Assembly (NCBI GenBank): GCA_965216325.1
Contig: OZ244160.1
Coordinates: 1,632,001 to 1,696,000, forward strand
DNA length: 64,000 nucleotides
Source of the DNA: Coraliomargarita sp.
GTDB taxonomy: Bacteria > Verrucomicrobiota > Verrucomicrobiia > Opitutales > Coraliomargaritaceae
Direction of reading: 5' to 3'
Shown: positions 1 to 64,000 of the stretch, one piece after another
Layout of the letters: each line of letters opens with the position of its first letter
Numbering within the stretch: the first letter of the stretch is position 1
Notes under the pieces: model-generated
The model's database searches: none
Seen by the model: the letters and a program-made list of their open reading frames with translations, nothing else
What the model was told of the DNA's origin: nothing
Translations under genes and position numbers: made by a program

Positions 1-1023
<1,023 letters not shown>

Positions 1024-1060
1024 GGTTGATCATCCAGCTTCTTTGTAGTGAATTTACCGT

Positions 1061-2107
1061 ATGCCATCCATTCCTGACGACCAACCCACTGGATCCGAGT
1101 TCATCGAAAAGTCGCTCTCCGAGCCCGAGAACTCGCAGGAGTCGATGCTTCGGCCGCTATCCTTTGACGACTTCGCTGGACAGGCTAAAACCTTGGAACG
1201 CCTAAAGGTGATGGTTGGTGCGGCCAAGAGTCGCGGCGAGCCACTGAATCACATTTTACTCAGCGGCCCTCCTGGTCTGGGAAAAACCACCCTCTCCTTA
1301 ATTCTCGGCAATGAGATGGAGAAGCAGGTCAGTATCACCTCCGGCCCCGTCATCGATAAGCCAGCCGACCTTGCCGGCCTTCTGACCAATCTGAACGAAG
1401 GCGACATTCTCTTTATCGACGAGATCCATCGTATTCCCAAGACCGTCGAAGAGTATCTCTACTCGGCTATGGAAGACTTCCGGATCGATATCATGATCGA
1501 TCAGGGGCCCAACGCCCGTAGCGTCCGGCTCAACCTGCCGCGCTTTACCCTACTCGGCGCAACCACTCGCATGGGCCTACTGACTGCACCGCTGCGCAGC
1601 CGATTCACGTTGCAGTCGCGCCTGAGCTACTACGACCAGAAGACTTTACAGGGCATTGTTGCCCGCACCTGCGGGCTGCTGGACGTCCAATTCACTCCAG
1701 CAGGTGCTTCCGAAATTGCCCGCCGTGCACGTGGCACGCCTCGTATTGCCAACAATTTGGTGAACTTCTGTCGCGACTATGCTCAACAGCGTAGTAATGG
1801 CACCATTTCCGAGAACTCGGCAATGGCCGCACTGGAACTCCTCGAAATCGACCAACGCGGACTCGACGAAATGGACAAGCAAATCATGCGCGTGATGGCA
1901 GAGAATTACAAAGGCGGCCCCGTTGGACTCCGCACCGTAGCGGTCGCCGTTGGCGAGGAAGCGCACACGCTGGAGGAAGTGCACGAGCCGTTTCTAATAC
2001 AGGAAGGCTACATCCAACGCACCGCCCAAGGTCGCGTCCTTACCGACCGCGGCTGGCATGTCGTCGGACTTGAGCCCGAGTCAGGCCTGCAAAGCGAGTT
2101 TTTATAG
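1061..2107 (+). CDS. ruvB: Holliday junction branch migration helicase
   Basis: LRP..FDDFAGQ, Walker A GPPGLGKTT, Walker B LFIDEIHR, GATTR, ARGTPRIAN, EPFLIQEGYIQRTAQGR. Confidence 0.97.
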   Translation: MPSIPDDQPTGSEFIEKSLSEPENSQESMLRPLSFDDFAGQAKTLERLKVMVGAAKSRGEPLNHILLSGPPGLGKTTLSLILGNEMEKQVSITSGPVIDKPADLAGLLTNLNEGDILFIDEIHRIPKTVEEYLYSAMEDFRIDIMIDQGPNARSVRLNLPRFTLLGATTRMGLLTAPLRSRFTLQSRLSYYDQKTLQGIVARTCGLLDVQFTPAGASEIARRARGTPRIANNLVNFCRDYAQQRSNGTISENSAMAALELLEIDQRGLDEMDKQIMRVMAENYKGGPVGLRTVAVAVGEEAHTLEEVHEPFLIQEGYIQRTAQGRVLTDRGWHVVGLEPESGLQSEFL

Positions 2108-2145
2108 GCTTTCCACGCCCCAACTTCCACTTTCTACTCTCCTCC

Positions 2146-2712
2146 ATGGGACGCAATTCAGTCAAAAAAATCAAAAAAGCACCTCGCTATTCAGCGCGTG
2201 CATCCGTGCTGCACTTAGAAACCGAGGATGATTTGTTCGACCTGATTGAACGCACCGAAAACCCACTCATCCTTCTTCTCGAAGGTGTGCAGGACCCCCA
2301 CAACCTAGGCGCCTGCCTGCGCACAGCATCCGGTGCGGGTGTGACGGCAGTTTTGGTGCCAATGAAGGGCGCCTGCAGTATCACACATACTGTGCGCGAC
2401 GTCTCCTGTGGCGGAGCCGATGAGGTGCCGTTCCTTAAGATCAAGAACACGAGTATGCTGCTGCGTAAGTTCAAAGATCGCGACATCCAGATCGTCGGCA
2501 CAATGGATAAAGGCGAAGGCAATCTCTACGATGTCGATTTCAGCCCGCCAACCTGCATCGTGCTCGGTAGCGAAGGATGGGGCATCCGCAAGGTAACCAG
2601 CGATCTCTGCGATGAGCTCGTTAGCATCCCGATGGCTGGCCAAGTGGATTGCCTGAACGTTTCTGTGTCCGCGGGAGTTTGTCTTTACGAAGCCGTGCGT
2701 CAGCGTCTATAA
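2146..2712 (+). CDS. SpoU/TrmH-family RNA 2'-O-methyltransferase (RlmB-like catalytic domain, short N-terminus)
   Basis: GVQDPHNLGACLRTA, VLGSEGWG, IPMAGQVDCLNVSVSAG. Confidence 0.88.
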   Translation: MGRNSVKKIKKAPRYSARASVLHLETEDDLFDLIERTENPLILLLEGVQDPHNLGACLRTASGAGVTAVLVPMKGACSITHTVRDVSCGGADEVPFLKIKNTSMLLRKFKDRDIQIVGTMDKGEGNLYDVDFSPPTCIVLGSEGWGIRKVTSDLCDELVSIPMAGQVDCLNVSVSAGVCLYEAVRQRL

Positions 2713-2739
2713 GCTGCAGCTTCAGTTCTTCTACCCTCT

Positions 2740-3825
2740 ATGAAAAAAGTCTTTATTTCCGGATGCTACGACATCCTCCACGGCGGCCACATCCAATTCT
2801 TCAAAGAAGCCAGAGCACTCGGCGACCACCTGACCGTCTCGTTTGCGTCCGACAAAGTACTCTGGGAGCACAAAAAGCGCCGCACCTCAATTCCTCAGGA
2901 TCACAAACTGGCACTAATGACGTCTTTAGATATCGTCGACCAAGTTGTCATCGGTGATTGCGACGAACTTGGACTGGATTTCAAAGAGCACTTCTTGAAG
3001 GTGCGCCCTGACATTCTGGCGGTCACCGAAGACGATCAGTATGCTGATGCGAAGAAAGCCCTTTGCGCTGAGGTCGGTGCTGAATACATCGTGCTTCCCA
3101 AGACGCCACCGCAGTTTACGCCGGTGTCCACCACATCTATCGTGCGCAACATACGCACTCCGGCCTATGCGCCACTACGCGTCGATTTTGGCGGCGGTTG
3201 GCTCGACGTCCCTCGTCATGCACGCGAAGGTGGCTTTATCGTGAATTGTGCCATCTCGCCACTTGTTTCCCTGAATGACTGGGGTTACGAGCAAAAGGCC
3301 GGCCTTGGCGGCAGCGGCGCATGGGCACTGTTGAATGGCAATGATGGCGTTGAAAGTGAACTCAACCTCGGGGTTGGCTGGCAAGACCCAGCTGTCATTC
3401 GCGAGACCGGGCTCTGTGTCTGGCGCAGCGGCCCCAAGCCGGTGCTTCACTTCAAGCGCAACGGTGATTTCCTACGCGGACACATGGCACTGCACTACAC
3501 CGACATCCCGCACGACACTCCGTCAAACGCCGACAACAAGCGGGACTATGACTTAATCGAGAAAGCGGGACTGACTGCCAAGCAAGCCGTGTTCGAGGGC
3601 AGCGTGCCCAAGCTAGGCGAAGCTATTCAGCTCAGCTATGAAGCTCAACTCGGCGAAGGCATGCAAGAGCTCCCCAACGCACCAGGCTGCATCGGACGTA
3701 AATACGTCGGCGGTGGCTGGGGCGGCTATGCCCTCTACCTATTTGAGCACAGCGAAGACCGTGATACCTTTGTCGCCTCGGCGAACAACAATCGTCCGAT
3801 CGAGCCGTATATCACGATTCGCTAA
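2740..3825 (+). CDS. Cytidylyltransferase-like (HxGH) domain fused to a compact GHMP-kinase-like domain
   Basis: N-terminal GCYDILHGGH and VSTTSI. C-terminal APLRVDFGGGWLD, AGLGGSGA, GWQDP and GRKYVGGGWGGY resemble the GHMP motifs. Confidence 0.75.
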   Translation: MKKVFISGCYDILHGGHIQFFKEARALGDHLTVSFASDKVLWEHKKRRTSIPQDHKLALMTSLDIVDQVVIGDCDELGLDFKEHFLKVRPDILAVTEDDQYADAKKALCAEVGAEYIVLPKTPPQFTPVSTTSIVRNIRTPAYAPLRVDFGGGWLDVPRHAREGGFIVNCAISPLVSLNDWGYEQKAGLGGSGAWALLNGNDGVESELNLGVGWQDPAVIRETGLCVWRSGPKPVLHFKRNGDFLRGHMALHYTDIPHDTPSNADNKRDYDLIEKAGLTAKQAVFEGSVPKLGEAIQLSYEAQLGEGMQELPNAPGCIGRKYVGGGWGGYALYLFEHSEDRDTFVASANNNRPIEPYITIR

Positions 3826-3901
3826 TCCCGGTCGAAGTGGCAGCGACCGCTAGCCAGAAATGAGCCAGTCGAACTGCCACTAAAACGTGCCAAGCACTGG
3901 G

Positions 3902-3923
3902 AGCGGCTGGAAGCCGCTTCTAC
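3902..3923 (-). repeat. Single GTAG REP-like hairpin (GTAGAAGCGGCTTCCAGCCGCT); may also act as a plus-strand terminator
   Basis: GTAG tetranucleotide plus AGCGGCT/AGCCGCT stem. A T-run follows on the plus strand. Confidence 0.55.
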
Positions 3924-4029
3924 TTTTTCCTTTACGGATTTGGCGAGGGGCTCAGTTTGTTGCGTTTCACTGATTACATAGACTGAGGTGCTTCTGGCCT
4001 CCGCCTTCTGATCGCTGACTTCTGAAACC

Positions 4030-5211
4030 ATGAGCCTGATAGAAACAATTCGCCAAAACACCGACACCATCATCGGTGAAACCGAACTGGAAGACCGCCT
4101 GCACGGCAATCGCCCGCTGCGCGTCAAACTCGGCGTCGACCCGACACGTCCAGACCTGACCTTCGGACACCTCGTGGTGTTCAACAAGTTACGCCAATTT
4201 CAAGATCTCGGACACGAAGCGATTTTAATCATCGGCGACTTCACAACCCTAATCGGCGACCCATCCGGTCGCTCCAGCACGCGTCCGGTGCTCACCAAAG
4301 AGCAGATCATCGATAATGCGAAGACTTACCTCGACCAAGCCTTCAAAATTCTCGATGAGGACAAGACCACGGTGCACTTCAACAGTGAGTGGTTCAACGA
4401 GATGGGCTTCGAAGACTGCCTCAAGCTCGCCCGCAAGATGACCGTGGCTCGGATGCTCGAGCGCGATGACTTCGCGAAGCGCTACGCCAGCAACGCGCCG
4501 ATCTCCATCATCGAATTTCTCTACCCGCTCATTCAAGGCTACGACTCGCTCGTACTAAACGCCGATGTTGAAATCGGCGGCACCGACCAGCTGTTCAATA
4601 TGCTCGTCGGCCGCGCACTTCAAAAGGATGCCGGCAAGATGGAGCAAGCGGTCATCACCATGCCATTGCTCGTCGGCCTTGACGGCGTAAAAAAGATGTC
4701 CAAGAGCCAGGACAACTACATCGCCTTCACGGACACTCCGAAGGAAATGTTCGGCAAGATCATGTCGATCAGCGACGACACGATGTGGCTTTACTACAAG
4801 CTGCTCCTTGAACTGGACGAGGAAAAGATCGAACGCCACAAGGCAGACCACCCTATGGCTGCCAAAAAGCACCTGGCTTGTGCACTTGTTGGTCAGTTCC
4901 ACTCCATGAAAGAAGCCAAGCATGAGCTTGAACAATTCGAGCAGGTATTCTCCAAGAACAAAATTCCATCCGACATGCCAACCTTCAGCTGGAGTGATCT
5001 GGCTGGCGATAATGACAGCGCAACACTCGTTGACATCATGGGCGCCTCCGAACTCTTTAAGAGCAAGGGCGATGTGCGTCGCTTGATCCAACAGGGCGGC
5101 GTCAAAGTCGATGGCGAAAAGCAAAGCGATCTCAACATGGAATTCAGCCGCCCGGACGGAGAGCAAATCTTCCAGGCCGGCAAACGTGTGTTTTTCAAAG
5201 TCGTCGGCTAA
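4030..5211 (+). CDS. tyrS: Tyrosine--tRNA ligase
   Basis: KLGVDPT..DLTFGH (HIGH variant), IGDPSGR, GGTDQ, KMSKS, C-terminal S4-like domain. Confidence 0.96.
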   Translation: MSLIETIRQNTDTIIGETELEDRLHGNRPLRVKLGVDPTRPDLTFGHLVVFNKLRQFQDLGHEAILIIGDFTTLIGDPSGRSSTRPVLTKEQIIDNAKTYLDQAFKILDEDKTTVHFNSEWFNEMGFEDCLKLARKMTVARMLERDDFAKRYASNAPISIIEFLYPLIQGYDSLVLNADVEIGGTDQLFNMLVGRALQKDAGKMEQAVITMPLLVGLDGVKKMSKSQDNYIAFTDTPKEMFGKIMSISDDTMWLYYKLLLELDEEKIERHKADHPMAAKKHLACALVGQFHSMKEAKHELEQFEQVFSKNKIPSDMPTFSWSDLAGDNDSATLVDIMGASELFKSKGDVRRLIQQGGVKVDGEKQSDLNMEFSRPDGEQIFQAGKRVFFKVVG

Positions 5212-5294
5212 AATCGTCCGCGAACGCTTTACAAGGCCATCGATCCCGCTACCTAAATACCTTCAACTAACACCTATCAACTACGTATACTACC

Positions 5295-5768
5295 ATGGCA
5301 CTCGCAACTGGAACTAAAGCACCTGAATTTACACTGAAAACCAAGACTGCTGAAGGTCTTGAGGACGTCGCACTCGCTGATAACTTCGGCAAGCAAAAGA
5401 CTGTCCTGCTCTTCTTCCCACTGGCATTCACCAGTGTCTGCATGGAAGAAATGTGCTCCGTCAGCTCTGGCATTCAAGACTACAAGGACCTCAACGCTGC
5501 AGTTTACGGCATCTCGGTAGACAGCCCATTCACACTAGAAAAGATGGCAGCTGTAGACGGCCTGCAATTCCCACTGCTTAGCGACTTCAACAAGGATGTT
5601 TCTACAGCCTACGATGTGCTCTTCGAAGACCTGATCGGCTTCAAGGGTGTCTCCAAGCGCTCGGCTTTCGTCATCGATGAAGAAGGCACGATCATCTACG
5701 CAGAGTCCTCTGACGACCCAAAGCAACTTCCTGATTTCGACGCAATCAAGGCAGCGTTGAAGGCTTAA
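5295..5768 (+). CDS. Peroxiredoxin (AhpC/TSA, AhpE-like)
   Basis: FFPLAFTSVC (PxxxTxxC), GISVDS, FPLLSD. Confidence 0.88.
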   Translation: MALATGTKAPEFTLKTKTAEGLEDVALADNFGKQKTVLLFFPLAFTSVCMEEMCSVSSGIQDYKDLNAAVYGISVDSPFTLEKMAAVDGLQFPLLSDFNKDVSTAYDVLFEDLIGFKGVSKRSAFVIDEEGTIIYAESSDDPKQLPDFDAIKAALKA

Positions 5769-5812
5769 GCCCGACAAAGTTGACTAAGAAAGCAGCTGTC
5801 GACACACATAAG

Positions 5813-5854
5813 ATTGACCTCAAGGCGGGAATCGATTCCGCTATTGAGGTCAAT
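5813..5854. repeat. Imperfect long palindrome with a GGAAT-CG-ATTCC core
   Basis: Arms ATTGACCTCAA (5813-5823) and TTGAGGTCAAT (5844-5854) enclose a palindromic centre. Confidence 0.75.
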
Positions 5855-5934
5855 TATTATCGTCGTTGAATCTGCCAAGTAGCAGGTTTAACAACACCAC
5901 CACAGAAGTATAACATACGCAATCGCTCCATCGC

Positions 5935-6453
5935 ATGAGTGACCCCCAACAGCCGACCTTCCTAGTCAGCGCCTACTCCGACCCTGTGGCGGTTCGGATC
6001 AACGGCAAAGCGAATTACTTGAACTGCAACAACTTCCGCGAGTTCATGGAGAAAATGGTGGCTGACGGCAAGCGTAGCTTCCTTCTCGACTTCGAGCACT
6101 GTCGCGGAATGGACAGCACCTTCCTCGGTATTCTTGCGGGGACCGCAATTGAGCTGCAAAAGCAGGAGCCCGCAGGAAAACTAACACTTTGCAAACTAGG
6201 TGAGCGGAATCACGACCTGATCTGCAACTTAGGCCTGCAGACCTTGCTCGACATCCTCGAACCAGATGAAGAATGCGGCCACCGCAAAGAGGACAACGAC
6301 TTCTCCAGCTTGGAGAATCAAGAAGTCTCCAACGCCGCCAACGTTCTGAAAGCTCACGAAAACCTCGTGCATGCAGACGATGAGAACGCAGCTAAGTTTC
6401 AAGACGTTATTGCATTCCTGAAAAATCAGGTCAAATCTGACGAAAATAAGTGA
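5935..6453 (+). CDS. STAS-domain anti-sigma factor antagonist
   Basis: LDFEHCRGMDSTFLG with the phosphorylatable Ser, then a C-terminal helical extension. Confidence 0.85.
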   Translation: MSDPQQPTFLVSAYSDPVAVRINGKANYLNCNNFREFMEKMVADGKRSFLLDFEHCRGMDSTFLGILAGTAIELQKQEPAGKLTLCKLGERNHDLICNLGLQTLLDILEPDEECGHRKEDNDFSSLENQEVSNAANVLKAHENLVHADDENAAKFQDVIAFLKNQVKSDENK

Positions 6454-6488
6454 CTCGTTTCACGGCAAACGATTAGGATAAGCAAAGT

Positions 6489-7913
6489 ATGATCCTTTCG
6501 TTTGTGTTCGGAGCCCTGACTGGAGCATTCCTGCTCTGGGTGTTTTATTTGGGCAAACGTAAGCAGATCAAACTGCTCGACGAAGAGAAACAATTGCTCG
6601 TTCAAGAGAAGCAAATTGTGGTCGAGTTCATGCACAACATGGTCGAAGCCGTGGTCGAAGAAGGCGATCGCAAGGGCATGTTCCAGCGCATCATCCATGC
6701 GGCCATCCTCAGCACTGGGGCAATGAGTGCGGCCATTTTTGAACGCCGTGAGAATAACTGCCTCCACGGTGTGGCCGTCGAAGGCCTCTTTCCTCCCCAG
6801 CGCCCACTGAATAGCACAAATACTGAGGTTGCCGCAACACGCTCAAAGCACATTGCCGAGATCCTCAAGTCCGAAACATTTCAAATGGGCGAAGGCCTGA
6901 TCGGCGCAGTTGCGAAAAGCCGGCGCGCAGTTTTGATTTCTGATGCGAGCACCGATCCCCGTGTAGTTCAACATGACGACCCTGCACTCCACGTGCGCTC
7001 GATCATAGTAGCCCCTGTTATCTTTAAAGAGGAGCTTATCGCCGTGCTCGCGGTCGCCAACCCATCCGATGGGCTGGCCTTTACTGACACCGATTTCTCA
7101 CTCGTCGAATCACTCGCTGAACAAGTGGGACTCGCCGTCCACAATAGCGACTCACTGAACCTACAACTGGAAAAGAACAAACTCGACCTCGACATCGAAG
7201 TCGCTGGAAACATCCAGAACCTGCTACTCCCCAACACCTTCCCGACATCCAAGTCTCTCGAATTTGCCGCACACTATACCGCAGCGCAGAAAGTCGGTGG
7301 CGACCTTTACGACATTTTTCCAGTCAACTCACATAAGATTGGCGTCGTCGTCGCCGATGTCTCCGGCAAAGGCATCTCCGCTTCTCTCGTGATGGCAATC
7401 TGCCAAACGAACCTGCGACATCTCTCGCGCCAAGAGGAATCCCCAGCCAAAGTGCTCAAAGCAATCAACACCGCGATGCAAAGCTCCATGCGGCGCGACA
7501 TGTTCATCACAATGATCTACGCGATCATCGACACTGAGGGAGGCACACTCACTCTTGCGCGCGCCGGGCACGAACTCCCACTCCTAAGCCGACGTTCAGG
7601 AGTAGAAAGCATCAGCTCCAAAGGCATGGCAGTTGGCATGGTGCCTCCAGAGATCTTCGACCTGAACATCGAGGACTTCACACTCCAGTTCGAGAAAGGC
7701 GATTGCCTGATGCTCTACACCGATGGAGTGACTGAGAGCATCAACGATAACGGAGATGAATATAGCACCGCTCGACTGGCGCAAACACTGCAAGCGAACA
7801 ACGATAAACCTGCTCAGCTAATTCTCGATAATTGCCTGAAGGACGTCGAAAGCTTCGCGTCAATTGAAGGCCAACTGGACGATATCACACTGATCACGGT
7901 GAAGCACCGCTAA
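6489..7913 (+). CDS. Membrane-anchored GAF + PP2C/SpoIIE (RsbU-like) phosphatase
   Basis: N-terminal TM, GAF (GEGLIGAVA, SIIVAPV), VGGDLYD, ADVSGKG, LYTDGVTE, DDIT. Confidence 0.9.
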   Translation: MILSFVFGALTGAFLLWVFYLGKRKQIKLLDEEKQLLVQEKQIVVEFMHNMVEAVVEEGDRKGMFQRIIHAAILSTGAMSAAIFERRENNCLHGVAVEGLFPPQRPLNSTNTEVAATRSKHIAEILKSETFQMGEGLIGAVAKSRRAVLISDASTDPRVVQHDDPALHVRSIIVAPVIFKEELIAVLAVANPSDGLAFTDTDFSLVESLAEQVGLAVHNSDSLNLQLEKNKLDLDIEVAGNIQNLLLPNTFPTSKSLEFAAHYTAAQKVGGDLYDIFPVNSHKIGVVVADVSGKGISASLVMAICQTNLRHLSRQEESPAKVLKAINTAMQSSMRRDMFITMIYAIIDTEGGTLTLARAGHELPLLSRRSGVESISSKGMAVGMVPPEIFDLNIEDFTLQFEKGDCLMLYTDGVTESINDNGDEYSTARLAQTLQANNDKPAQLILDNCLKDVESFASIEGQLDDITLITVKHR

Positions 7914-7914
7914 A

Positions 7915-7940
7915 CAGGTCGGGGTCCCGCCTTTAGGCGG
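7915..7940 (+). repeat. Left arm of an inverted REP-like pair that encloses the intron
   Basis: CAGGTCGGGGTCCCGCCTTTAGGCGG matches the reverse complement of 9189-9214 with one mismatch. Confidence 0.85.
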
Positions 7941-7979
7941 ATTCACGCAGCACAGGCATCCTGCCCGTGTTTCCTGAAC

Positions 7980-9135
7980 ATCGAGTAGCCGGGAGCGGTT
8001 GCCCGCTCCAAGCTCTCACACCACCGGACGTACGGTTCACGTATCACGGCGGTTCCGAAGAAGGATTTCGGCTCTCATCAATTCGAGCAAATCATAGACA
8101 GATAGGAGCTTCATTTGCGTGAAGGCTTTGCGTGGGAGGGCTTGGTTCATGTGAGAGGCTCCGGCTGTTAAACCACGCCCCGCGTCCGTTGTAGCTGCTT
8201 TTGCGTGCACATTCGGGGCTGAGCCCAAGCTGCACCAGCTTCCTGTAGCGGGTGTGGGGACGTTTCCACTGTCGCCAGAGGATGCACCGCAAGCGATGTC
8301 GCAACCATTCGTCCAGTTCCCCGGCGAAGGTTTTCGTCTGACTCAGGCGGAAGTAGTTCGTCCAGCCGCGTAGCACTGGATTGAGCGTCTCAGCGATGAA
8401 GCGGCGCAGGTTGCGCCCGCGCCCTTTGCGGCAGAGTTTCCGCAGCTTGGACTTCATCTTTTGAGTCGTCTGTTTGGGCACGCGAATGCGGCTATGCTTG
8501 CCCCCAGTGAAGCTGTAGCCGAGGAAGATCCGGCGGCTCGGACGATCCACAGCGCTTTTGAGGTGGTTGACCTTCAGCTTCAGTTTGGTCTCCAAGGCCG
8601 ATGGCGCGCTTGATGCGCCCGCATGGACTCGCCCCAGATGCCGTCCGGTTCCTTCCACGCGGGTCTGACGGGTGGTGCCGCCAGCTTCTGCTTCCCTGCT
8701 CTCGCTCATGGTCTCAGTCCTTGTTGTCGTTCTTCGGTTCGATCCTTCGCCCGCGACCTGTGCAGGCTACTATGATCTCGGCTGACTTCTCTAAACACAT
8801 CCCAGTGCCTCGCGACACTGGTAGCCAGTAGCATGTTCAGAGACCTCCCCGGGTAATGCGCACTTACCGTCACACTTATGCCTGCCGCATATACGCCTGC
8901 GCTTTCCGGGCAAGTTTCGGACTTTGAAGTTCTGTGCCTCCTCATCCAACGCAAACGCCTCTTATGCGATTCCTGTTCGTCAGGCCAGTGCTTTGCCATA
9001 GGCTTCCTTCCCACGAACACCTCGCGATGCCGCAGTTGCCCTTCGGCTAACTCTTCCCCTTGCCGGGCGAGTAACAGACTTTCATCAATTTCCATTAATA
9101 ATCACTGTCGAGTAAGTGCGCCCTGCCGGGCGCAC
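7980..9135 (-). mobile_element. Group IIC intron with an internally deleted, non-autonomous IEP
   Basis: 5' GTGCGCCCGGCAGGGCGCAC at 9135, directly after a terminator. DV ACCGCCGTGATACGTGAACCGTACGTCCGGTGGT (~8020-8053) with CGC triad. DVI ends ...GGCTACTCGAT at 7980. Putative EBS1 loop ACGAA (8976-8980) pairs with 5' exon UUUGU. Confidence 0.93.
8037..8709 (-). pseudogene. ltrA: Group II intron-encoded protein remnant: N-terminal leader fused to RT7 and thumb/X; no YADD; +1 frameshift near 8167
   Basis: ...SAPSALE|TKLKLKVN..KSAVDRP..FLGYSF, then LNPVLRGWTNYF and WRQWKRP. The tail GASHMNQAL lies in another frame (ORF 8037..8228). Confidence 0.88.
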
Positions 9136-9169
9136 ACAAAAAAGCCACGAACTCATCCGAATTCGTGGC
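9136..9169 (-). terminator. Rho-independent terminator after acnB; insertion target of the intron
   Basis: Minus strand GCCACGAA-TTCGGATGAG-TTCGTGGC-TTTTTTGT immediately precedes the intron GTGCG. Confidence 0.85.
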
Positions 9170-9188
9170 GTTGAAAATGATGGCTAAA

Positions 9189-9214
9189 CCGCCTAAAGGC
9201 GGGACCCCAACCTG
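9189..9214 (-). repeat. Right arm of the inverted REP-like pair
   Basis: CCGCCTAAAGGCGGGACCCCAACCTG is the inverted copy of 7915-7940. Confidence 0.85.
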
Positions 9215-9217
9215 CTC

Positions 9218-11986
9218 TTAGAGGCTAAGCTCCTTTTGCGAAGGCGCAAACTTAGTCAGGTTGATGCCAACCACGGCATCCTTATACTCATCCATGTTCG
9301 GGATGCGGCCAAGGATTGCGGAAAGCACGACCACCGGAGTCGATGCGAGCAGGGACTCACCCTTCTTGCGCTCGGAGTCTTCCACCACGCGACCTTGGAA
9401 CAGGCGTGTGGAGGTTGCGAGCACGGTGTCACCCTTCGCAGCCTTTTCTTGGTTACCCATACAAAGGTTACAACCTGGACGCTCCAGATACATCATGTTC
9501 TCGTATTCAGTGCGGGCAGTGTCCTTCGGCGCATTGTCGTCGAACTCGAAACCAGAATACTTCTCAAGCAACTCCCAGTCACCTTCCGCCTTCAGCTCAT
9601 CAATGATGTTGTAAGTCGGCGCAGCAACCACCAGTGGTGCATTGAACTCAACCTTGCCCTGCTGAGCTTCGAGGTTCTTGAGCATTTGCGAAACGATCTT
9701 CAAGTCACCCTTGTGCACCATGCAGGAACCGACGAAACCGAGGTCCACCTTCTTATCACCACCGTAGTAGGAAACCGGGCGAATCGTGTCGTGGGTGTAG
9801 CGCTTGGAAACGTCGTCGTTGTTCACGTCCGGGTCAGCAATCATTGGCTCGTCGATGATGTCCAGATCGACCACGAACTCAGCGAAATACTTCGCATTGC
9901 TGTCCGGCATGAGCGCAGGCTTCTCGCCGGAGCGGATCTCAGCGATACGTGCGTCGGCACGATCAACGAGGCCTTGCAGCACCTTCGCGTCGTTGTCCAT
10001 ACCCTTCTCGATCATGATCTGGATACGGCTCTTTGCGATTTCGAGCGATTCGATCAGCGTCTCGTCCTCAGAAATGCAGATCGCGGCCTTAGCCTTCATT
10101 TCTGCAGTCCAGTCAGTGAAGGTGAACGCCTGGTCGGCTGGAAGTGTGCCGATGTGAACTTCGATCACGCGGCCCTGGAAAACGTTGTCACCAAATTTCT
10201 TGAGCATCTGCGCCTGTGTGGCGTGCACCACATCGCGGAAGTCCATGTGGTCCTTCAGGTCGCCCTGGAAAGTCACCTTTACCGATTCTGGGATCGGCAT
10301 GGTTGCCTCACCGGTTGCGAGCGCGAGCGCCACCGTGCCGGAGTCCGCACCGAATGCAACACCCTTGGACATACGCGTGTGGGAGTCACCACCGATGATG
10401 ATCGCCCACTCATCCACAGTCAGGTCATTGAGCACCTTGTGGATCACGTCAGTCATCGCGTGGTATTCACCTTGCGGGTCACGCGCAGTGATCAGGCCGA
10501 AGTTGTTCATGAACTTCATCAGCTTCGGGATATTGGCCTGCGCCTTCTTATCCCAGACAGATGCAGTGTGACAGCCAGACTGGTAAGAACCGTCAACGGT
10601 TGGTGAAACTACAGTCGCTGCCATCGCCTCAAGCTCCTGCATGGTCATGAGACCAGTCGTGTCCTGAGAACCGACGATGTTGACCTTTACGCGGACGTCG
10701 GAGCCAGCGTGAAGCGTGAGCCCCTCAGTCGTGCCGACTGCATTCTTGTTGAAGATCTTCTCAACTGCAGTGAGGCCTTGGTCCTCGTGGGAGATTTCCT
10801 TGGAGGGTGCAAAGACCGCATCTGGAGCCACACCGAGTGTCGCTGCTGCGAAGCTTTGGAGCTTCTTACCGAAGACAATCGCGTAGGAGCCACCCGCCTT
10901 GATGAACTCAACCTTCTGCGGAGTGAGCGCGGAGGAGATGTCGACGAGCTCTTGGTCGCCGTTGTAGAGCTTCTTGGTCTTGGTGTTGATCGTCAGAACA
11001 GTGCCGGTTTCAACCGAGTAAGCTTGCTCCAACACGGCATCGCCGTTCTCGTCGAGCACTGGCTTGCCGTCGGCGTCGAGCTTCTTGACCCAGTTCTTCA
11101 GGTCGATGCCGATACCGCCTGTAACACTGACAGTGGTCAGGAAGATCGGTGAAATGCCATTGGTGCCTGCAACGACTGGAGCGATGTTCACGAACGGCAC
11201 ATAGGGGCTCGCTTGCTTACCAGTCCAGAGCGCGACGTTGTTCACGCCCGACATACGGGAAGAGCCCACGCCCATGGTGCCCTTTTCAGCGATCAGCATC
11301 ACACGCTTGCCCGGATGCTGTGCCTGCAGGCCTTGAATCTCAATTTGTGCCTCCGGAGAGATCATACACTTACCGTGCAGCTCGCGATCGGAGCGGGAGT
11401 GGGCCTGGTTACCCGGGGAAAGCAAGTCGGTAGAGATGTCGCCTTCGGCCGCGATGTAGGTGACGACCTCGATCTCTTCGTCCACATCTGGAAGCTTGGT
11501 GAAGAATTCAGCCTTCGCATAGCTCTCAAGAATGTCCTTGGCGATTGCATTGCCGTCTTTGAAAGCAGTTGCGAGACGGTCGGTATCCGCGTCGTAGAGG
11601 AACACCTGAGTCTTAAGCACATCCGCAGCTTGAGCAGCGATGCCGGCATCATCACCTAGCGCTAGGTCAAGCAGCACCTCAACGGACGGGCCACCCTTCA
11701 TGTGCGAGAGTAGTTCGAACGCGAACTCCGGAGTGATCTCTTCCACGACGGTCTCGCCGAGAATGATTTCCTTCAGAAACGCAGCCTTCACACCCGCGGC
11801 ACTAGTGGTGCCCGGCAAAGTGTTGTAGATGAAAAAGTTGAGGGAGTCCTTACGATGCTCACTCGAGGCATCTTTGATCTGCTCGATAATTGCAGCCACT
11901 AGCTCGCCGCCGTCGATCGGCTTCGGGCTCAAGCCTTGAGCTTTGCGCTCTTCGATTTCTGTTAAATAGTCAGTATATGTGTCCAT
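9218..11986 (-). CDS. acnB: Aconitate hydratase B / 2-methylisocitrate dehydratase
   Basis: STDLLSP, GSSRMSG, GSQDTTG, QSGCH, GGDSHTR, GSCMV, PGCNLCMGNQ, STRLF. Start is 11986 or the GTG at 11995. Confidence 0.93.
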   Translation of the reverse strand: MDTYTDYLTEIEERKAQGLSPKPIDGGELVAAIIEQIKDASSEHRKDSLNFFIYNTLPGTTSAAGVKAAFLKEIILGETVVEEITPEFAFELLSHMKGGPSVEVLLDLALGDDAGIAAQAADVLKTQVFLYDADTDRLATAFKDGNAIAKDILESYAKAEFFTKLPDVDEEIEVVTYIAAEGDISTDLLSPGNQAHSRSDRELHGKCMISPEAQIEIQGLQAQHPGKRVMLIAEKGTMGVGSSRMSGVNNVALWTGKQASPYVPFVNIAPVVAGTNGISPIFLTTVSVTGGIGIDLKNWVKKLDADGKPVLDENGDAVLEQAYSVETGTVLTINTKTKKLYNGDQELVDISSALTPQKVEFIKAGGSYAIVFGKKLQSFAAATLGVAPDAVFAPSKEISHEDQGLTAVEKIFNKNAVGTTEGLTLHAGSDVRVKVNIVGSQDTTGLMTMQELEAMAATVVSPTVDGSYQSGCHTASVWDKKAQANIPKLMKFMNNFGLITARDPQGEYHAMTDVIHKVLNDLTVDEWAIIIGGDSHTRMSKGVAFGADSGTVALALATGEATMPIPESVKVTFQGDLKDHMDFRDVVHATQAQMLKKFGDNVFQGRVIEVHIGTLPADQAFTFTDWTAEMKAKAAICISEDETLIESLEIAKSRIQIMIEKGMDNDAKVLQGLVDRADARIAEIRSGEKPALMPDSNAKYFAEFVVDLDIIDEPMIADPDVNNDDVSKRYTHDTIRPVSYYGGDKKVDLGFVGSCMVHKGDLKIVSQMLKNLEAQQGKVEFNAPLVVAAPTYNIIDELKAEGDWELLEKYSGFEFDDNAPKDTARTEYENMMYLERPGCNLCMGNQEKAAKGDTVLATSTRLFQGRVVEDSERKKGESLLASTPVVVLSAILGRIPNMDEYKDAVVGINLTKFAPSQKELSL

Positions 11987-12197
11987 AGATAGCACACATA
12001 TGTCCTTTCAGGCCTGTATTTTACAAGAAGATTCTCGCGCTGCGGACATGAATCGCTTTCGAATTATTCATCGCACGGATGAATTGATTACGAGAAGCCC
12101 CAGAAGCGTTCACCACTTGACAATCAAAGGCTTTCGGTGAAAAACATTGCCACACCCATTTTCTGGGACGCGACGTTACTCACTTACTATTGGCACT

Positions 12198-13220
12198 GTG
12201 CTGGGACTTATCTCCAACGACATCGGAATCGACTTAGGAACTGCAAACACCCTCGTGTTTGCTAAGGACAAAGGCATTGTCCTGCGCGAGCCCAGTGTGG
12301 TAGCGGTCTACACGTCGACGAAGAAAGTCTGCGCAGTGGGCGCCGAGGCGAAGAAAATGCTTGGCCGCACCCCGGGCAACATCAGTGCCATCCGCCCGAT
12401 GAAAGACGGCGTGATCGCCGATTTTGAGATTACCGAGGCAATGCTGCGCTACTTCATCAACAAGGTGAACCGCACAAAAACGTTTGTAGCTCCCCGTATT
12501 GTGGTCGCAGTGCCTTCGGGCATCACCGAAGTGGAACGCCGCGCAGTGAAAGATTCCGCGATTCGTGCCGGTGCGCGCGATGTGGTGCTGATCGAAGAAC
12601 CCATGGCGGCTGCAATCGGCGTGGGCCTGCCGATCGATGAACCAGCAGCCAACATGATCGTCGATATCGGCGGTGGCACCACGGAAGTCGCGATCATCTC
12701 GCTGGCGGGCGTGGTTTACACCAAGAGTATCCGTGTCGGTGGCGACGAAATCGACAATGCGATCGTCAACTACATGAAGCGTGCCTACAATTTGCTGATT
12801 GGCGAGCGCACCGCGGAAGAGATCAAGATCAAGGTTGGCTCTGCCTACCCACTCGAAGAAGAAATTTCCATGGACGTGCGTGGCCGCGACTCGGTTGCTG
12901 GCCTACCAAAGTCCATTACAATCAGCTCACAGGAGATCCGCGAAGCGCTCTCCGACACAATGGCCTCCATCACCGAGTTGGTTCGCAACGCTTTGGAGCG
13001 CTGCCCACCTGAACTTTCTGCCGACTTGATCGACCGTGGCTTCGTCCTCGCGGGCGGTGGCGCGCAGATTCGCGGCCTGGATCAAAAGCTGAGTGATGCG
13101 ACCGGCCTACCGGTGGTCATTGCCGATTCGCCGCTCACAGCGGTTGCGAATGGCACTGGCTTGGTGCTGCAAGAATTGGCCTTCTTGCTGAAGGACCTCA
13201 CGAGAACCCCTAAAAGCTAG
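12198..13220 (+). CDS. mreB: Rod shape-determining actin homolog
   Basis: IDLGTANT, EPSVVA, IEEPMAAAIG, DIGGGTTEVA. GTG start inferred. Confidence 0.96.
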   Translation: MLGLISNDIGIDLGTANTLVFAKDKGIVLREPSVVAVYTSTKKVCAVGAEAKKMLGRTPGNISAIRPMKDGVIADFEITEAMLRYFINKVNRTKTFVAPRIVVAVPSGITEVERRAVKDSAIRAGARDVVLIEEPMAAAIGVGLPIDEPAANMIVDIGGGTTEVAIISLAGVVYTKSIRVGGDEIDNAIVNYMKRAYNLLIGERTAEEIKIKVGSAYPLEEEISMDVRGRDSVAGLPKSITISSQEIREALSDTMASITELVRNALERCPPELSADLIDRGFVLAGGGAQIRGLDQKLSDATGLPVVIADSPLTAVANGTGLVLQELAFLLKDLTRTPKS

Positions 13221-13229
13221 GCTCCGGAC

Positions 13230-14078
13230 GTGGCGAAACACCGCCTCGATAAATTGAAGCCACTGGTTGCGCTCGGCGTCTTCCTGCTCGCTTGGTGGAT
13301 CGTGCCAACGATCTTCAAATCCTTCCTGAGGATTAGCTTCACAGAATTCCAAGCTCCCTCATGGGTGGCGACGTCTTACCTCAACGACCTCGAGGACTTC
13401 TGGGCCCGTCGCAGCCACTCCAAAGTCGAGCTCATCGAAGCTGGCAAAGAACTAGAGCGTAACAACGCCCGCTACCAAGTGATGGCGCAGCGCTATGAAA
13501 CGCTCGAAGCCGAAGTCGAACGCCTGCAAGCCATTCTCGACCTACCCAATCAGCGCGAGTTTCGCAATGAAGTCGCCCGCGTCATCCGCCGCGATCACAA
13601 CGCGTGGTGGAGCCAACTCATCATACGCAAAGGACGCGACTTCGGCGTAACCGAGGGAGCCGCCGTCATCTTCTCCGGTGGCGTCGTCGGCCGCGTGGTC
13701 GAAGTCAACGCCTTCACCTCCCGCGTCGACCTCATTACCAGCCCGAACTTCCGCATCGCGGCGCAATTTGAGAAAGATCAACGCCCGGTCATTTATCAGG
13801 GTATCCCGCAAAGCAGCTTCGGCGACCCAAGCGGCAGCGTGCGCGATGCGCCACAGGATCTCGTCGCCAATTCCCACGATCCGCTCAAACTGGTCACCAC
13901 CCACTTGGGCGGCACCTTCCCCGCAGGACTGACCATCGGCACTGTCTCCTGGCTCGAACCGGACAGCTCCGGCATTTTTCAAACGGGCGATGTAGTGCTC
14001 GATAAGCGCTTATTAAATCTTCGCGAAGTCACTATCCTGATTCCGCTCAACCCAAGCACCGAGGCCGATGTATTTTGA
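13230..14078 (+). CDS. mreC: Rod shape-determining protein C
   Basis: N-terminal TM, coiled coil, GVVGRV, GGTFPAGLTIG; follows mreB. Confidence 0.9.
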   Translation: MAKHRLDKLKPLVALGVFLLAWWIVPTIFKSFLRISFTEFQAPSWVATSYLNDLEDFWARRSHSKVELIEAGKELERNNARYQVMAQRYETLEAEVERLQAILDLPNQREFRNEVARVIRRDHNAWWSQLIIRKGRDFGVTEGAAVIFSGGVVGRVVEVNAFTSRVDLITSPNFRIAAQFEKDQRPVIYQGIPQSSFGDPSGSVRDAPQDLVANSHDPLKLVTTHLGGTFPAGLTIGTVSWLEPDSSGIFQTGDVVLDKRLLNLREVTILIPLNPSTEADVF

Positions 14079-14598
14079 TCCACGAGGCATCGTTCTGTTT
14101 GGGGCCAATGCACTGCTGCTCCACCTGACCCTCATGGTCAATTCGGCTCTGGCAGGCAGCTCGCTCTATCTACTGCTACTCGGGCCAATGCTTGTGATTC
14201 CGGCGCTCTACATGCGCCACTCCGCTTACTTCCTCTGCACCTTGATTACAGGACTCTGGGTCGATGCAGCACTGCCAACACCATTTGGGCTATTCACACT
14301 AAGCTTCCTTGCCGCCGGAGCGGCGACCTTTGCCCTACGCATGCGCTTTCGCGCCGAGAAGAACTACCACCCAGCGCTCATCGCACACGCGAGCAATGCA
14401 TTCTGCTTTCTCACGCTAACTATCAGCCAGGGCAGCGAGCTTTTTAGCGTATCAACCTTTTGGATACAAGCGGCACTCTCACTGCTGCTCTCTCACCTCG
14501 CGTTGTCCATCATTGCTCCGTGGTTCTTCAACCTCGAGCGCCTGCTCTTCGAAATCTTCCGCCTCGATCCGGACCCCGAAGACCTACCTTTGCTATAG
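14068..14598 (+). CDS. mreD: Rod shape-determining protein D (by position and hydrophobicity)
   Basis: Polytopic 176-aa protein with a GLWVD motif, lying between mreC and mrdA. Confidence 0.7.
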   Translation: MYFDPRGIVLFGANALLLHLTLMVNSALAGSSLYLLLLGPMLVIPALYMRHSAYFLCTLITGLWVDAALPTPFGLFTLSFLAAGAATFALRMRFRAEKNYHPALIAHASNAFCFLTLTISQGSELFSVSTFWIQAALSLLLSHLALSIIAPWFFNLERLLFEIFRLDPDPEDLPLL

Positions 14599-16551
14599 AT
14601 GAGCGACTTCGATGTGCATCGGGGTGAAAATCCCCGCGTTCTCTTCTTTCTGTGGATCATCCTAGCAGCATCCACCGTACTCATCGTCGGACTTGGCTGG
14701 CGCCAACTGATCGCAAAAGACGAGTTCGATGAAATCGAGAAGCGTCAAACCGAACGCCGAATTCTCAAGCCCGGACCACGCGGCGACATTTACGACCGCG
14801 AAGGTCGCCTCCTTGTCGGCAACCGCCCACACTACTCGGCGGTCGTCTACCTCGACGACCTCCGCCCTGAGTTCCGCTCCGAATATTCGAGAATCATCAA
14901 GGCAGAGCGTGCCCGCATTAAGGAAGAATTCGAAGGAACCCCACCAAGCGTCCGCCCCGCTGATCCACCACACCCGAACTATAACGAACTGCAATGGGTC
15001 GCGCGCCAGAACGTGATCCAGCACTACATTGATCTGATCAATTACATAACCGGGCGCGATGATGCCCTCAGGCTCTCGACAATCATCCGACACTTCAACG
15101 AGCGCCTGCTCCTCCCGCTCCCCCTCGTTCAGGACCTGACACCCGATCAGTATGCGCGCTTGGTCGAACAATTGCCCGTCAACTCGCCAGTCAAAGTCCA
15201 CACCGACACCGCGCGCCATTACCCGTATCGCGACCTAGCTGCGCACGTGCTCGGCTATGTGCAGAGCAGACTCCCCGACCCCGAGGAAATCCCCAACGAC
15301 GGCATCAAAACCTTCACCTTTAAAAAGAAGGTCGGAAAAACCGGACTGGAGCGCAGTTTCGACGAACACCTATCCGGCACAACAGGAATGGAGATCTGGC
15401 GCGTCGATCCACTTGGCTTCCAAGACACACGCCTAGAATCTATTACCCCGCAGCAAGGCAACAACCTGATCACCAGCATCGACATCGATCTGCAGCAAGC
15501 CGCCGAAATCGCACTGGGTGAGCGCACCGGAGCGGCCGTGGCACTCGATGTTCAGAGCGGTGAGGTGCTTGCGATCGCAAGCCACCCAACTTACGACCTC
15601 AACCGACTAAGCCCCTACATTCCTCGAGCGACCTTCCAAGAAATCAACGAACTCGGCGCATGGCTCAACCGCAGCGTGCAACTGTCCTACCCACCCGGCT
15701 CCACTTTCAAGTTGATTACCTCGATTGCTGGCCTCCGCAACGGCAGCATCCGCATGGACAGCGAACACGACTGTGGCGGCGTCTATCGAGTCGGTAACCG
15801 TATCTTCCGCTGCCACTCGCGCTGGGGACATGGAGTCACCAATCTCGCAGGCGCGATCGAAGGAAGCTGTAACGTTTTCTACTACGCCGAGGGCCTCAAG
15901 ATGGGTATCGACGTGCTGAGCGCAGAAGCAAAACGCTTCGGTCTCGATCAGAAAACCGGCATCGAACTGCCCTTTGAAACCAGACGCCTCGTCGTGCCCT
16001 CGAAAGACTGGAAGCGCGAGGAGATCGGCGTCGGTTGGGTCCCCGGCGATACCGCCAACACCGGCATCGGTCAGGGCTTCCTTCTCGTGACGCCTCTACA
16101 GATGGCCACGGTCATCGCCTCCATCGCGCGAGATGAAACCCGCACCAAACCAACCTTGCGCGCGCTCTCCCGCGAGCAAGCCATGCAAGTCAACCACGGC
16201 GGCGAACCCATTGGGCTCACTCCCGAGCAAAGGGCACTCCTTTGGGAAGGCATGGAACGTGTGGTCGGTCCCGACGGCACCGGCCGCCTCGTGCAGATCG
16301 ATGGCCTGCGTATCGGAGGCAAAACCGGCACTGCAGACTTCCGTGCGCACGGGCAAGAGGTCAACCTCGCTTGGTTTGTTGGTTTCGCGCCAATCGAAAA
16401 CCCAAAGATTGCGGTCGCCGTGATGGTCGAAGGCACACGAGCCAGCCAGACCTACCAAGGCGGCTCCACCGCAGGCCCTGTGGCTAAAGACATCTTCCTC
16501 AAGTATCTTGAGAAGTTCCCGGAACGCATGGGCTTCGCAGTTGCGGAGTAA
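14599..16551 (+). CDS. mrdA: Penicillin-binding protein 2 (class B)
   Basis: RGDIYDR, RHYP, GKTGLE, SxxK (PGSTFK), SxN (SCN), KTG. Confidence 0.92.
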
Positions 16552-16617
16552 TTGCTACCCAGAACCTAATAACGCATTGAAGAAGGTTTGGCCCAGTTGG
16601 TGCGAACCATCGATTGA

Positions 16618-16687
16618 GCAGGACAGGAATGCCCTGCCTCCTGAATCAAGTGCCTCTTTTCAAGGAGGACGGACATTCTTGTCCGTC
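16618..16687. repeat. Pair of GGAG-type REP hairpins (family of 43780-43851)
   Basis: Reverse complement GGAGGCAGGGCATTCCTGTCCTGC, then GGAGGACGGACATTCTTGTCCGTC. Confidence 0.7.
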
Positions 16688-16729
16688 TTAAAGCTCATAC
16701 CTTATTCAAAGAGGTATAAGCAGCCAGCC

Positions 16730-16824
16730 GTAGGGCTTTCCTTGGGAAGCCCGAGAGCCGACGGTGCATTTAGACCGACCGGAGTCGCCCGACTCTTCGC
16801 GGGTGGCGCAAGCACCACCCCTAC
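16730..16824. repeat. GTAG REP doublet (REPIN) of the RAYT-flanking family; overlaps the SDR stop codon
   Basis: GTAGGGCTTTCCTTGGGAAGCCCG with inverted GTAGGGGTGGTGCTTGCGCCACCCGCG. Confidence 0.85.
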
Positions 16825-17528
16825 ATCTTGCGAATATCCGCGTAGCTACCGCTTTCCAGTTCCAGCAAACGAGGGAAGACTGCGATCAACTTGCGAGCGC
16901 AGGTTTCACCATCGGGCATGCTCTCGGTGCCCTTGGCAGCCTTCAACACTTCCAACGGTTCATAGCGCTCATCGGCAGGCAGTGCCGTCAGATAGTCCTG
17001 CATCGCGGTATCGACTAAGCCCGGCGCAAAGGAGGTAAAGTGCGTTCGCGGACGCTCGCCGGCATAGAGTTTGATCAACATATTCAAGGCCGCCTTGGAG
17101 AGGCTATAGCCATTCCAGCCACGGCTACCTGAGAGCGATGCACCCGACGAAATCGCCACCACTTGCTTCACCTTACGCCCCGATGCGAAGATCAGGTCCA
17201 ACATCCACTTATTCGCCAACACGTTGATTTCCATGGTCTCGCGGACATCGCTCAGCGGCGTCGCCTGCATGTCGCGAATTTCGCCCAACTTGCCCGCATT
17301 CAAGATGACCCGATGGAGGTGCCCCGCATCGGCCAACAAGCGGCCCACGGCGACACTCGCAGAGGCGGAATCCGACAGATCGACCGACTCAAAAAGCATA
17401 CCTTGATCGATCAAATCCTGTGGCGCACGGCGGCTGCAGCCATACACCCGCGCACCTTGCTCGAGATAGACCTTCGCCAAGCCATAGCCCAGGCCAGAAC
17501 TCACACCAGTAATAAAGACTTTTTCCAT
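16821..17528 (-). CDS. Short-chain dehydrogenase/reductase (benzil/sepiapterin reductase-like)
   Basis: [31 protein letters not shown]. Confidence 0.9.
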
Positions 17529-17670
17529 GTAACTTATTCGTATGCACAACGATATATAAAACACAAACCTACTCTGTATCCGGATCATGAACGCACCACA
17601 AAAACCGCTCCCCATCTACCCGAGCAGCTCGTTTGTTTGGGCGATCCGCGAATCCGCTGAAAACAATCCC

Positions 17671-17742
17671 GTAAGGGCGCGACTTGACGCGCCCGCCCAG
17701 AGCACGGCCTCACCAAACGGGCGCGTCAAGTCGCGCCCCTAC
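17671..17742. repeat. GTAG-family REP doublet
   Basis: GTAAGGGCGCGACTTGACGCGCCCG with inverted GTAGGGGCGCGACTTGACGCGCCCG. Confidence 0.85.
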
Positions 17743-17765
17743 TCCTACAGGACTGAACCCTGCAC

Positions 17766-18550
17766 TTACCCCAGCAACTCAGGGATAGTGAAGTAAAAAG
17801 TACTCCCCTTCCCTTCGGTCGACACCCAGGTCAGATGGCCACCGTGGCGCTGAATGAAGTCCTCACAGAGCAGCAGGCCAAAACCCGAGCCGGATTCCCC
17901 GGAAGTGCCCGTTTTTTATTTCCGGCTATCAATCTTCAGCAGTCGCTCCTGAACCTCGGCGCTCATCCCCATTCCCTTATCACACACCTGAAATTCCCAG
18001 AGCCCAGGCTGACGATAGACACGGATACAAACTTCGCCGCCCTCATGTGAGAACTTGAGCGCATTCGTGATCAGATTCTGAAAGATTCCTTGTAGCATGT
18101 AGCGGTCGGCACGGATCAAGCCTGTGTCGTAGGGCTCCAGCCGCACTCGAATGTTCTTCCGCTGCGCCACGGACTTTAAACGCGAGACTTCAGTCTCCAT
18201 GAGCTCAACGATATCCATCGATTCCAAGCGAAAGCTCACATTTTGCCCATAGCTACGCGTCCATGCGACCAAGTCGGACAGCAAATCATCCGCATCGTGA
18301 GAGGCACGGCAAATCAAACCACTCAATCGCTTCGCCTCTTCGAGATCCCCAGCCTCAAGGCGTTTGTCCAACATCCTGACGATTGCCAATACACCGCAGA
18401 GCGTAGATCGTGCCCCACAATCGAAAGGAGCTTATCCTTTGTATGGTTGAGGGCCTGAAGCCGAATCTCCTCGTCGGTTGGGCTACCGTGGTAGAGGCGT
18501 TCTTCAGTCTGCTCAGGCTCACCCGTAACGGGTGGAGCATAATTCAGGAG
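17766..18550 (-). pseudogene. Decayed cytoplasmic histidine kinase (HisKA + HATPase)
   Basis: H-box KDKLLSIVGHDLRSA is out of frame with NLITNALKFS/DKGMGM (shift near 18395). In-frame TAA at 17916-17918 precedes GTSGESGSGFGL...GKGSTFYFTIP. 5' end uncertain. Confidence 0.85.
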
Positions 18551-18610
18551 CGCCTAGTTGTCGACATAAGCAAGTCTGTATTACAGATCTTAATACTAAG
18601 TCCGACTGAC

Positions 18611-19195
18611 TTAACCACGCCAGGTAAAGGCATGGCACAGCGCAACCGCTGCAGCATCGGACTCATCGTAATGCTTGCCCACATCCATACCCGTCAGGCT
18701 ATAAATCGTGCGGGCCACCTGCTCTTTGCTAGCACGCCCGGCACCAACCACCGCTTGTTTCACACGCAGCGGCGCGTATTCGAATACCGACAAGCCCGAC
18801 ATTACAGCAGCAGCAATCGCAGCACCACGCGCTGCGCCCAAAATCTGTGCGGTCTGAAAGTTTTGCACGTAGATCGTCTGCTCAATCGCAACATGTTGGA
18901 TCTTGTGCTGGTTGATGTAGTCCTCGACCTGATTGCCAATCGCGCCGAGGCACTCCGGCATCGTCAGCGAACGGTGCAGGCGAAGCGTCGAGCATTCGAG
19001 CACCGTCACTTCGTTGGCCGCCTGATAATCGATCACAGCAAAGCCACTGCCCCGCAGACTCGGGTCGATCCCAAGCACCACCCCCTGAAACTTGCCAGGC
19101 AGATCGACGACTGTTTGCGCAGTCTTTTTCTTCGGCCCCGAGGTGCCCTCGCGAGCCACATACTCGGCCCAAAGCTTGCGTGAGGATTTTGCCAT
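18611..19195 (-). CDS. ruvC: Holliday junction resolvase
   Basis: [42 protein letters not shown]. Confidence 0.95.
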
Positions 19196-19944
19196 TAAAA
19201 GATCAGTTTAAGTCCACCCACGATCACAAAGAACCAGATCAAAAACTCAAACACCTTCTGGTTGATCCGCTTCACAATGAGCGGTGCTAGCAAGGCACCA
19301 ACAATAGCGAAGGGCATTAGGCTGGCACTGAGTTGAATCGACTTAAAATCGATGATTCCTAGCTGCATCATAAACGGCACCTTGAACAAATTGACCAAAA
19401 AGAAGAACCATGCCGCGGTGCCGATGTAGGCATACTTGGGCAAACCTGCGGCGATAAAATACAAGGCCGCAACTGGGCCGGCCGCATTGGCAACCATCGT
19501 CGCAAATCCGCCAATGATACCGGTTGAAGCCACAAAGGCCGGATGATGGGGCAAATGATCTTCACCATCATGATTGCGGCGCTGCCACTTGCGAAAGAAG
19601 TGCACCCCGGTCATGGACAGCAAAATAACACCGATCAAGATCCTCACCTGGCCGTCGTCGACTCGGCTAAACACCAACCAACCGATCAAAATCCCAAGCA
19701 CCGTCCACGGCGCAAGCTTCCCGATATAGGACCACAGTGCGTGCTTACGATACACCACAACGGCCACAATATCCGCAGAAATCAAGATCGGCAGCAACAC
19801 CCCAACCGACGCCTTGGCATCGATCGCCAACGCAAACAGCACCACGGTAATATTGCCAACGCCGGGCAGGCCGCCCTTGCCCAAGCCGACGCACAAGGCC
19901 CCCAGAGCGACCACCACTAGCTGCCATACTTCCATAGATTCCAT
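19195..19944 (-). CDS. Sulfite exporter TauE/SafE family membrane protein
   Basis: About 8 TM segments, [25 protein letters not shown]. Confidence 0.85.
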
Positions 19945-20014
19945 ATACTAAGCTATTCGGAATCAAAATCCGGATCGCAATCGAAATCCGATCTTGTCGT
20001 CCGATCACTCGGAC

Positions 20015-20054
20015 TTTCAAATTTCAGGTTTCAAGTATCAGCCCTCATCCCTCA
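20015..20054. repeat. Degenerate heptamer cluster (TTTCAAG/TCAGCCC family), related to 44963-45081
   Basis: TTTCAAATTTCAGGTTTCAAGTATCAGCCCTCATCCCTCA. Confidence 0.55.
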
Positions 20055-20059
20055 AGATA

Positions 20060-20797
20060 ATGCGTTGGAAATGCACATGCGCCTATGACGGCACCGACTT
20101 CGACGGCTGGCAACGCCAGCGCGGCGGCGAGGCCGTGCAAAACTACATCGAGCGGGCCCTCTCTCAGATTTTCAATCAACCGATTAAAATTCACGGCAGC
20201 GGCCGCACCGATGCCGGCGTCCACGCCCGTGGACAATGCTTCCACTTCGACGGCAACTGGCCCCACAATGGGGGGAAACTGATCCGTGCGCTGCACTCCA
20301 TGCTGCCGGAGACACTGAAGATCACTTCAATCCAGCACGTCTCCGACGACTTTCATGCGCGCCACTCCGCAATCGGCAAGCGCTACGTCTACCGCTACTA
20401 CCTCGGCCGCGCCAACCCCTTGGAACAGCGCTACGTCTGGGCCTGCCGTGATGTGCCAATGAATTTCGAGGCCATGCAAGAAGCCGCCAAGCGCCTAACC
20501 GGCAAGCACGACTTCTCCGCCTACGGGGCGACTCACGGCAAGGACAGTGATCCGAATCCGGTCAAAGACATCTACCGCCTCGATCTCGTTAAAAAAGGTA
20601 AGCACATCACCATGACCACTGAGGGCAGCGGTTATCTCTACCGCATGGTGCGCAGTTTCGCAGGCGCGCTCTACTGGACCGGCCGCGGACGCCTGACCCC
20701 GGACGACATTAGCGAAATCCTCGAGTCCAAGACCCGCACCCAGCGTATCGTCACCGCGCCTGGCACAGGTCTGTGCCTCGACCGTGTGTTTTATTAA
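20060..20797 (+). CDS. truA: tRNA pseudouridine(38-40) synthase
   Basis: [29 protein letters not shown]. Confidence 0.95.
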
Positions 20798-22077
20798 TAG
20801 GCGACAACGACTAGATTTGGAAGTGCTGCCCGCAATGCCGCGAGTTGCTCCTCGGAACAGGTCCCTTTAGACAACTCCAGCTGCTCAAGACTTCCAAGCT
20901 CCTGCAACGCTTCAACATTCTGCAAGGTTGCGCCCTTCAACATCAAGCGCTTGAGATAGGGCTGTTCCGACAACGCCCCCAGATCGACATTCTCTAATTC
21001 TCGCGCGTCGATCAATTCAAGCTGAGGGATCAGCGGCAGCGTATTGAAATCAACTCGACCCGCGCGCACCAGCGACAAGCGCTTTAGGTAAGGCTTGCGC
21101 GCGAGCGGCGACAAATCCGTTACTAAACTCGAACCAACATCGATTTTCTGTAATCCAGTTGCATCACTTAAAGGAGCTAGATCGGTAAGCGCTGTCGAGG
21201 ACACGCTCAAGTCCTGAAGGTAGGGTTTGCCCGCCAAAGCACCGATTTCGCTAACCGCAGTGTTCTGCAGATAAGCAATCCGAAGATAACTCATTCCCGC
21301 AAGCCCGTCGATATTCGCCAACTGCTCATTTCTCGACATAGCGACACGCTCCATCAGCAAACAATTCCGCAGAAAATCCAATGAACTCAGCGCCGACTTG
21401 GAACAACTAAACTCGCGTAGTTGGGTCAATTTCGCCAGCGAAGCCAATGAAGCGTCATTGACCTTGTCGTTGCCCACAATTGACAGCTTTCTAAGTCCAC
21501 TGAGTTCAGCAATAGGCACGTAGGACTCAATCGCAACATCCGCATTCCCGACACTCAACGCCTGCACTGCGTGCATCGAACGAAGAAAATCCAAGGATCC
21601 AATCCCCGACTCCGGCACATCCAAAAAGCGAAGTTTCGTGCACGCGCGAAGACTGTCCCAATCACTCACAAGCGTCCGATTCAGCCTCAGCGAAACCAAA
21701 TCAGGGCAGTTCTCGAATGGACGCAAGCTCCACGGGCGGTCATGGTTGTTTTGGGAGTAAGCTCCGAAACGGACGAGCTGTTTCAACGAGCCCACTGGTT
21801 CGAGGCTGGTAATCTGCTGATTGCCGTTTGCGAAACCAAGGTAACGCAGCTCTGGAAGCTTAGCGATCGAAGCAAATGCCGCGTCATCAGCATCCTTCGC
21901 GATCTCGACCCCGACATAGGGCCAACTCTTGAGTTCGCGAATCGCAACAACTTCCGTATCACTTAATGGCTGACTGATCCGGATTGAAGAGTTGGAAATC
22001 TTATTACTCGCGGCATCCAGCCCCAGCGATAGGGCAAAAGCTGACAACAAGACGACGTTGAAAAATTTGCGAAACAT
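20794..22077 (-). CDS. Secreted leucine-rich-repeat (internalin-like) protein
   Basis: Signal-peptide-like [22 protein letters not shown] and many LxxLxxLxxLxL repeats. Confidence 0.8.
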
Positions 22078-22193
22078 GCCAACAACCAAGACAAGAATTA
22101 GACTTTCGCACAACCATCGAAAGGCCCTTTTTGCACTTGAACTTACAGGCCAATGCCGAATCCTAACGCAAAGATTAACCAACTACTTTTATT

Positions 22194-22640
22194 ATGGGCC
22201 TCTTCGACAAAGTAAAATCCATGGCAAATGCCATCACTGGTAACGCAGCTAAAGTCTCTCTGACGGCAGCCCCTGTCCGCATTGGCGAGCCATTCGAGCT
22301 TACGATCCAAGCACTCGCCAACGACAGCGAGGTTAACTACAGCCGCGTTTACGTAAAAGTGCGTGGCCGCGAAAAGGTCGAGCTGCACGATCGCGACAGC
22401 GATGGCACCGAACGCATTCGCCGCAAGGAAACCACTTACGAATCGGAAATCGTCGCCGAGGGCGCAGGCACACTCGCAGCCAACGAAAATCAAACCTGGA
22501 CCTGCGAGCTGACCATTCCAAGCACCGCGCCAGCCTTCTATCGAGGTAAATATGCGGAGCACTATTACGAAGTCCAAGCTGGTCTAGACTGCACTGGCAA
22601 CGACCCGGATTCCGGCTGGGTCCGCCTTCATCTCGCCTAA
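22194..22640 (+). CDS. Spo0M/arrestin-N-like beta-sandwich protein
   Basis: MGLFDKVK.. amphipathic start, beta-strand pattern, C-terminal GLD..GNDP. Family assigned from memory. Confidence 0.55.
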   Translation: MGLFDKVKSMANAITGNAAKVSLTAAPVRIGEPFELTIQALANDSEVNYSRVYVKVRGREKVELHDRDSDGTERIRRKETTYESEIVAEGAGTLAANENQTWTCELTIPSTAPAFYRGKYAEHYYEVQAGLDCTGNDPDSGWVRLHLA

Positions 22641-22664
22641 GCTCAACCGCAATTTAACAACACT

Positions 22665-23807
22665 ATGGCAGCAGACAGTTTCACCGAAGTAAGCAGCGAA
22701 TCTTGGTTCTCTCGCATTGGAAATTCAATTAAAGGCATTGTTGTCGGCATCGTATTGATTGTCGTCTCAATCGGCCTGCTTAGCTGGAACGAGGGACGCG
22801 CCGTCAAGCGCTACAAGACCCTCAACGAAGGCGCGGGAGCGGTGATCTCCCTCCAGTCTGCCAGCGTCGACAGCACTAAAGACGGAAAACTTGTGCACAC
22901 AACTGGCTTTGCATCGACCGAAGATCGGCCCACCGACGCAGTATTCGGCCTCTCATGCAACGCCCTGCAATTGATCCGCTCGGTTGAAATGTATCAGTGG
23001 CAAGAGAACAAAAGCGAAGAAACAAAGAAGAAGCTCGGCGGCGGCACGGAGACCGTGACGACTTACAACTACGTCAAAGAGTGGAGCTCTCACCACCAGA
23101 ATTCCGCCAACTTCAAAGAGCCAACCGGCCACAGCAACCCAGACTTTGCCTACAACAGTCAAACCTTTACAGCCAAACCAGTTACACTTGGTGCCTACAC
23201 GCTGACAGACTCACAGGTAAACAGCATCGGCGGAGCACAGCCATTTACTTTTCCATCAGACTATAAAAGTCCGGCCTCCCTCGGCCAAGCAACAGTCAGC
23301 GGCACTACGATCTACATCGGTAAAGACCCCAGCGCCCCCGCAATCGGCGATCTCCGTATCAGCTTCAAAGAGGTGCCCCAACAGGATATCAGCCTCGTTG
23401 CCGCTCAAATCGGCAGCACCTTTGAACCTTACCTAACCGAGGCAGGTGGCACTATCAGCCTACTCGAACGCGGAACGGTGTCTGCCGGTGCGATGTTCCA
23501 AACCGCACAAGACAGCAACAAGACCCTCACATGGATTCTGCGCGGCGCCGGCCTCTTCCTAATGTGCATCGGTTTCAATATGATCATGGCACCACTCTCC
23601 GTGCTAGCCGATATCGTTCCCTTTATCGGAAATCTAGTCGGAGCAGGCACAGCCATCGTCGCAATGCTACTGACCGCAGTTGCAGGGCTCATCACCATTG
23701 CAGTCGCATGGATCGTATTTCGTCCAATCTTGGCAGTAAGCTTACTACTCATCGCTGGAGGAGCACTCTTCATGATCTTTAGCAAGATGAAGGCAAAAAG
23801 CGCCTAA
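22665..23807 (+). CDS. TMEM43 (LUMA)-family membrane protein
   Basis: SWFSRIGNSIKG, WNEGRAV, VEMYQWQE, IGDLRISF, TWILR and C-terminal TMs. Confidence 0.85.
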   Translation: MAADSFTEVSSESWFSRIGNSIKGIVVGIVLIVVSIGLLSWNEGRAVKRYKTLNEGAGAVISLQSASVDSTKDGKLVHTTGFASTEDRPTDAVFGLSCNALQLIRSVEMYQWQENKSEETKKKLGGGTETVTTYNYVKEWSSHHQNSANFKEPTGHSNPDFAYNSQTFTAKPVTLGAYTLTDSQVNSIGGAQPFTFPSDYKSPASLGQATVSGTTIYIGKDPSAPAIGDLRISFKEVPQQDISLVAAQIGSTFEPYLTEAGGTISLLERGTVSAGAMFQTAQDSNKTLTWILRGAGLFLMCIGFNMIMAPLSVLADIVPFIGNLVGAGTAIVAMLLTAVAGLITIAVAWIVFRPILAVSLLLIAGGALFMIFSKMKAKSA

Positions 23808-23879
23808 GCTCACCTCTTATCTTAACTGTTTCAAAGAGCAGCTTGCCCACGCCGGACTGCGCTGTCTTCATGCAGTGGC

Positions 23880-24329
23880 ATGCTGGCAATTGAGACAGTC
23901 ATCCCTTTCGTGATCGCCTCCATCGGGCTCGCGATCGCCCCCGGTCCGGACAACATCTTCGTCCTCACTCAATCGATCACCCACGGCCCCAGAGCCGGGA
24001 TTCTCGTCGTGCTAGGGCTCTGCACCGGCCTGATCGCCCATACGCTCGCCGTCACGCTCGGCTTGGCAGCTCTGTTTCAGAACTCAGTCCTAGCGTTCAC
24101 CTTGCTGAAGCGCACAGGTGCCGCCTATCTGCTGTTCCTCGCATGGCAGGCATTCCGAGCTCCGACTCAAGACCTCAGCACCTTCGTCGTCTTTGGGCTC
24201 ATCGCATTGCTCTCCGGCAAACTCAGCAGCGCCCTTAAGCGTTCCCCAAAAGCCCAATCGCGCCTCAACAAACTCGCGGGCCTAATCTTTATCACGCTTG
24301 CATTGAAAATTCTCAGTTCACAGCTATAA
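23880..24329 (+). CDS. LysE/RhtB translocator, apparently internally deleted (possible pseudogene)
   Basis: APGPDN and GAAYL are present. The central NPK...FLPQF segment is absent, giving only 149 aa. Confidence 0.7.
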   Translation: MLAIETVIPFVIASIGLAIAPGPDNIFVLTQSITHGPRAGILVVLGLCTGLIAHTLAVTLGLAALFQNSVLAFTLLKRTGAAYLLFLAWQAFRAPTQDLSTFVVFGLIALLSGKLSSALKRSPKAQSRLNKLAGLIFITLALKILSSQL

Positions 24330-24336
24330 TTGAGCT

Positions 24337-25062
24337 GTGCCATTGCTGAAACCGCTCCTCAATGCGACTGCCGACCTGCTCTTCCCACGCAGCTGCGTGC
24401 ACTGCGCCGATATTGTTGAAGACTCCCCCTACGAATTTCTCTGCCGCCACTGTGCCCGAGAGATCTTCTTTTCGACTCCACCCGCCTGTAGTCACTGTGG
24501 CTATCCCTACTGGGGCCAACTCGCCGGCCACAAGGTCTGCCCCCACTGCGTCGAGCTGAATCCGGCCTTCGACGAGGGTAAGACCCTGTTTCTGGCCAAA
24601 GGGCCCGCGCGCAGCCTACTCCATACACTCAAATATCAGGACGGCTTCTATGTGCTGCGCGACATCGCCCGCATGACTACCGAACAGACACATTATCAGG
24701 ACTATCTGCAGGATGCCCACCTGATCCCCGTGCCACTCCATGCCGACAAAGCGCGCGAGCGCGGCTTCAATCAAAGCGCAAAGATCGCCCAAATGCTGGC
24801 AAAAACCGCTCAATCCAAGCTCTCAGAGCTCCTAATCCGCACCAAATATACCCAAACACAGACTCGGCTCGACCGGAAATCCCGTCACCAAAACGTAAAA
24901 AATGCCTTTGCGTTGGCACCGGATGCAGTTGTAATCCCCACCCAACAATACATTCTCATCGACGACGTGTTCACCACCGGTTCGACCCTCAACGCCTGCG
25001 CCAGCGTCCTCCGCAAAGCAGGCGCCAAATACCTGAAGGTCGCCACCATCGGACACGGCTAA
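24337..25062 (+). CDS. comF: ComF-family protein (double zinc ribbon + phosphoribosyltransferase)
   Basis: Four CxxC motifs, [25 protein letters not shown]. Confidence 0.9.
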
Positions 25063-25111
25063 TCAATTTCTACCTTAACACATTTTCCTTTCACACCTTC
25101 CCACCTGAATT

Positions 25112-25969
25112 ATGGCACTTTTCGGCAAACCACAGTATTCGACCGTCACCGTTAAGAAGAAGGACATCCCCAAAGACCTTTGGACCAAATGCCCGAAGAC
25201 CGGCGAAATCATCTACAATAAGGTTCTCAAAGAAAACCTTATGGTTGTGCCCAACAGCGGCTACCACTTCCCAATCGATGCCCGCACACGCATCGCATCG
25301 ATGCTCGACGAGGGTTCTTTTGAGGAAATGGACACAGGTGTGAGCTCACTCGACCCACTCGAGTTCAACGCCACCGCTTCTTACCCGGAAAAGCTCAAGG
25401 CCAGCCAAGCAAAGACCAAGGAAACCGATACAGTTATCTCTGGAATGGGCACGATGGACGGTATGCCTGTCAGCCTCGCAGTGATGGACTTCCGCTTCAT
25501 GGCCGCCTCGCTTGGTTCTGCGGCCGGCGAAAAGTTGACCCGTGCAATCGAACGCGGCCTCGAAAAGAAGTGCCCGGTCATCATCGTTTGCGCCTCCGGT
25601 GGTGCTCGCATGCAGGAAGGCATCCTGAGCCTCATGCAGATGGCAAAGACCAGTGCGGCGCTTGCCCGTCTCTCCGAAGCAGGCCTGCCTTACATTTCCA
25701 TCCTGACCAATCCAACCATGGCAGGTGTCATGGCGAGCTTCGCTTCCTTGGGTGATGTCATCATCGCCGAACCCGAAGCCCTCATCGGTTTCGCTGGCCC
25801 ACGCGTGATCAAGGAAACCACTCAACAGGATCTGCCGGCAGGCTTCCAAACCTCGGAGTTCCTACTCGATCGCGGACTGATCGACATGATCACACCACGC
25901 GGCGAAATGCGCGACAGCCTAATCGGCCTGCTCAAGGCCTTCGGCAACAACACCGCGAAATCCGCTTAA
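25112..25969 (+). CDS. accD: Acetyl-CoA carboxylase carboxyltransferase beta subunit
   Basis: [37 protein letters not shown]. Confidence 0.96.
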
Positions 25970-25980
25970 GTTAGTTTGGA

Positions 25981-26043
25981 TTGGAGGGCAACGCTCCGTC
26001 GTTGCCACCAGACGTGCGGCAACGACAGAGCGTTGCCCTCCAA
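25981..26043. repeat. GGAG-type REP doublet
   Basis: TTGGAGGGCAACGCTCCGTCGTTGCC ... GGCAACGACAGAGCGTTGCCCTCCAA. Confidence 0.85.
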
Positions 26044-26044
26044 C

Positions 26045-27313
26045 ATGAAGTCATTTGCAGACACCCGCGAGTATCTCTATTCGCTCAAAAACGCCGGCTC
26101 CAAGTATGGCATCGACCGCATGCGCCTGCTCGTCGAAGCGCTCGGACATCCGGAAAAACAATTCCCGCTCATTCACGTTGCAGGCACCAACGGCAAGGGC
26201 TCCGTCTGCGCCATGCTGGAGTCGCTGTATCGAACAAACGGATACAAAACCGGATTCTTCAGCTCCCCGCACCTGGTGCACCTCGGCGAACGCGCACAAG
26301 TGAACCGTCAGATCCTCACCGAATCCGGCATCGTCGAATACACCAAGCAGCTCAAGCCCATCGCAGCCAAACTCGGCAAAGAAGACCCCGACTGTCATCC
26401 GTCCTTCTTCGAATTCATGGCGGCCATGGCCTTCCAACGCTTTGCCTCGGAACAAGTCGACATCGCTTGCATCGAAACAGGTCTAGGCGGCAGACTCGAC
26501 GCCACGAACGTCGTTGACCCAGAGCTCTCAATCATCACTACCGTCAGCCTCGATCACACCGAGTTGCTTGGGGACCGCATTGAGATCATCGCCCGCGAAA
26601 AAGCCGGCATCATCAAACCCGGTAAGCCGGTTCTCATTGGACGACTTCCCGCAGAAGCCGAATCGGTCGTGCGCGAAATTGCTACTGAGCGAGGCAGCAC
26701 CGTTTACGCATTGCGAGATCGATTCCCCGACGAATCCACACTCCCGGCAACGAACCTTGCAGGCTCCTTCCAACGCTGGAATGCAGCCCTCGCGCTCTAC
26801 GCCACCGAACTACTGGCAGATCGCTTTCCAATTCAATCAACTGCAGGACTCAAGCAAATCGACTGGCCCGGCCGCTGGCAGCGCATCCCACTCAAAGACC
26901 GCACCCTGATTCTTGACGCCACGCATAATCCCGAAGGAGCACAGATGTTGGCAGAAAATCTCAGCCAATTGGACGAGAAACCGATCATCGTAGCCGGCAC
27001 ACTCGGCGAAGACCGTGGCCGCAGTTTAATGGACGCAATCGCTCCCTATGCAAAAGAGCTCCACCTGGTCCAACCCAACCAACCACGGGCCACAACGACT
27101 AGATTCCTAGAGAGCTGCCTGCCCGCGGACCGAGACTTTAGCGTCACCCACAGCTCACTCGAGCAAGTGATCCCTGCACCACAAAGCTGCAGCCTCGGCA
27201 TGCCAGGCGACACGATCGTTCTCACTGGATCGCTCTACCTGATCGGCGAAGCCCTCGAACGCCTGCAGGCGGAGCGGCCCAAAGAACTCGGCAGCCTTCA
27301 GGATTTGTTATAA
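26045..27313 (+). CDS. folC: Folylpolyglutamate synthase / dihydrofolate synthase
   Basis: [42 protein letters not shown]. Confidence 0.95.
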
Positions 27314-27341
27314 AATAGAGCCCACTAATCTCACCAATCAA

Positions 27342-27388
27342 CACGAATGACATAAGCTTCCTTCGTGAAGATTCGTGTAATTCGTGGG
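27342..27388. repeat. CACGAA short-repeat hairpin cluster between convergent genes
   Basis: CACGAATG followed by TTCGTG three times. Confidence 0.5.
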
Positions 27389-27405
27389 CGCCCCCCTCAG
27401 CCAAA

Positions 27406-27966
27406 CTACAAATCCACTTTAATCGCTTCGCGCTCGACCGGATCGACCTCAAAGAACTCCTCCGCCTCGGGCGGAAAACCAAACATGTTGGCCACGATGT
27501 TACTCGGGAAGCTCTGCGTTTTATTGCGATAATCACGCACGTTGCCATTGTAAAAACGGCGCGCTGCTTGAATGCGATCCTCCGTGTTAATCAACTCTTC
27601 CTGTAACTGACGAAAGTTCGCATCGGCCTTTAGATCGGGATACGACTCCGACAACGCAAACAGGCCATTCAAACTCGAAACCAGACGCTTCTCCGTGCTC
27701 GCCTGCTCGACCGGTGAACCGTTGTTGGCACGGCATTGGTTACGCAACGCAATGACCTTTTCTAAAGTATCCCGCTCGTGCTTCGCGTAGGCCTTGGTCG
27801 TCTCCACTAAATTGGGGATCAGATCATAACGACGCTTCAACTCCGTATCAATATTCGCCCACGCATCACGGATGTGATTCCGAATCGCGACCAAGCCATT
27901 ATAGGTTACGATCAAGAACATGACGGGCAACCCGACCACCAAAAGAAGAATAACTAGACCAGCCAT
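27406..27966 (-). CDS. lemA: LemA family protein
   Basis: TM, YN.LV, LKRRYDLIPNLV, YPDLKA, ARRFYN, FPSN. Confidence 0.95.
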   Translation of the reverse strand: MAGLVILLLVVGLPVMFLIVTYNGLVAIRNHIRDAWANIDTELKRRYDLIPNLVETTKAYAKHERDTLEKVIALRNQCRANNGSPVEQASTEKRLVSSLNGLFALSESYPDLKADANFRQLQEELINTEDRIQAARRFYNGNVRDYRNKTQSFPSNIVANMFGFPPEAEEFFEVDPVEREAIKVDL

Positions 27967-27987
27967 ATAAGTCTTTATATGGCAGCG

Positions 27988-28656
27988 TTAGCGCGTGAAC
28001 AGATAATTCGGCATCAGCGAGCGGATGCGTTGAATCCGAGTGATGTTCGGACGGATCTGCTCGACAGCCAATCGCCCACGAAAGGTCAGAGACAAGACAT
28101 CGCGCTCGACTTCGATGATCAGATTCTGCTGGGTCAGCAGAAACTCAATCATCTGTGCGTTGCAGAAATCGTAGGCGAACTTCTTATCCCGCGACTTCAC
28201 ACTGTATCGCTTGGAAAACTCATGCGACTCAAAGTCGATATCATCAAATCCAAGCATCTGCCCCAACTTTGAGAATAAGCCCTCAGGCTTAATGATCAGT
28301 TCTGGGAAACGCTCTGACAGCTGCAAGGTGAAGACGGAGAACCAGTGGTGATTTGTCTGCCGACGCCCCTTGCTGTCACGCGAATAGGTCTCGTAGTGAT
28401 AATCGAAGATGTAGGCACGTCGGCCATCCAGCTCACCATACAGAATGTTCTCGGCATAGCGATTCGACCCGTCGTCAAGATGCTGGAGGAAGTGAAATTT
28501 ATCAGCGAGACTGGTATCACGCTCAGACTGGAAGCGAAAGCCCAACTCTAGGGCCAGAAGCTGGAAGGCTTCACGGCGCTTCTTCGCCTGAATCGCACCG
28601 AAGACAATCAGCCCAATGACTAGAGCAGCAAATCCGATAAAGATGAGTGGCGTCAT
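27988..28656 (-). CDS. Hypothetical membrane-anchored protein upstream of lemA
   Basis: N-terminal TM, FDYHY, DIDFES.EFSKRY; co-oriented with lemA. Confidence 0.75.
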   Translation of the reverse strand: MTPLIFIGFAALVIGLIVFGAIQAKKRREAFQLLALELGFRFQSERDTSLADKFHFLQHLDDGSNRYAENILYGELDGRRAYIFDYHYETYSRDSKGRRQTNHHWFSVFTLQLSERFPELIIKPEGLFSKLGQMLGFDDIDFESHEFSKRYSVKSRDKKFAYDFCNAQMIEFLLTQQNLIIEVERDVLSLTFRGRLAVEQIRPNITRIQRIRSLMPNYLFTR

Positions 28657-28684
28657 GGTGTGGCACTCAACTCAAATGACAGGC

Positions 28685-29575
28685 TTAGTTCAAGCGCTTA
28701 ACTAAAAGTGTATAGGCTTTCACAAAATCGCCAGCCGACACGAAGTGTATGTCCCGCGCATATCCACCCGGAATACTCACCACCTGAAAATCCGAACCTG
28801 CGCTGCGATCACTAGTCGAACGGAAGTCACAGCCCACTTTAATATCCAAATCGCGGTCGGTTATATTTTGAATGCGCACCCAAACCCGAAGCCGATCGCC
28901 ATCGATTGGATGTGCTTCAATCCGGTCTAAACGAACGGCCGAAGAGAAGGCCCGCGACAAGCGCACATTATCCGGCACCAGCACCACTCCACCCCAGTCA
29001 CGCTGCGCAAGTAGACCCATTTCAATGACGGTCGGCGCCACAACAACCACTTCTTCTACCTCAGCAGTTTCCAGAACCGGTGCAGCCAGCTCAGCTACTG
29101 GAACCTCGACAACAATCTCGGCCTGCTCCGCAACAACAGAGCTCTCCACCGACAGCGTCGGCTCTTGTTTCATCACAGTTGGCAGCTCCTCATGAACAAC
29201 CGCCCCACTGCTCAAGCTTGGCCTTGCCACCTCCCGAACTTCGGGAGCACGGATGCCTTCCTTCAGATAGGTAATCGAATCGCTAAACTCGGTCTTATCA
29301 TCTACAACATGGGGCAATGCTCCAGTCGCTTCAGCCTCTTCCTCTGACACAAGCAAGCGTTCCGCGGTCTCATTCAACTCCGGCAACTGCTCTCTTCCAA
29401 GAAACAGCCATAGGCCAATCGCACCCATGACGACGACCAGGATGAAGGGCAGGACCCATCCTTTAGTCGATGTATCATCCGTTCCGTGTATTTGCCCAGG
29501 CGTCAGCTCGGAATCCGCGAGTTCTTCAAAACTAATGCTCATTTGGGGTCTTGGGTAAGGGGTTTGAGCATTCAT
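28685..29575 (-). CDS. Hypothetical single-TM protein with an acidic/Val-rich linker and a C-terminal beta (YcfL-like) domain
   Basis: TM WVLPFILVVVMGAIGLWLFL; C-terminal LRVWVRIQN..DIKVGCDF. Confidence 0.65.
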   Translation of the reverse strand: MNAQTPYPRPQMSISFEELADSELTPGQIHGTDDTSTKGWVLPFILVVVMGAIGLWLFLGREQLPELNETAERLLVSEEEAEATGALPHVVDDKTEFSDSITYLKEGIRAPEVREVARPSLSSGAVVHEELPTVMKQEPTLSVESSVVAEQAEIVVEVPVAELAAPVLETAEVEEVVVVAPTVIEMGLLAQRDWGGVVLVPDNVRLSRAFSSAVRLDRIEAHPIDGDRLRVWVRIQNITDRDLDIKVGCDFRSTSDRSAGSDFQVVSIPGGYARDIHFVSAGDFVKAYTLLVKRLN

Positions 29576-29776
29576 TGCTGGAGTATCGGGAAGCCGTCTG
29601 CAAACCCCACAGTCAGCGACAACTCCCTTTCACCATTTAATAACGCCAGATAGCAGTTTGCCCTCACGATTTGTAGATCAGATCACTGACTCAACTCTCA
29701 CGCAAATCCCCTAGATCAAGATGATTTTTCACTGAGAAAGATTGCCTCACCTCCGAGGCATTCTGAGTATCCTAAA

Positions 29777-30619
29777 ATGCCTAAAGAGAAACGAATTGCT
29801 CCAGACTTATTTATTCCCGATTCCGTCGTAGCACCCGAAGCCTACGCGCGTTGCTCACACATGGGCATCGGCGCACACCAGGACGATCTGGAGTTTATGG
29901 CGTTTCATGGCATTAGCAGCTGCTACGACAATGACGGTCTGTGGTTCGGCGGTGTCACCTGTACCGATGGGGGCGGCAGCGCACGGGCTGGAAAATACGC
30001 CGATACAACTGACGACGAAATGAAGGCGATCCGCGCTGACGAACAGCGCAAGGCCGCCGAAATCGGCCAATATAGTTTCGTCAATCAACTCGGACTCAGC
30101 AGCGCCCAAATCAAAGACCCCGAACAACGCAGCACATTGGTCGACCAGCTCGAAACCATCCTGCTGCAATCACAGCCGGAAGTGCTCTACACCCACAACC
30201 CTGCCGATAAGCATGCCACACATGTCGCCGTCTTCTTAGCAGTCATAGAAGCCATTCGACGCATTCCGCCGTATTCGCGCCCGAAGAAAGTCTACGGCTG
30301 TGAAGTCTGGCGCGACCTTGATTGGCTCGCACCCCAAGATAAAATTGCACTCGATGTCAGCGGCCACCCGGACTTGGCCAAACAGCTAAACGCCTGCTTC
30401 GACTCCCAAATCGCTGGCGGTAAGAACTACGGCGACGCCGTCCTTGGCCGTCGCAAAGCCAACGCAACCTTCCACGATTCACACGCCACGGACGTCATTG
30501 ATCAACTCTGGTTCGCAATCGACCTGACGCCACTGGTCGAAAACGAAGCGCTCAGCATCAAAGACTTTATTGAGTCGAAATTGAATGCCTTCACAAACGA
30601 CGTGCTTGATCGGCTCTAA
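29777..30619 (+). CDS. PIG-L/LmbE-family deacetylase
   Basis: GAHQDDLE, TDGG, R..EQ..AA, THNPADKHATH. Confidence 0.88.
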   Translation: MPKEKRIAPDLFIPDSVVAPEAYARCSHMGIGAHQDDLEFMAFHGISSCYDNDGLWFGGVTCTDGGGSARAGKYADTTDDEMKAIRADEQRKAAEIGQYSFVNQLGLSSAQIKDPEQRSTLVDQLETILLQSQPEVLYTHNPADKHATHVAVFLAVIEAIRRIPPYSRPKKVYGCEVWRDLDWLAPQDKIALDVSGHPDLAKQLNACFDSQIAGGKNYGDAVLGRRKANATFHDSHATDVIDQLWFAIDLTPLVENEALSIKDFIESKLNAFTNDVLDRL

Positions 30620-30625
30620 AAGCCT

Positions 30626-30653
30626 CGTAGCGTGCGCACTTGTGCGTCACCAC
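30626..30653 (+). repeat. Single GTAG REP, identical to 35405-35432
   Basis: CGTAGCGTGCGCACTTGTGCGTCACCAC. Confidence 0.85.
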
Positions 30654-30685
30654 CGAGCATCCGCACTCGGCAGTCACACCCTCTT

Positions 30686-31032
30686 TCAGGCGGCAACGGC
30701 AGACTTCACTACTTTTACGTTGAACACGATCACTGTTGAATCCTGATCAGCTGTGGTGGCGCGCACCACCACTCGTGTCGATTCGCCGAAAGCACATTCA
30801 TCGGAAGCCATCAACACTAGGACACCGCGCTGATTCATCACCGAGAGCTCCACAACATCAGCAATTTCGGCTGCCGCAGAAAAACGTAATTCGTCGCACC
30901 AAAGACCTGATTCAGATCAACCAAAGTCGGCCCCAATTCCTCAATCAGCTGAATTTCGACGACATCGCTAAGCGAATTTAAAACAAGTGTATTACAACGA
31001 GCAGTATTCTTTGGTTGGTTAAGTGTATTCAT
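30686..31032 (-). pseudogene. Frameshifted ~115-aa Ig/cadherin-like beta protein
   Basis: One extra base in the A5 run at 30880-30884 joins ...VDLNQVFGATNYVF to SAAAEIADVVELSV...RVVVRATT...VFNVKV; stop at 30686. Confidence 0.65.
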
Positions 31033-31064
31033 GGTTGGCAGCTTGGTTAAATTAATTCTGCCGC

Positions 31065-31099
31065 CATCCTAGCAGAAGAAACCTGAACTAAAGATGAAT
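31065..31099 (-). promoter_or_regulatory. OmpR/PhoB-type box plus extended -10 for the minus-strand gene
   Basis: TTCATCT-ttag-TTCAGGT, then 9 nt (ending TGc), then TAGGAT. Confidence 0.65.
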
Positions 31100-31146
31100 G
31101 CGTTAGATTTCCGCGAAAAAACACTCCACCCGACCCCATTTTCTGG

Positions 31147-31180
31147 ATTCATCTAGCATTCAGGTTAGAGTGTGTATGCT
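31147..31180 (+). promoter_or_regulatory. OmpR/PhoB-type box plus -10 for the DUF1566 gene
   Basis: TTCATCT-agca-TTCAGGT, then 9 nt, then TATGCT. Confidence 0.7.
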
Positions 31181-31191
31181 GCCGTGTTACC

Positions 31192-32586
31192 ATGAAATCA
31201 AAATATCCCATTTCCCTTCACTGCCTCGCATTACTAAACCTGACAACAAGCCTATGCGCTCAGTGGCCACCTGCTCCCGTGGTCGATACCGGACAAGTGC
31301 TTTGCTTTGACGACCTCGAGCCCATGCGCCCGCCTCAAGCGGGCCGTAAATATTTTGGTCAAGATGCCCAATACCAGGGAGTGCAGGCCAGTTATACCGA
31401 TAACAAGGACGGCACCATCACCGACAATCGCACCGGACTCATGTGGTCACAGGCCTGCGCTGCACAAAAAGTAACTTTGGCTCAGGCAATCGATACCGCC
31501 TCGCAGATGACGCTTGGTGGGCATAGCGACTGGCGCGTGCCAACCATCAAGGAGCTCTACTCGTTGATTGACTTTCGAGGCGTCACTGGCATCGCAGGTC
31601 GATCGATGAATTCAGTGCCCGACACGGCCATACCTTACATCAACACGGACTACTTTGAGTTCCGCTATGGTGATGTTGAAAATGGCGAACGCTTCATCGA
31701 TGGCCAGTGGCTGACCCAAACACTCAATGTCAGCCCAGTCATGCATGGGCAGAACGGCTTATTTGGCGTCAACTTCGCCGATGGCCGCATCAAGTGTTAC
31801 CCCAATGGCGTAGATCGGCGTGGCATTGAGAAAACCTTCTATGTTCGCTATGTTCGCGGCCGCAGCAACTATGGGCACAACGACTATCAGGACAATGGTG
31901 ACGGCACGATTACCGACAAGTCAACCGGACTGATTTGGATGCAGATCGACAGCAAAGAAGGCATGCACTGGGAAGACGCACTGAAATATGCCGAGCGCTC
32001 CAACTACGCGGGCTTCGACGATTGGCGCCTGCCCAATGCGAAGGAACTGCAATCGATCGTGGACTATACACGTTCACCAGACGCCACCAGCTCGCCGGCA
32101 ATCGACCCAATCTTCCAAACAAGCATCATCGAGAACGAGGCAGGCGAAACGGATTATCCCTACTTCTGGACCTCCACCACCCACGTAGACGGACCGAATG
32201 CCTCGCAGGCTGTCTACGTCTGCTTCGGCAGAGCCATCGGCCAAATGCACAACCAAATCATGGATGTGCACGGCGCGGGGGCACAGCGTAGTGACCCTAA
32301 AACTGGAGAAGCACGACTCGGGCATGGGCCACAAGGCGACGCACAACGTATTCAGAACTATGTGCGCCTAGTGCGTGGAGGAGCCATCCCAGGAGAGCCT
32401 AGCACTACCTCAGGCGACTATCCAGATCGTATCCATCTTGCGGATACATCCTATGAACCAGAAGAAATGACTTACTCCAAACATCGCCAGAGTAGTGGCA
32501 TGCAACGGGCCGAGGGAGCCGGGCGCCCACCCCATGGGGGACACCCTCCGCACCGACATCATGACGGCCCACCACCACGCCGGTAG
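31192..32586 (+). CDS. Secreted protein with two DUF1566 (Lcl C-terminal) domains and a His/Pro/Gly tail
   Basis: Signal peptide, DTGQ..GQDAQY, two copies of DNxDGTITD..TGLxW / DWRxP..KEL.S / YVRxVRG. Confidence 0.88.
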   Translation: MKSKYPISLHCLALLNLTTSLCAQWPPAPVVDTGQVLCFDDLEPMRPPQAGRKYFGQDAQYQGVQASYTDNKDGTITDNRTGLMWSQACAAQKVTLAQAIDTASQMTLGGHSDWRVPTIKELYSLIDFRGVTGIAGRSMNSVPDTAIPYINTDYFEFRYGDVENGERFIDGQWLTQTLNVSPVMHGQNGLFGVNFADGRIKCYPNGVDRRGIEKTFYVRYVRGRSNYGHNDYQDNGDGTITDKSTGLIWMQIDSKEGMHWEDALKYAERSNYAGFDDWRLPNAKELQSIVDYTRSPDATSSPAIDPIFQTSIIENEAGETDYPYFWTSTTHVDGPNASQAVYVCFGRAIGQMHNQIMDVHGAGAQRSDPKTGEARLGHGPQGDAQRIQNYVRLVRGGAIPGEPSTTSGDYPDRIHLADTSYEPEEMTYSKHRQSSGMQRAEGAGRPPHGGHPPHRHHDGPPPRR

Positions 32587-32649
32587 TATGCACAGCATCC
32601 AAAGCTTAGCTATTGCCTAGCCCATAGAATCCATCGAAGCTCTAAATAT

Positions 32650-33306
32650 ATGCGAGTCTTAGTAATCGAAGACGAACTCAGTCTACGGGAAACCGTGGTC
32701 GAAACCCTGCGTGAAGAGGGCTTCGCCGTCGATGAAAGTGGTGACGGCGAAGAAGGGCTCTACAAAGCGATGGAGTATGATTACGACGCAGTGTTGCTGG
32801 ACATCATGCTCCCCAAAATGGATGGCTGGAATGTCCTCCAAGCACTTCGCGCACGGAAGCAGACTCCGGTATTAATGCTGACTGCACGCGATGCCGTCGA
32901 AGACCGGATTAAAGGCCTCGATAGCGGGGCAGATGATTATCTCCCGAAGCCATTTGACCTTTCGGAGATGATTGCGCGCACTCGCGCGATCGCACGGCGC
33001 GGCAGAGGCCAACGCAACCCGGAACTCAAGGTTCGCGACGTCAGCGTCAATACATCGACTCAAACCGTGAGCTACAAGGGCCAGTCTGTTGAGCTGACAG
33101 CACGAGAGTATGCGTTCACCGAACTCTTCGTTCGCAAAGTCGATGAGGTCGTTAGCCGTGATTACATCTACGAACATCTCTTCGACGAGAATGAAGACAG
33201 TCTGTCGAACATGCTCGACGTTTACATCTACAAGCTTCGCCAGAAATTCGGTAAGGACTTCATCAAAACCCGCCGAGGCGCCGGCTACATTCTCGAAAGC
33301 AAATAG
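32650..33306 (+). CDS. OmpR-family response regulator
   Basis: VLVIEDE, LLDIMLP, LTAR, GADDYLPKPF, winged helix with TRRGAGY. Confidence 0.95.
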   Translation: MRVLVIEDELSLRETVVETLREEGFAVDESGDGEEGLYKAMEYDYDAVLLDIMLPKMDGWNVLQALRARKQTPVLMLTARDAVEDRIKGLDSGADDYLPKPFDLSEMIARTRAIARRGRGQRNPELKVRDVSVNTSTQTVSYKGQSVELTAREYAFTELFVRKVDEVVSRDYIYEHLFDENEDSLSNMLDVYIYKLRQKFGKDFIKTRRGAGYILESK

Positions 33307-33312
33307 TCACTC

Positions 33313-34857
33313 ATGCTGGTCAACTCCATACGCGGCCGGATTCAAGTCTGGCATACAACACTCCTGACGATTCTCATGGTCGGCTTGTTGACCGCATTTT
33401 ATTTTCACGAGAAAGAAATCCTCAACCGTGAGTTCGACAACCGTCTGATGGCACCGATCACCTCGCTGGTGCCTCACTTCGCCCCCACACCGGTCGAGCC
33501 TCCACAAAGAAGCCAAGGGCCACAGGGGCCCGACCATGGACCACCGTCCTTGCAAGATCGTGAGAGCCGCCCATCCGGACCACCGCCACGCGGTCCCTCC
33601 GGAGGCGGGCCATCTTATCGACGGCAAGGACCTCCACCGCCACCCAACGGCGGACACCGTGCGGGGCCAGGCATGGAAAGTGAAGCAGAGCGCTTAAGCC
33701 GCCAACAAGAAGCCGCAGCACCCGTGATTGAGCAAGGCCTCTACATTGTCTCACTCCGAGCCGACGGAACCACTTCCTTCAAAAGCGCGAACGCTCCAGA
33801 CCTAGTCCCCCACCCACAAGACAACGGCGACCCGATCACACGTCAGGCCTTTGCCCGCACCGTAGGCCCCAACCGTGAGTGCGTGCACATGGCACCTGCA
33901 GGCGGATGCGTCATCCTTGGCGCAAACGCGCAGCCGATTGCAGCATCACTCGCGCAGCTGCGCTACACGCTACTCGGGACCGGAATCGGCATCGTACTAT
34001 TCGGCTACCTGATTGGCTGGGTGCTCGTCGGACGCTCGCTAAAACCGATTCAGTCCATTTCACAAACCGCAGCACAGATCTCAGCGGGTGATCTCTCCAA
34101 GCGCATCGACCTCAACGACACCGAGTCCGAACTCGGGCAAATGGGTGAAGTCCTTAACGACACCTTTAGTAAGTTGGATAGCGCCTTTGAGCAACAAGTG
34201 CGCTTTACCGCCGATGCTTCACACGAACTACGCACACCAATCTCAGTCATTCTTGCGAAATGCCAGTTCGCACTGCGACGCGACCGCGAACCAGAAAAAT
34301 ACCGTGAAGCCCTCAAAACCTGCGAAGCCTCCGCACAGCACATTCGCGGCCTAGTCGAATCCTTGCTCGAACTGGCACGCATCGATTCAGGAGAGTTTAG
34401 AATCAACAAGTCCAAGGGCGACCTCGCTGAAACCGCGGGACATACCGTCGAGATGTTGAACACGCTCGCGGAAGCCAAACAGATACGGCTGACCCTCACT
34501 CATGACTCGACACCGGCGACCTTTGACCAAAACCGTATCCATCAGGTCGCGACCAACCTGATTGGCAACGCAATCAAGTATACCCAAGAGGGCGGCACGA
34601 TTGATGTGCAGGTGCATGGACAAGGCAGCTTTGCGGTGATGGAGGTGCGCGACACTGGACCGGGCATTGAACCAAAGCACATGCCTTACCTCTTCGACCG
34701 CTTCTATCGATCCAGCAATGAGCGCTCGGATGACCGCCGTAGCACTGGCCTCGGCCTCGCGATTGCCAAGGCCATCGTCGACGCCCACCGCGGAGAAATC
34801 ACGGTCGATAGCCAACTCGGCGCCGGAAGCTGCTTCACGGTGCGGCTACCTGTCTAG
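33313..34857 (+). CDS. Sensor histidine kinase (2 TM, Pro/Gly-rich periplasmic loop, HAMP, HisKA, HATPase)
   Basis: ADASHELRTP, NLIGNAIKY, DTGPGI, FDRFYR, GLGLAI. Confidence 0.95.
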   Translation: MLVNSIRGRIQVWHTTLLTILMVGLLTAFYFHEKEILNREFDNRLMAPITSLVPHFAPTPVEPPQRSQGPQGPDHGPPSLQDRESRPSGPPPRGPSGGGPSYRRQGPPPPPNGGHRAGPGMESEAERLSRQQEAAAPVIEQGLYIVSLRADGTTSFKSANAPDLVPHPQDNGDPITRQAFARTVGPNRECVHMAPAGGCVILGANAQPIAASLAQLRYTLLGTGIGIVLFGYLIGWVLVGRSLKPIQSISQTAAQISAGDLSKRIDLNDTESELGQMGEVLNDTFSKLDSAFEQQVRFTADASHELRTPISVILAKCQFALRRDREPEKYREALKTCEASAQHIRGLVESLLELARIDSGEFRINKSKGDLAETAGHTVEMLNTLAEAKQIRLTLTHDSTPATFDQNRIHQVATNLIGNAIKYTQEGGTIDVQVHGQGSFAVMEVRDTGPGIEPKHMPYLFDRFYRSSNERSDDRRSTGLGLAIAKAIVDAHRGEITVDSQLGAGSCFTVRLPV

Positions 34858-34904
34858 CCTGACTGGATAGCCATTTATATTGCGAGGAAATCCATTAGAC
34901 CATC

Positions 34905-34974
34905 GTAGGGCTCGTGCTTGCACGATGCCACCGAGCCACAAGACCTCGAGGCACTTTGCAAGCAAAGGCCCTAC
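34905..34974. repeat. GTAG REP doublet
   Basis: GTAGGGCTCGTGCTTGCACGATGCC with inverted GTAGGGCCTTTGCTTGCAAAGTGCC. Confidence 0.85.
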
Positions 34975-34990
34975 CATCCTACCCTAATCC

Positions 34991-35347
34991 CTACACACCA
35001 TAGCTCTTGAGGATGTCCAAATCGACAAACTCCAAGACCGAGGCATGTGTTGCTTCTAGACGGACGGGCGGAGCAACGCCTGCATGATGCGCCTCAATCC
35101 AACGTTGCAAGCAAAGGCACCAGAAATCTCCGGGCTTCAAGCCAGGGAACTGATACTGTGGCACTGGCGTAATCAGATCATTCCCTTGCTCCACACTGAA
35201 CTGGAGAAACTCCTCCGTCATCTGCGCACAAACGGTATGCATACCAACATCATCGGCACAGGTATCACAGATGCCTGTGCGGAAGAAACCTGTTACCGGA
35301 TCGGAGCTACAGGTGATCAAAGCAGTGCCTAATACATTAGATGCCAT
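34991..35347 (-). CDS. DUF2237 family protein
   Basis: NVLG..L..CS.DP.TGFFR.G.C, HTVCA, GNDL.TP, PGD.WCLC, LEATH. Confidence 0.88.
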   Translation of the reverse strand: MASNVLGTALITCSSDPVTGFFRTGICDTCADDVGMHTVCAQMTEEFLQFSVEQGNDLITPVPQYQFPGLKPGDFWCLCLQRWIEAHHAGVAPPVRLEATHASVLEFVDLDILKSYGV

Positions 35348-35405
35348 AAGACTATAGGAGTGATCAGCTGTGAGGAGTCAACCGACTCGAGCAAGTTCAC
35401 ACCCC

Positions 35406-35492
35406 GTAGCGTGCGCACTTGTGCGTCACCACAGAGCACAAGTCGCCAGCATAGCCCCTCCTGCGCAGTGCGTCCACAAGTGGAGCACCTAC
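35406..35492. repeat. GTAG REP doublet
   Basis: GTAGCGTGCGCACTTGTGCGTCAC with inverted GTAGGTGCTCCACTTGTGGACGCAC. Confidence 0.8.
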
Positions 35493-35505
35493 AGCAAACA
35501 AACCA

Positions 35506-36531
35506 CTACTGGATCCGGCCTAACTGGGCACGCACGAGCTCGGCGATCTTCTGCATCGCAGTCACCGGAGCCAACTCTTCGAACGGTGCAAGCGCAGCGG
35601 TCGCCTGAGTCAACTGACCTTCAAAAGTAGCCACCACCTCGTCAAAGATCGGGAAGTCATGCAAACGCTTGGTGAAGTCAGCGGCCACCGTCTTGTCCCC
35701 CTCTTTGAAGCGGGCCAACAAGGCATCACGCTCGTCTTGCGGCAACTTTTCCAAGAGCAACAACAAGGGCAGCGTAAATTTGCCTTTGTCCAAATCGGTG
35801 CCGAGCGTCTTACCGATCATCGACTCGTCGGCATACAAGTCGACCAAGTCATCGAAGATCTGATAGGCAATGCCCACATGACGGCCAAACAGGCCGGCAG
35901 CCTCACTGAACGCGTCCGAGTAACCACCAATCTTTGCTCCCAAGCGACAAGACACTTCAAAGAGCTCGGCAGTCTTCAACTGGATCACACGGAAGTAAAA
36001 CTCGCGACTGTAGTTCACCTCGCCGCGCTGGTAGGTCTGTGCGATCTCGCCCGCACAGACACGAGCCGTTGCCTGCGCAACCGTGCGGCAAACCTCGTTG
36101 GTCTCAAATTCCGCAGCCAGCTTCAAGGCATGCGAAAACAGCACATCGCCAATCAACACTGCGGCAGCCGGGCCAAATTTCTTCGCGGCGGTTTCCTGGC
36201 GGTGGCGAGTGTCCGCCTCATCGAGAATGTCATCATGCACCAGCGTCGCCAAGTGAACGAGCTCGATCACCGAACCAAGCTTGATCAGATCCTCACCGCG
36301 ATTTTCGGCAGGACCTTCCCAACCACTGTAGGCCACCAACATCGGCCGCAAGCGCTTGCCACTGTGCCCAAATACATAGCGCACATGATCTTGCACCTCC
36401 GGCTCCAGCTCCTCCACCTGTGACTGCAGGAAGATATCGAGATCGTCCAGATACGGCTTTACCGGCTCATATACCTCGGTAAAGCCAGCGGCGGCTACCT
36501 TGTCAGCTTCAGACTGTGATCGGGTGGTCAT
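35506..36531 (-). CDS. Polyprenyl diphosphate synthase
   Basis: GKRLRP, LVHDDILD..RH, KTAELF, AYQIFDDLVD, GKFTLP. Confidence 0.92.
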   Translation of the reverse strand: MTTRSQSEADKVAAAGFTEVYEPVKPYLDDLDIFLQSQVEELEPEVQDHVRYVFGHSGKRLRPMLVAYSGWEGPAENRGEDLIKLGSVIELVHLATLVHDDILDEADTRHRQETAAKKFGPAAAVLIGDVLFSHALKLAAEFETNEVCRTVAQATARVCAGEIAQTYQRGEVNYSREFYFRVIQLKTAELFEVSCRLGAKIGGYSDAFSEAAGLFGRHVGIAYQIFDDLVDLYADESMIGKTLGTDLDKGKFTLPLLLLLEKLPQDERDALLARFKEGDKTVAADFTKRLHDFPIFDEVVATFEGQLTQATAALAPFEELAPVTAMQKIAELVRAQLGRIQ

Positions 36532-36617
36532 GGGACAGATATGAAAGTCGGAAGGTTCAAAGGTGCAAAGGTATTTGCGAACTTTCCCACCTTTACACGT
36601 TCATACATGTCAACTGA

Positions 36618-37394
36618 TCACAACCACTCTTCGACGGCGGCGAGGAACCCCTTACGGTCTTCGACATGCACATTGTGGCCCGCATTCGACACACTCACTT
36701 CACGAATGTGCGGGAACCAGTGCATCATTTCCAAGGAGTCCCGATCATCTATAAAGTTGGATTTGCCCCCGCGCACCAGCAGGGTCGGGCCATTGTAGCG
36801 GTCCGTTTCCAGTAGCGAATTCTGGCGAATATGCGGCAGACTCGCATACAGGGCTTCCAGATTAATCTGCCATTTGAAAGTGCCGGTCGCGTCATCGCGC
36901 ACCAGATTGGTGAGTAGAAACTGACGCATCGCCCAATTCTCCACCATCGGCTCCAGTGCAGCCTCCGCCTCCTTGCGGTTGCCCAGTTCGCCAACCGCAA
37001 TCGACTTCATCGCACGAAACTCTGCGTCGTGATACGGTGGATACGGCTTCGCGGCAATATCCACAATGATTAGCTTGGTGACGACCTCGGGATACTCACT
37101 GGCAAAGCGCATGGCCACCTTACCACCGAGACTGTGGCCCATCAGGATGCATTCACTGATCGTGTTTGCTTTGAGGTAAGCGCTCAGATCCGACAGCATC
37201 TCTGCCCAGCGCATCGATTCCGCGTGCGGCGAGCTACCATGATTGCGCAGATCCACCGCATGCACCTCATAACGATCCTGCAAAGCCTTGCCGATCGTCG
37301 TCCAATTGCGCGACGAGCCCAACAAACCGTGCAGGATCACCATCACGGGTGCACCCGGATTCTCGAAACGAAGCGAATGTAACTGAACTGCCAT
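36618..37394 (-). CDS. Alpha/beta hydrolase (YbfF-like esterase)
   Basis: LHGLLGS..NW, DLRNHG.S, GHSLGGK, AGHNVH. Confidence 0.9.
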   Translation of the reverse strand: MAVQLHSLRFENPGAPVMVILHGLLGSSRNWTTIGKALQDRYEVHAVDLRNHGSSPHAESMRWAEMLSDLSAYLKANTISECILMGHSLGGKVAMRFASEYPEVVTKLIIVDIAAKPYPPYHDAEFRAMKSIAVGELGNRKEAEAALEPMVENWAMRQFLLTNLVRDDATGTFKWQINLEALYASLPHIRQNSLLETDRYNGPTLLVRGGKSNFIDDRDSLEMMHWFPHIREVSVSNAGHNVHVEDRKGFLAAVEEWL

Positions 37395-37456
37395 GCCTCT
37401 TCAATGAGCCAGCACACTCCGGAGATCAAGCGCGCTTGTGTATCCAGCAGAGCCTT

Positions 37457-37483
37457 GTAGGGGCGTGCCTAAGCGCGCCCGCC
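37457..37483 (+). repeat. Single GTAG REP
   Basis: GTAGGGGCGTGCCTAAGCGCGCCCGCC. Confidence 0.65.
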
Positions 37484-37558
37484 CCGTCTGATAGCGGTTT
37501 CATCGTGTATACTCCTGCCCAAAGTAAGGTCACCGCCCTCACCGCGTTTGATCTTCAT

Positions 37559-39094
37559 ATGGTCTTACGCTTCATACTGGGCGATCAGCTCAGCCATGGG
37601 ATTTCCAGCTTATCGGATGGTAACCCAAAGACGGATGTCGTCCTCCTATGCGAGGTGCGCCAGGAAGCCACGCGTGTTCGCCATCACAAAAAGAAGATCG
37701 CCTTCATTTTTTCAGCTATGCGCCACTTTGCTGCAGAGCTCGAAGCCACGGGCTACCGCGTTGACTACATTCGCTACGACGAGCCGGACAACGCCGGCAG
37801 CTTTACCAGCGAACTCGAGCACGCCCTGAAGCGCCACCAACCCGAAAAAGTCGTCGTCACCGAACCCAGCGAATACACAGCGCTCGAAGAAGTGAACAGC
37901 TGGAAATCCAAGCTAGAGACACCAATCGAAGTGCGCACAGACGACCGCTTTCTCTGCACCCAAGCACGCTTTGCCAAATGGGCTGAGGGCCGCAAACAGC
38001 TGCGCATGGAGTACTTCTATCGCGAGATGCGCCGCGCGCACAACATCCTTATGGACGCGGACGAACCCGCTGGTGGCCAATGGAACTACGACGCCGAGAA
38101 CCGCAAGCCTCCTAAAGAAGGACTGGAGATACCTCCCACCTATCAGAGCAAGCCCGACGCGATCACACAGGAGGTGCTCACATTAGTCGCTGAGGAGTTC
38201 GATGATCATTTCGGCGACCTAGAGCCCTTTCACTTCGCAGTCACCGCCAAGCAAGCACGCCACGCCCTCAAGCAATTCATTTCCGAGCGTCTCTGCTCCT
38301 TTGGTGACTATCAAGACGCAATGATTCAGGGCGAGCCCTGGATGTATCACGCGCACCTAAGCTTCTACCTCAACTGCGGTTTGCTCACTCCAATCGAGTG
38401 TATCGAAGCCGCCGAGACCGCTTATCGCAAAGGACAGGCTCCGCTCAATGCCGTCGAAGGCTTCATCCGCCAGATCCTCGGTTGGCGCGAATATGTGCGC
38501 GGTCTCTACTGGCTCAAAATGCCGGACTACGCCGCGGAGAACTTCCTCGAAGCCGAGCGCAGCCTCCCCGAATTTCTCTGGAACGGAAAAACACAAATGA
38601 ACTGCCTGCGTCAATGCGTGCTGGAGACCAAAGAAAATGCCTACGCCCATCATATCCAACGCCTCATGGTGATCGGCAACTTTGCCCTACTTGCGGGACT
38701 CTCGCCCGACGGAGTCAACGAGTGGTTCTGGATCGTCTATGCCGACGCCTACCAATGGGTCGAGCTACCCAATGTTAGCGGCATGATCCTGTACGCCGAT
38801 GGTGGCTTGCTCGCATCAAAACCTTACGCCGCCAGCGGCGCCTACATCAAGCGCATGTCCAACTACTGTGATGGTTGCAGCTACAAAGTCGCAAAGAAAA
38901 ACGGCGCCTCAGCCTGTCCCTTCAATTACCTCTACTGGAACTTTCTCCTCACCCAACAAGATCGCCTAAGCAAGAACCCACGCATGGGCATGCCCTATCG
39001 GACGCTCTCGCGAATGCAGCCCGAAAAGATCCAAACCATTCGTGAGGACAGCACACGCTTCCTCACAGCCATGTCCGCAGGCGAACTTGTCTAA
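37559..39094 (+). CDS. FeS-containing bacterial cryptochrome/(6-4) photolyase (FeS-BCP class)
   Basis: ILGDQL, HHKKKI..FSAMRHF, RMEYFYR, RQILGWREY, HHIQRLM, and four Cys in MNCL, YCDGC and ACPF. Confidence 0.9.
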   Translation: MVLRFILGDQLSHGISSLSDGNPKTDVVLLCEVRQEATRVRHHKKKIAFIFSAMRHFAAELEATGYRVDYIRYDEPDNAGSFTSELEHALKRHQPEKVVVTEPSEYTALEEVNSWKSKLETPIEVRTDDRFLCTQARFAKWAEGRKQLRMEYFYREMRRAHNILMDADEPAGGQWNYDAENRKPPKEGLEIPPTYQSKPDAITQEVLTLVAEEFDDHFGDLEPFHFAVTAKQARHALKQFISERLCSFGDYQDAMIQGEPWMYHAHLSFYLNCGLLTPIECIEAAETAYRKGQAPLNAVEGFIRQILGWREYVRGLYWLKMPDYAAENFLEAERSLPEFLWNGKTQMNCLRQCVLETKENAYAHHIQRLMVIGNFALLAGLSPDGVNEWFWIVYADAYQWVELPNVSGMILYADGGLLASKPYAASGAYIKRMSNYCDGCSYKVAKKNGASACPFNYLYWNFLLTQQDRLSKNPRMGMPYRTLSRMQPEKIQTIREDSTRFLTAMSAGELV

Positions 39095-39106
39095 GCACAA
39101 GAACAA

Positions 39107-39826
39107 ATGACAATGACCCAGCGAACCGCACGCATGTATCAAAGCTGGCGCGATCTGCTATTCCTCCACTGGCCCGTCGACCCAGCAATCATCCAAGCAA
39201 CCTTGCCATCCGGCTTGAGCACAGCCTGCCATGAGGGAGTCGCTTACCTTGGAGTCGTGCCGTTCACGATGCATGGGCTCCGGCCACGCTACCTCCCGCC
39301 CTGCCCAGGCATCTCTTACTTTCCCGAGCTCAATTTGCGCACCTACGTGCGCGACGAATCCGGTCGACCCGGCGTCTGGTTCTATTCGCTGGATGCACAG
39401 TCCCATATTTCCGTAGCGATTGCTCGCCGATTCTTCCACCTGCCCTACGCCTACGCGAACATGAGCAGCTCCCGCAAAGCAGACGGCAGCATCCACTTCC
39501 GCGCAGCGCGTCCCGGGCAGCCCACGCAGGCCCTCACCTACCGCCCCACCAGGCAACTCGGGCCTGCAGCAACTGGCTCCCTTGAGCATTTTCTGGTCGA
39601 GCGTTATCGCCTCTTCGCCTACGACGCACACAAAAAGCAGCTCCACATGGGCGAGCTCAGCCACAGCCCCTACGTCTTGCACGAAGCCGAAGTCAGCGAG
39701 TACAGCACCGATCTCTTCGAGTTAAATGGCTTCGAACGACCCAACACCGAGCCTTGCCATGCGGTCTACAGCGCAGGTGTGACCGTCGAAGTCTACGACA
39801 TGCAGCGCATCCCCTTCGAGGGCTGA
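39107..39826 (+). CDS. DUF2071/YqjF family protein
   Basis: QSWRDLLFLHW, FPELNLRTYV, GVWFYSLDA, FLVERY. Confidence 0.88.
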   Translation: MTMTQRTARMYQSWRDLLFLHWPVDPAIIQATLPSGLSTACHEGVAYLGVVPFTMHGLRPRYLPPCPGISYFPELNLRTYVRDESGRPGVWFYSLDAQSHISVAIARRFFHLPYAYANMSSSRKADGSIHFRAARPGQPTQALTYRPTRQLGPAATGSLEHFLVERYRLFAYDAHKKQLHMGELSHSPYVLHEAEVSEYSTDLFELNGFERPNTEPCHAVYSAGVTVEVYDMQRIPFEG

Positions 39827-39896
39827 ATCGATTCCCTGTAAATTTACTTTTACATGGGTCCAATCACGTCCATTCATGGTCGTGACTGACTAACTT

Positions 39897-42464
<2,568 letters not shown>

Positions 42465-42470
42465 TCCACA

Positions 42471-42518
42471 TGTTTGCCTTGTTATTTCGGAATGTATTCC
42501 GAAATAACAAGGCAAACA
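42471..42518. repeat. 48-bp palindrome with perfect 23-bp arms
   Basis: TGTTTGCCTTGTTATTTCGGAAT-GT-ATTCCGAAATAACAAGGCAAACA. Confidence 0.95.
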
Positions 42519-42528
42519 CTTTAAGATC

Positions 42529-43764
42529 ATGGCATGGCGCATCGAAGAATCCGTCGAACGGGGCGAAATTGACAACCGCACACGTGACCGTGTGACTGGA
42601 AAACTTTGGCTCTGCGGACGCGATGAGCCTGTCCACATCGAGTTAACTGGTAACCCTTGGCGTGATTTGGCGGGACAATACCTGCGGTTCACGAACCCAG
42701 ACCCCAAGCCCTTACCTGAGAAGTATCAAAACTTCGCCACCGACCAAACGGGTGTCGTGGGCGACATGACCGCCGCACGCAAGGTCAAGATCCTGGAGTT
42801 CCCCATCGAAGAGCTTCACAAATATTACAAGACGGGTGTGCCGATGCCCTATCACTGGGGTAACTGCCTCTACTTAGAGTGGTATAGTGTGCGAAATGGA
42901 CGTGTGGTCATCGAGGGCCCTGAATGGCAGTTACAAGTTGAACCAGAAGCCGCATGGCAGATGACCAAAGCAGAGGAGATCGCTCAAGCCGAGGCGAACG
43001 GGCGGGCACTGACGGGCTTTATGGACATGATGGTCGAGGCCGCAGAGCAAGCCGAGCAGGAGGATCTCGACGACGATGCGCCACAAAGCACTGCGGAAGC
43101 TGAAGCCGATGCCGAAGCGGCCCGCATGGACCTGCTCAACGATCGGATCGACGCCCGCCTCCAACGAGAAGACGAACTCAACGCCGACACTCTCGACCGC
43201 ATAATGGAGGAAGAGCGCGAGCGGCTACGCAAAGAGCGCGGCGAGCCCGAACCGGAACCACCCACGCCCGAGGAAGCAGCCGAACAAAACCGCCGGATTG
43301 AGGAAATGAATGCCGCTGCCGAGGAGGCGCTGCAGGATGGAAGTGTTGACGATCAAAACCGCGAGCATCCATTAGTCACTCATTGCCACGACGTATCCCG
43401 CCGTCTTCGTAAAGCGATCAAAGCGAACGCCTGGCTTCCCGAAAATGCCCACCAAGAGCATCCACTGCACGTAATGCAACAAGGCCTCTGGTTTGCCTCC
43501 GCGAAACTTGCAGGCGCCCTCAACGGCGACTTAAACGATTGGCCACCCGACCCACTTTTTGCCGGAGATACTCTGGTGCGCCTCAAGAAAGCACGCAGCT
43601 ATTTGGCCGACTCGATGGCTGGCGCCCAAGCGGCAGAGGCCGAAAAACTCTGCGATCCCGTTTGGCTCAAAAGCCACCAGCAAGAACTCGAGTCTGTGCA
43701 ATATGAAGTGCACGAACTGATCGATGAAGTGCGAGGCGTGCTGCGCCGAAGCGAAGGCGAATGA
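42529..43764 (+). CDS. Hypothetical protein (beta-rich N-domain, acidic coiled linker, C-terminal helical bundle)
   Basis: 411-aa ORF with gene-like composition filling the mutS-holA gap; function not recognised. Confidence 0.75.
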   Translation: MAWRIEESVERGEIDNRTRDRVTGKLWLCGRDEPVHIELTGNPWRDLAGQYLRFTNPDPKPLPEKYQNFATDQTGVVGDMTAARKVKILEFPIEELHKYYKTGVPMPYHWGNCLYLEWYSVRNGRVVIEGPEWQLQVEPEAAWQMTKAEEIAQAEANGRALTGFMDMMVEAAEQAEQEDLDDDAPQSTAEAEADAEAARMDLLNDRIDARLQREDELNADTLDRIMEEERERLRKERGEPEPEPPTPEEAAEQNRRIEEMNAAAEEALQDGSVDDQNREHPLVTHCHDVSRRLRKAIKANAWLPENAHQEHPLHVMQQGLWFASAKLAGALNGDLNDWPPDPLFAGDTLVRLKKARSYLADSMAGAQAAEAEKLCDPVWLKSHQQELESVQYEVHELIDEVRGVLRRSEGE

Positions 43765-43779
43765 GACCACACAGAACAC

Positions 43780-43851
43780 GGAGGTGGGACACTCTTGTCC
43801 CACTCAATAGTAGCTTTCCTATAAAAGGCAGGACAAGAGTGTCCCGCCTCC
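43780..43851. repeat. GGAG-type REP doublet between convergent genes
   Basis: GGAGGTGGGACACTCTTGTCCCAC with inverted GGAGGCGGGACACTCTTGTCCTGC. Confidence 0.85.
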
Positions 43852-43854
43852 GAC

Positions 43855-44952
43855 TCAACTCAAGCACTTCACTGCCATCTCGCGGCAGACTTCTTCCTGC
43901 TCGTTTGGGCGCTGGATGATCGCTTCGAAGGCCTCCGTGAAGGCGATCTGGAAGTCGACTAGCTTCTTGAGCGGCACCTTGCGGGCCGTCTCGGCCAAGC
44001 GGCCCAGATACCATGGGTTTTGAGTAAAGACATTGAGGTTACTCTTTTCCGGATTCTCTCCAAAGTGTTGGCCATAGGTGCGGGCTGCGGCTTCGAGCTC
44101 GGACTTAGCAATGCCGCGACCACCGATCTGGATGGCTCCTGAATCCAACAGCACGCGCAACTGAATCAGCAAGCGGTTGCGTGACTGTAAGCTCCCGAGC
44201 AAACCGCGTGAATCATTGTTGGTGAAAAAGTGACGACGCAGCGCCTGCAGCGTCCAATCAAGCTTGAGCGAGAAGAAGGCATCCGCTGCCTCGAAGAAAT
44301 CGGCATCGCCGAAGTTCGGCACCAAGTCGGTTACCATGCGTTCATTGATCGGATCGGTGCTGCTGCCCGCGAAGGTGCAGAGCTTGCGGGTCTCTTCGAC
44401 GATCAGGCGAGTATTGCCCTGCACTTTGCCAATTAACAGCTGCACCGCATCACGGGTGATCTGCACGCCCGCTTCTTTGCATTGCTCTTGGATCATGGCG
44501 ACGAGCGCCTGCGCAGAGTCTTTGCCGCCGGCAACGGCAGTGAAGTCGGCCGTCTTCTGCACCCACTTGTAAAAGCTGCGGCGTTTATCCACGGGTTGCG
44601 CGGTAATCAGCACCCCCACCCCCGCGGGATCGAGCTCCGAGAGCAGCTCCTTTAAATCTTCCAACAGGTCCAAAGTGCCCTGCGCGCGGCCGGTGACGCT
44701 GTCCGCCATGAAGTTGACATCCTTCAGCCACACCACCTTGCGCTCACCGAACATGGAGAGCGTCTGCACCGCAGAGCGAAAGCGATTCAGCGCGTCCTCG
44801 ACCTCAGCGAGATTGCCCGCACGCCCATCCACGACTTCCTTGGACAAGTCGTCCATCAGGTCCTTCGTCTGCTCGGCAAACCACGCCTTACCCTTTTCCG
44901 AAACCAGGTAATCGTCGTCGCCGCAGATGAATGTGAAAGGCTTATCAGACAT
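43855..44952 (-). CDS. holA: DNA polymerase III delta subunit
   Basis: FICGDDDYLV, SMFGERKVV, DKRRSFYK, ETRKL; typical length. Confidence 0.8.
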   Translation of the reverse strand: MSDKPFTFICGDDDYLVSEKGKAWFAEQTKDLMDDLSKEVVDGRAGNLAEVEDALNRFRSAVQTLSMFGERKVVWLKDVNFMADSVTGRAQGTLDLLEDLKELLSELDPAGVGVLITAQPVDKRRSFYKWVQKTADFTAVAGGKDSAQALVAMIQEQCKEAGVQITRDAVQLLIGKVQGNTRLIVEETRKLCTFAGSSTDPINERMVTDLVPNFGDADFFEAADAFFSLKLDWTLQALRRHFFTNNDSRGLLGSLQSRNRLLIQLRVLLDSGAIQIGGRGIAKSELEAAARTYGQHFGENPEKSNLNVFTQNPWYLGRLAETARKVPLKKLVDFQIAFTEAFEAIIQRPNEQEEVCREMAVKCLS

Positions 44953-44962
44953 GAGGTCAGGA

Positions 44963-45081
44963 GAGGGCTGAAACTTGAAACTTGAGAGCTGAAAAAGTGC
45001 GGAAACTTAGAATCTGAAAACTCGCGTCTCCCTCCTCAGGTTTCAAGTCTCAAGTCTCAACCCTCAAAAGTCTCAGCCCTT
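44963..45081. repeat. Inverted clusters of degenerate heptamers (TGAAACT vs AGTCTCA/GGTTTCA) able to form a long hairpin
   Basis: GAGGGCTGAAACTTGAAACTTGAGA ... TCAGGTTTCAAGTCTCAAGTCTCAACCCTC ... AGTCTCAGCCCT. Confidence 0.7.
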
Positions 45082-45083
45082 CC

Positions 45084-46367
45084 TCAGTCCCGCGATCCAG
45101 GACTCAGAAACTCCTCGATCTTATACTTACGCAACTTGCGGCGCATCCAGTCGAGCGCGGCGATCACGGCGCGCGCTTTCACGTCCAAGCGACCACCGGT
45201 GTAGCGCACGGTCTTGCACCAGACACCGACCGGTGAGTGATACCCAAGATGGATGGTGCCGACTGGGTTCTCCTTGTTGCCACCATCGGGTCCCGCAAAG
45301 CCAGTCACACTCAAGCCGTAATCCGCACACAAGCGCTCCGCTGCACCTGAGGCCATGGCCACCGCACACTCAGGACTCACCGCGCCATGTTGCTCGAGCA
45401 AACTCTCAGGCACTCCCAGTTGAGACACCTTAACGTCGTTGGTGTAGCAAATCACACCACCGACAAAATTCTTCGAGACTCCGGGAATGTTCGTAAACGC
45501 ATCCCCCAACAAGCCCCCCGTGCAAGACTCCGCCACGGCAAGGGTGCGATCCAGGGCACGCAGTTCGCGGAAGACCACCTGCGAGAGCGGGCACTCCCCA
45601 TAACAGACAAAGTCTTCGGCCATGATACGCCTCGCCTCTTGGGCGATCTCCTTCAACTTGTCCGGACCGAGCTTGCCCTTGCGACTGCTGAAGCGCACGT
45701 CCACGATGCCATAGTGCACGCAGTAGGCCACCGTCAGATCGTCATTTTCGGCGATCAAAGGCTGCATGCGCTCTTCGACCGTCGACTCACCCACGCCACA
45801 AGTGCGCACATTAGTATAGACCGGCTCAGCAGCCAACATTCCCTGCGATTGCAGCATGGGCAGCACCTGTTGCTCAAACATTGGATGTAGCTCATGCGTC
45901 GGGCCCGGCAGCATGATTAGAGTTTTACCCTGAGCTTGATAAACCATGCCCGGCGCAGTGCCACACTCGTTACGCAACACCACACTGTCTTGAAAACGAT
46001 AACACTGCTTCTTGTGGTGCGCCGCCATCTCACGACCCAAGACCGCAAAATACTGCGTGATCGCCTCTTCGATCTCCGCATCAAACACCAGCTCCAAGCC
46101 CAAGGCATTCGCAATCGTCTCACGCGTCAGATCATCCGCAGTCGGCCCCAGTCCACCCGTGGTAATAATCACTTCCGAGCGACGCCATGCCTCCCGAAAG
46201 GCACAGGCCACCTCGGGAGGATCATCGGTAATGATCTGCGCACGCTGCACTGGCAGTCCGTAACGAGCCAGCTGCCCACCCAAATATTTAAGGTGTGCAT
46301 TCTCACGGATGCCGACGAGCAACTCGTCGCCGAAATTAATCACTTCAACTGAAGGTAACGCTCCCAT
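45084..46367 (-). CDS. cinA: Competence/damage-inducible protein A (MoCF domain + PncC NMN deamidase)
   Basis: GDELL.G, TTGGLGPTADDLT, GTAPG, AESCTGG, HGAVS, TGFAGP. Confidence 0.93.
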   Translation of the reverse strand: MGALPSVEVINFGDELLVGIRENAHLKYLGGQLARYGLPVQRAQIITDDPPEVACAFREAWRRSEVIITTGGLGPTADDLTRETIANALGLELVFDAEIEEAITQYFAVLGREMAAHHKKQCYRFQDSVVLRNECGTAPGMVYQAQGKTLIMLPGPTHELHPMFEQQVLPMLQSQGMLAAEPVYTNVRTCGVGESTVEERMQPLIAENDDLTVAYCVHYGIVDVRFSSRKGKLGPDKLKEIAQEARRIMAEDFVCYGECPLSQVVFRELRALDRTLAVAESCTGGLLGDAFTNIPGVSKNFVGGVICYTNDVKVSQLGVPESLLEQHGAVSPECAVAMASGAAERLCADYGLSVTGFAGPDGGNKENPVGTIHLGYHSPVGVWCKTVRYTGGRLDVKARAVIAALDWMRRKLRKYKIEEFLSPGSRD

Positions 46368-46398
46368 CCTATTTTGACATCAACTCCACAACTCCACA

Positions 46399-46461
46399 AC
46401 TTCTGACTTCTGACTTCTGACTTCTGACTTCTGACTTCTGACTTCTGACTTCTGACTTCTG
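46399..46461 (+). repeat. Perfect tandem heptamer array (ACTTCTG) x9
   Basis: 63 nt, preceded by CAACTCCA x2; lies in the cinA/uvrC divergent spacer. Confidence 0.97.
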
Positions 46462-46487
46462 AACAAGCCTACACTAAATCGTAACAA

Positions 46488-47966
46488 ATGCCAGAGCCGG
46501 ACCAAAGAAACCTGAAAGAAAAAGTGCGGCGCCTCCCGCACAAGCCAGGCGTGTATTTGATGAAAGACCGGCTGGGACAGACCATTTATGTCGGCAAAGC
46601 CAAGGATCTGAAGAAGCGGGTCTCCACCTACTTCCAAGCCTCGCGCAAATTCACCGTGGCGCAGCCCAAGGTCCGGGCGATGCTTGACCTGATCCACGAC
46701 TTCGACACCATTCTGGTCAAGTCCGAGGCTGAAGCGCTCCTACTCGAGAGCCAGCTGATTAAAAAATACAAGCCGCGCTACAACACCGACTTTACCGACG
46801 ACAAGCGCTTTCTCTTGGTGCGCGTGGACTTGCGCGAGACCCTACCCCGGTTCCGACTCACACGCAACCGCATCGACGGGCAGTCGCGCCACTACGGACC
46901 CTTCGCTCACTCGGGGCATCTGCGCAAAACCCTCGCCGAACTACGGCGCAAATTCGGCATCCTGCTCAGTGACGCCAAACCGCTCGACCTCGGCGACGGA
47001 CGCTGGCGCCTCTACGACGACGCCCGCGCCGAAATCTACGAGCACCCGAACGAAGTTACACCCGAGGAATACCGCGAGCGTATGGACGCGGCTTGCGACT
47101 TTCTCGACGGCAAAGCCCGCGAGTGGCTTGAAGAGCTGCAGGAGCAAATGGCCAAGGCCGCCGAAGAGCGCCACTACGAACGCGCCGCCCAACTACGCGA
47201 CATGATCGACGCGCTCAAGCGCACCACCGAGCGCACCCGCAAGTTCGAGCGCAACTTGCTCGGCACCCACAACCACGGCCAAGTCGTCAAACGCCTGCAG
47301 GAGCAGCTTGCCTTGCCGACTCGCCCCAAGCACATAGAGTGTTTTGATATTTCGCACATCTCCGGCAGCTACTGCGTGGCCTCGATGGTGTGCTTCCGCG
47401 ATGGTCGCCCCAGCCGCAAAGACTACCGCCGCTTCAAAATTAAATCCTTCATCGGCAACGACGACTTCCGCGCAATGGAAGAAGTCGTCGGGCGCCGCTA
47501 CCGTCGCCTGCATGAGGAAGGCAAAGCCTTTCCCGATCTCGTCGTCATCGACGGCGGCGCAGGGCAAGTGACCTCGGCACTCAAAGCCTTCCTCGGCCAA
47601 GGCTTGGAACCGCCCGCACTGATTGGCCTCGCCAAGAAAAACGAAACGGTGATCTTCAGCGACGGGCGCGATCCGCTCAACCTCTCGCATCACGACCCGG
47701 CGCTGCGCCTCCTACAACACATACGCGACGAAGCCCACCATTTCGCAAACAGCTTCAACGCCGAGCTACGCAGCAAGCGCCTACGCGAATCCATTCTCGA
47801 AGATTTCAAAGGTCTGGGTGAAGTAAAGCGCATGGCCCTGCTCAAACACTTTGGTTCGCTGGATAAACTCCGTAAAGCCGACGCCGAAGCCATCTGCGAA
47901 GTTGAAGGCATCGGCCCGAAGACCGCGGAGCGACTAGTGGAGTTTTTGAGCGAGAGTTCGGAGTAG
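46488..47966 (+). CDS. uvrC: Excinuclease ABC subunit C (short form)
   Basis: PGVYLM..YVGKA..LKKRV (GIY-YIG), UVR motif YERAAQLRD, IECFDISH, IDGGAGQ, RDEAH, C-terminal HhH. Confidence 0.94.
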   Translation: MPEPDQRNLKEKVRRLPHKPGVYLMKDRLGQTIYVGKAKDLKKRVSTYFQASRKFTVAQPKVRAMLDLIHDFDTILVKSEAEALLLESQLIKKYKPRYNTDFTDDKRFLLVRVDLRETLPRFRLTRNRIDGQSRHYGPFAHSGHLRKTLAELRRKFGILLSDAKPLDLGDGRWRLYDDARAEIYEHPNEVTPEEYRERMDAACDFLDGKAREWLEELQEQMAKAAEERHYERAAQLRDMIDALKRTTERTRKFERNLLGTHNHGQVVKRLQEQLALPTRPKHIECFDISHISGSYCVASMVCFRDGRPSRKDYRRFKIKSFIGNDDFRAMEEVVGRRYRRLHEEGKAFPDLVVIDGGAGQVTSALKAFLGQGLEPPALIGLAKKNETVIFSDGRDPLNLSHHDPALRLLQHIRDEAHHFANSFNAELRSKRLRESILEDFKGLGEVKRMALLKHFGSLDKLRKADAEAICEVEGIGPKTAERLVEFLSESSE

Positions 47967-47977
47967 AACGTAAAATC

Positions 47978-48055
47978 GTAGGGGCTTTGCTTGCGAAGCC
48001 CGCCCAGTGGCATAGCCTTCTTTTCTAACGCGGGTGTCGCAAGCAACACCCCTAC
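47978..48055. repeat. Left REP doublet (REPIN) flanking RAYT
   Basis: GTAGGGGCTTTGCTTGCGAAGCCCGC with inverted GTAGGGGTGTTGCTTGCGACACCCGC. Confidence 0.92.
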
Positions 48056-48060
48056 GAGCT

Positions 48061-48609
48061 ATGCCAATACTGCCGCAGCGCAAAACGGAGAACCTTCTCG
48101 TCGGGCGAGCCTCCATTCCTCGTGCGCGCTACTTCATTACGCTTTGCACTGAAAACAGAGAAGCAGGCCTCACCGAGACATCCTATGCTGAAGCCATCCT
48201 AAACACATGGCGCGAGCACCATCGTGCAGGAGACTTTAAACTACAGTGCGGAACTATAATGCCCGATCACTTTCATGTTTTGTTTGAGTTGGGAGAACGG
48301 CTCTCGCTCTCCCAAGTAATTAGCAAATTTAAATCGACCTGCCCCAGCACGATTTCGTGGCAGCGTAACTACTACGATCATCGACTCCGCGCTGATGACG
48401 CGATGGAGCCCTTCAGCAAATATATTTTCCTTAATCCTTATCGAAAGCAGCTGATCCCCCTCAAGGAGACATGGCCTTGGTGGATATTGAACCGCAAATA
48501 TCGCCCAGAGTTCATTCTCCACCTTAGGAACGCGCGCTATCCTCATGCCGAGTGGATCAGCAAGAGTCCCGCACTCAACAAGCTGATCGAACAAGACCTG
48601 CAGCAGTAG
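48061..48609 (+). mobile_element. REP-associated tyrosine transposase (RAYT/TnpA-REP, Y1 HUH)
   Basis: YFITLCT, IMPDHFH (HUH), WQRNYYDH, YIFLNP (catalytic Tyr); REP doublets on both sides. Confidence 0.92.
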
Positions 48610-48685
48610 GGGCTTTGCTCGCGAAGCCCGCCACAACGTAAATGAATTCTCTTCCTACAGCGGGTGTCGCAAGTAACACCCCTAC
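48606..48685. repeat. Right REP doublet flanking RAYT; its GTAG supplies the stop codon
   Basis: GTAGGGGCTTTGCTCGCGAAGCCCGC with inverted GTAGGGGTGTTACTTGCGACACCCGC. Confidence 0.92.
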
Positions 48686-48755
48686 GCCTCCACACAAGTA
48701 GCACGCCGCCAACTCTTGACTCATCTTCAGGCGTTTAATTTACTCCCCAAGAAAC

Positions 48756-49052
48756 ATGTTCAAGCAATACACCACAGCTGAGCGTCGCATCCGAGAAAAG
48801 CAACGAGAGGAACGATTTACTGTCGTCCTACGAATTAGCTGTGGCCTAATTAGCCTGCTCATAATCGCAGGTTTTATCTATTTTTTCACCAATGGCGGCC
48901 TAGAAGAACTGAAGATTAATCAAGACCTTCGAAAGCATGCACCTAAGCTCGCACTCGCAATCCTCGGCATACTCACAATGACAGGCGTTTACGCAGTCAG
49001 GGGCGACAAAAGCATCGAGTCGATCCGAAGCATGTTTAGAGGCTATCGATGA
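48756..49052 (+). CDS. Small hypothetical 2-TM protein
   Basis: ATG start, two hydrophobic segments, TTGACT upstream. Confidence 0.6.
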   Translation: MFKQYTTAERRIREKQREERFTVVLRISCGLISLLIIAGFIYFFTNGGLEELKINQDLRKHAPKLALAILGILTMTGVYAVRGDKSIESIRSMFRGYR

Positions 49053-49171
49053 ACACACGAAAAGCATCCCCTGACATCTCCCATCCGGCAAGCGGATGAC
49101 CTCCCCTTCGCAGGGGAGGAGCTTTTCTTAACTCCGCGCTCTCAGCGAACTCTGCGGTTAATCCACCGAAC

Positions 49172-50884
49172 CTAAGAGGAATAATTCCAGTCCACCACCG
49201 TTGCTTGTGGGTAGCGGTTGTTGCGCCAGAGATTCCAGCTGAAGCGGATCGCGAGGTCGATGGGCTGGCCTGCTTCTGGCGCTTCGTCCATGCGCCATGC
49301 GATTCCAGCGATCGTTTGGCCGGCACCGGTGGGCAGACGGAAGCGGAAGTTGCCTTCACCAAAACAGTGTGGTGCATCGTTGAGCACCACGCCTTTCAAA
49401 CCAAAGATTGGTTCGGCGTTGCCCTGACCGAAGGGATGCAAGCGGTCGAGCTCTTCGAGCAAGCCTTCATGGAGATCCTCCGGCTTCAGCCATGCAGAGA
49501 TATCCAATGAGGCCTCGGGGAGCCCATCCGGATAGAGTTCTTCAAGTGCTTGCACAAAACGCTCGGCAAAGGCCGGCACATTGCTCGCCTTGAGCGACAC
49601 ACCGGCAGCCATTGGGTGGCCGCCCCAGTGGCCTAACAAATCGGTGCAATGTTGGAAAACTTCAACTAGGTTCGCAGCAACGACACTGCGCCCCGAGCCT
49701 TTGGCGTCTTCGCCTTCAGCACCGAGAATCACACAGGGCTTATGGAAGCGGCGGCTGACACGGCTGGCAACAATGCCGACCACGCCCGGGTGCCAGTCTT
49801 CACCGTAGAGCACGATGCCTGGCTTATTCGCGAATTCGCGCTCAGCACGGTCTTCCGCCTCTTGAGCAATGCTGCGTTCGATCGCCTGGCGCTCACGATT
49901 CATCTCGTCGAGCTCTTGCGCGATCTGAGTGCATTTTGCAGAATCGGAACTGAGCAACAAATCGATTGGCAAGGCGGCGTCGGCAAGGCGTCCACTCGCG
50001 TTGATCCGTGGGCCAAGCTTAAACGAGATATCGGTGCTGACCAAATCCTGCGTCGCATCAATACCGCTGACTTGTGCGAGCGCACGCACACCGGTGCGGC
50101 CGTTGGCGCGCAGATGGTGGAGGCCGAACCAAGAAAGGATACGGTTCTCCGCGTGCAGTGGCACGAGGTCAGCCACGGTGCCCATTGCCACCAGATCGAG
50201 ATAATCTTTGAGCTGCACGTTCTCGACACGCGGATCTTCGGCTTCGCGGCGACTCTTCAGCAAGCCATGCAGCAACTTAAACACGAGGCCTGCGGTGCAG
50301 AGGTCGCGCCAGGGGGCATCGGCCGGGTCGTTCACGTGCGGGTTGACGAAAATACAATCTTCCGGGCCGCTGCCCGCCTTGGCCTGGTGGTGGTCGACGA
50401 CGATCACATCGATGCCTTGCTCGCGCAGATAGGCGATCGGCTCGTTGGCATTGGTACCACAGTCGAGTGCAATGAAGAGCGCAGGCGGATTGCCGGCAAA
50501 TACGCGATCGATGGCTTCACGGCTCAAGCCGTAGCCTTCTTCGAGGCGGCGCGGCACACAAAAGCGCGGCTCCAGCTCAAGCTGGCGCAGCAGGCTCACC
50601 AGTTGCACCGTGCTGGTCACCCCATCGACATCGTAGTCACCAAAGACCACGACCGACTCCTTTGCTTCGATCGCTTGCTCGATGCGCTTCACGGCCGCTT
50701 CGAGATTGGTCAGCGCAAAGGGGTTGTCCAACTGAGCAAGGCGTGGACGCAGGAACTCTTCGGCCGCTTCGGCAGAGGTAAGTTCACGTTGTGCTAGAAG
50801 CTGTCCTAGAACTTTGGATACACCGAGTGTTTCGCTCAGCTGAGCAGCCAGCGATTCATCGGTTTCGAGTGAAGTCCAAAGCAT
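49172..50884 (-). CDS. recJ: Single-stranded DNA exonuclease
   Basis: GDYDVDG, EGYG, DCG, VDHH, GTVADLV, PRINASGR, GSGRS, GGHPMAAG. Confidence 0.96.
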   Translation of the reverse strand: MLWTSLETDESLAAQLSETLGVSKVLGQLLAQRELTSAEAAEEFLRPRLAQLDNPFALTNLEAAVKRIEQAIEAKESVVVFGDYDVDGVTSTVQLVSLLRQLELEPRFCVPRRLEEGYGLSREAIDRVFAGNPPALFIALDCGTNANEPIAYLREQGIDVIVVDHHQAKAGSGPEDCIFVNPHVNDPADAPWRDLCTAGLVFKLLHGLLKSRREAEDPRVENVQLKDYLDLVAMGTVADLVPLHAENRILSWFGLHHLRANGRTGVRALAQVSGIDATQDLVSTDISFKLGPRINASGRLADAALPIDLLLSSDSAKCTQIAQELDEMNRERQAIERSIAQEAEDRAEREFANKPGIVLYGEDWHPGVVGIVASRVSRRFHKPCVILGAEGEDAKGSGRSVVAANLVEVFQHCTDLLGHWGGHPMAAGVSLKASNVPAFAERFVQALEELYPDGLPEASLDISAWLKPEDLHEGLLEELDRLHPFGQGNAEPIFGLKGVVLNDAPHCFGEGNFRFRLPTGAGQTIAGIAWRMDEAPEAGQPIDLAIRFSWNLWRNNRYPQATVVDWNYSS

Positions 50885-50906
50885 GTTGTATGAGAAGTTA
50901 GGAAAC

Positions 50907-50981
50907 GTAGGGCTTCTGCTTGCAGAATGCGGCATACGCTGGACTGAACGTCCAAAGGCATCGTGCAAGCACGAGCCCCAC
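50907..50981. repeat. GTAG REP doublet
   Basis: GTAGGGCTTCTGCTTGCAGAATGC with inverted GTGGGGCTCGTGCTTGCACGATGCC (same stem as 34905). Confidence 0.82.
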
Positions 50982-51066
50982 AGAGACTATAAGATTAAGC
51001 AGAAAACAAAGAATGACGATTCGTTACCGAACCGCCATTCTTAAGATTAAAATTTGAGTAGAATTA

Positions 51067-53619
51067 CTAGGCCTTATCGGCGTTGGTAGCCTCCCACTCG
51101 TAACGCTTCGGAGTGAGTTGGCGCTCCTCGACGTGGCGGCGGTCGCCCTTGTGCCACCAGTAGAACACCGGACTGGCGATAAAGATCGAGGAGAACGTTC
51201 CGGTAAGGATACCAATGATGAAGACGAAGGAGAAGTCCTTGATCACGCCTGCACCGAAGATGTAGAGCGAGCACGCAGCCAGCAAGGTGGTGATACTGGT
51301 GAGCAAGGAACGTGAGAACACGCGGCTAATCGCAACGTTGATGATGTGGCGCAGGCCAGCACCCGGGTTGAGCTCAAGCTCTTCACGGATACGGTCGAAC
51401 ACAACGATGGTATCATTGATCGAATAACCCACGATCATCAGGATCGAGGCCAACATCGGCGCAGTGAACTGGCCGCTCACGAAGAGGCCAAACTCCCCGA
51501 ACAACACGAAGATACCGACGGTCATCAGAACGTCGTGGATGGTCGCAACAACCGCACCGATACCATATCCAACTTCGAAGCGGAAGGCCACGTAGAGGAG
51601 AATACCGCCGAGTGCAGCAAGCACCGACCAAACCGCATTCCACTGAATGTCAGAGGAAACAGAACCACCAATTTGCGAGAATCCCGTTTCTTCAAACTCA
51701 GCTTGCGGGAAGCCCACTTGCAGGGCTGGAAGCACGATCTCACGAGCCGCATCAAACTTAGTCTGAATTTTAAGCACCTCCTGATTTGCACCGATAAGCG
51801 TTTGATAAACTGGGTTTACTTCGCCGAGGCCGTTGTCCTGTGCATACTGCACGATGTCGCCCTCGTCGATCTTCTCCTTGAACTCGACGGTGATCTCATC
51901 ACCACCGGTGAAGTCGATACCGAGGATGTTATCGTGGTGCAGGACGACGCTAGCAACACCGAGCAGCACGATTGTCCAGGACGCGATGAACGCTGGCTTA
52001 CGGAACTTGAAGAAGTCGATCTTGGTTTGGCCACCGAGGTTGATGCCGAGCACCTTGCTCATGCCTGCACGGTAAACGAGGAAGTCGACCATAAAGCGTG
52101 TCACCACCAGCGCACAGAAGATCGAGGCGCAGATACCGATCGCCAAGGTGTAACCGAAGCCCTTCACCGGACCGGTGCCGAGCCAGATGAGGATCGACGC
52201 AGTAATGAGCGTGGTGATGTTGGCGTCCACAATCGTGGAGGTCACCTTTTGGAAAGCTGCGGAGGTTGCATTCTTAATGCTCTTACCCGACTTGAGCTCT
52301 TCGCGGAGGCGCTCGAAGATCAGGATGTTGGCGTCCACACCCATACCGAGTGTGAGCACGAGCGCGGCCACACCGGGAAGTGTGAGGGTCGCGCCGAGGC
52401 TGGCGAGCACGCCGAGAACGATCACTACGTTGATCAGTGCGGAAATAACTGCGACCACACCGCCGATGAAGTAATAAGCGACCATGAATGCGATCACGAG
52501 AATCGCACCGAGGCGAACCGCGCTGATCGAGCTATCCTTAGCGCCCTTCGCCATCGATGGGCCAACTTCAGCCAATTCTTGCACTTGAAGCGGGAGCGCA
52601 AGTGGGTTGTTCAAAACGTTGGCGAGGTCGAACGCTTCACGCTGCGAGTATTGGCCAGTGATTTGCGCTCGGCTGGAAAGCACTGCTTGCACAGTTGGTG
52701 CGGAGTAGAGCTTGCCATCGAGAACAATCGCAAGCGGTTCGCCGACCATTTTTTCGGTAACCGTGCGCAGCACTTTGGCACCATCACTGGTCATCTTCAG
52801 CGCAACTTCAAAACCACCAGATTGGTTTTGGGTCGGAATAGCACTCTCGATAATCTCACCGGTTGCTTCGGGGATCCGCTTCACAAAAAGCAAATTATCG
52901 TAGACCTCCCCAGACTTGGTTTCGCGCTCTTCCGCGAGAAGTTCATAGCCCGGTGGAGGCGTATCCGTATTGGAAGACGGGCTCTGCGTCGAATGCACGC
53001 GACGGAATTCCAAGCGGGCTGGCTTTACCAGTTCCTCCATGATCTCAGGATTGTCCTTGATCGATACACCCGGCATTTGAATTTCGATCGCGGAGCTGCC
53101 ACGCGCACGGATCACTGGCTCGGCAACACCGGAACCGTTGAGGCGGTCGCTCATAATGGTGATCGCCTTGCTGAGCTGTTCGTTCTGCTCAGCCTGAGAC
53201 TTGCCGGCTAGCGCAGAATCAGCGACCGCAAGCGTCGCACTGACACCACCTTTAAGGTCAAGGCCGAGCCGGAGCTGGCTCTGAGCACTTTTGAGCAAAT
53301 GCTTGAGTAGCACATCATTACGCTTTTCTAAATTCGCGATATCCTTTACACGATTGTGTGGCTGCGGGAAAAACTTTGAATAATCAATTTTCTCTGCCTT
53401 GCCAATGTCACGAAGTGCAACGAATAGCGATTGTGACTCTTCATTTGCCACTCGGGCTTGCGCGCGCTCCATGATGGCAGCGAACTCGTCAGCGTCGGCT
53501 GTAGCTTCGGTCACAATGAAGTCCTCAAACGGACGGTCTTTGAGAGGAACGATGCTGCCGATACACCATGCGATGAGGCCGACAGTGAGGAGGAATTTCC
53601 AGAGGATGTTTCCGGACAT
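51067..53619 (-). CDS. secDF: Fused protein translocase SecDF
   Basis: LGLDLKGG, AIVLDG, TLPG..LTLGMGVDANILIFER, GIDFTGG, GYSINDTIVVFDRIRE. Confidence 0.96.
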   Translation of the reverse strand: MSGNILWKFLLTVGLIAWCIGSIVPLKDRPFEDFIVTEATADADEFAAIMERAQARVANEESQSLFVALRDIGKAEKIDYSKFFPQPHNRVKDIANLEKRNDVLLKHLLKSAQSQLRLGLDLKGGVSATLAVADSALAGKSQAEQNEQLSKAITIMSDRLNGSGVAEPVIRARGSSAIEIQMPGVSIKDNPEIMEELVKPARLEFRRVHSTQSPSSNTDTPPPGYELLAEERETKSGEVYDNLLFVKRIPEATGEIIESAIPTQNQSGGFEVALKMTSDGAKVLRTVTEKMVGEPLAIVLDGKLYSAPTVQAVLSSRAQITGQYSQREAFDLANVLNNPLALPLQVQELAEVGPSMAKGAKDSSISAVRLGAILVIAFMVAYYFIGGVVAVISALINVVIVLGVLASLGATLTLPGVAALVLTLGMGVDANILIFERLREELKSGKSIKNATSAAFQKVTSTIVDANITTLITASILIWLGTGPVKGFGYTLAIGICASIFCALVVTRFMVDFLVYRAGMSKVLGINLGGQTKIDFFKFRKPAFIASWTIVLLGVASVVLHHDNILGIDFTGGDEITVEFKEKIDEGDIVQYAQDNGLGEVNPVYQTLIGANQEVLKIQTKFDAAREIVLPALQVGFPQAEFEETGFSQIGGSVSSDIQWNAVWSVLAALGGILLYVAFRFEVGYGIGAVVATIHDVLMTVGIFVLFGEFGLFVSGQFTAPMLASILMIVGYSINDTIVVFDRIREELELNPGAGLRHIINVAISRVFSRSLLTSITTLLAACSLYIFGAGVIKDFSFVFIIGILTGTFSSIFIASPVFYWWHKGDRRHVEERQLTPKRYEWEATNADKA

Positions 53620-53664
53620 AGTTGTTGGGTTCCTTAATGGAGGTTGGTTGGGGCAGTGTGCGCT

Positions 53665-53985
53665 TTAGGCGCTGGTCTTGCTGCCGACAGAGTTCTTTGT
53701 AAGCTCGATCTTCACACCGTCCGCGATACGGACCACGAAGCGGTCGTCTTTGACGTTGGTGATGGTGCCGTGGATACCGCCTGCAGTGACGATTTCGTCG
53801 CCCGTCTTCAATTCCGTAAGCATCTTATCATGAGCCTTTTGGCGCTTGCGCTGAGGAGCGATAATAAGGAACCACATACCCACAAAAAGGAGGATCAGTG
53901 GCATGAACTGCATGAGCGGGTTCACTTCAGCGCCTGAAGCAGCTTGTGCGAGCGGTAAAAGAGAAGAAATTTCGGAAAGAGCCAT
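53665..53985 (-). CDS. yajC: Preprotein translocase subunit
   Basis: TM, then PQRKRQK..LKTGDEIVTAGGIHG; upstream of secDF. Confidence 0.95.
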   Translation of the reverse strand: MALSEISSLLPLAQAASGAEVNPLMQFMPLILLFVGMWFLIIAPQRKRQKAHDKMLTELKTGDEIVTAGGIHGTITNVKDDRFVVRIADGVKIELTKNSVGSKTSA

Positions 53986-54109
53986 AGTGCGATCTGTGTT
54001 GAAAAACCGCTGAAGGAAAGAGAGTCCCTTCTAAATGGCAAGTTCCTAATCCAGAAGGATTCGGAGCAGAAATCAGAGGCTGGAAAACAGAGGCCCGAAC
54101 TCGTCAATC

Positions 54110-54168
54110 GAAAGTGCCTTCGCACTTCCGCTACACAACTCTGTAGAGGAACTGCGACCGCAGTTTCT
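54110..54168. repeat. Back-to-back GTAG REP-like hairpins of another family
   Basis: Reverse complement GTAGCGGAAGTGCGAAGGCACTTTC, then GTAGAGGAACTGCGACCGCAGTTTCT. Confidence 0.6.
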
Positions 54169-55045
54169 AACCGAGCACAAGCCCCAAGGTCAGCAACAGC
54201 CCGTAACCTGCGACCACGACAGCAGCCCCCTTGAGCGCAGCCAAGAAATCCAGCGGTTCATGAGCCCTTCGGAGCTGACCGAGCAAGATCAGCGAGCGAA
54301 TTACCGGAAGCAGTCCGAGCAGCACCCAGAGGCCATAGTCTCGCATACAAAGCCAGACTACAACCGCACCCGCCGCGCAGCTGGCAACCAGATAGAGGAA
54401 TAGGCCAAATGGGCGCCCGAAAAAGACAATCAGAGTGCGCTTGCGGGCCAGCACATCCTCATCGCGGTCCCGGTAATTATTCACAACCAACAAGTTATTA
54501 ATCAACAAGCCGCAACCAAGGCCTACGAGCAGCGCATCAAGCGTCACGCTTCCCACTTGGACGAAATAAGTGCAGCTCACTGCAATGAAACCGAAAAACA
54601 GGACGACGAAGACATCACCCAAACCATTGTAAGCCAATGGAAACGGCCCTCCGGTATAACACCAGGCACAGACCACCGAGGCAATTCCGACCCCCAGCAA
54701 CCACCAGCCGCCAAACGCGATCAGACTTAGACCGATACAAAAACCGAGCGCCAACACACCGATCGCAGCCCACTTCATCACCGCAGGTGCGACCAAACCA
54801 GACGCGACCGCCCGCTGGGGCCCAATGCGCGCCTCCGTGTCGGTCCCCTTGATGCCGTCCAAGTAGTCGTTGGCGAAATTGGTGCCGATTTGGATCAGCA
54901 CCGCGAAAGCCAGACAGATCACCGCGGGCAGCCATGCAAAACCACCATCCGCATACGCTAGCCCGGAGCCGAGCATGACAGGCGCCACTGCTGCAGGCAG
55001 CGTTTTCGGGCGGGTGGCTTCCAGCCAAGTGCTTAAGTGTGACAT
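54167..55045 (-). CDS. menA: 1,4-dihydroxy-2-naphthoate polyprenyltransferase
   Basis: [32 protein letters not shown]. Confidence 0.93.
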
Positions 55046-55103
55046 AAGTGACAGTTCTTCGCAATGCGTTGACCAGATGAAGGCGTAAGCGTAAACTAAG
55101 ACA

Positions 55104-55706
55104 ATGATCAAATATCCACAAGCGGAGGAACTCACGCGGGATATCCACGATTCCCGCGTGCGGGCAGCCTTTGCGAGTGTCGACCGCAGTCTGTTCATTC
55201 CGGATAGTCAGCAATACTTTGCATGGGCCGACCATCCCCTCCCCATCGGGCACGGGGCCACCATTTCTCAGCCCAGCCTAGTTGCGCAAATGACCGAATG
55301 GCTGGAGCTGCGCCCCGAGCATCGCGTGCTCGAGATCGGCACCGGCTCTGGTTACCAAACCGCAATTTTGGCCAATTTAGTCAGCGAGGTCACCACGGTC
55401 GAAATCAGTCGCCAACTCTCGAGTAGTGCCGCCCAACGACTCCAATCACTCGGCTACAGCAACATCCACTGCCATTGCGGTGATGGCTCCAAAGGCTGGC
55501 CAGACGCCGCGCCCTTTGACCGAATCCTCGCCACGGTCGCCTTCAACTCGACGCCCCGAGCACTGCTCGCTCAACTCAAGCCGGACGGGATTTGCATCGC
55601 CCCAGTTGGCCCGTCCGTAAGCGTGCAGCACCTATTGCGCTACCACAAAGGCGAAAGCCTGACCGAGACAACCCTAGCACCAGTGCGCTTCCTCAGCTTG
55701 CGCTAG
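55104..55706 (+). CDS. pcm: Protein-L-isoaspartate O-methyltransferase
   Basis: PIGHGATISQP, VLEIGTGSGYQ, GDGSKGW..APFDRI, VRF. Confidence 0.93.
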   Translation: MIKYPQAEELTRDIHDSRVRAAFASVDRSLFIPDSQQYFAWADHPLPIGHGATISQPSLVAQMTEWLELRPEHRVLEIGTGSGYQTAILANLVSEVTTVEISRQLSSSAAQRLQSLGYSNIHCHCGDGSKGWPDAAPFDRILATVAFNSTPRALLAQLKPDGICIAPVGPSVSVQHLLRYHKGESLTETTLAPVRFLSLR

Positions 55707-58353
55707 CCTGCCGCTGACGGCCAAACACCACCTTATTGTAGAAGAACCCAATCCCAATCAGCACGCAGCCCAAGCCAAGGAATGACAACACCCGGTAGAG
55801 CCCTTCAAGCTCAGAGGCATCGACAAAGAAGACCTTGCCCACAGTGAGCAGCAACAAGAGTAAGGAGCCCACATGCAAAGCCTTCTGGTCGCGTAACAAG
55901 CCGATTGCCTGATAGGCCACCGCAAGCAACAGCCACACAACCGAATAACTATACAACTCCGTGCTGGAACTCGCGCCACCAAACAAATAACCCCCACCAA
56001 AGTAATCCTGCACCAGAAAAGTCGCCCAGACAAAGCCTAAGGCCATTGCAGCCACTTGATAGGCTCGACGTAGGGCCTCACGCCCCTGCCCTGCACTCAG
56101 CCATGCGAGCACACTGATGACCACAAAGGGCAGGCCAAACTGCCACAGCAGAGCGTTGAAAAAGAAACTTTCACCCTCAGCTCCCGAATCATTCAAGTGC
56201 AGGATGACGACACGCACACAAACCAAAGCAGTCAGCACACCACTACCAATCCGCCCAATCAATTGGCGTCGACAACACAGGGCAAACGCAAGCGCCCACA
56301 CAGCCAGCAGCGAAGTCAGCCCTCCCTGCACCGCGGACAAGGTCCATGCGTCCGGCATCCACTTTAAATCGATCCACTGGTAAGCCGAGACCACCGCTAG
56401 TAGTGTCGACAAGCCACACCACCACGCAAACACCAAACGAACACTTTCCGCCCAGCCTTGCCAGAAACAGCGCAACATCAACAAGCCACTCCCCACACCG
56501 CCGATGCAACCTAGCATCGACAAAACATCCCGGACCTCACTTCCAGCGATCCAGTCTTCACCAAAAAAATACAAGAAGGCACTCGCCATCGAAGGCCACA
56601 TGGCAGCCGTCCACGTAACCACCAACGTCCCCAGCACGAGTTCGCTGCGGACCAACTCGCGTAGTCGCCAATATACTGTCGCAACCAGCAAAAGGGCGGC
56701 AGCCGCAGCGCCATACAGCTCAACTGGCAAAGTCGCCCACAAGCCAAAAACGACAACTAGAAAAGCAAAGGACTGGGTCAGCGCAGCGGATTCATTGCAT
56801 TGTATGCGACGTAGCAAATACTCACCGCTCAGCATGAGCAGGACGGCAGAAACGAGACTCAGCAGCAACCAGAAGAACTCGAAAGGAACAGCAGCCGGGT
56901 TGATGTATTCACGATTCAAATACAGTAGTGGCACCCAAGCCCAAGCAGCAATCGTCGAGAGACCGCGCCAGTGATCCGAAATACTCGAACGCATGCCCTG
57001 CAGATGACCGACGCCCCAGAATAGCAGATGCATCCCAAACGGCCAGAGCAACCACTGGGCAAATGGCTCCGCAGGCGCCATCAGAGCAACAAGCATCGTG
57101 GCTAACAAAGCGAGCCAAGCAGCCCATTCAAACTCGTCTTCACGCAGGACTGCCAAGGCCAGTGCCCCCAAACTAAGCACCGAGAACATGCCTAGGTCCA
57201 CTCCGGCAAACTCACCCAACCAAACCAAGAGCAGCGCCTGAATCAGCCCGCCGCCCCAGACAAGCAATCGCAACCACAATAAGATCTGCCGCACCGTTTC
57301 GCTCAAAGTATTCAGTCGCAGCTTCGCCAGACCAACCGAGGAGACCGCGCAGATTCCGAGCACAAATAACAGCGCCCCCTCAGGCTCATGCATCACGCCC
57401 TCAAAACATGCTGCCAAGACTACCGCGACCCAGGCATAGGCACCGACTGCAGAGCCAAGCAATAGACCCCACCAGCCCTTACGCACGCACAGAAACTGAG
57501 CGGCCCCGAACAACAGAAAAAGATAAGCAAAGAGCAGTTCAGTATCCTGTGATCCAGTCGACATGAGCCAAGGAGTGAGGAAGCCTCCCACTAAGCCCAT
57601 CAGGGCAATCGGCGCGCCATTACGCAGCGAGAGCCCAACCGAGACTAAGGTTACTGCAACCATACACGCAAAGCCCTGCGTCGGCACGAGGAAGCCATAC
57701 AAATGCACTGCCGCATAGACCGCAAAATACAAGCATGCTACGCCTGCTCCTGACAGCGCCTGACCGATCTTCTCGTTTGCTTTAAGTCTGGTCTTCAAAC
57801 TGACCACACACCCCAATGCACACAACAAAGCACCAAAGAGAGTCGTCATCCACACGCGCACTGCAGGCGTCAACCAACCCGAATCAATCGAGTATTTGAT
57901 CATGAAGAAACCGGCCATCAACAAGGCGATGCCCCCCACCCAAATCGCGATCTTACTGAACCAATCCTTCGGTTCGGTATCTTCCTGTGTCGGAGTCGAA
58001 ATCGCCCCCTTGGTTAACTCTACAGGCTTCATCGCTACCTCCGACTGCTTCACATCAGACGGCTGTAGCTTCTGTTTAGGTATCGGCGGTGGTGTCACGA
58101 TTGGAGACTCGGGCTTCGTTACCGGCGCCTGAACAGCAGCTGCTTTTACCTGTGCTGTCACTGCCGACTGCTGATCTGTTTGCGCTTCTGCCAGCTGCCG
58201 CTTCAGTCGCTCAAGCTCGCGGCGCTGAGTTTCCAGCTCATCCTGCACGGCTCGCAACTCAGATTTTCGATTCGAAAGATTGACCAAGTTGACCCAAGGC
58301 AAAATCAGTGCCGCAACCAACAAGCCGAGTAACAAAATACCGAGCGCTTCCAT
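55693..58353 (-). CDS. DUF2339 family polytopic membrane protein
   Basis: TM, coiled coil and Pro linker; FFMIKYSI..GWL.P..R; GGFLTP; C-terminal KVFFVD..L.GLYRVLSFLGLG. Start at MEALG inferred. Confidence 0.85.
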   Translation of the reverse strand: MEALGILLLGLLVAALILPWVNLVNLSNRKSELRAVQDELETQRRELERLKRQLAEAQTDQQSAVTAQVKAAAVQAPVTKPESPIVTPPPIPKQKLQPSDVKQSEVAMKPVELTKGAISTPTQEDTEPKDWFSKIAIWVGGIALLMAGFFMIKYSIDSGWLTPAVRVWMTTLFGALLCALGCVVSLKTRLKANEKIGQALSGAGVACLYFAVYAAVHLYGFLVPTQGFACMVAVTLVSVGLSLRNGAPIALMGLVGGFLTPWLMSTGSQDTELLFAYLFLLFGAAQFLCVRKGWWGLLLGSAVGAYAWVAVVLAACFEGVMHEPEGALLFVLGICAVSSVGLAKLRLNTLSETVRQILLWLRLLVWGGGLIQALLLVWLGEFAGVDLGMFSVLSLGALALAVLREDEFEWAAWLALLATMLVALMAPAEPFAQWLLWPFGMHLLFWGVGHLQGMRSSISDHWRGLSTIAAWAWVPLLYLNREYINPAAVPFEFFWLLLSLVSAVLLMLSGEYLLRRIQCNESAALTQSFAFLVVVFGLWATLPVELYGAAAAALLLVATVYWRLRELVRSELVLGTLVVTWTAAMWPSMASAFLYFFGEDWIAGSEVRDVLSMLGCIGGVGSGLLMLRCFWQGWAESVRLVFAWWCGLSTLLAVVSAYQWIDLKWMPDAWTLSAVQGGLTSLLAVWALAFALCCRRQLIGRIGSGVLTALVCVRVVILHLNDSGAEGESFFFNALLWQFGLPFVVISVLAWLSAGQGREALRRAYQVAAMALGFVWATFLVQDYFGGGYLFGGASSSTELYSYSVVWLLLAVAYQAIGLLRDQKALHVGSLLLLLLTVGKVFFVDASELEGLYRVLSFLGLGCVLIGIGFFYNKVVFGRQRQASAS

Positions 58354-58378
58354 GATGGCGATTGTGCTAGACACAAAA

Positions 58379-58414
58379 TGAACATCGTTCAATATTTATT
58401 TTGAACATTGTTTT
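58379..58414. promoter_or_regulatory. Two candidate TetR operators
   Basis: TGAAC-ATC-GTTCA (58379-58391) and TGAAC-ATT-GTTTT (58402-58414) in the divergent spacer. Confidence 0.55.
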
Positions 58415-58449
58415 GTAAATACCAGCAGAACTGCAATGCCTCCATACAG

Positions 58450-58498
58450 TCTGACCTCTGACCTCTGACCTCTGACCTCTGACCTCTGACCTCTGACC
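58450..58498 (+). repeat. Perfect tandem heptamer array (TCTGACC) x7
   Basis: 49 nt, ending 1 nt before the TetR ATG. Confidence 0.97.
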
Positions 58499-58499
58499 C

Positions 58500-59075
58500 A
58501 TGGCCCGACGAAAAGATCACACCCGCGAAGAACTACGAGAGCTCGCCATTGAAGCTGGCACTGAACTCGTGCGTAATAATGGCGTGGGCGCACTCACTGC
58601 CCGCAATGTGGCGAAGGCGATCGGCTACACGCCCGGCACGCTCTACAACCTATTTGAGAATATCCAGGGGCTTGTTGCAGCAATTAACGCCCGCACCTTG
58701 CAAGGACTTGCAGAGGACATCGAAGCACAAATCCAGCGCTGCAAAACCCCCGAAAGCAAGTTAGCCCGAATCTGCCAACTGTATATTCAGCTGCAGGACG
58801 CCGAACCGAAGCTCTGCACCCTGATTTTCGCAACACCCCTAGAGAACATGACCGAGGACTTCGGCACTGCAGTGCACGCAGTGTTCGATCAGGTCACCGA
58901 GGCCATTCGCCCACTCAGCAAAAACGACACCGCCGCTCGCCAAGACGCAAAAATTCTCTGGTCCACGCTGCACGGCATCTGCCTGCTCCATCAAAATGGC
59001 AAGCTCGACGTCACCGAGCCCGACCCACCGGAGCAATTAGTGAAGCGTTTCTTGGCTCAGTTCCTAAAGCGGTAA
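58500..59075 (+). CDS. TetR/AcrR regulator with a WHG-type C-terminal domain
   Basis: LTARNVAKAIGYTPGTLYNLF helix-turn-helix; WSTLHG. Confidence 0.92.
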   Translation: MARRKDHTREELRELAIEAGTELVRNNGVGALTARNVAKAIGYTPGTLYNLFENIQGLVAAINARTLQGLAEDIEAQIQRCKTPESKLARICQLYIQLQDAEPKLCTLIFATPLENMTEDFGTAVHAVFDQVTEAIRPLSKNDTAARQDAKILWSTLHGICLLHQNGKLDVTEPDPPEQLVKRFLAQFLKR

Positions 59076-59149
59076 CATCTCAATGAAACAAGCCTGAGCC
59101 TCGGCTGAGGGATTGCAAGTTGACGAAGAGGACTTACAACGCTGGGTCC

Positions 59150-60052
59150 ATGAAACCGACTCTCCTGATTCTTGCCGCTGGCATGGGCAGCCGTTATGGC
59201 GGCCTCAAACAACTCGACCCAATGGGCCCAGAGGGCGAAACCGTACTCGACTACTCGGTCTACGACGCCATTCAAGCGGGCTTCGGCAAGGTGGTCTTCG
59301 TCATTCGCAGGGATTTTGCAGATGCATTTAAATCGACCGTCGGCAACAAGTTCGAAGCACGTATCGAAGTGGCTTACGCCTACCAAGACCTCACTGACTT
59401 ACCCGAGGGTTTCGCTGTGCCAGAAGGCCGCGAAAAGCCATGGGGCACCACGCATGCGGTGCGCGCAGCGCGCAATGAAATCGATACGCCGTTCGCAGTG
59501 ATCAACGCCGACGACTTCTACGGTCGCGATGCCTTCGTTCAGCTCGCACGCTACTTTGAGCAACAGTCCGAGGAGCCTGAGCTGCGCACCTGCATGGTCG
59601 GGTATCCTTTGAGCAATACTCTCTCCGATCACGGCACCGTAAACCGCGGCGTGTGCGTCGTCGAAGACGGCACACTGCAGCGCGTGGAGGAGCAATTCGA
59701 GATCGCCGCAGATGCGGCTGGCGCAGTGACCGGCAAAAATCAAGCAGGCGAAGCCATTCAGATCGACGCCAACGCCATCGTATCGATGAATTTCTGGGGC
59801 TTCACGCCAGCAATTTTCAGTAGTATCGAAGCTCAATTCACCGACTTCCTCAAAGACGCCGGCGGCGAACTCAAATCAGAGTGCTACATCCCGAGTATCG
59901 TGGATACACTGATTCAAAGCGGTCAGACCGAATGTGCCGTGCTCGAAACCAGCGCCAACTGGTTCGGCGTCACCTACCCGGATGATAAGCCCTTCGTGCA
60001 AGAAAGCATCGGCCAATTGATCCAGCAGGGTGAATACCCGGCTGGCCTGTAA
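59150..60052 (+). CDS. Sugar-phosphate nucleotidyltransferase family protein
   Basis: LAAGMGSRYGGLKQ, KPWGT, INADDFYG, SMNFWGF, WFGVTY. Confidence 0.88.
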   Translation: MKPTLLILAAGMGSRYGGLKQLDPMGPEGETVLDYSVYDAIQAGFGKVVFVIRRDFADAFKSTVGNKFEARIEVAYAYQDLTDLPEGFAVPEGREKPWGTTHAVRAARNEIDTPFAVINADDFYGRDAFVQLARYFEQQSEEPELRTCMVGYPLSNTLSDHGTVNRGVCVVEDGTLQRVEEQFEIAADAAGAVTGKNQAGEAIQIDANAIVSMNFWGFTPAIFSSIEAQFTDFLKDAGGELKSECYIPSIVDTLIQSGQTECAVLETSANWFGVTYPDDKPFVQESIGQLIQQGEYPAGL

Positions 60053-60102
60053 ACGACAGCAAAGCTCGACTTGGAGCATAATTTCACTATAGTTCAAATA
60101 TT

Positions 60103-60462
60103 ATGTCTTCCCCTAGGACATCCTCCCTACTGGCGCTTGGCGTCTTCCTAGCATACTCAAGCAGCCACTCACTGGCGTTTGAACTCGGCAGCTGTGCCTT
60201 GATACAAATCCAGCAAGAACCTGCTGACAACACGGATGAGCTCCTCATTAGCGTCCACGAAACGGTGCTCAATGATGCATCGGAAGACTCCAACACCAGT
60301 CCCACACAGAGCCAAACAGACTTGGCGAGCTTCAGCTTTGACAACATTAACAGCGGGATCGGCAGTAGCTTCAGTAACAGTAGCTTCAGTCTACCGACCG
60401 AAGCCAGCAGTAGCGAAGACACCGACCTTCTTGACTTCAGCGCAGACGGCAGCGGTTATTAA
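60103..60462 (+). CDS. Hypothetical secreted Ser/Asp-rich low-complexity protein
   Basis: Signal-peptide-like N-terminus; fills the gap between genes. Confidence 0.45.
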   Translation: MSSPRTSSLLALGVFLAYSSSHSLAFELGSCALIQIQQEPADNTDELLISVHETVLNDASEDSNTSPTQSQTDLASFSFDNINSGIGSSFSNSSFSLPTEASSSEDTDLLDFSADGSGY

Positions 60463-60465
60463 GCA

Positions 60466-61119
60466 TTAGGGCTTTTTCAATGTTACCGGCGATTTACGGT
60501 TTGGATATAGCGTCCGACACAGCTCACATACCGTGCCGTTGCAGCCACGTGCGGTGCAATACTCACGACCGTAGTAGATAATCTGCAAATGCAGAGCATT
60601 CCAGCGATCCTTAGGGAACAGGCGCTTCAAGTCCCGCTCTGTCTGCACGACGCTCTTACCGGAGCTGAGCCCCCAACGTTGGGCTAGTCGGTGAATGTGG
60701 GTATCCACAGGGAACGCGGGCACGCCGAAAGCCTGCGACATGACCACCGAGGCAGTCTTGTGACCGACCGCAGGCAGCGCCTCAAGGGCAGCCATGTCTG
60801 CAGGAACCTCCCCCCGATGCTTATCCAGCAAAATACGTGACAGCCCAGCAATGCCCTTTGATTTCATCGGAGATAATCCACAAGGCCGGATAATATCACG
60901 GATCTCTTCCACCGAAAGCTGGACCATTTCCTGAGGCGTACGAGCCCGCTCGAAGAGCAGCGGCGTAATCTTGTTTACCCGTTCATCGGTGCATTGAGCT
61001 GACAACAAGACCGCAATCAACAGAGTATACGCATCCGAATGATCCAGAGGAATCGGAGGGTTCGGATAGAGTTCCTCAAGGCGTCGATTAACGAGAGCAG
61101 CACGTTCGGCTTTAAGCAT
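60466..61119 (-). CDS. nth: Endonuclease III
   Basis: LLSAQCTD..VN, LPAVGHKTA (HhH), VDTH, HLQIIYYGREYC. Confidence 0.94.
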   Translation of the reverse strand: MLKAERAALVNRRLEELYPNPPIPLDHSDAYTLLIAVLLSAQCTDERVNKITPLLFERARTPQEMVQLSVEEIRDIIRPCGLSPMKSKGIAGLSRILLDKHRGEVPADMAALEALPAVGHKTASVVMSQAFGVPAFPVDTHIHRLAQRWGLSSGKSVVQTERDLKRLFPKDRWNALHLQIIYYGREYCTARGCNGTVCELCRTLYPNRKSPVTLKKP

Positions 61120-61154
61120 GCCGCAGAAGAACAAATCTGCTGCTCCCATGCACG

Positions 61155-61183
61155 AAAAAAGCCGCCCAATTAAAGGCGGCTTT
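61155..61183 (-). terminator. Rho-independent terminator after the TM2 gene
   Basis: AAAGCCGCC-TTTAATTG-GGCGGC-TTTTTT on the minus strand. Confidence 0.75.
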
Positions 61184-61205
61184 AAGCACAACGGTCACGA
61201 CAAGT

Positions 61206-61472
61206 CTAGAACCAGCCTTTTTTGCCATTCACGTAAGTCGCGACGAAATCTTCGTCAGACTTTGTCAGATAAAGAATGCCTTCAATTAGACCGATGAGGC
61301 CCATAATCATAGGGCCCACTATAATCAGAGAGCCAAGCAGACACACCAAAAGCATGATCACCCCCTCTTTGGTATAGCCTAAAATAAACTTATGAATGCC
61401 GAGGCCTCCAAGTAGGATGCCACAAATGCCGGCTGCGATTTTCTTTTCTGCTCCTGCGGGTTTATCTGCCAT
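61206..61472 (-). CDS. TM2-domain membrane protein
   Basis: KKIAAG..LG.LGIHKFILG, IEGILYLTKSDEDF. Confidence 0.9.
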   Translation of the reverse strand: MADKPAGAEKKIAAGICGILLGGLGIHKFILGYTKEGVIMLLVCLLGSLIIVGPMIMGLIGLIEGILYLTKSDEDFVATYVNGKKGWF

Positions 61473-61556
61473 AGTTCTTTGTATTAGTATTGGGTGGTTT
61501 TAACTGTGCGCAGCGAGTCTGCTGCACATGGATGTAAAAGAGGCGGAGTGGATGTT

Positions 61557-62048
61557 CTACTTCGCAACATCCTCTAAAATCTGTTTTCGATCTTGAACAG
61601 TACCATCTGCCTGATCACTCAAATCCATCATCGAATCGATCGTGAAGTAAGCCAGCGCACCTGCAGCCAGCGCAAATACGACCACGATCACCGCAGCAAT
61701 CGCACCTACATCCCAAACAAAGCGCGACAGTGCGACCACCGACACCAGCACCAGTAGTCCAAAGACAATCCATGCCAAATAGTCCTTGGCCCACGGCTGG
61801 CTCATTTCGGGCACGATAAATACTGTCGTTATACTATAGGCAACAATTCCAACCGCCAAGGGCAGCACGATACCAATGATCGCGCCAACCATACCTTTTT
61901 TACTGCCAAAGACTTTTGACAAAAACCAAGCGACTACCAACGAGCCAAACAATGGCAATGACAGCATAATCGAAAAACGTTCTGAGCCGATCTCGCCGCC
62001 AAAAACGGACTCAAGTAACGCACGGGACACTTGCAAAACTTCACCCAT
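61557..62048 (-). CDS. Hypothetical polytopic membrane protein
   Basis: Four hydrophobic segments; start at 62048 or 62066. Confidence 0.65.
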   Translation of the reverse strand: MGEVLQVSRALLESVFGGEIGSERFSIMLSLPLFGSLVVAWFLSKVFGSKKGMVGAIIGIVLPLAVGIVAYSITTVFIVPEMSQPWAKDYLAWIVFGLLVLVSVVALSRFVWDVGAIAAVIVVVFALAAGALAYFTIDSMMDLSDQADGTVQDRKQILEDVAK

Positions 62049-62170
62049 AACAAAAAAGCCTATCAATTAGAGGAATGACTGAAAGATAAGAACTTACGTG
62101 GATTTGGCGATGCTAAAATACTTTAGTCAATACACTCACAAATACGCATGGACTGATTCTCTGGCAGCCC

Positions 62171-63115
62171 CTAGGCCAAACACTCTTGAACCCTAGCATA
62201 CAAACGCTCCAACTCGGGCATGGCCACGCCCTTGGCTTGCCCCCGCCGCAAGGGCTCACCCCAAAGTGATTCAACCTCAACGGCACGACCGTCTAAATAG
62301 TCGATAAGCGAGGAGGGCCGGTAAGCCCCCATCTTCTCAGTCACATCAAATTGGCCCTGCAAGAACTTATCGGAGATCTCGTGCCCATAGCATTTCGCCG
62401 CAGCACGCACTTCTTCCATCAACAAACGTGCCCGCTCCTTAAGGTCCGGATCCGAGAGAATCTTATCGGTGGTGATGCCACCCGCAGCAATCGAGAGTCC
62501 GTTGAACGGCACATTCCAGCAGAGCTTGCGCCAGAGCGCTCGCTCCAAGGACGGCGAAGTCGCACATGTGATTCCAGCAACTTCAAAGGTCTCAGTTGCG
62601 GCTTCAGCGAGCGGCTGCCATTCAGGCTTCAGACTGCCAATCTCGACACGCCCCGGCAGGTAGTTTTCGACCACACCGGACGCGGTGCGGTTGACACAAA
62701 CAAAGCACAAGGCCGCGAGCACTGGATTTGTTGGAAAATGCTTCATGAAGAACTCTGCGTTCCCCATACCATTTTGCAGGCTGAGAATAATGGTGCGCCC
62801 TGGCGCAACCAGCACACGTAAGCTCTCGACCAAGGCTTCATTAAAAGTGGTCTTGGCCGCAATGAGCACACAGTCCACTGCGCCAATGACTTCAGCTGAG
62901 TCCACAACCTGTGCAGGGACAATAGTCTCTGCAGAAAGCAGTTCACCCGAGCGCGGATCCATCATCCGGATCGTAATACCCTTATCTGCCAGCGTCTGAG
63001 TTTCCGAGCGGCCCAGCACATGCATCGGCACGCCACTCTTAGCCAAGAGCCCACCATAATACAGGCCAATCGCCCCTGGCCCAACCAGTGCCCACGATTG
63101 CTTACTTGTTGTCAT
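62171..63115 (-). CDS. panE: 2-dehydropantoate 2-reductase (ApbA/PanE family)
   Basis: GPGAIG..YG, KT, LQNGMG, WRKL.WN..FN, SSL.D...R..E.E. Confidence 0.88.
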   Translation of the reverse strand: MTTSKQSWALVGPGAIGLYYGGLLAKSGVPMHVLGRSETQTLADKGITIRMMDPRSGELLSAETIVPAQVVDSAEVIGAVDCVLIAAKTTFNEALVESLRVLVAPGRTIILSLQNGMGNAEFFMKHFPTNPVLAALCFVCVNRTASGVVENYLPGRVEIGSLKPEWQPLAEAATETFEVAGITCATSPSLERALWRKLCWNVPFNGLSIAAGGITTDKILSDPDLKERARLLMEEVRAAAKCYGHEISDKFLQGQFDVTEKMGAYRPSSLIDYLDGRAVEVESLWGEPLRRGQAKGVAMPELERLYARVQECLA

Positions 63116-64000
63116 AGCTTCGCGCACAACTGGAGTCCTTGAGCTCGTTTGACTTCTCCGGATAGTCCAGCGTGCAGTGCAAGCCACGGCTTTCCTTCCT
63201 CTGCAAAGCGCAGTCAACAATGAGGCCCGCCACCAGGATCATATTACGAAGTTCCAGCAAGCTGGCGTCGACCTTGTAGTTCCAGTAATAGTCATTGGTC
63301 TCACGATCCAAATTTTGGATACGTGTGCGCGCACGCTCCAATCGCTTGGTTGTACGCACGATACTGACATAGTCCCAAAGCGTCCGCTTCAGCTCGTCGC
63401 AATTGTGCGACACCACGACACGCTCATCCGAATCACCCGCATCGCCCGGAGTCCATTGTGGTAGTTCCGCCTGAGCAAACTCGCGGGAGTTCACATAAGT
63501 GATCACTGACTTCGCTGCACGGCGCGCCATCACAACAGCCTCGAGCAAAGAGTTGCTGGCGAGACGGTTCGCTCCGTGTAGACCGGTGCAGGTCACCTCG
63601 CCACAGGCGTAGAGCCCCGGCAGCGATGTCTGACCATCCAGATCGGTTTTCACACCACCGCAGAGATAGTGCGCCGCAGGCACCACTGGAATCATGTCTT
63701 TCTCAAGATAAATGCCGCGCTTGGCACAGAAATCGTAGATATTGGGAAAGCGCTCGCGCAGCTCATCAGCCGACTTATGCGTGATATCCAACCACACGTG
63801 CGGGCTACCAGACTGCTTCATTTCCGAGTCAATCGCACGTGCCACAATATCGCGCGGCGCCAGATCCTTCCGCTCGTCGTAGTCGGCCATGAAGGCCTTG
63901 CCCTTGAAATTGCGGAGGATTGCACCTTCTCCACGCACCGCCTCGGTAATCAAGAAGCGGTCGCCCTCAACCGAGTAAAACGCCGTCGGGTGGAACTGGA
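63102..64000 (-). CDS. nadB: L-aspartate oxidase (5' end lies beyond the window)
   Basis: QFHPT, TEAVRGEG, LAPRDIVAR, PAAHYLCGG, GLHGANRLASNSLLE, ESRGLH. Confidence 0.93.
   Translation of the reverse strand, partial: QFHPTAFYSVEGDRFLITEAVRGEGAILRNFKGKAFMADYDERKDLAPRDIVARAIDSEMKQSGSPHVWLDITHKSADELRERFPNIYDFCAKRGIYLEKDMIPVVPAAHYLCGGVKTDLDGQTSLPGLYACGEVTCTGLHGANRLASNSLLEAVVMARRAAKSVITYVNSREFAQAELPQWTPGDAGDSDERVVVSHNCDELKRTLWDYVSIVRTTKRLERARTRIQNLDRETNDYYWNYKVDASLLELRNMILVAGLIVDCALQRKESRGLHCTLDYPEKSNELKDSSCARSYDNK

Follow-up and report, generated by a model that had tools for sequence, protein, structure and literature searches.

A reverse transcriptase-deleted class C group II intron behind the acnB terminator of a Coraliomargarita genome, probably spread through its full-length sisters

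Autonomous class C group II introns insert directly after terminator hairpins and combine an En-less RT/maturase with a small ribozyme and a short IBS1. In the part of the literature cited here, ORF-less introns are described as nearly always lying beside related IEP-encoding introns that possibly act in trans (cited passages of PMC4424553). The 17 ORF-less TeI3 introns of Thermosynechococcus elongatus go back to one common deletion and were mobilized by sibling IEPs in E. coli assays (cited passages of Mohr et al., 2010, PMC2882425). Likewise, three ORF-deleted copies of B.c.I7 in Bacillus cereus E33L were interpreted as trans-mobilized in the cited sections of Tourasse and Kolsto (2008, PMC2504315), which name a different intron, found in strain NVH391-98, as the group's sole class C element and describe class C as lacking the EBS2-IBS2 pairing. 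The locus presented here holds a shortened class C intron that is probably a non-autonomous derivative, spread by means of the RT/maturase of its full-length sisters.

The window, that is, the whole stretch of 64,000 nt that was analyzed, covers positions 1,632,001-1,696,000 of a genome assembled as a single contig of 3,064,510 bp, and the features of the intron and of its target site given below lie on its minus strand. Positions 7980..9135 are a true class C group II intron of 1156 nt, the RT-deleted copy D1 of its family, located directly behind the terminator hairpin of acnB. Its limits are set by the terminal sequences, by the identity to the other copies and by an empty site; the 5' end GTGCG occupies 9135-9131 and the 3' end, ...CTCGAT, stops at 7980, which fits GUGYG...AY. 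A search with the Rfam group II models placed the domain I core segment (group-II-D1D4-3, RF02001) at 8858..9031, with 129.7 bits against a gathering threshold of 32, and a downstream ribozyme segment (group-II-D1D4-1, RF01998) at 8742..8824, with 67.2 bits against 35. Domains V and VI (7980..8054; fold of -40.1 kcal/mol) align end to end with RF00029 (alignment 1-77), yet at 30.1 bits they stay below the gathering threshold of 40, with a local E of 0.0014 in a permissive scan. In this alignment the consensus GAGCCG stands opposite CCGCCG in the intron, with CGC in place of the AGC triad. The replacement of AGC by CGC in the DV catalytic triad is a mark of class C introns. The GUGCG start, the DVI ending in AT and the CGC triad of DV had been recognized in the initial annotation of this DNA, and the sequence ends and the RF00029 alignment agree with them. 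The bulged A of DVI is 7986, 7 nt from the intron 3' end. A basal DIV stem, based on fold prediction, would pair 8730..8737 (CCGAAGAA) with 8055-8062 (TTCTTCGG), and the same CCGAAGAA/TTCTTCGG stem is predicted in the full-length and in the deleted DIV alike. The stop codon of the full-length IEP sits in the DV loop. Matches of the permissive scan to Transposase-2, astro_FSE, SAM_alpha, sR10 and SOX2OT were all far below gathering and were rejected as chance.

The acnB ORF (9218-11995, 925 aa), which carries three Pfam aconitase domains, lies upstream of the intron on the same strand, and a convergent gene for a GAF-SpoIIE phosphatase is located downstream. The intrinsic-terminator hairpin of acnB (9144..9169; 11-bp stem with a 4-nt loop; RNAfold -18.4 kcal/mol over 45 nt) represents the DNA/RNA hairpin portion of the intron target site and is followed by a T-run plus GT, TTTTTTGT (9136..9143), whose last 6 nt are IBS1. 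EBS1 (ACAGAA, 8930..8935) is found in an 8-nt hairpin loop of domain I, GC[ACAGAA]; read as 8935-8930, it pairs with UUUUGU over 6 bp, one G-U among them. The assignment is based on covariation with the exon ends in related loci, 20 of 79 of which were run against Rfam, with an RF02001 match in all 20. The loop was extracted in 19 of 21 sequences (L056 and L080 excepted), and at least three contiguous pairs from the splice site were formed between loop GC[NNNNNN] and exon end in 16 of the 19 loci; after shuffling of the exon ends the mean was 3.4 and none of 2000 shuffles reached 16. Below this threshold were L094 and L075, with 2 pairs each, and L054, which scores 0 because its loop is one nucleotide longer. 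The initial annotation had instead paired an ACGAA loop with the UUUGU exon end. This claim has to be corrected: GACGAACAG is near-invariant in 20 relatives while their exon ends vary (GTG, ATG, TTT, TAT, ATC and others), and ACGAA is therefore an invariant motif and not EBS1.

The intron belongs to a family of at least ten copies in this genome, 24 kb of which were masked, so that the copy counts are lower bounds. A BLAST search of the genome for siblings and for the same junction revealed, besides the window copy, three more deleted copies (D2, D3 and D4, 1155 nt each), giving at least four, and at least six full-length copies of 1914 nt (F1-F6), which match the element in two blocks. All 10 copies are at least 99.3% identical, and the window copy is 99.7-100% identical to the other three deleted ones. 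In addition, one diverged 5' fragment of 107 nt (93% identical) and five 77%-identical matches to DV/DVI, which represent another intron family, were detected by BLAST. The IEP ORF is open for 476 aa in five of the six full-length copies, that of F4 reaching 450 aa with a stop at codon 451; the case of a single copy with no intact sibling IEP, which had been raised before as part of what would make the element a relic, is thereby excluded. The 476-aa IEP matches RVT_1 (3.3e-40) and GIIM (2.2e-20) and no further domain, and its best solved relative in the PDB is the GsI-IIC RT (1.2e-133 over residues 49-457).

Alignment of the copies with MAFFT revealed an identical gap of 759 columns (541-1299) in 4/4 deleted copies. 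Compared with the six full-length copies, this is an in-frame deletion of 759 nt (253 codons; full-length positions 541-1299) that joins ...SAPSALE to TKLKLKVN and removes IEP residues 41-293, that is, RT0-RT6 and most of RT7, YADD included. In the window copy a remnant IEP ORF of 205 aa (8092..8709) is left, which, based on its alignment to the 476-aa IEP, is composed of a 40-aa leader, the end of RT7 and the X/thumb domain, with a frameshifted C-terminal tail; Pfam finds only GIIM (3.2e-21), with no match to RVT_1. The ATG of this ORF is intron position 427, preceded by 426 nt. Full-length copies display the 7-nt motif TTGGAGA at both deletion ends, while a single TTGGAGA is left in the deleted copies, at 8589..8595 in the window, where the junction is documented by the copy alignment and by a 52-nt read contig. 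Several points that had been read from the window alone are thus borne out, namely the ~426 nt of RNA before the ORF, the in-frame jump from SAPSA-LE to LE-TKLKLKVN, the absence of YADD and of the upstream RT blocks, and the microhomology at the junction. TTGGAGA as a deletion hotspot was considered and rejected, since no RNA juxtaposition of the two repeats is predicted and many alternative repeat pairs exist.

Each of the ten copies is preceded by a different hairpin (-15.8 to -26.0 kcal/mol) and a T-run, the 5' exon ending in TTTTTGT in 10/10, and all of them lie 52-82 nt past the stop codon of a long open frame on the same strand, these frames being mechanical calls with the exception of acnB. 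The insertion of IIC introns after terminator stem-loops, invoked in the initial annotation, therefore holds for the whole family, and the cited part of PMC4748821 likewise reports Rho-independent terminators as class C targets. Since the flanks of the ten copies are unrelated, differing right outside the intron, and each copy has its own hairpin, segmental duplication is ruled out as their source. A crude scan detected 150 sites of the type hairpin + T(4 or more) + GT in the genome, 10 of which are occupied. The GC skew changes sign near 1.08 and 1.80 Mb, and the intron sense corresponds to the G-rich strand in eight of the ten copies, all four deleted ones included; F1 and F2, in the "wrong" orientation, are located 16-62 kb past the skew switch at 1.08 Mb. 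En-less introns making use of replication forks would be expected to show this orientation, which is confounded with gene orientation; a strand bias of class C introns is reported in the cited part of PMC8919778.

Contigs of public sequencing runs were placed on positions 7700-9400. A contig of 331 nt from a seawater metagenome (X5; 1 difference) joins 7977 to 9134, skipping 1156 nt, and three ambiguous letters at the joint permit a cut at exactly 7980-9135. The same joint is present in a 317-nt contig (3 differences and a gap) from run X20, an RNA library of a related organism. The joined form is a precise empty site that confirms the boundaries, and not a product of splicing, because a DNA-type run contains it too and because it stems from strains that differ slightly. 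X20, the only RNA run with part of the stretch, derives from a different organism and gives no evidence on splicing, and next to none of the words of the stretch were found in runs X21-X24. Two runs under the same species label (X1 and X2), possibly the source of the assembly, provided contigs that bridge both intron/exon junctions and the 52-nt contig that crosses the deletion junction (8567-8618) with no differences, which speaks against the misassembly contemplated earlier. Per-contig depth in X1 was 1600 for the junction piece, 3812-3994 for the shared parts and 367-397 for the flanks, values that would fit 4 of ~10 copies, depth not being a copy number. In three genomes of the same genus a precise empty site is not readable, as their intergenic regions are too diverged; in one of them (G003) an unrelated spacer of ~380 nt separates the last stretches that align, and another (G002) has two extra genes.

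In a search of 40 relatives the intron was not found in these three same-genus genomes (completeness 80, 99 and 76%), and a full-length relative, 80-85% identical, was present in one other genus (G020). The closest IEPs belong to a Puniceicoccaceae MAG (84%) and to Pelagicoccus (77%). The exact 29-nt pattern of the deletion junction had no match in metagenome contigs; 63 metagenome loci match the 223-aa remnant ORF of the deleted copies, and by tblastn this junction was found in none of eight of them (L122, L123, L129, L132, L133, L134, L135 and L147). L134 is a 5'-truncated copy. The metagenome intron L132, 84% identical, carries another in-frame internal deletion, of 525 nt, and its ORF of 302 aa keeps GIIM but of RVT_1 only the end; internal deletion of the RT has therefore happened more than once in the lineage, at other breakpoints. 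Both deletions (759 nt here and 525 nt in L132) keep one frame comprising leader, X/thumb and the stop in DV.

Based on the deletion shared by copies at separate target sites, the IEP genes that siblings keep intact, the covariation of EBS1 with IBS1 and the empty site, a pathway can be proposed for the spread of the shortened intron. One 1914-nt copy would have lost 759 nt of the RT coding region between the 7-nt direct repeats TTGGAGA, which would have left domains I-III, V and VI intact, and also the base of DIV and the 5' end of the ORF. The shortened RNA may be transcribed through read-through of the terminator upstream and would then fold, its splicing being helped by the 476-aa RT/maturase of the full-length sisters. 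The RNP containing the borrowed protein would reverse-splice into single-stranded DNA downstream of other intrinsic-terminator hairpins, with target recognition by the hairpin and by the 6-bp pairing of EBS1 (ACAGAA) with IBS1 (UUUUGU), and the borrowed RT would finally make the DNA copy. The outcome would be four copies at four terminators, of which the window copy later gained a frameshift in a useless ORF remnant. The initial annotation had likewise proposed a non-autonomous element mobilized in trans, and the copies, their sites and the sibling IEPs support that proposal; transcription, splicing, mobilization in trans and a single origin of the deletion are inferred from the genomic pattern and from precedent.

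The few polymorphisms among the copies bear on the origin of the deleted form. At full-length position 1689, D2, D4, F3 and F5 carry C where the other copies carry A, and at position 1777 a T is confined to D3 and F4, so that the deletion is incompatible with the two sites on a simple tree; the deleted copies have no SNP setting them apart and do not form a clean clade. At this divergence, chance parallel mutation is, by the author's estimate, very unlikely to be behind the pattern, which may possibly reflect short gene-conversion tracts, a deleted donor that converted residents, repeated deletion or artefacts of polishing. An alternative in which the spread took place at the DNA level, with full-length copies arriving first at the four terminators and ectopic gene conversion turning them into the deleted form, without retromobility of the deleted RNA, would account for the fact that the 3'-side SNPs of the deleted copies match different full-length ones (1689C in F3/F5; 1777T in F4), as expected if residents were converted only in their central part, and near-identical homology on the two sides of the deletion (540 and 615 nt) would favor such exchanges. 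Nevertheless, it is considered unlikely: the window site was seen empty or deleted, the full-length state not being found in this small sample; with six full-length donors against four deleted ones, restoring should be commoner than deleting; and the SNPs are also explicable by short tracts after retrohoming or by short-read polishing of 99.7%-identical repeats.

The state of the ORF remnant is relevant to whether it has a function. With respect to the ten-copy consensus the window copy has only two private changes, both inside DIV: a synonymous substitution at 8551 (G to T in the intron sense; full-length position 1344) and a 1-nt insertion at 8163..8164 (CC instead of C; alignment column 1731), where the window copy reads AGCCGG and the other nine AGCGG. 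The extra C produces a +1 frameshift of the thumb tail, affecting the last ~40 codons, and corresponds to the frameshift previously placed near 8167. Read contigs at 8163 and 8551 show the family consensus and, being collapsed repeats, can neither confirm nor deny the private changes, so that the insertion is either real or an assembly error. The remnant of D3 has a private nonsense codon (118 aa), and those of D2 and D4 are still open for 223 aa. With the remnant decaying in two of the four deleted copies, selection on it is argued against, and it seems quite improbable that the in-frame deletion is no accident and that an RT-less thumb protein acts as a MatK-like helper or competitor, or that translation across DIV is needed for mobility; if true, continued DIV translation might, for example, protect the RNA against nucleases or Rho termination.

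It is highly improbable as well that none of the deleted copies can move and that the window copy has ceased to splice. The frameshift of the window copy, the nonsense codon in the remnant of D3 and the score of DV/DVI below the Rfam threshold would suit such a dead relic, but four copies at four unrelated terminators need mobility or conversion, the window copy equals the family consensus at every position outside DIV, and the ORF remnant is dispensable if the IEP is supplied in trans. Least probable of all is that the same deletion arose two or three times, by RT jumps between the TTGGAGA repeats during retrohoming of full-length RNA, since in spite of the haplotypes shared between deleted and full-length copies and of the different 525-nt in-frame deletion of the 84%-identical L132, the breakpoints of L132 differ, the predicted DIV fold keeps the two TTGGAGA repeats apart, and TTGGAGA is not privileged in an ORF region where 56 maximal direct-repeat pairs reach 7 nt or more with a spacing of 300 nt or more, among them 19 8-mer pairs and one of 11 nt.

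MITEs are defined as DNA transposons that carry terminal inverted repeats together with target-site duplications. The likeness to them consists in an internally deleted, shorter derivative that parasitizes the enzyme of a full-length element; conversely, the ends GTGCG...CGAT contain no terminal inverted repeats and the flanks no target-site duplication, and the "MITE-style" label given earlier is an analogy only. The full-length siblings are ordinary members of the group of GsI-IIC (PDB 6ar1) and B.h.I1 (PMC4424553), from which the window copy differs in that it is without RT0-RT6 and YADD and cannot make its own RT.

A description of a proliferated RT-deleted class C intron was not found in the literature searched, and the survey of ORF-less introns by Simon et al. 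(2008) could contain one. The present case leaves current understanding unchanged. It is of value as a very young and cleanly resolved example, with apparently one deletion event, four insertions, six potential helpers and a natural empty site, in a genome with ~140 further candidate terminator targets and in a class that recognizes DNA hairpins rather than long sequence. It may therefore serve as a natural system for asking which parts of DIV are required when a class C RT/maturase acts in trans and at what rate non-autonomous retroelements can overtake their helpers.

The closest described counterparts are TeI3 and B.c.I7, to the extent that the cited parts of both papers describe them. With TeI3 of T. 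elongatus (Mohr et al., 2010, PMC2882425) the element shares a common ORF-deletion breakpoint with N- and C-terminal ORF remnants, different sites with good EBS/IBS pairing and the coexistence of IEP-encoding siblings. TeI3, however, belongs to another intron class and comprises families with new EBS sequences, a deletion of ~1.5 kb and 17 copies, whereas the window element is of class C, uses terminator hairpins, retains X/thumb after an in-frame loss of 759 nt, and is present in 4 copies with almost no divergence, its trans-mobility being deduced from genome sequence. B.c.I7 on pE33L466 of B. cereus E33L (Tourasse and Kolsto, 2008, PMC2504315) resembles it in having three near-identical ORF-deleted copies plus a complete one, and differs in that very little of the ORF remains (13 bp + 28 bp) and in its variable ectopic sites far from genes. 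Altogether, by analogy with TeI3 and B.c.I7, this is best regarded as the same phenomenon, now in a class C intron of a Verrucomicrobium, and as a case of a known kind that is not surprising.

Further traces of group II introns were found in the 3,064,510-bp contig of the source genome (G000:C1), beyond the deleted and full-length copies of the class C intron whose window copy is located behind the acnB terminator hairpin. A diverged 5' fragment of the same intron (L017, G000:C1:490297-490403), 107 nt in length and 93% identical, lies directly 3' of a hairpin and T-run and is followed by unrelated sequence, and it represents an older, truncated insertion of this intron. In addition, five matches to the DV/DVI region with 77% identity (G000:C1:552204, 556784, 2275847, 2764760, and 2851448) belong to a second group II intron family in this genome.

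Related introns were also detected in metagenome contigs. In L132, a contig of 1501 nt, an intron with 84% nucleotide identity (L132:23-1419) carries a 525-nt in-frame deletion corresponding to full-length positions 592-1116, an event independent of the 759-nt deletion. Its ORF is still open (302 aa); RT1-RT4 are missing from it, whereas YADD and the thumb are preserved. The second contig, L134, contains a separate RT ORF and an intron piece (592-1596 and 2498-3186); the intron copy is 5'-truncated, 72% identical and covers full-length positions 1233-1914, and the RT ORF, located about 900 nt upstream of it, is a different one, sharing 32% identity with the 476-aa intron-encoded protein (IEP).

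A palindrome-containing repeat of about 24 nt is present on either side of the intron region, at window 9189-9212 and 7917-7940, in inverted relative orientation. Its core, CCGCC-N4-GGCGGGACCCC, was found 14 times in the genome with a strict regular expression, and the 11-mer GGCGGGACCCC occurs 19 times compared to about 1.5 expected. Many short matches to the repeat were also observed in two genomes of the same genus, and it seems to belong to a REP-like family of intergenic repeats. In the source genome, the intron occupies the stretch that separates acnB from the gene for the SpoIIE-type phosphatase. In G002, a genome of the same genus, this stretch holds two additional open frames spanning about 1.5 kb (L031/L034, G002:C6:73266-74806). 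At the scale of the whole genome, the GC skew of G000:C1 changes sign near 1.08 Mb and again near 1.80 Mb, with a negative-skew arm of only about 0.72 Mb vs about 2.34 Mb of positive skew, and the cumulative skew does not close. This implies replichores of very different length, an extensive rearrangement or a problem in the assembly.

The deleted copy retains codons 1-40 of the IEP leader (window 8590-8709; full-length example, L005:628-2055). Since the 5' end of the 759-nt deletion falls just past this leader, the latter may be important as RNA (domain IVa) and not as protein. The stop codon of the IEP ORF sits inside the DV loop. Compared with the IEP, L132 is 64% identical over residues 1-55 and 84% over residues 223-476, evidencing a less conserved leader. 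This N-terminal leader of 48 aa has no counterpart in the GsI-IIC RT, the closest solved relative of the IEP, with which the alignment begins at residue 49.
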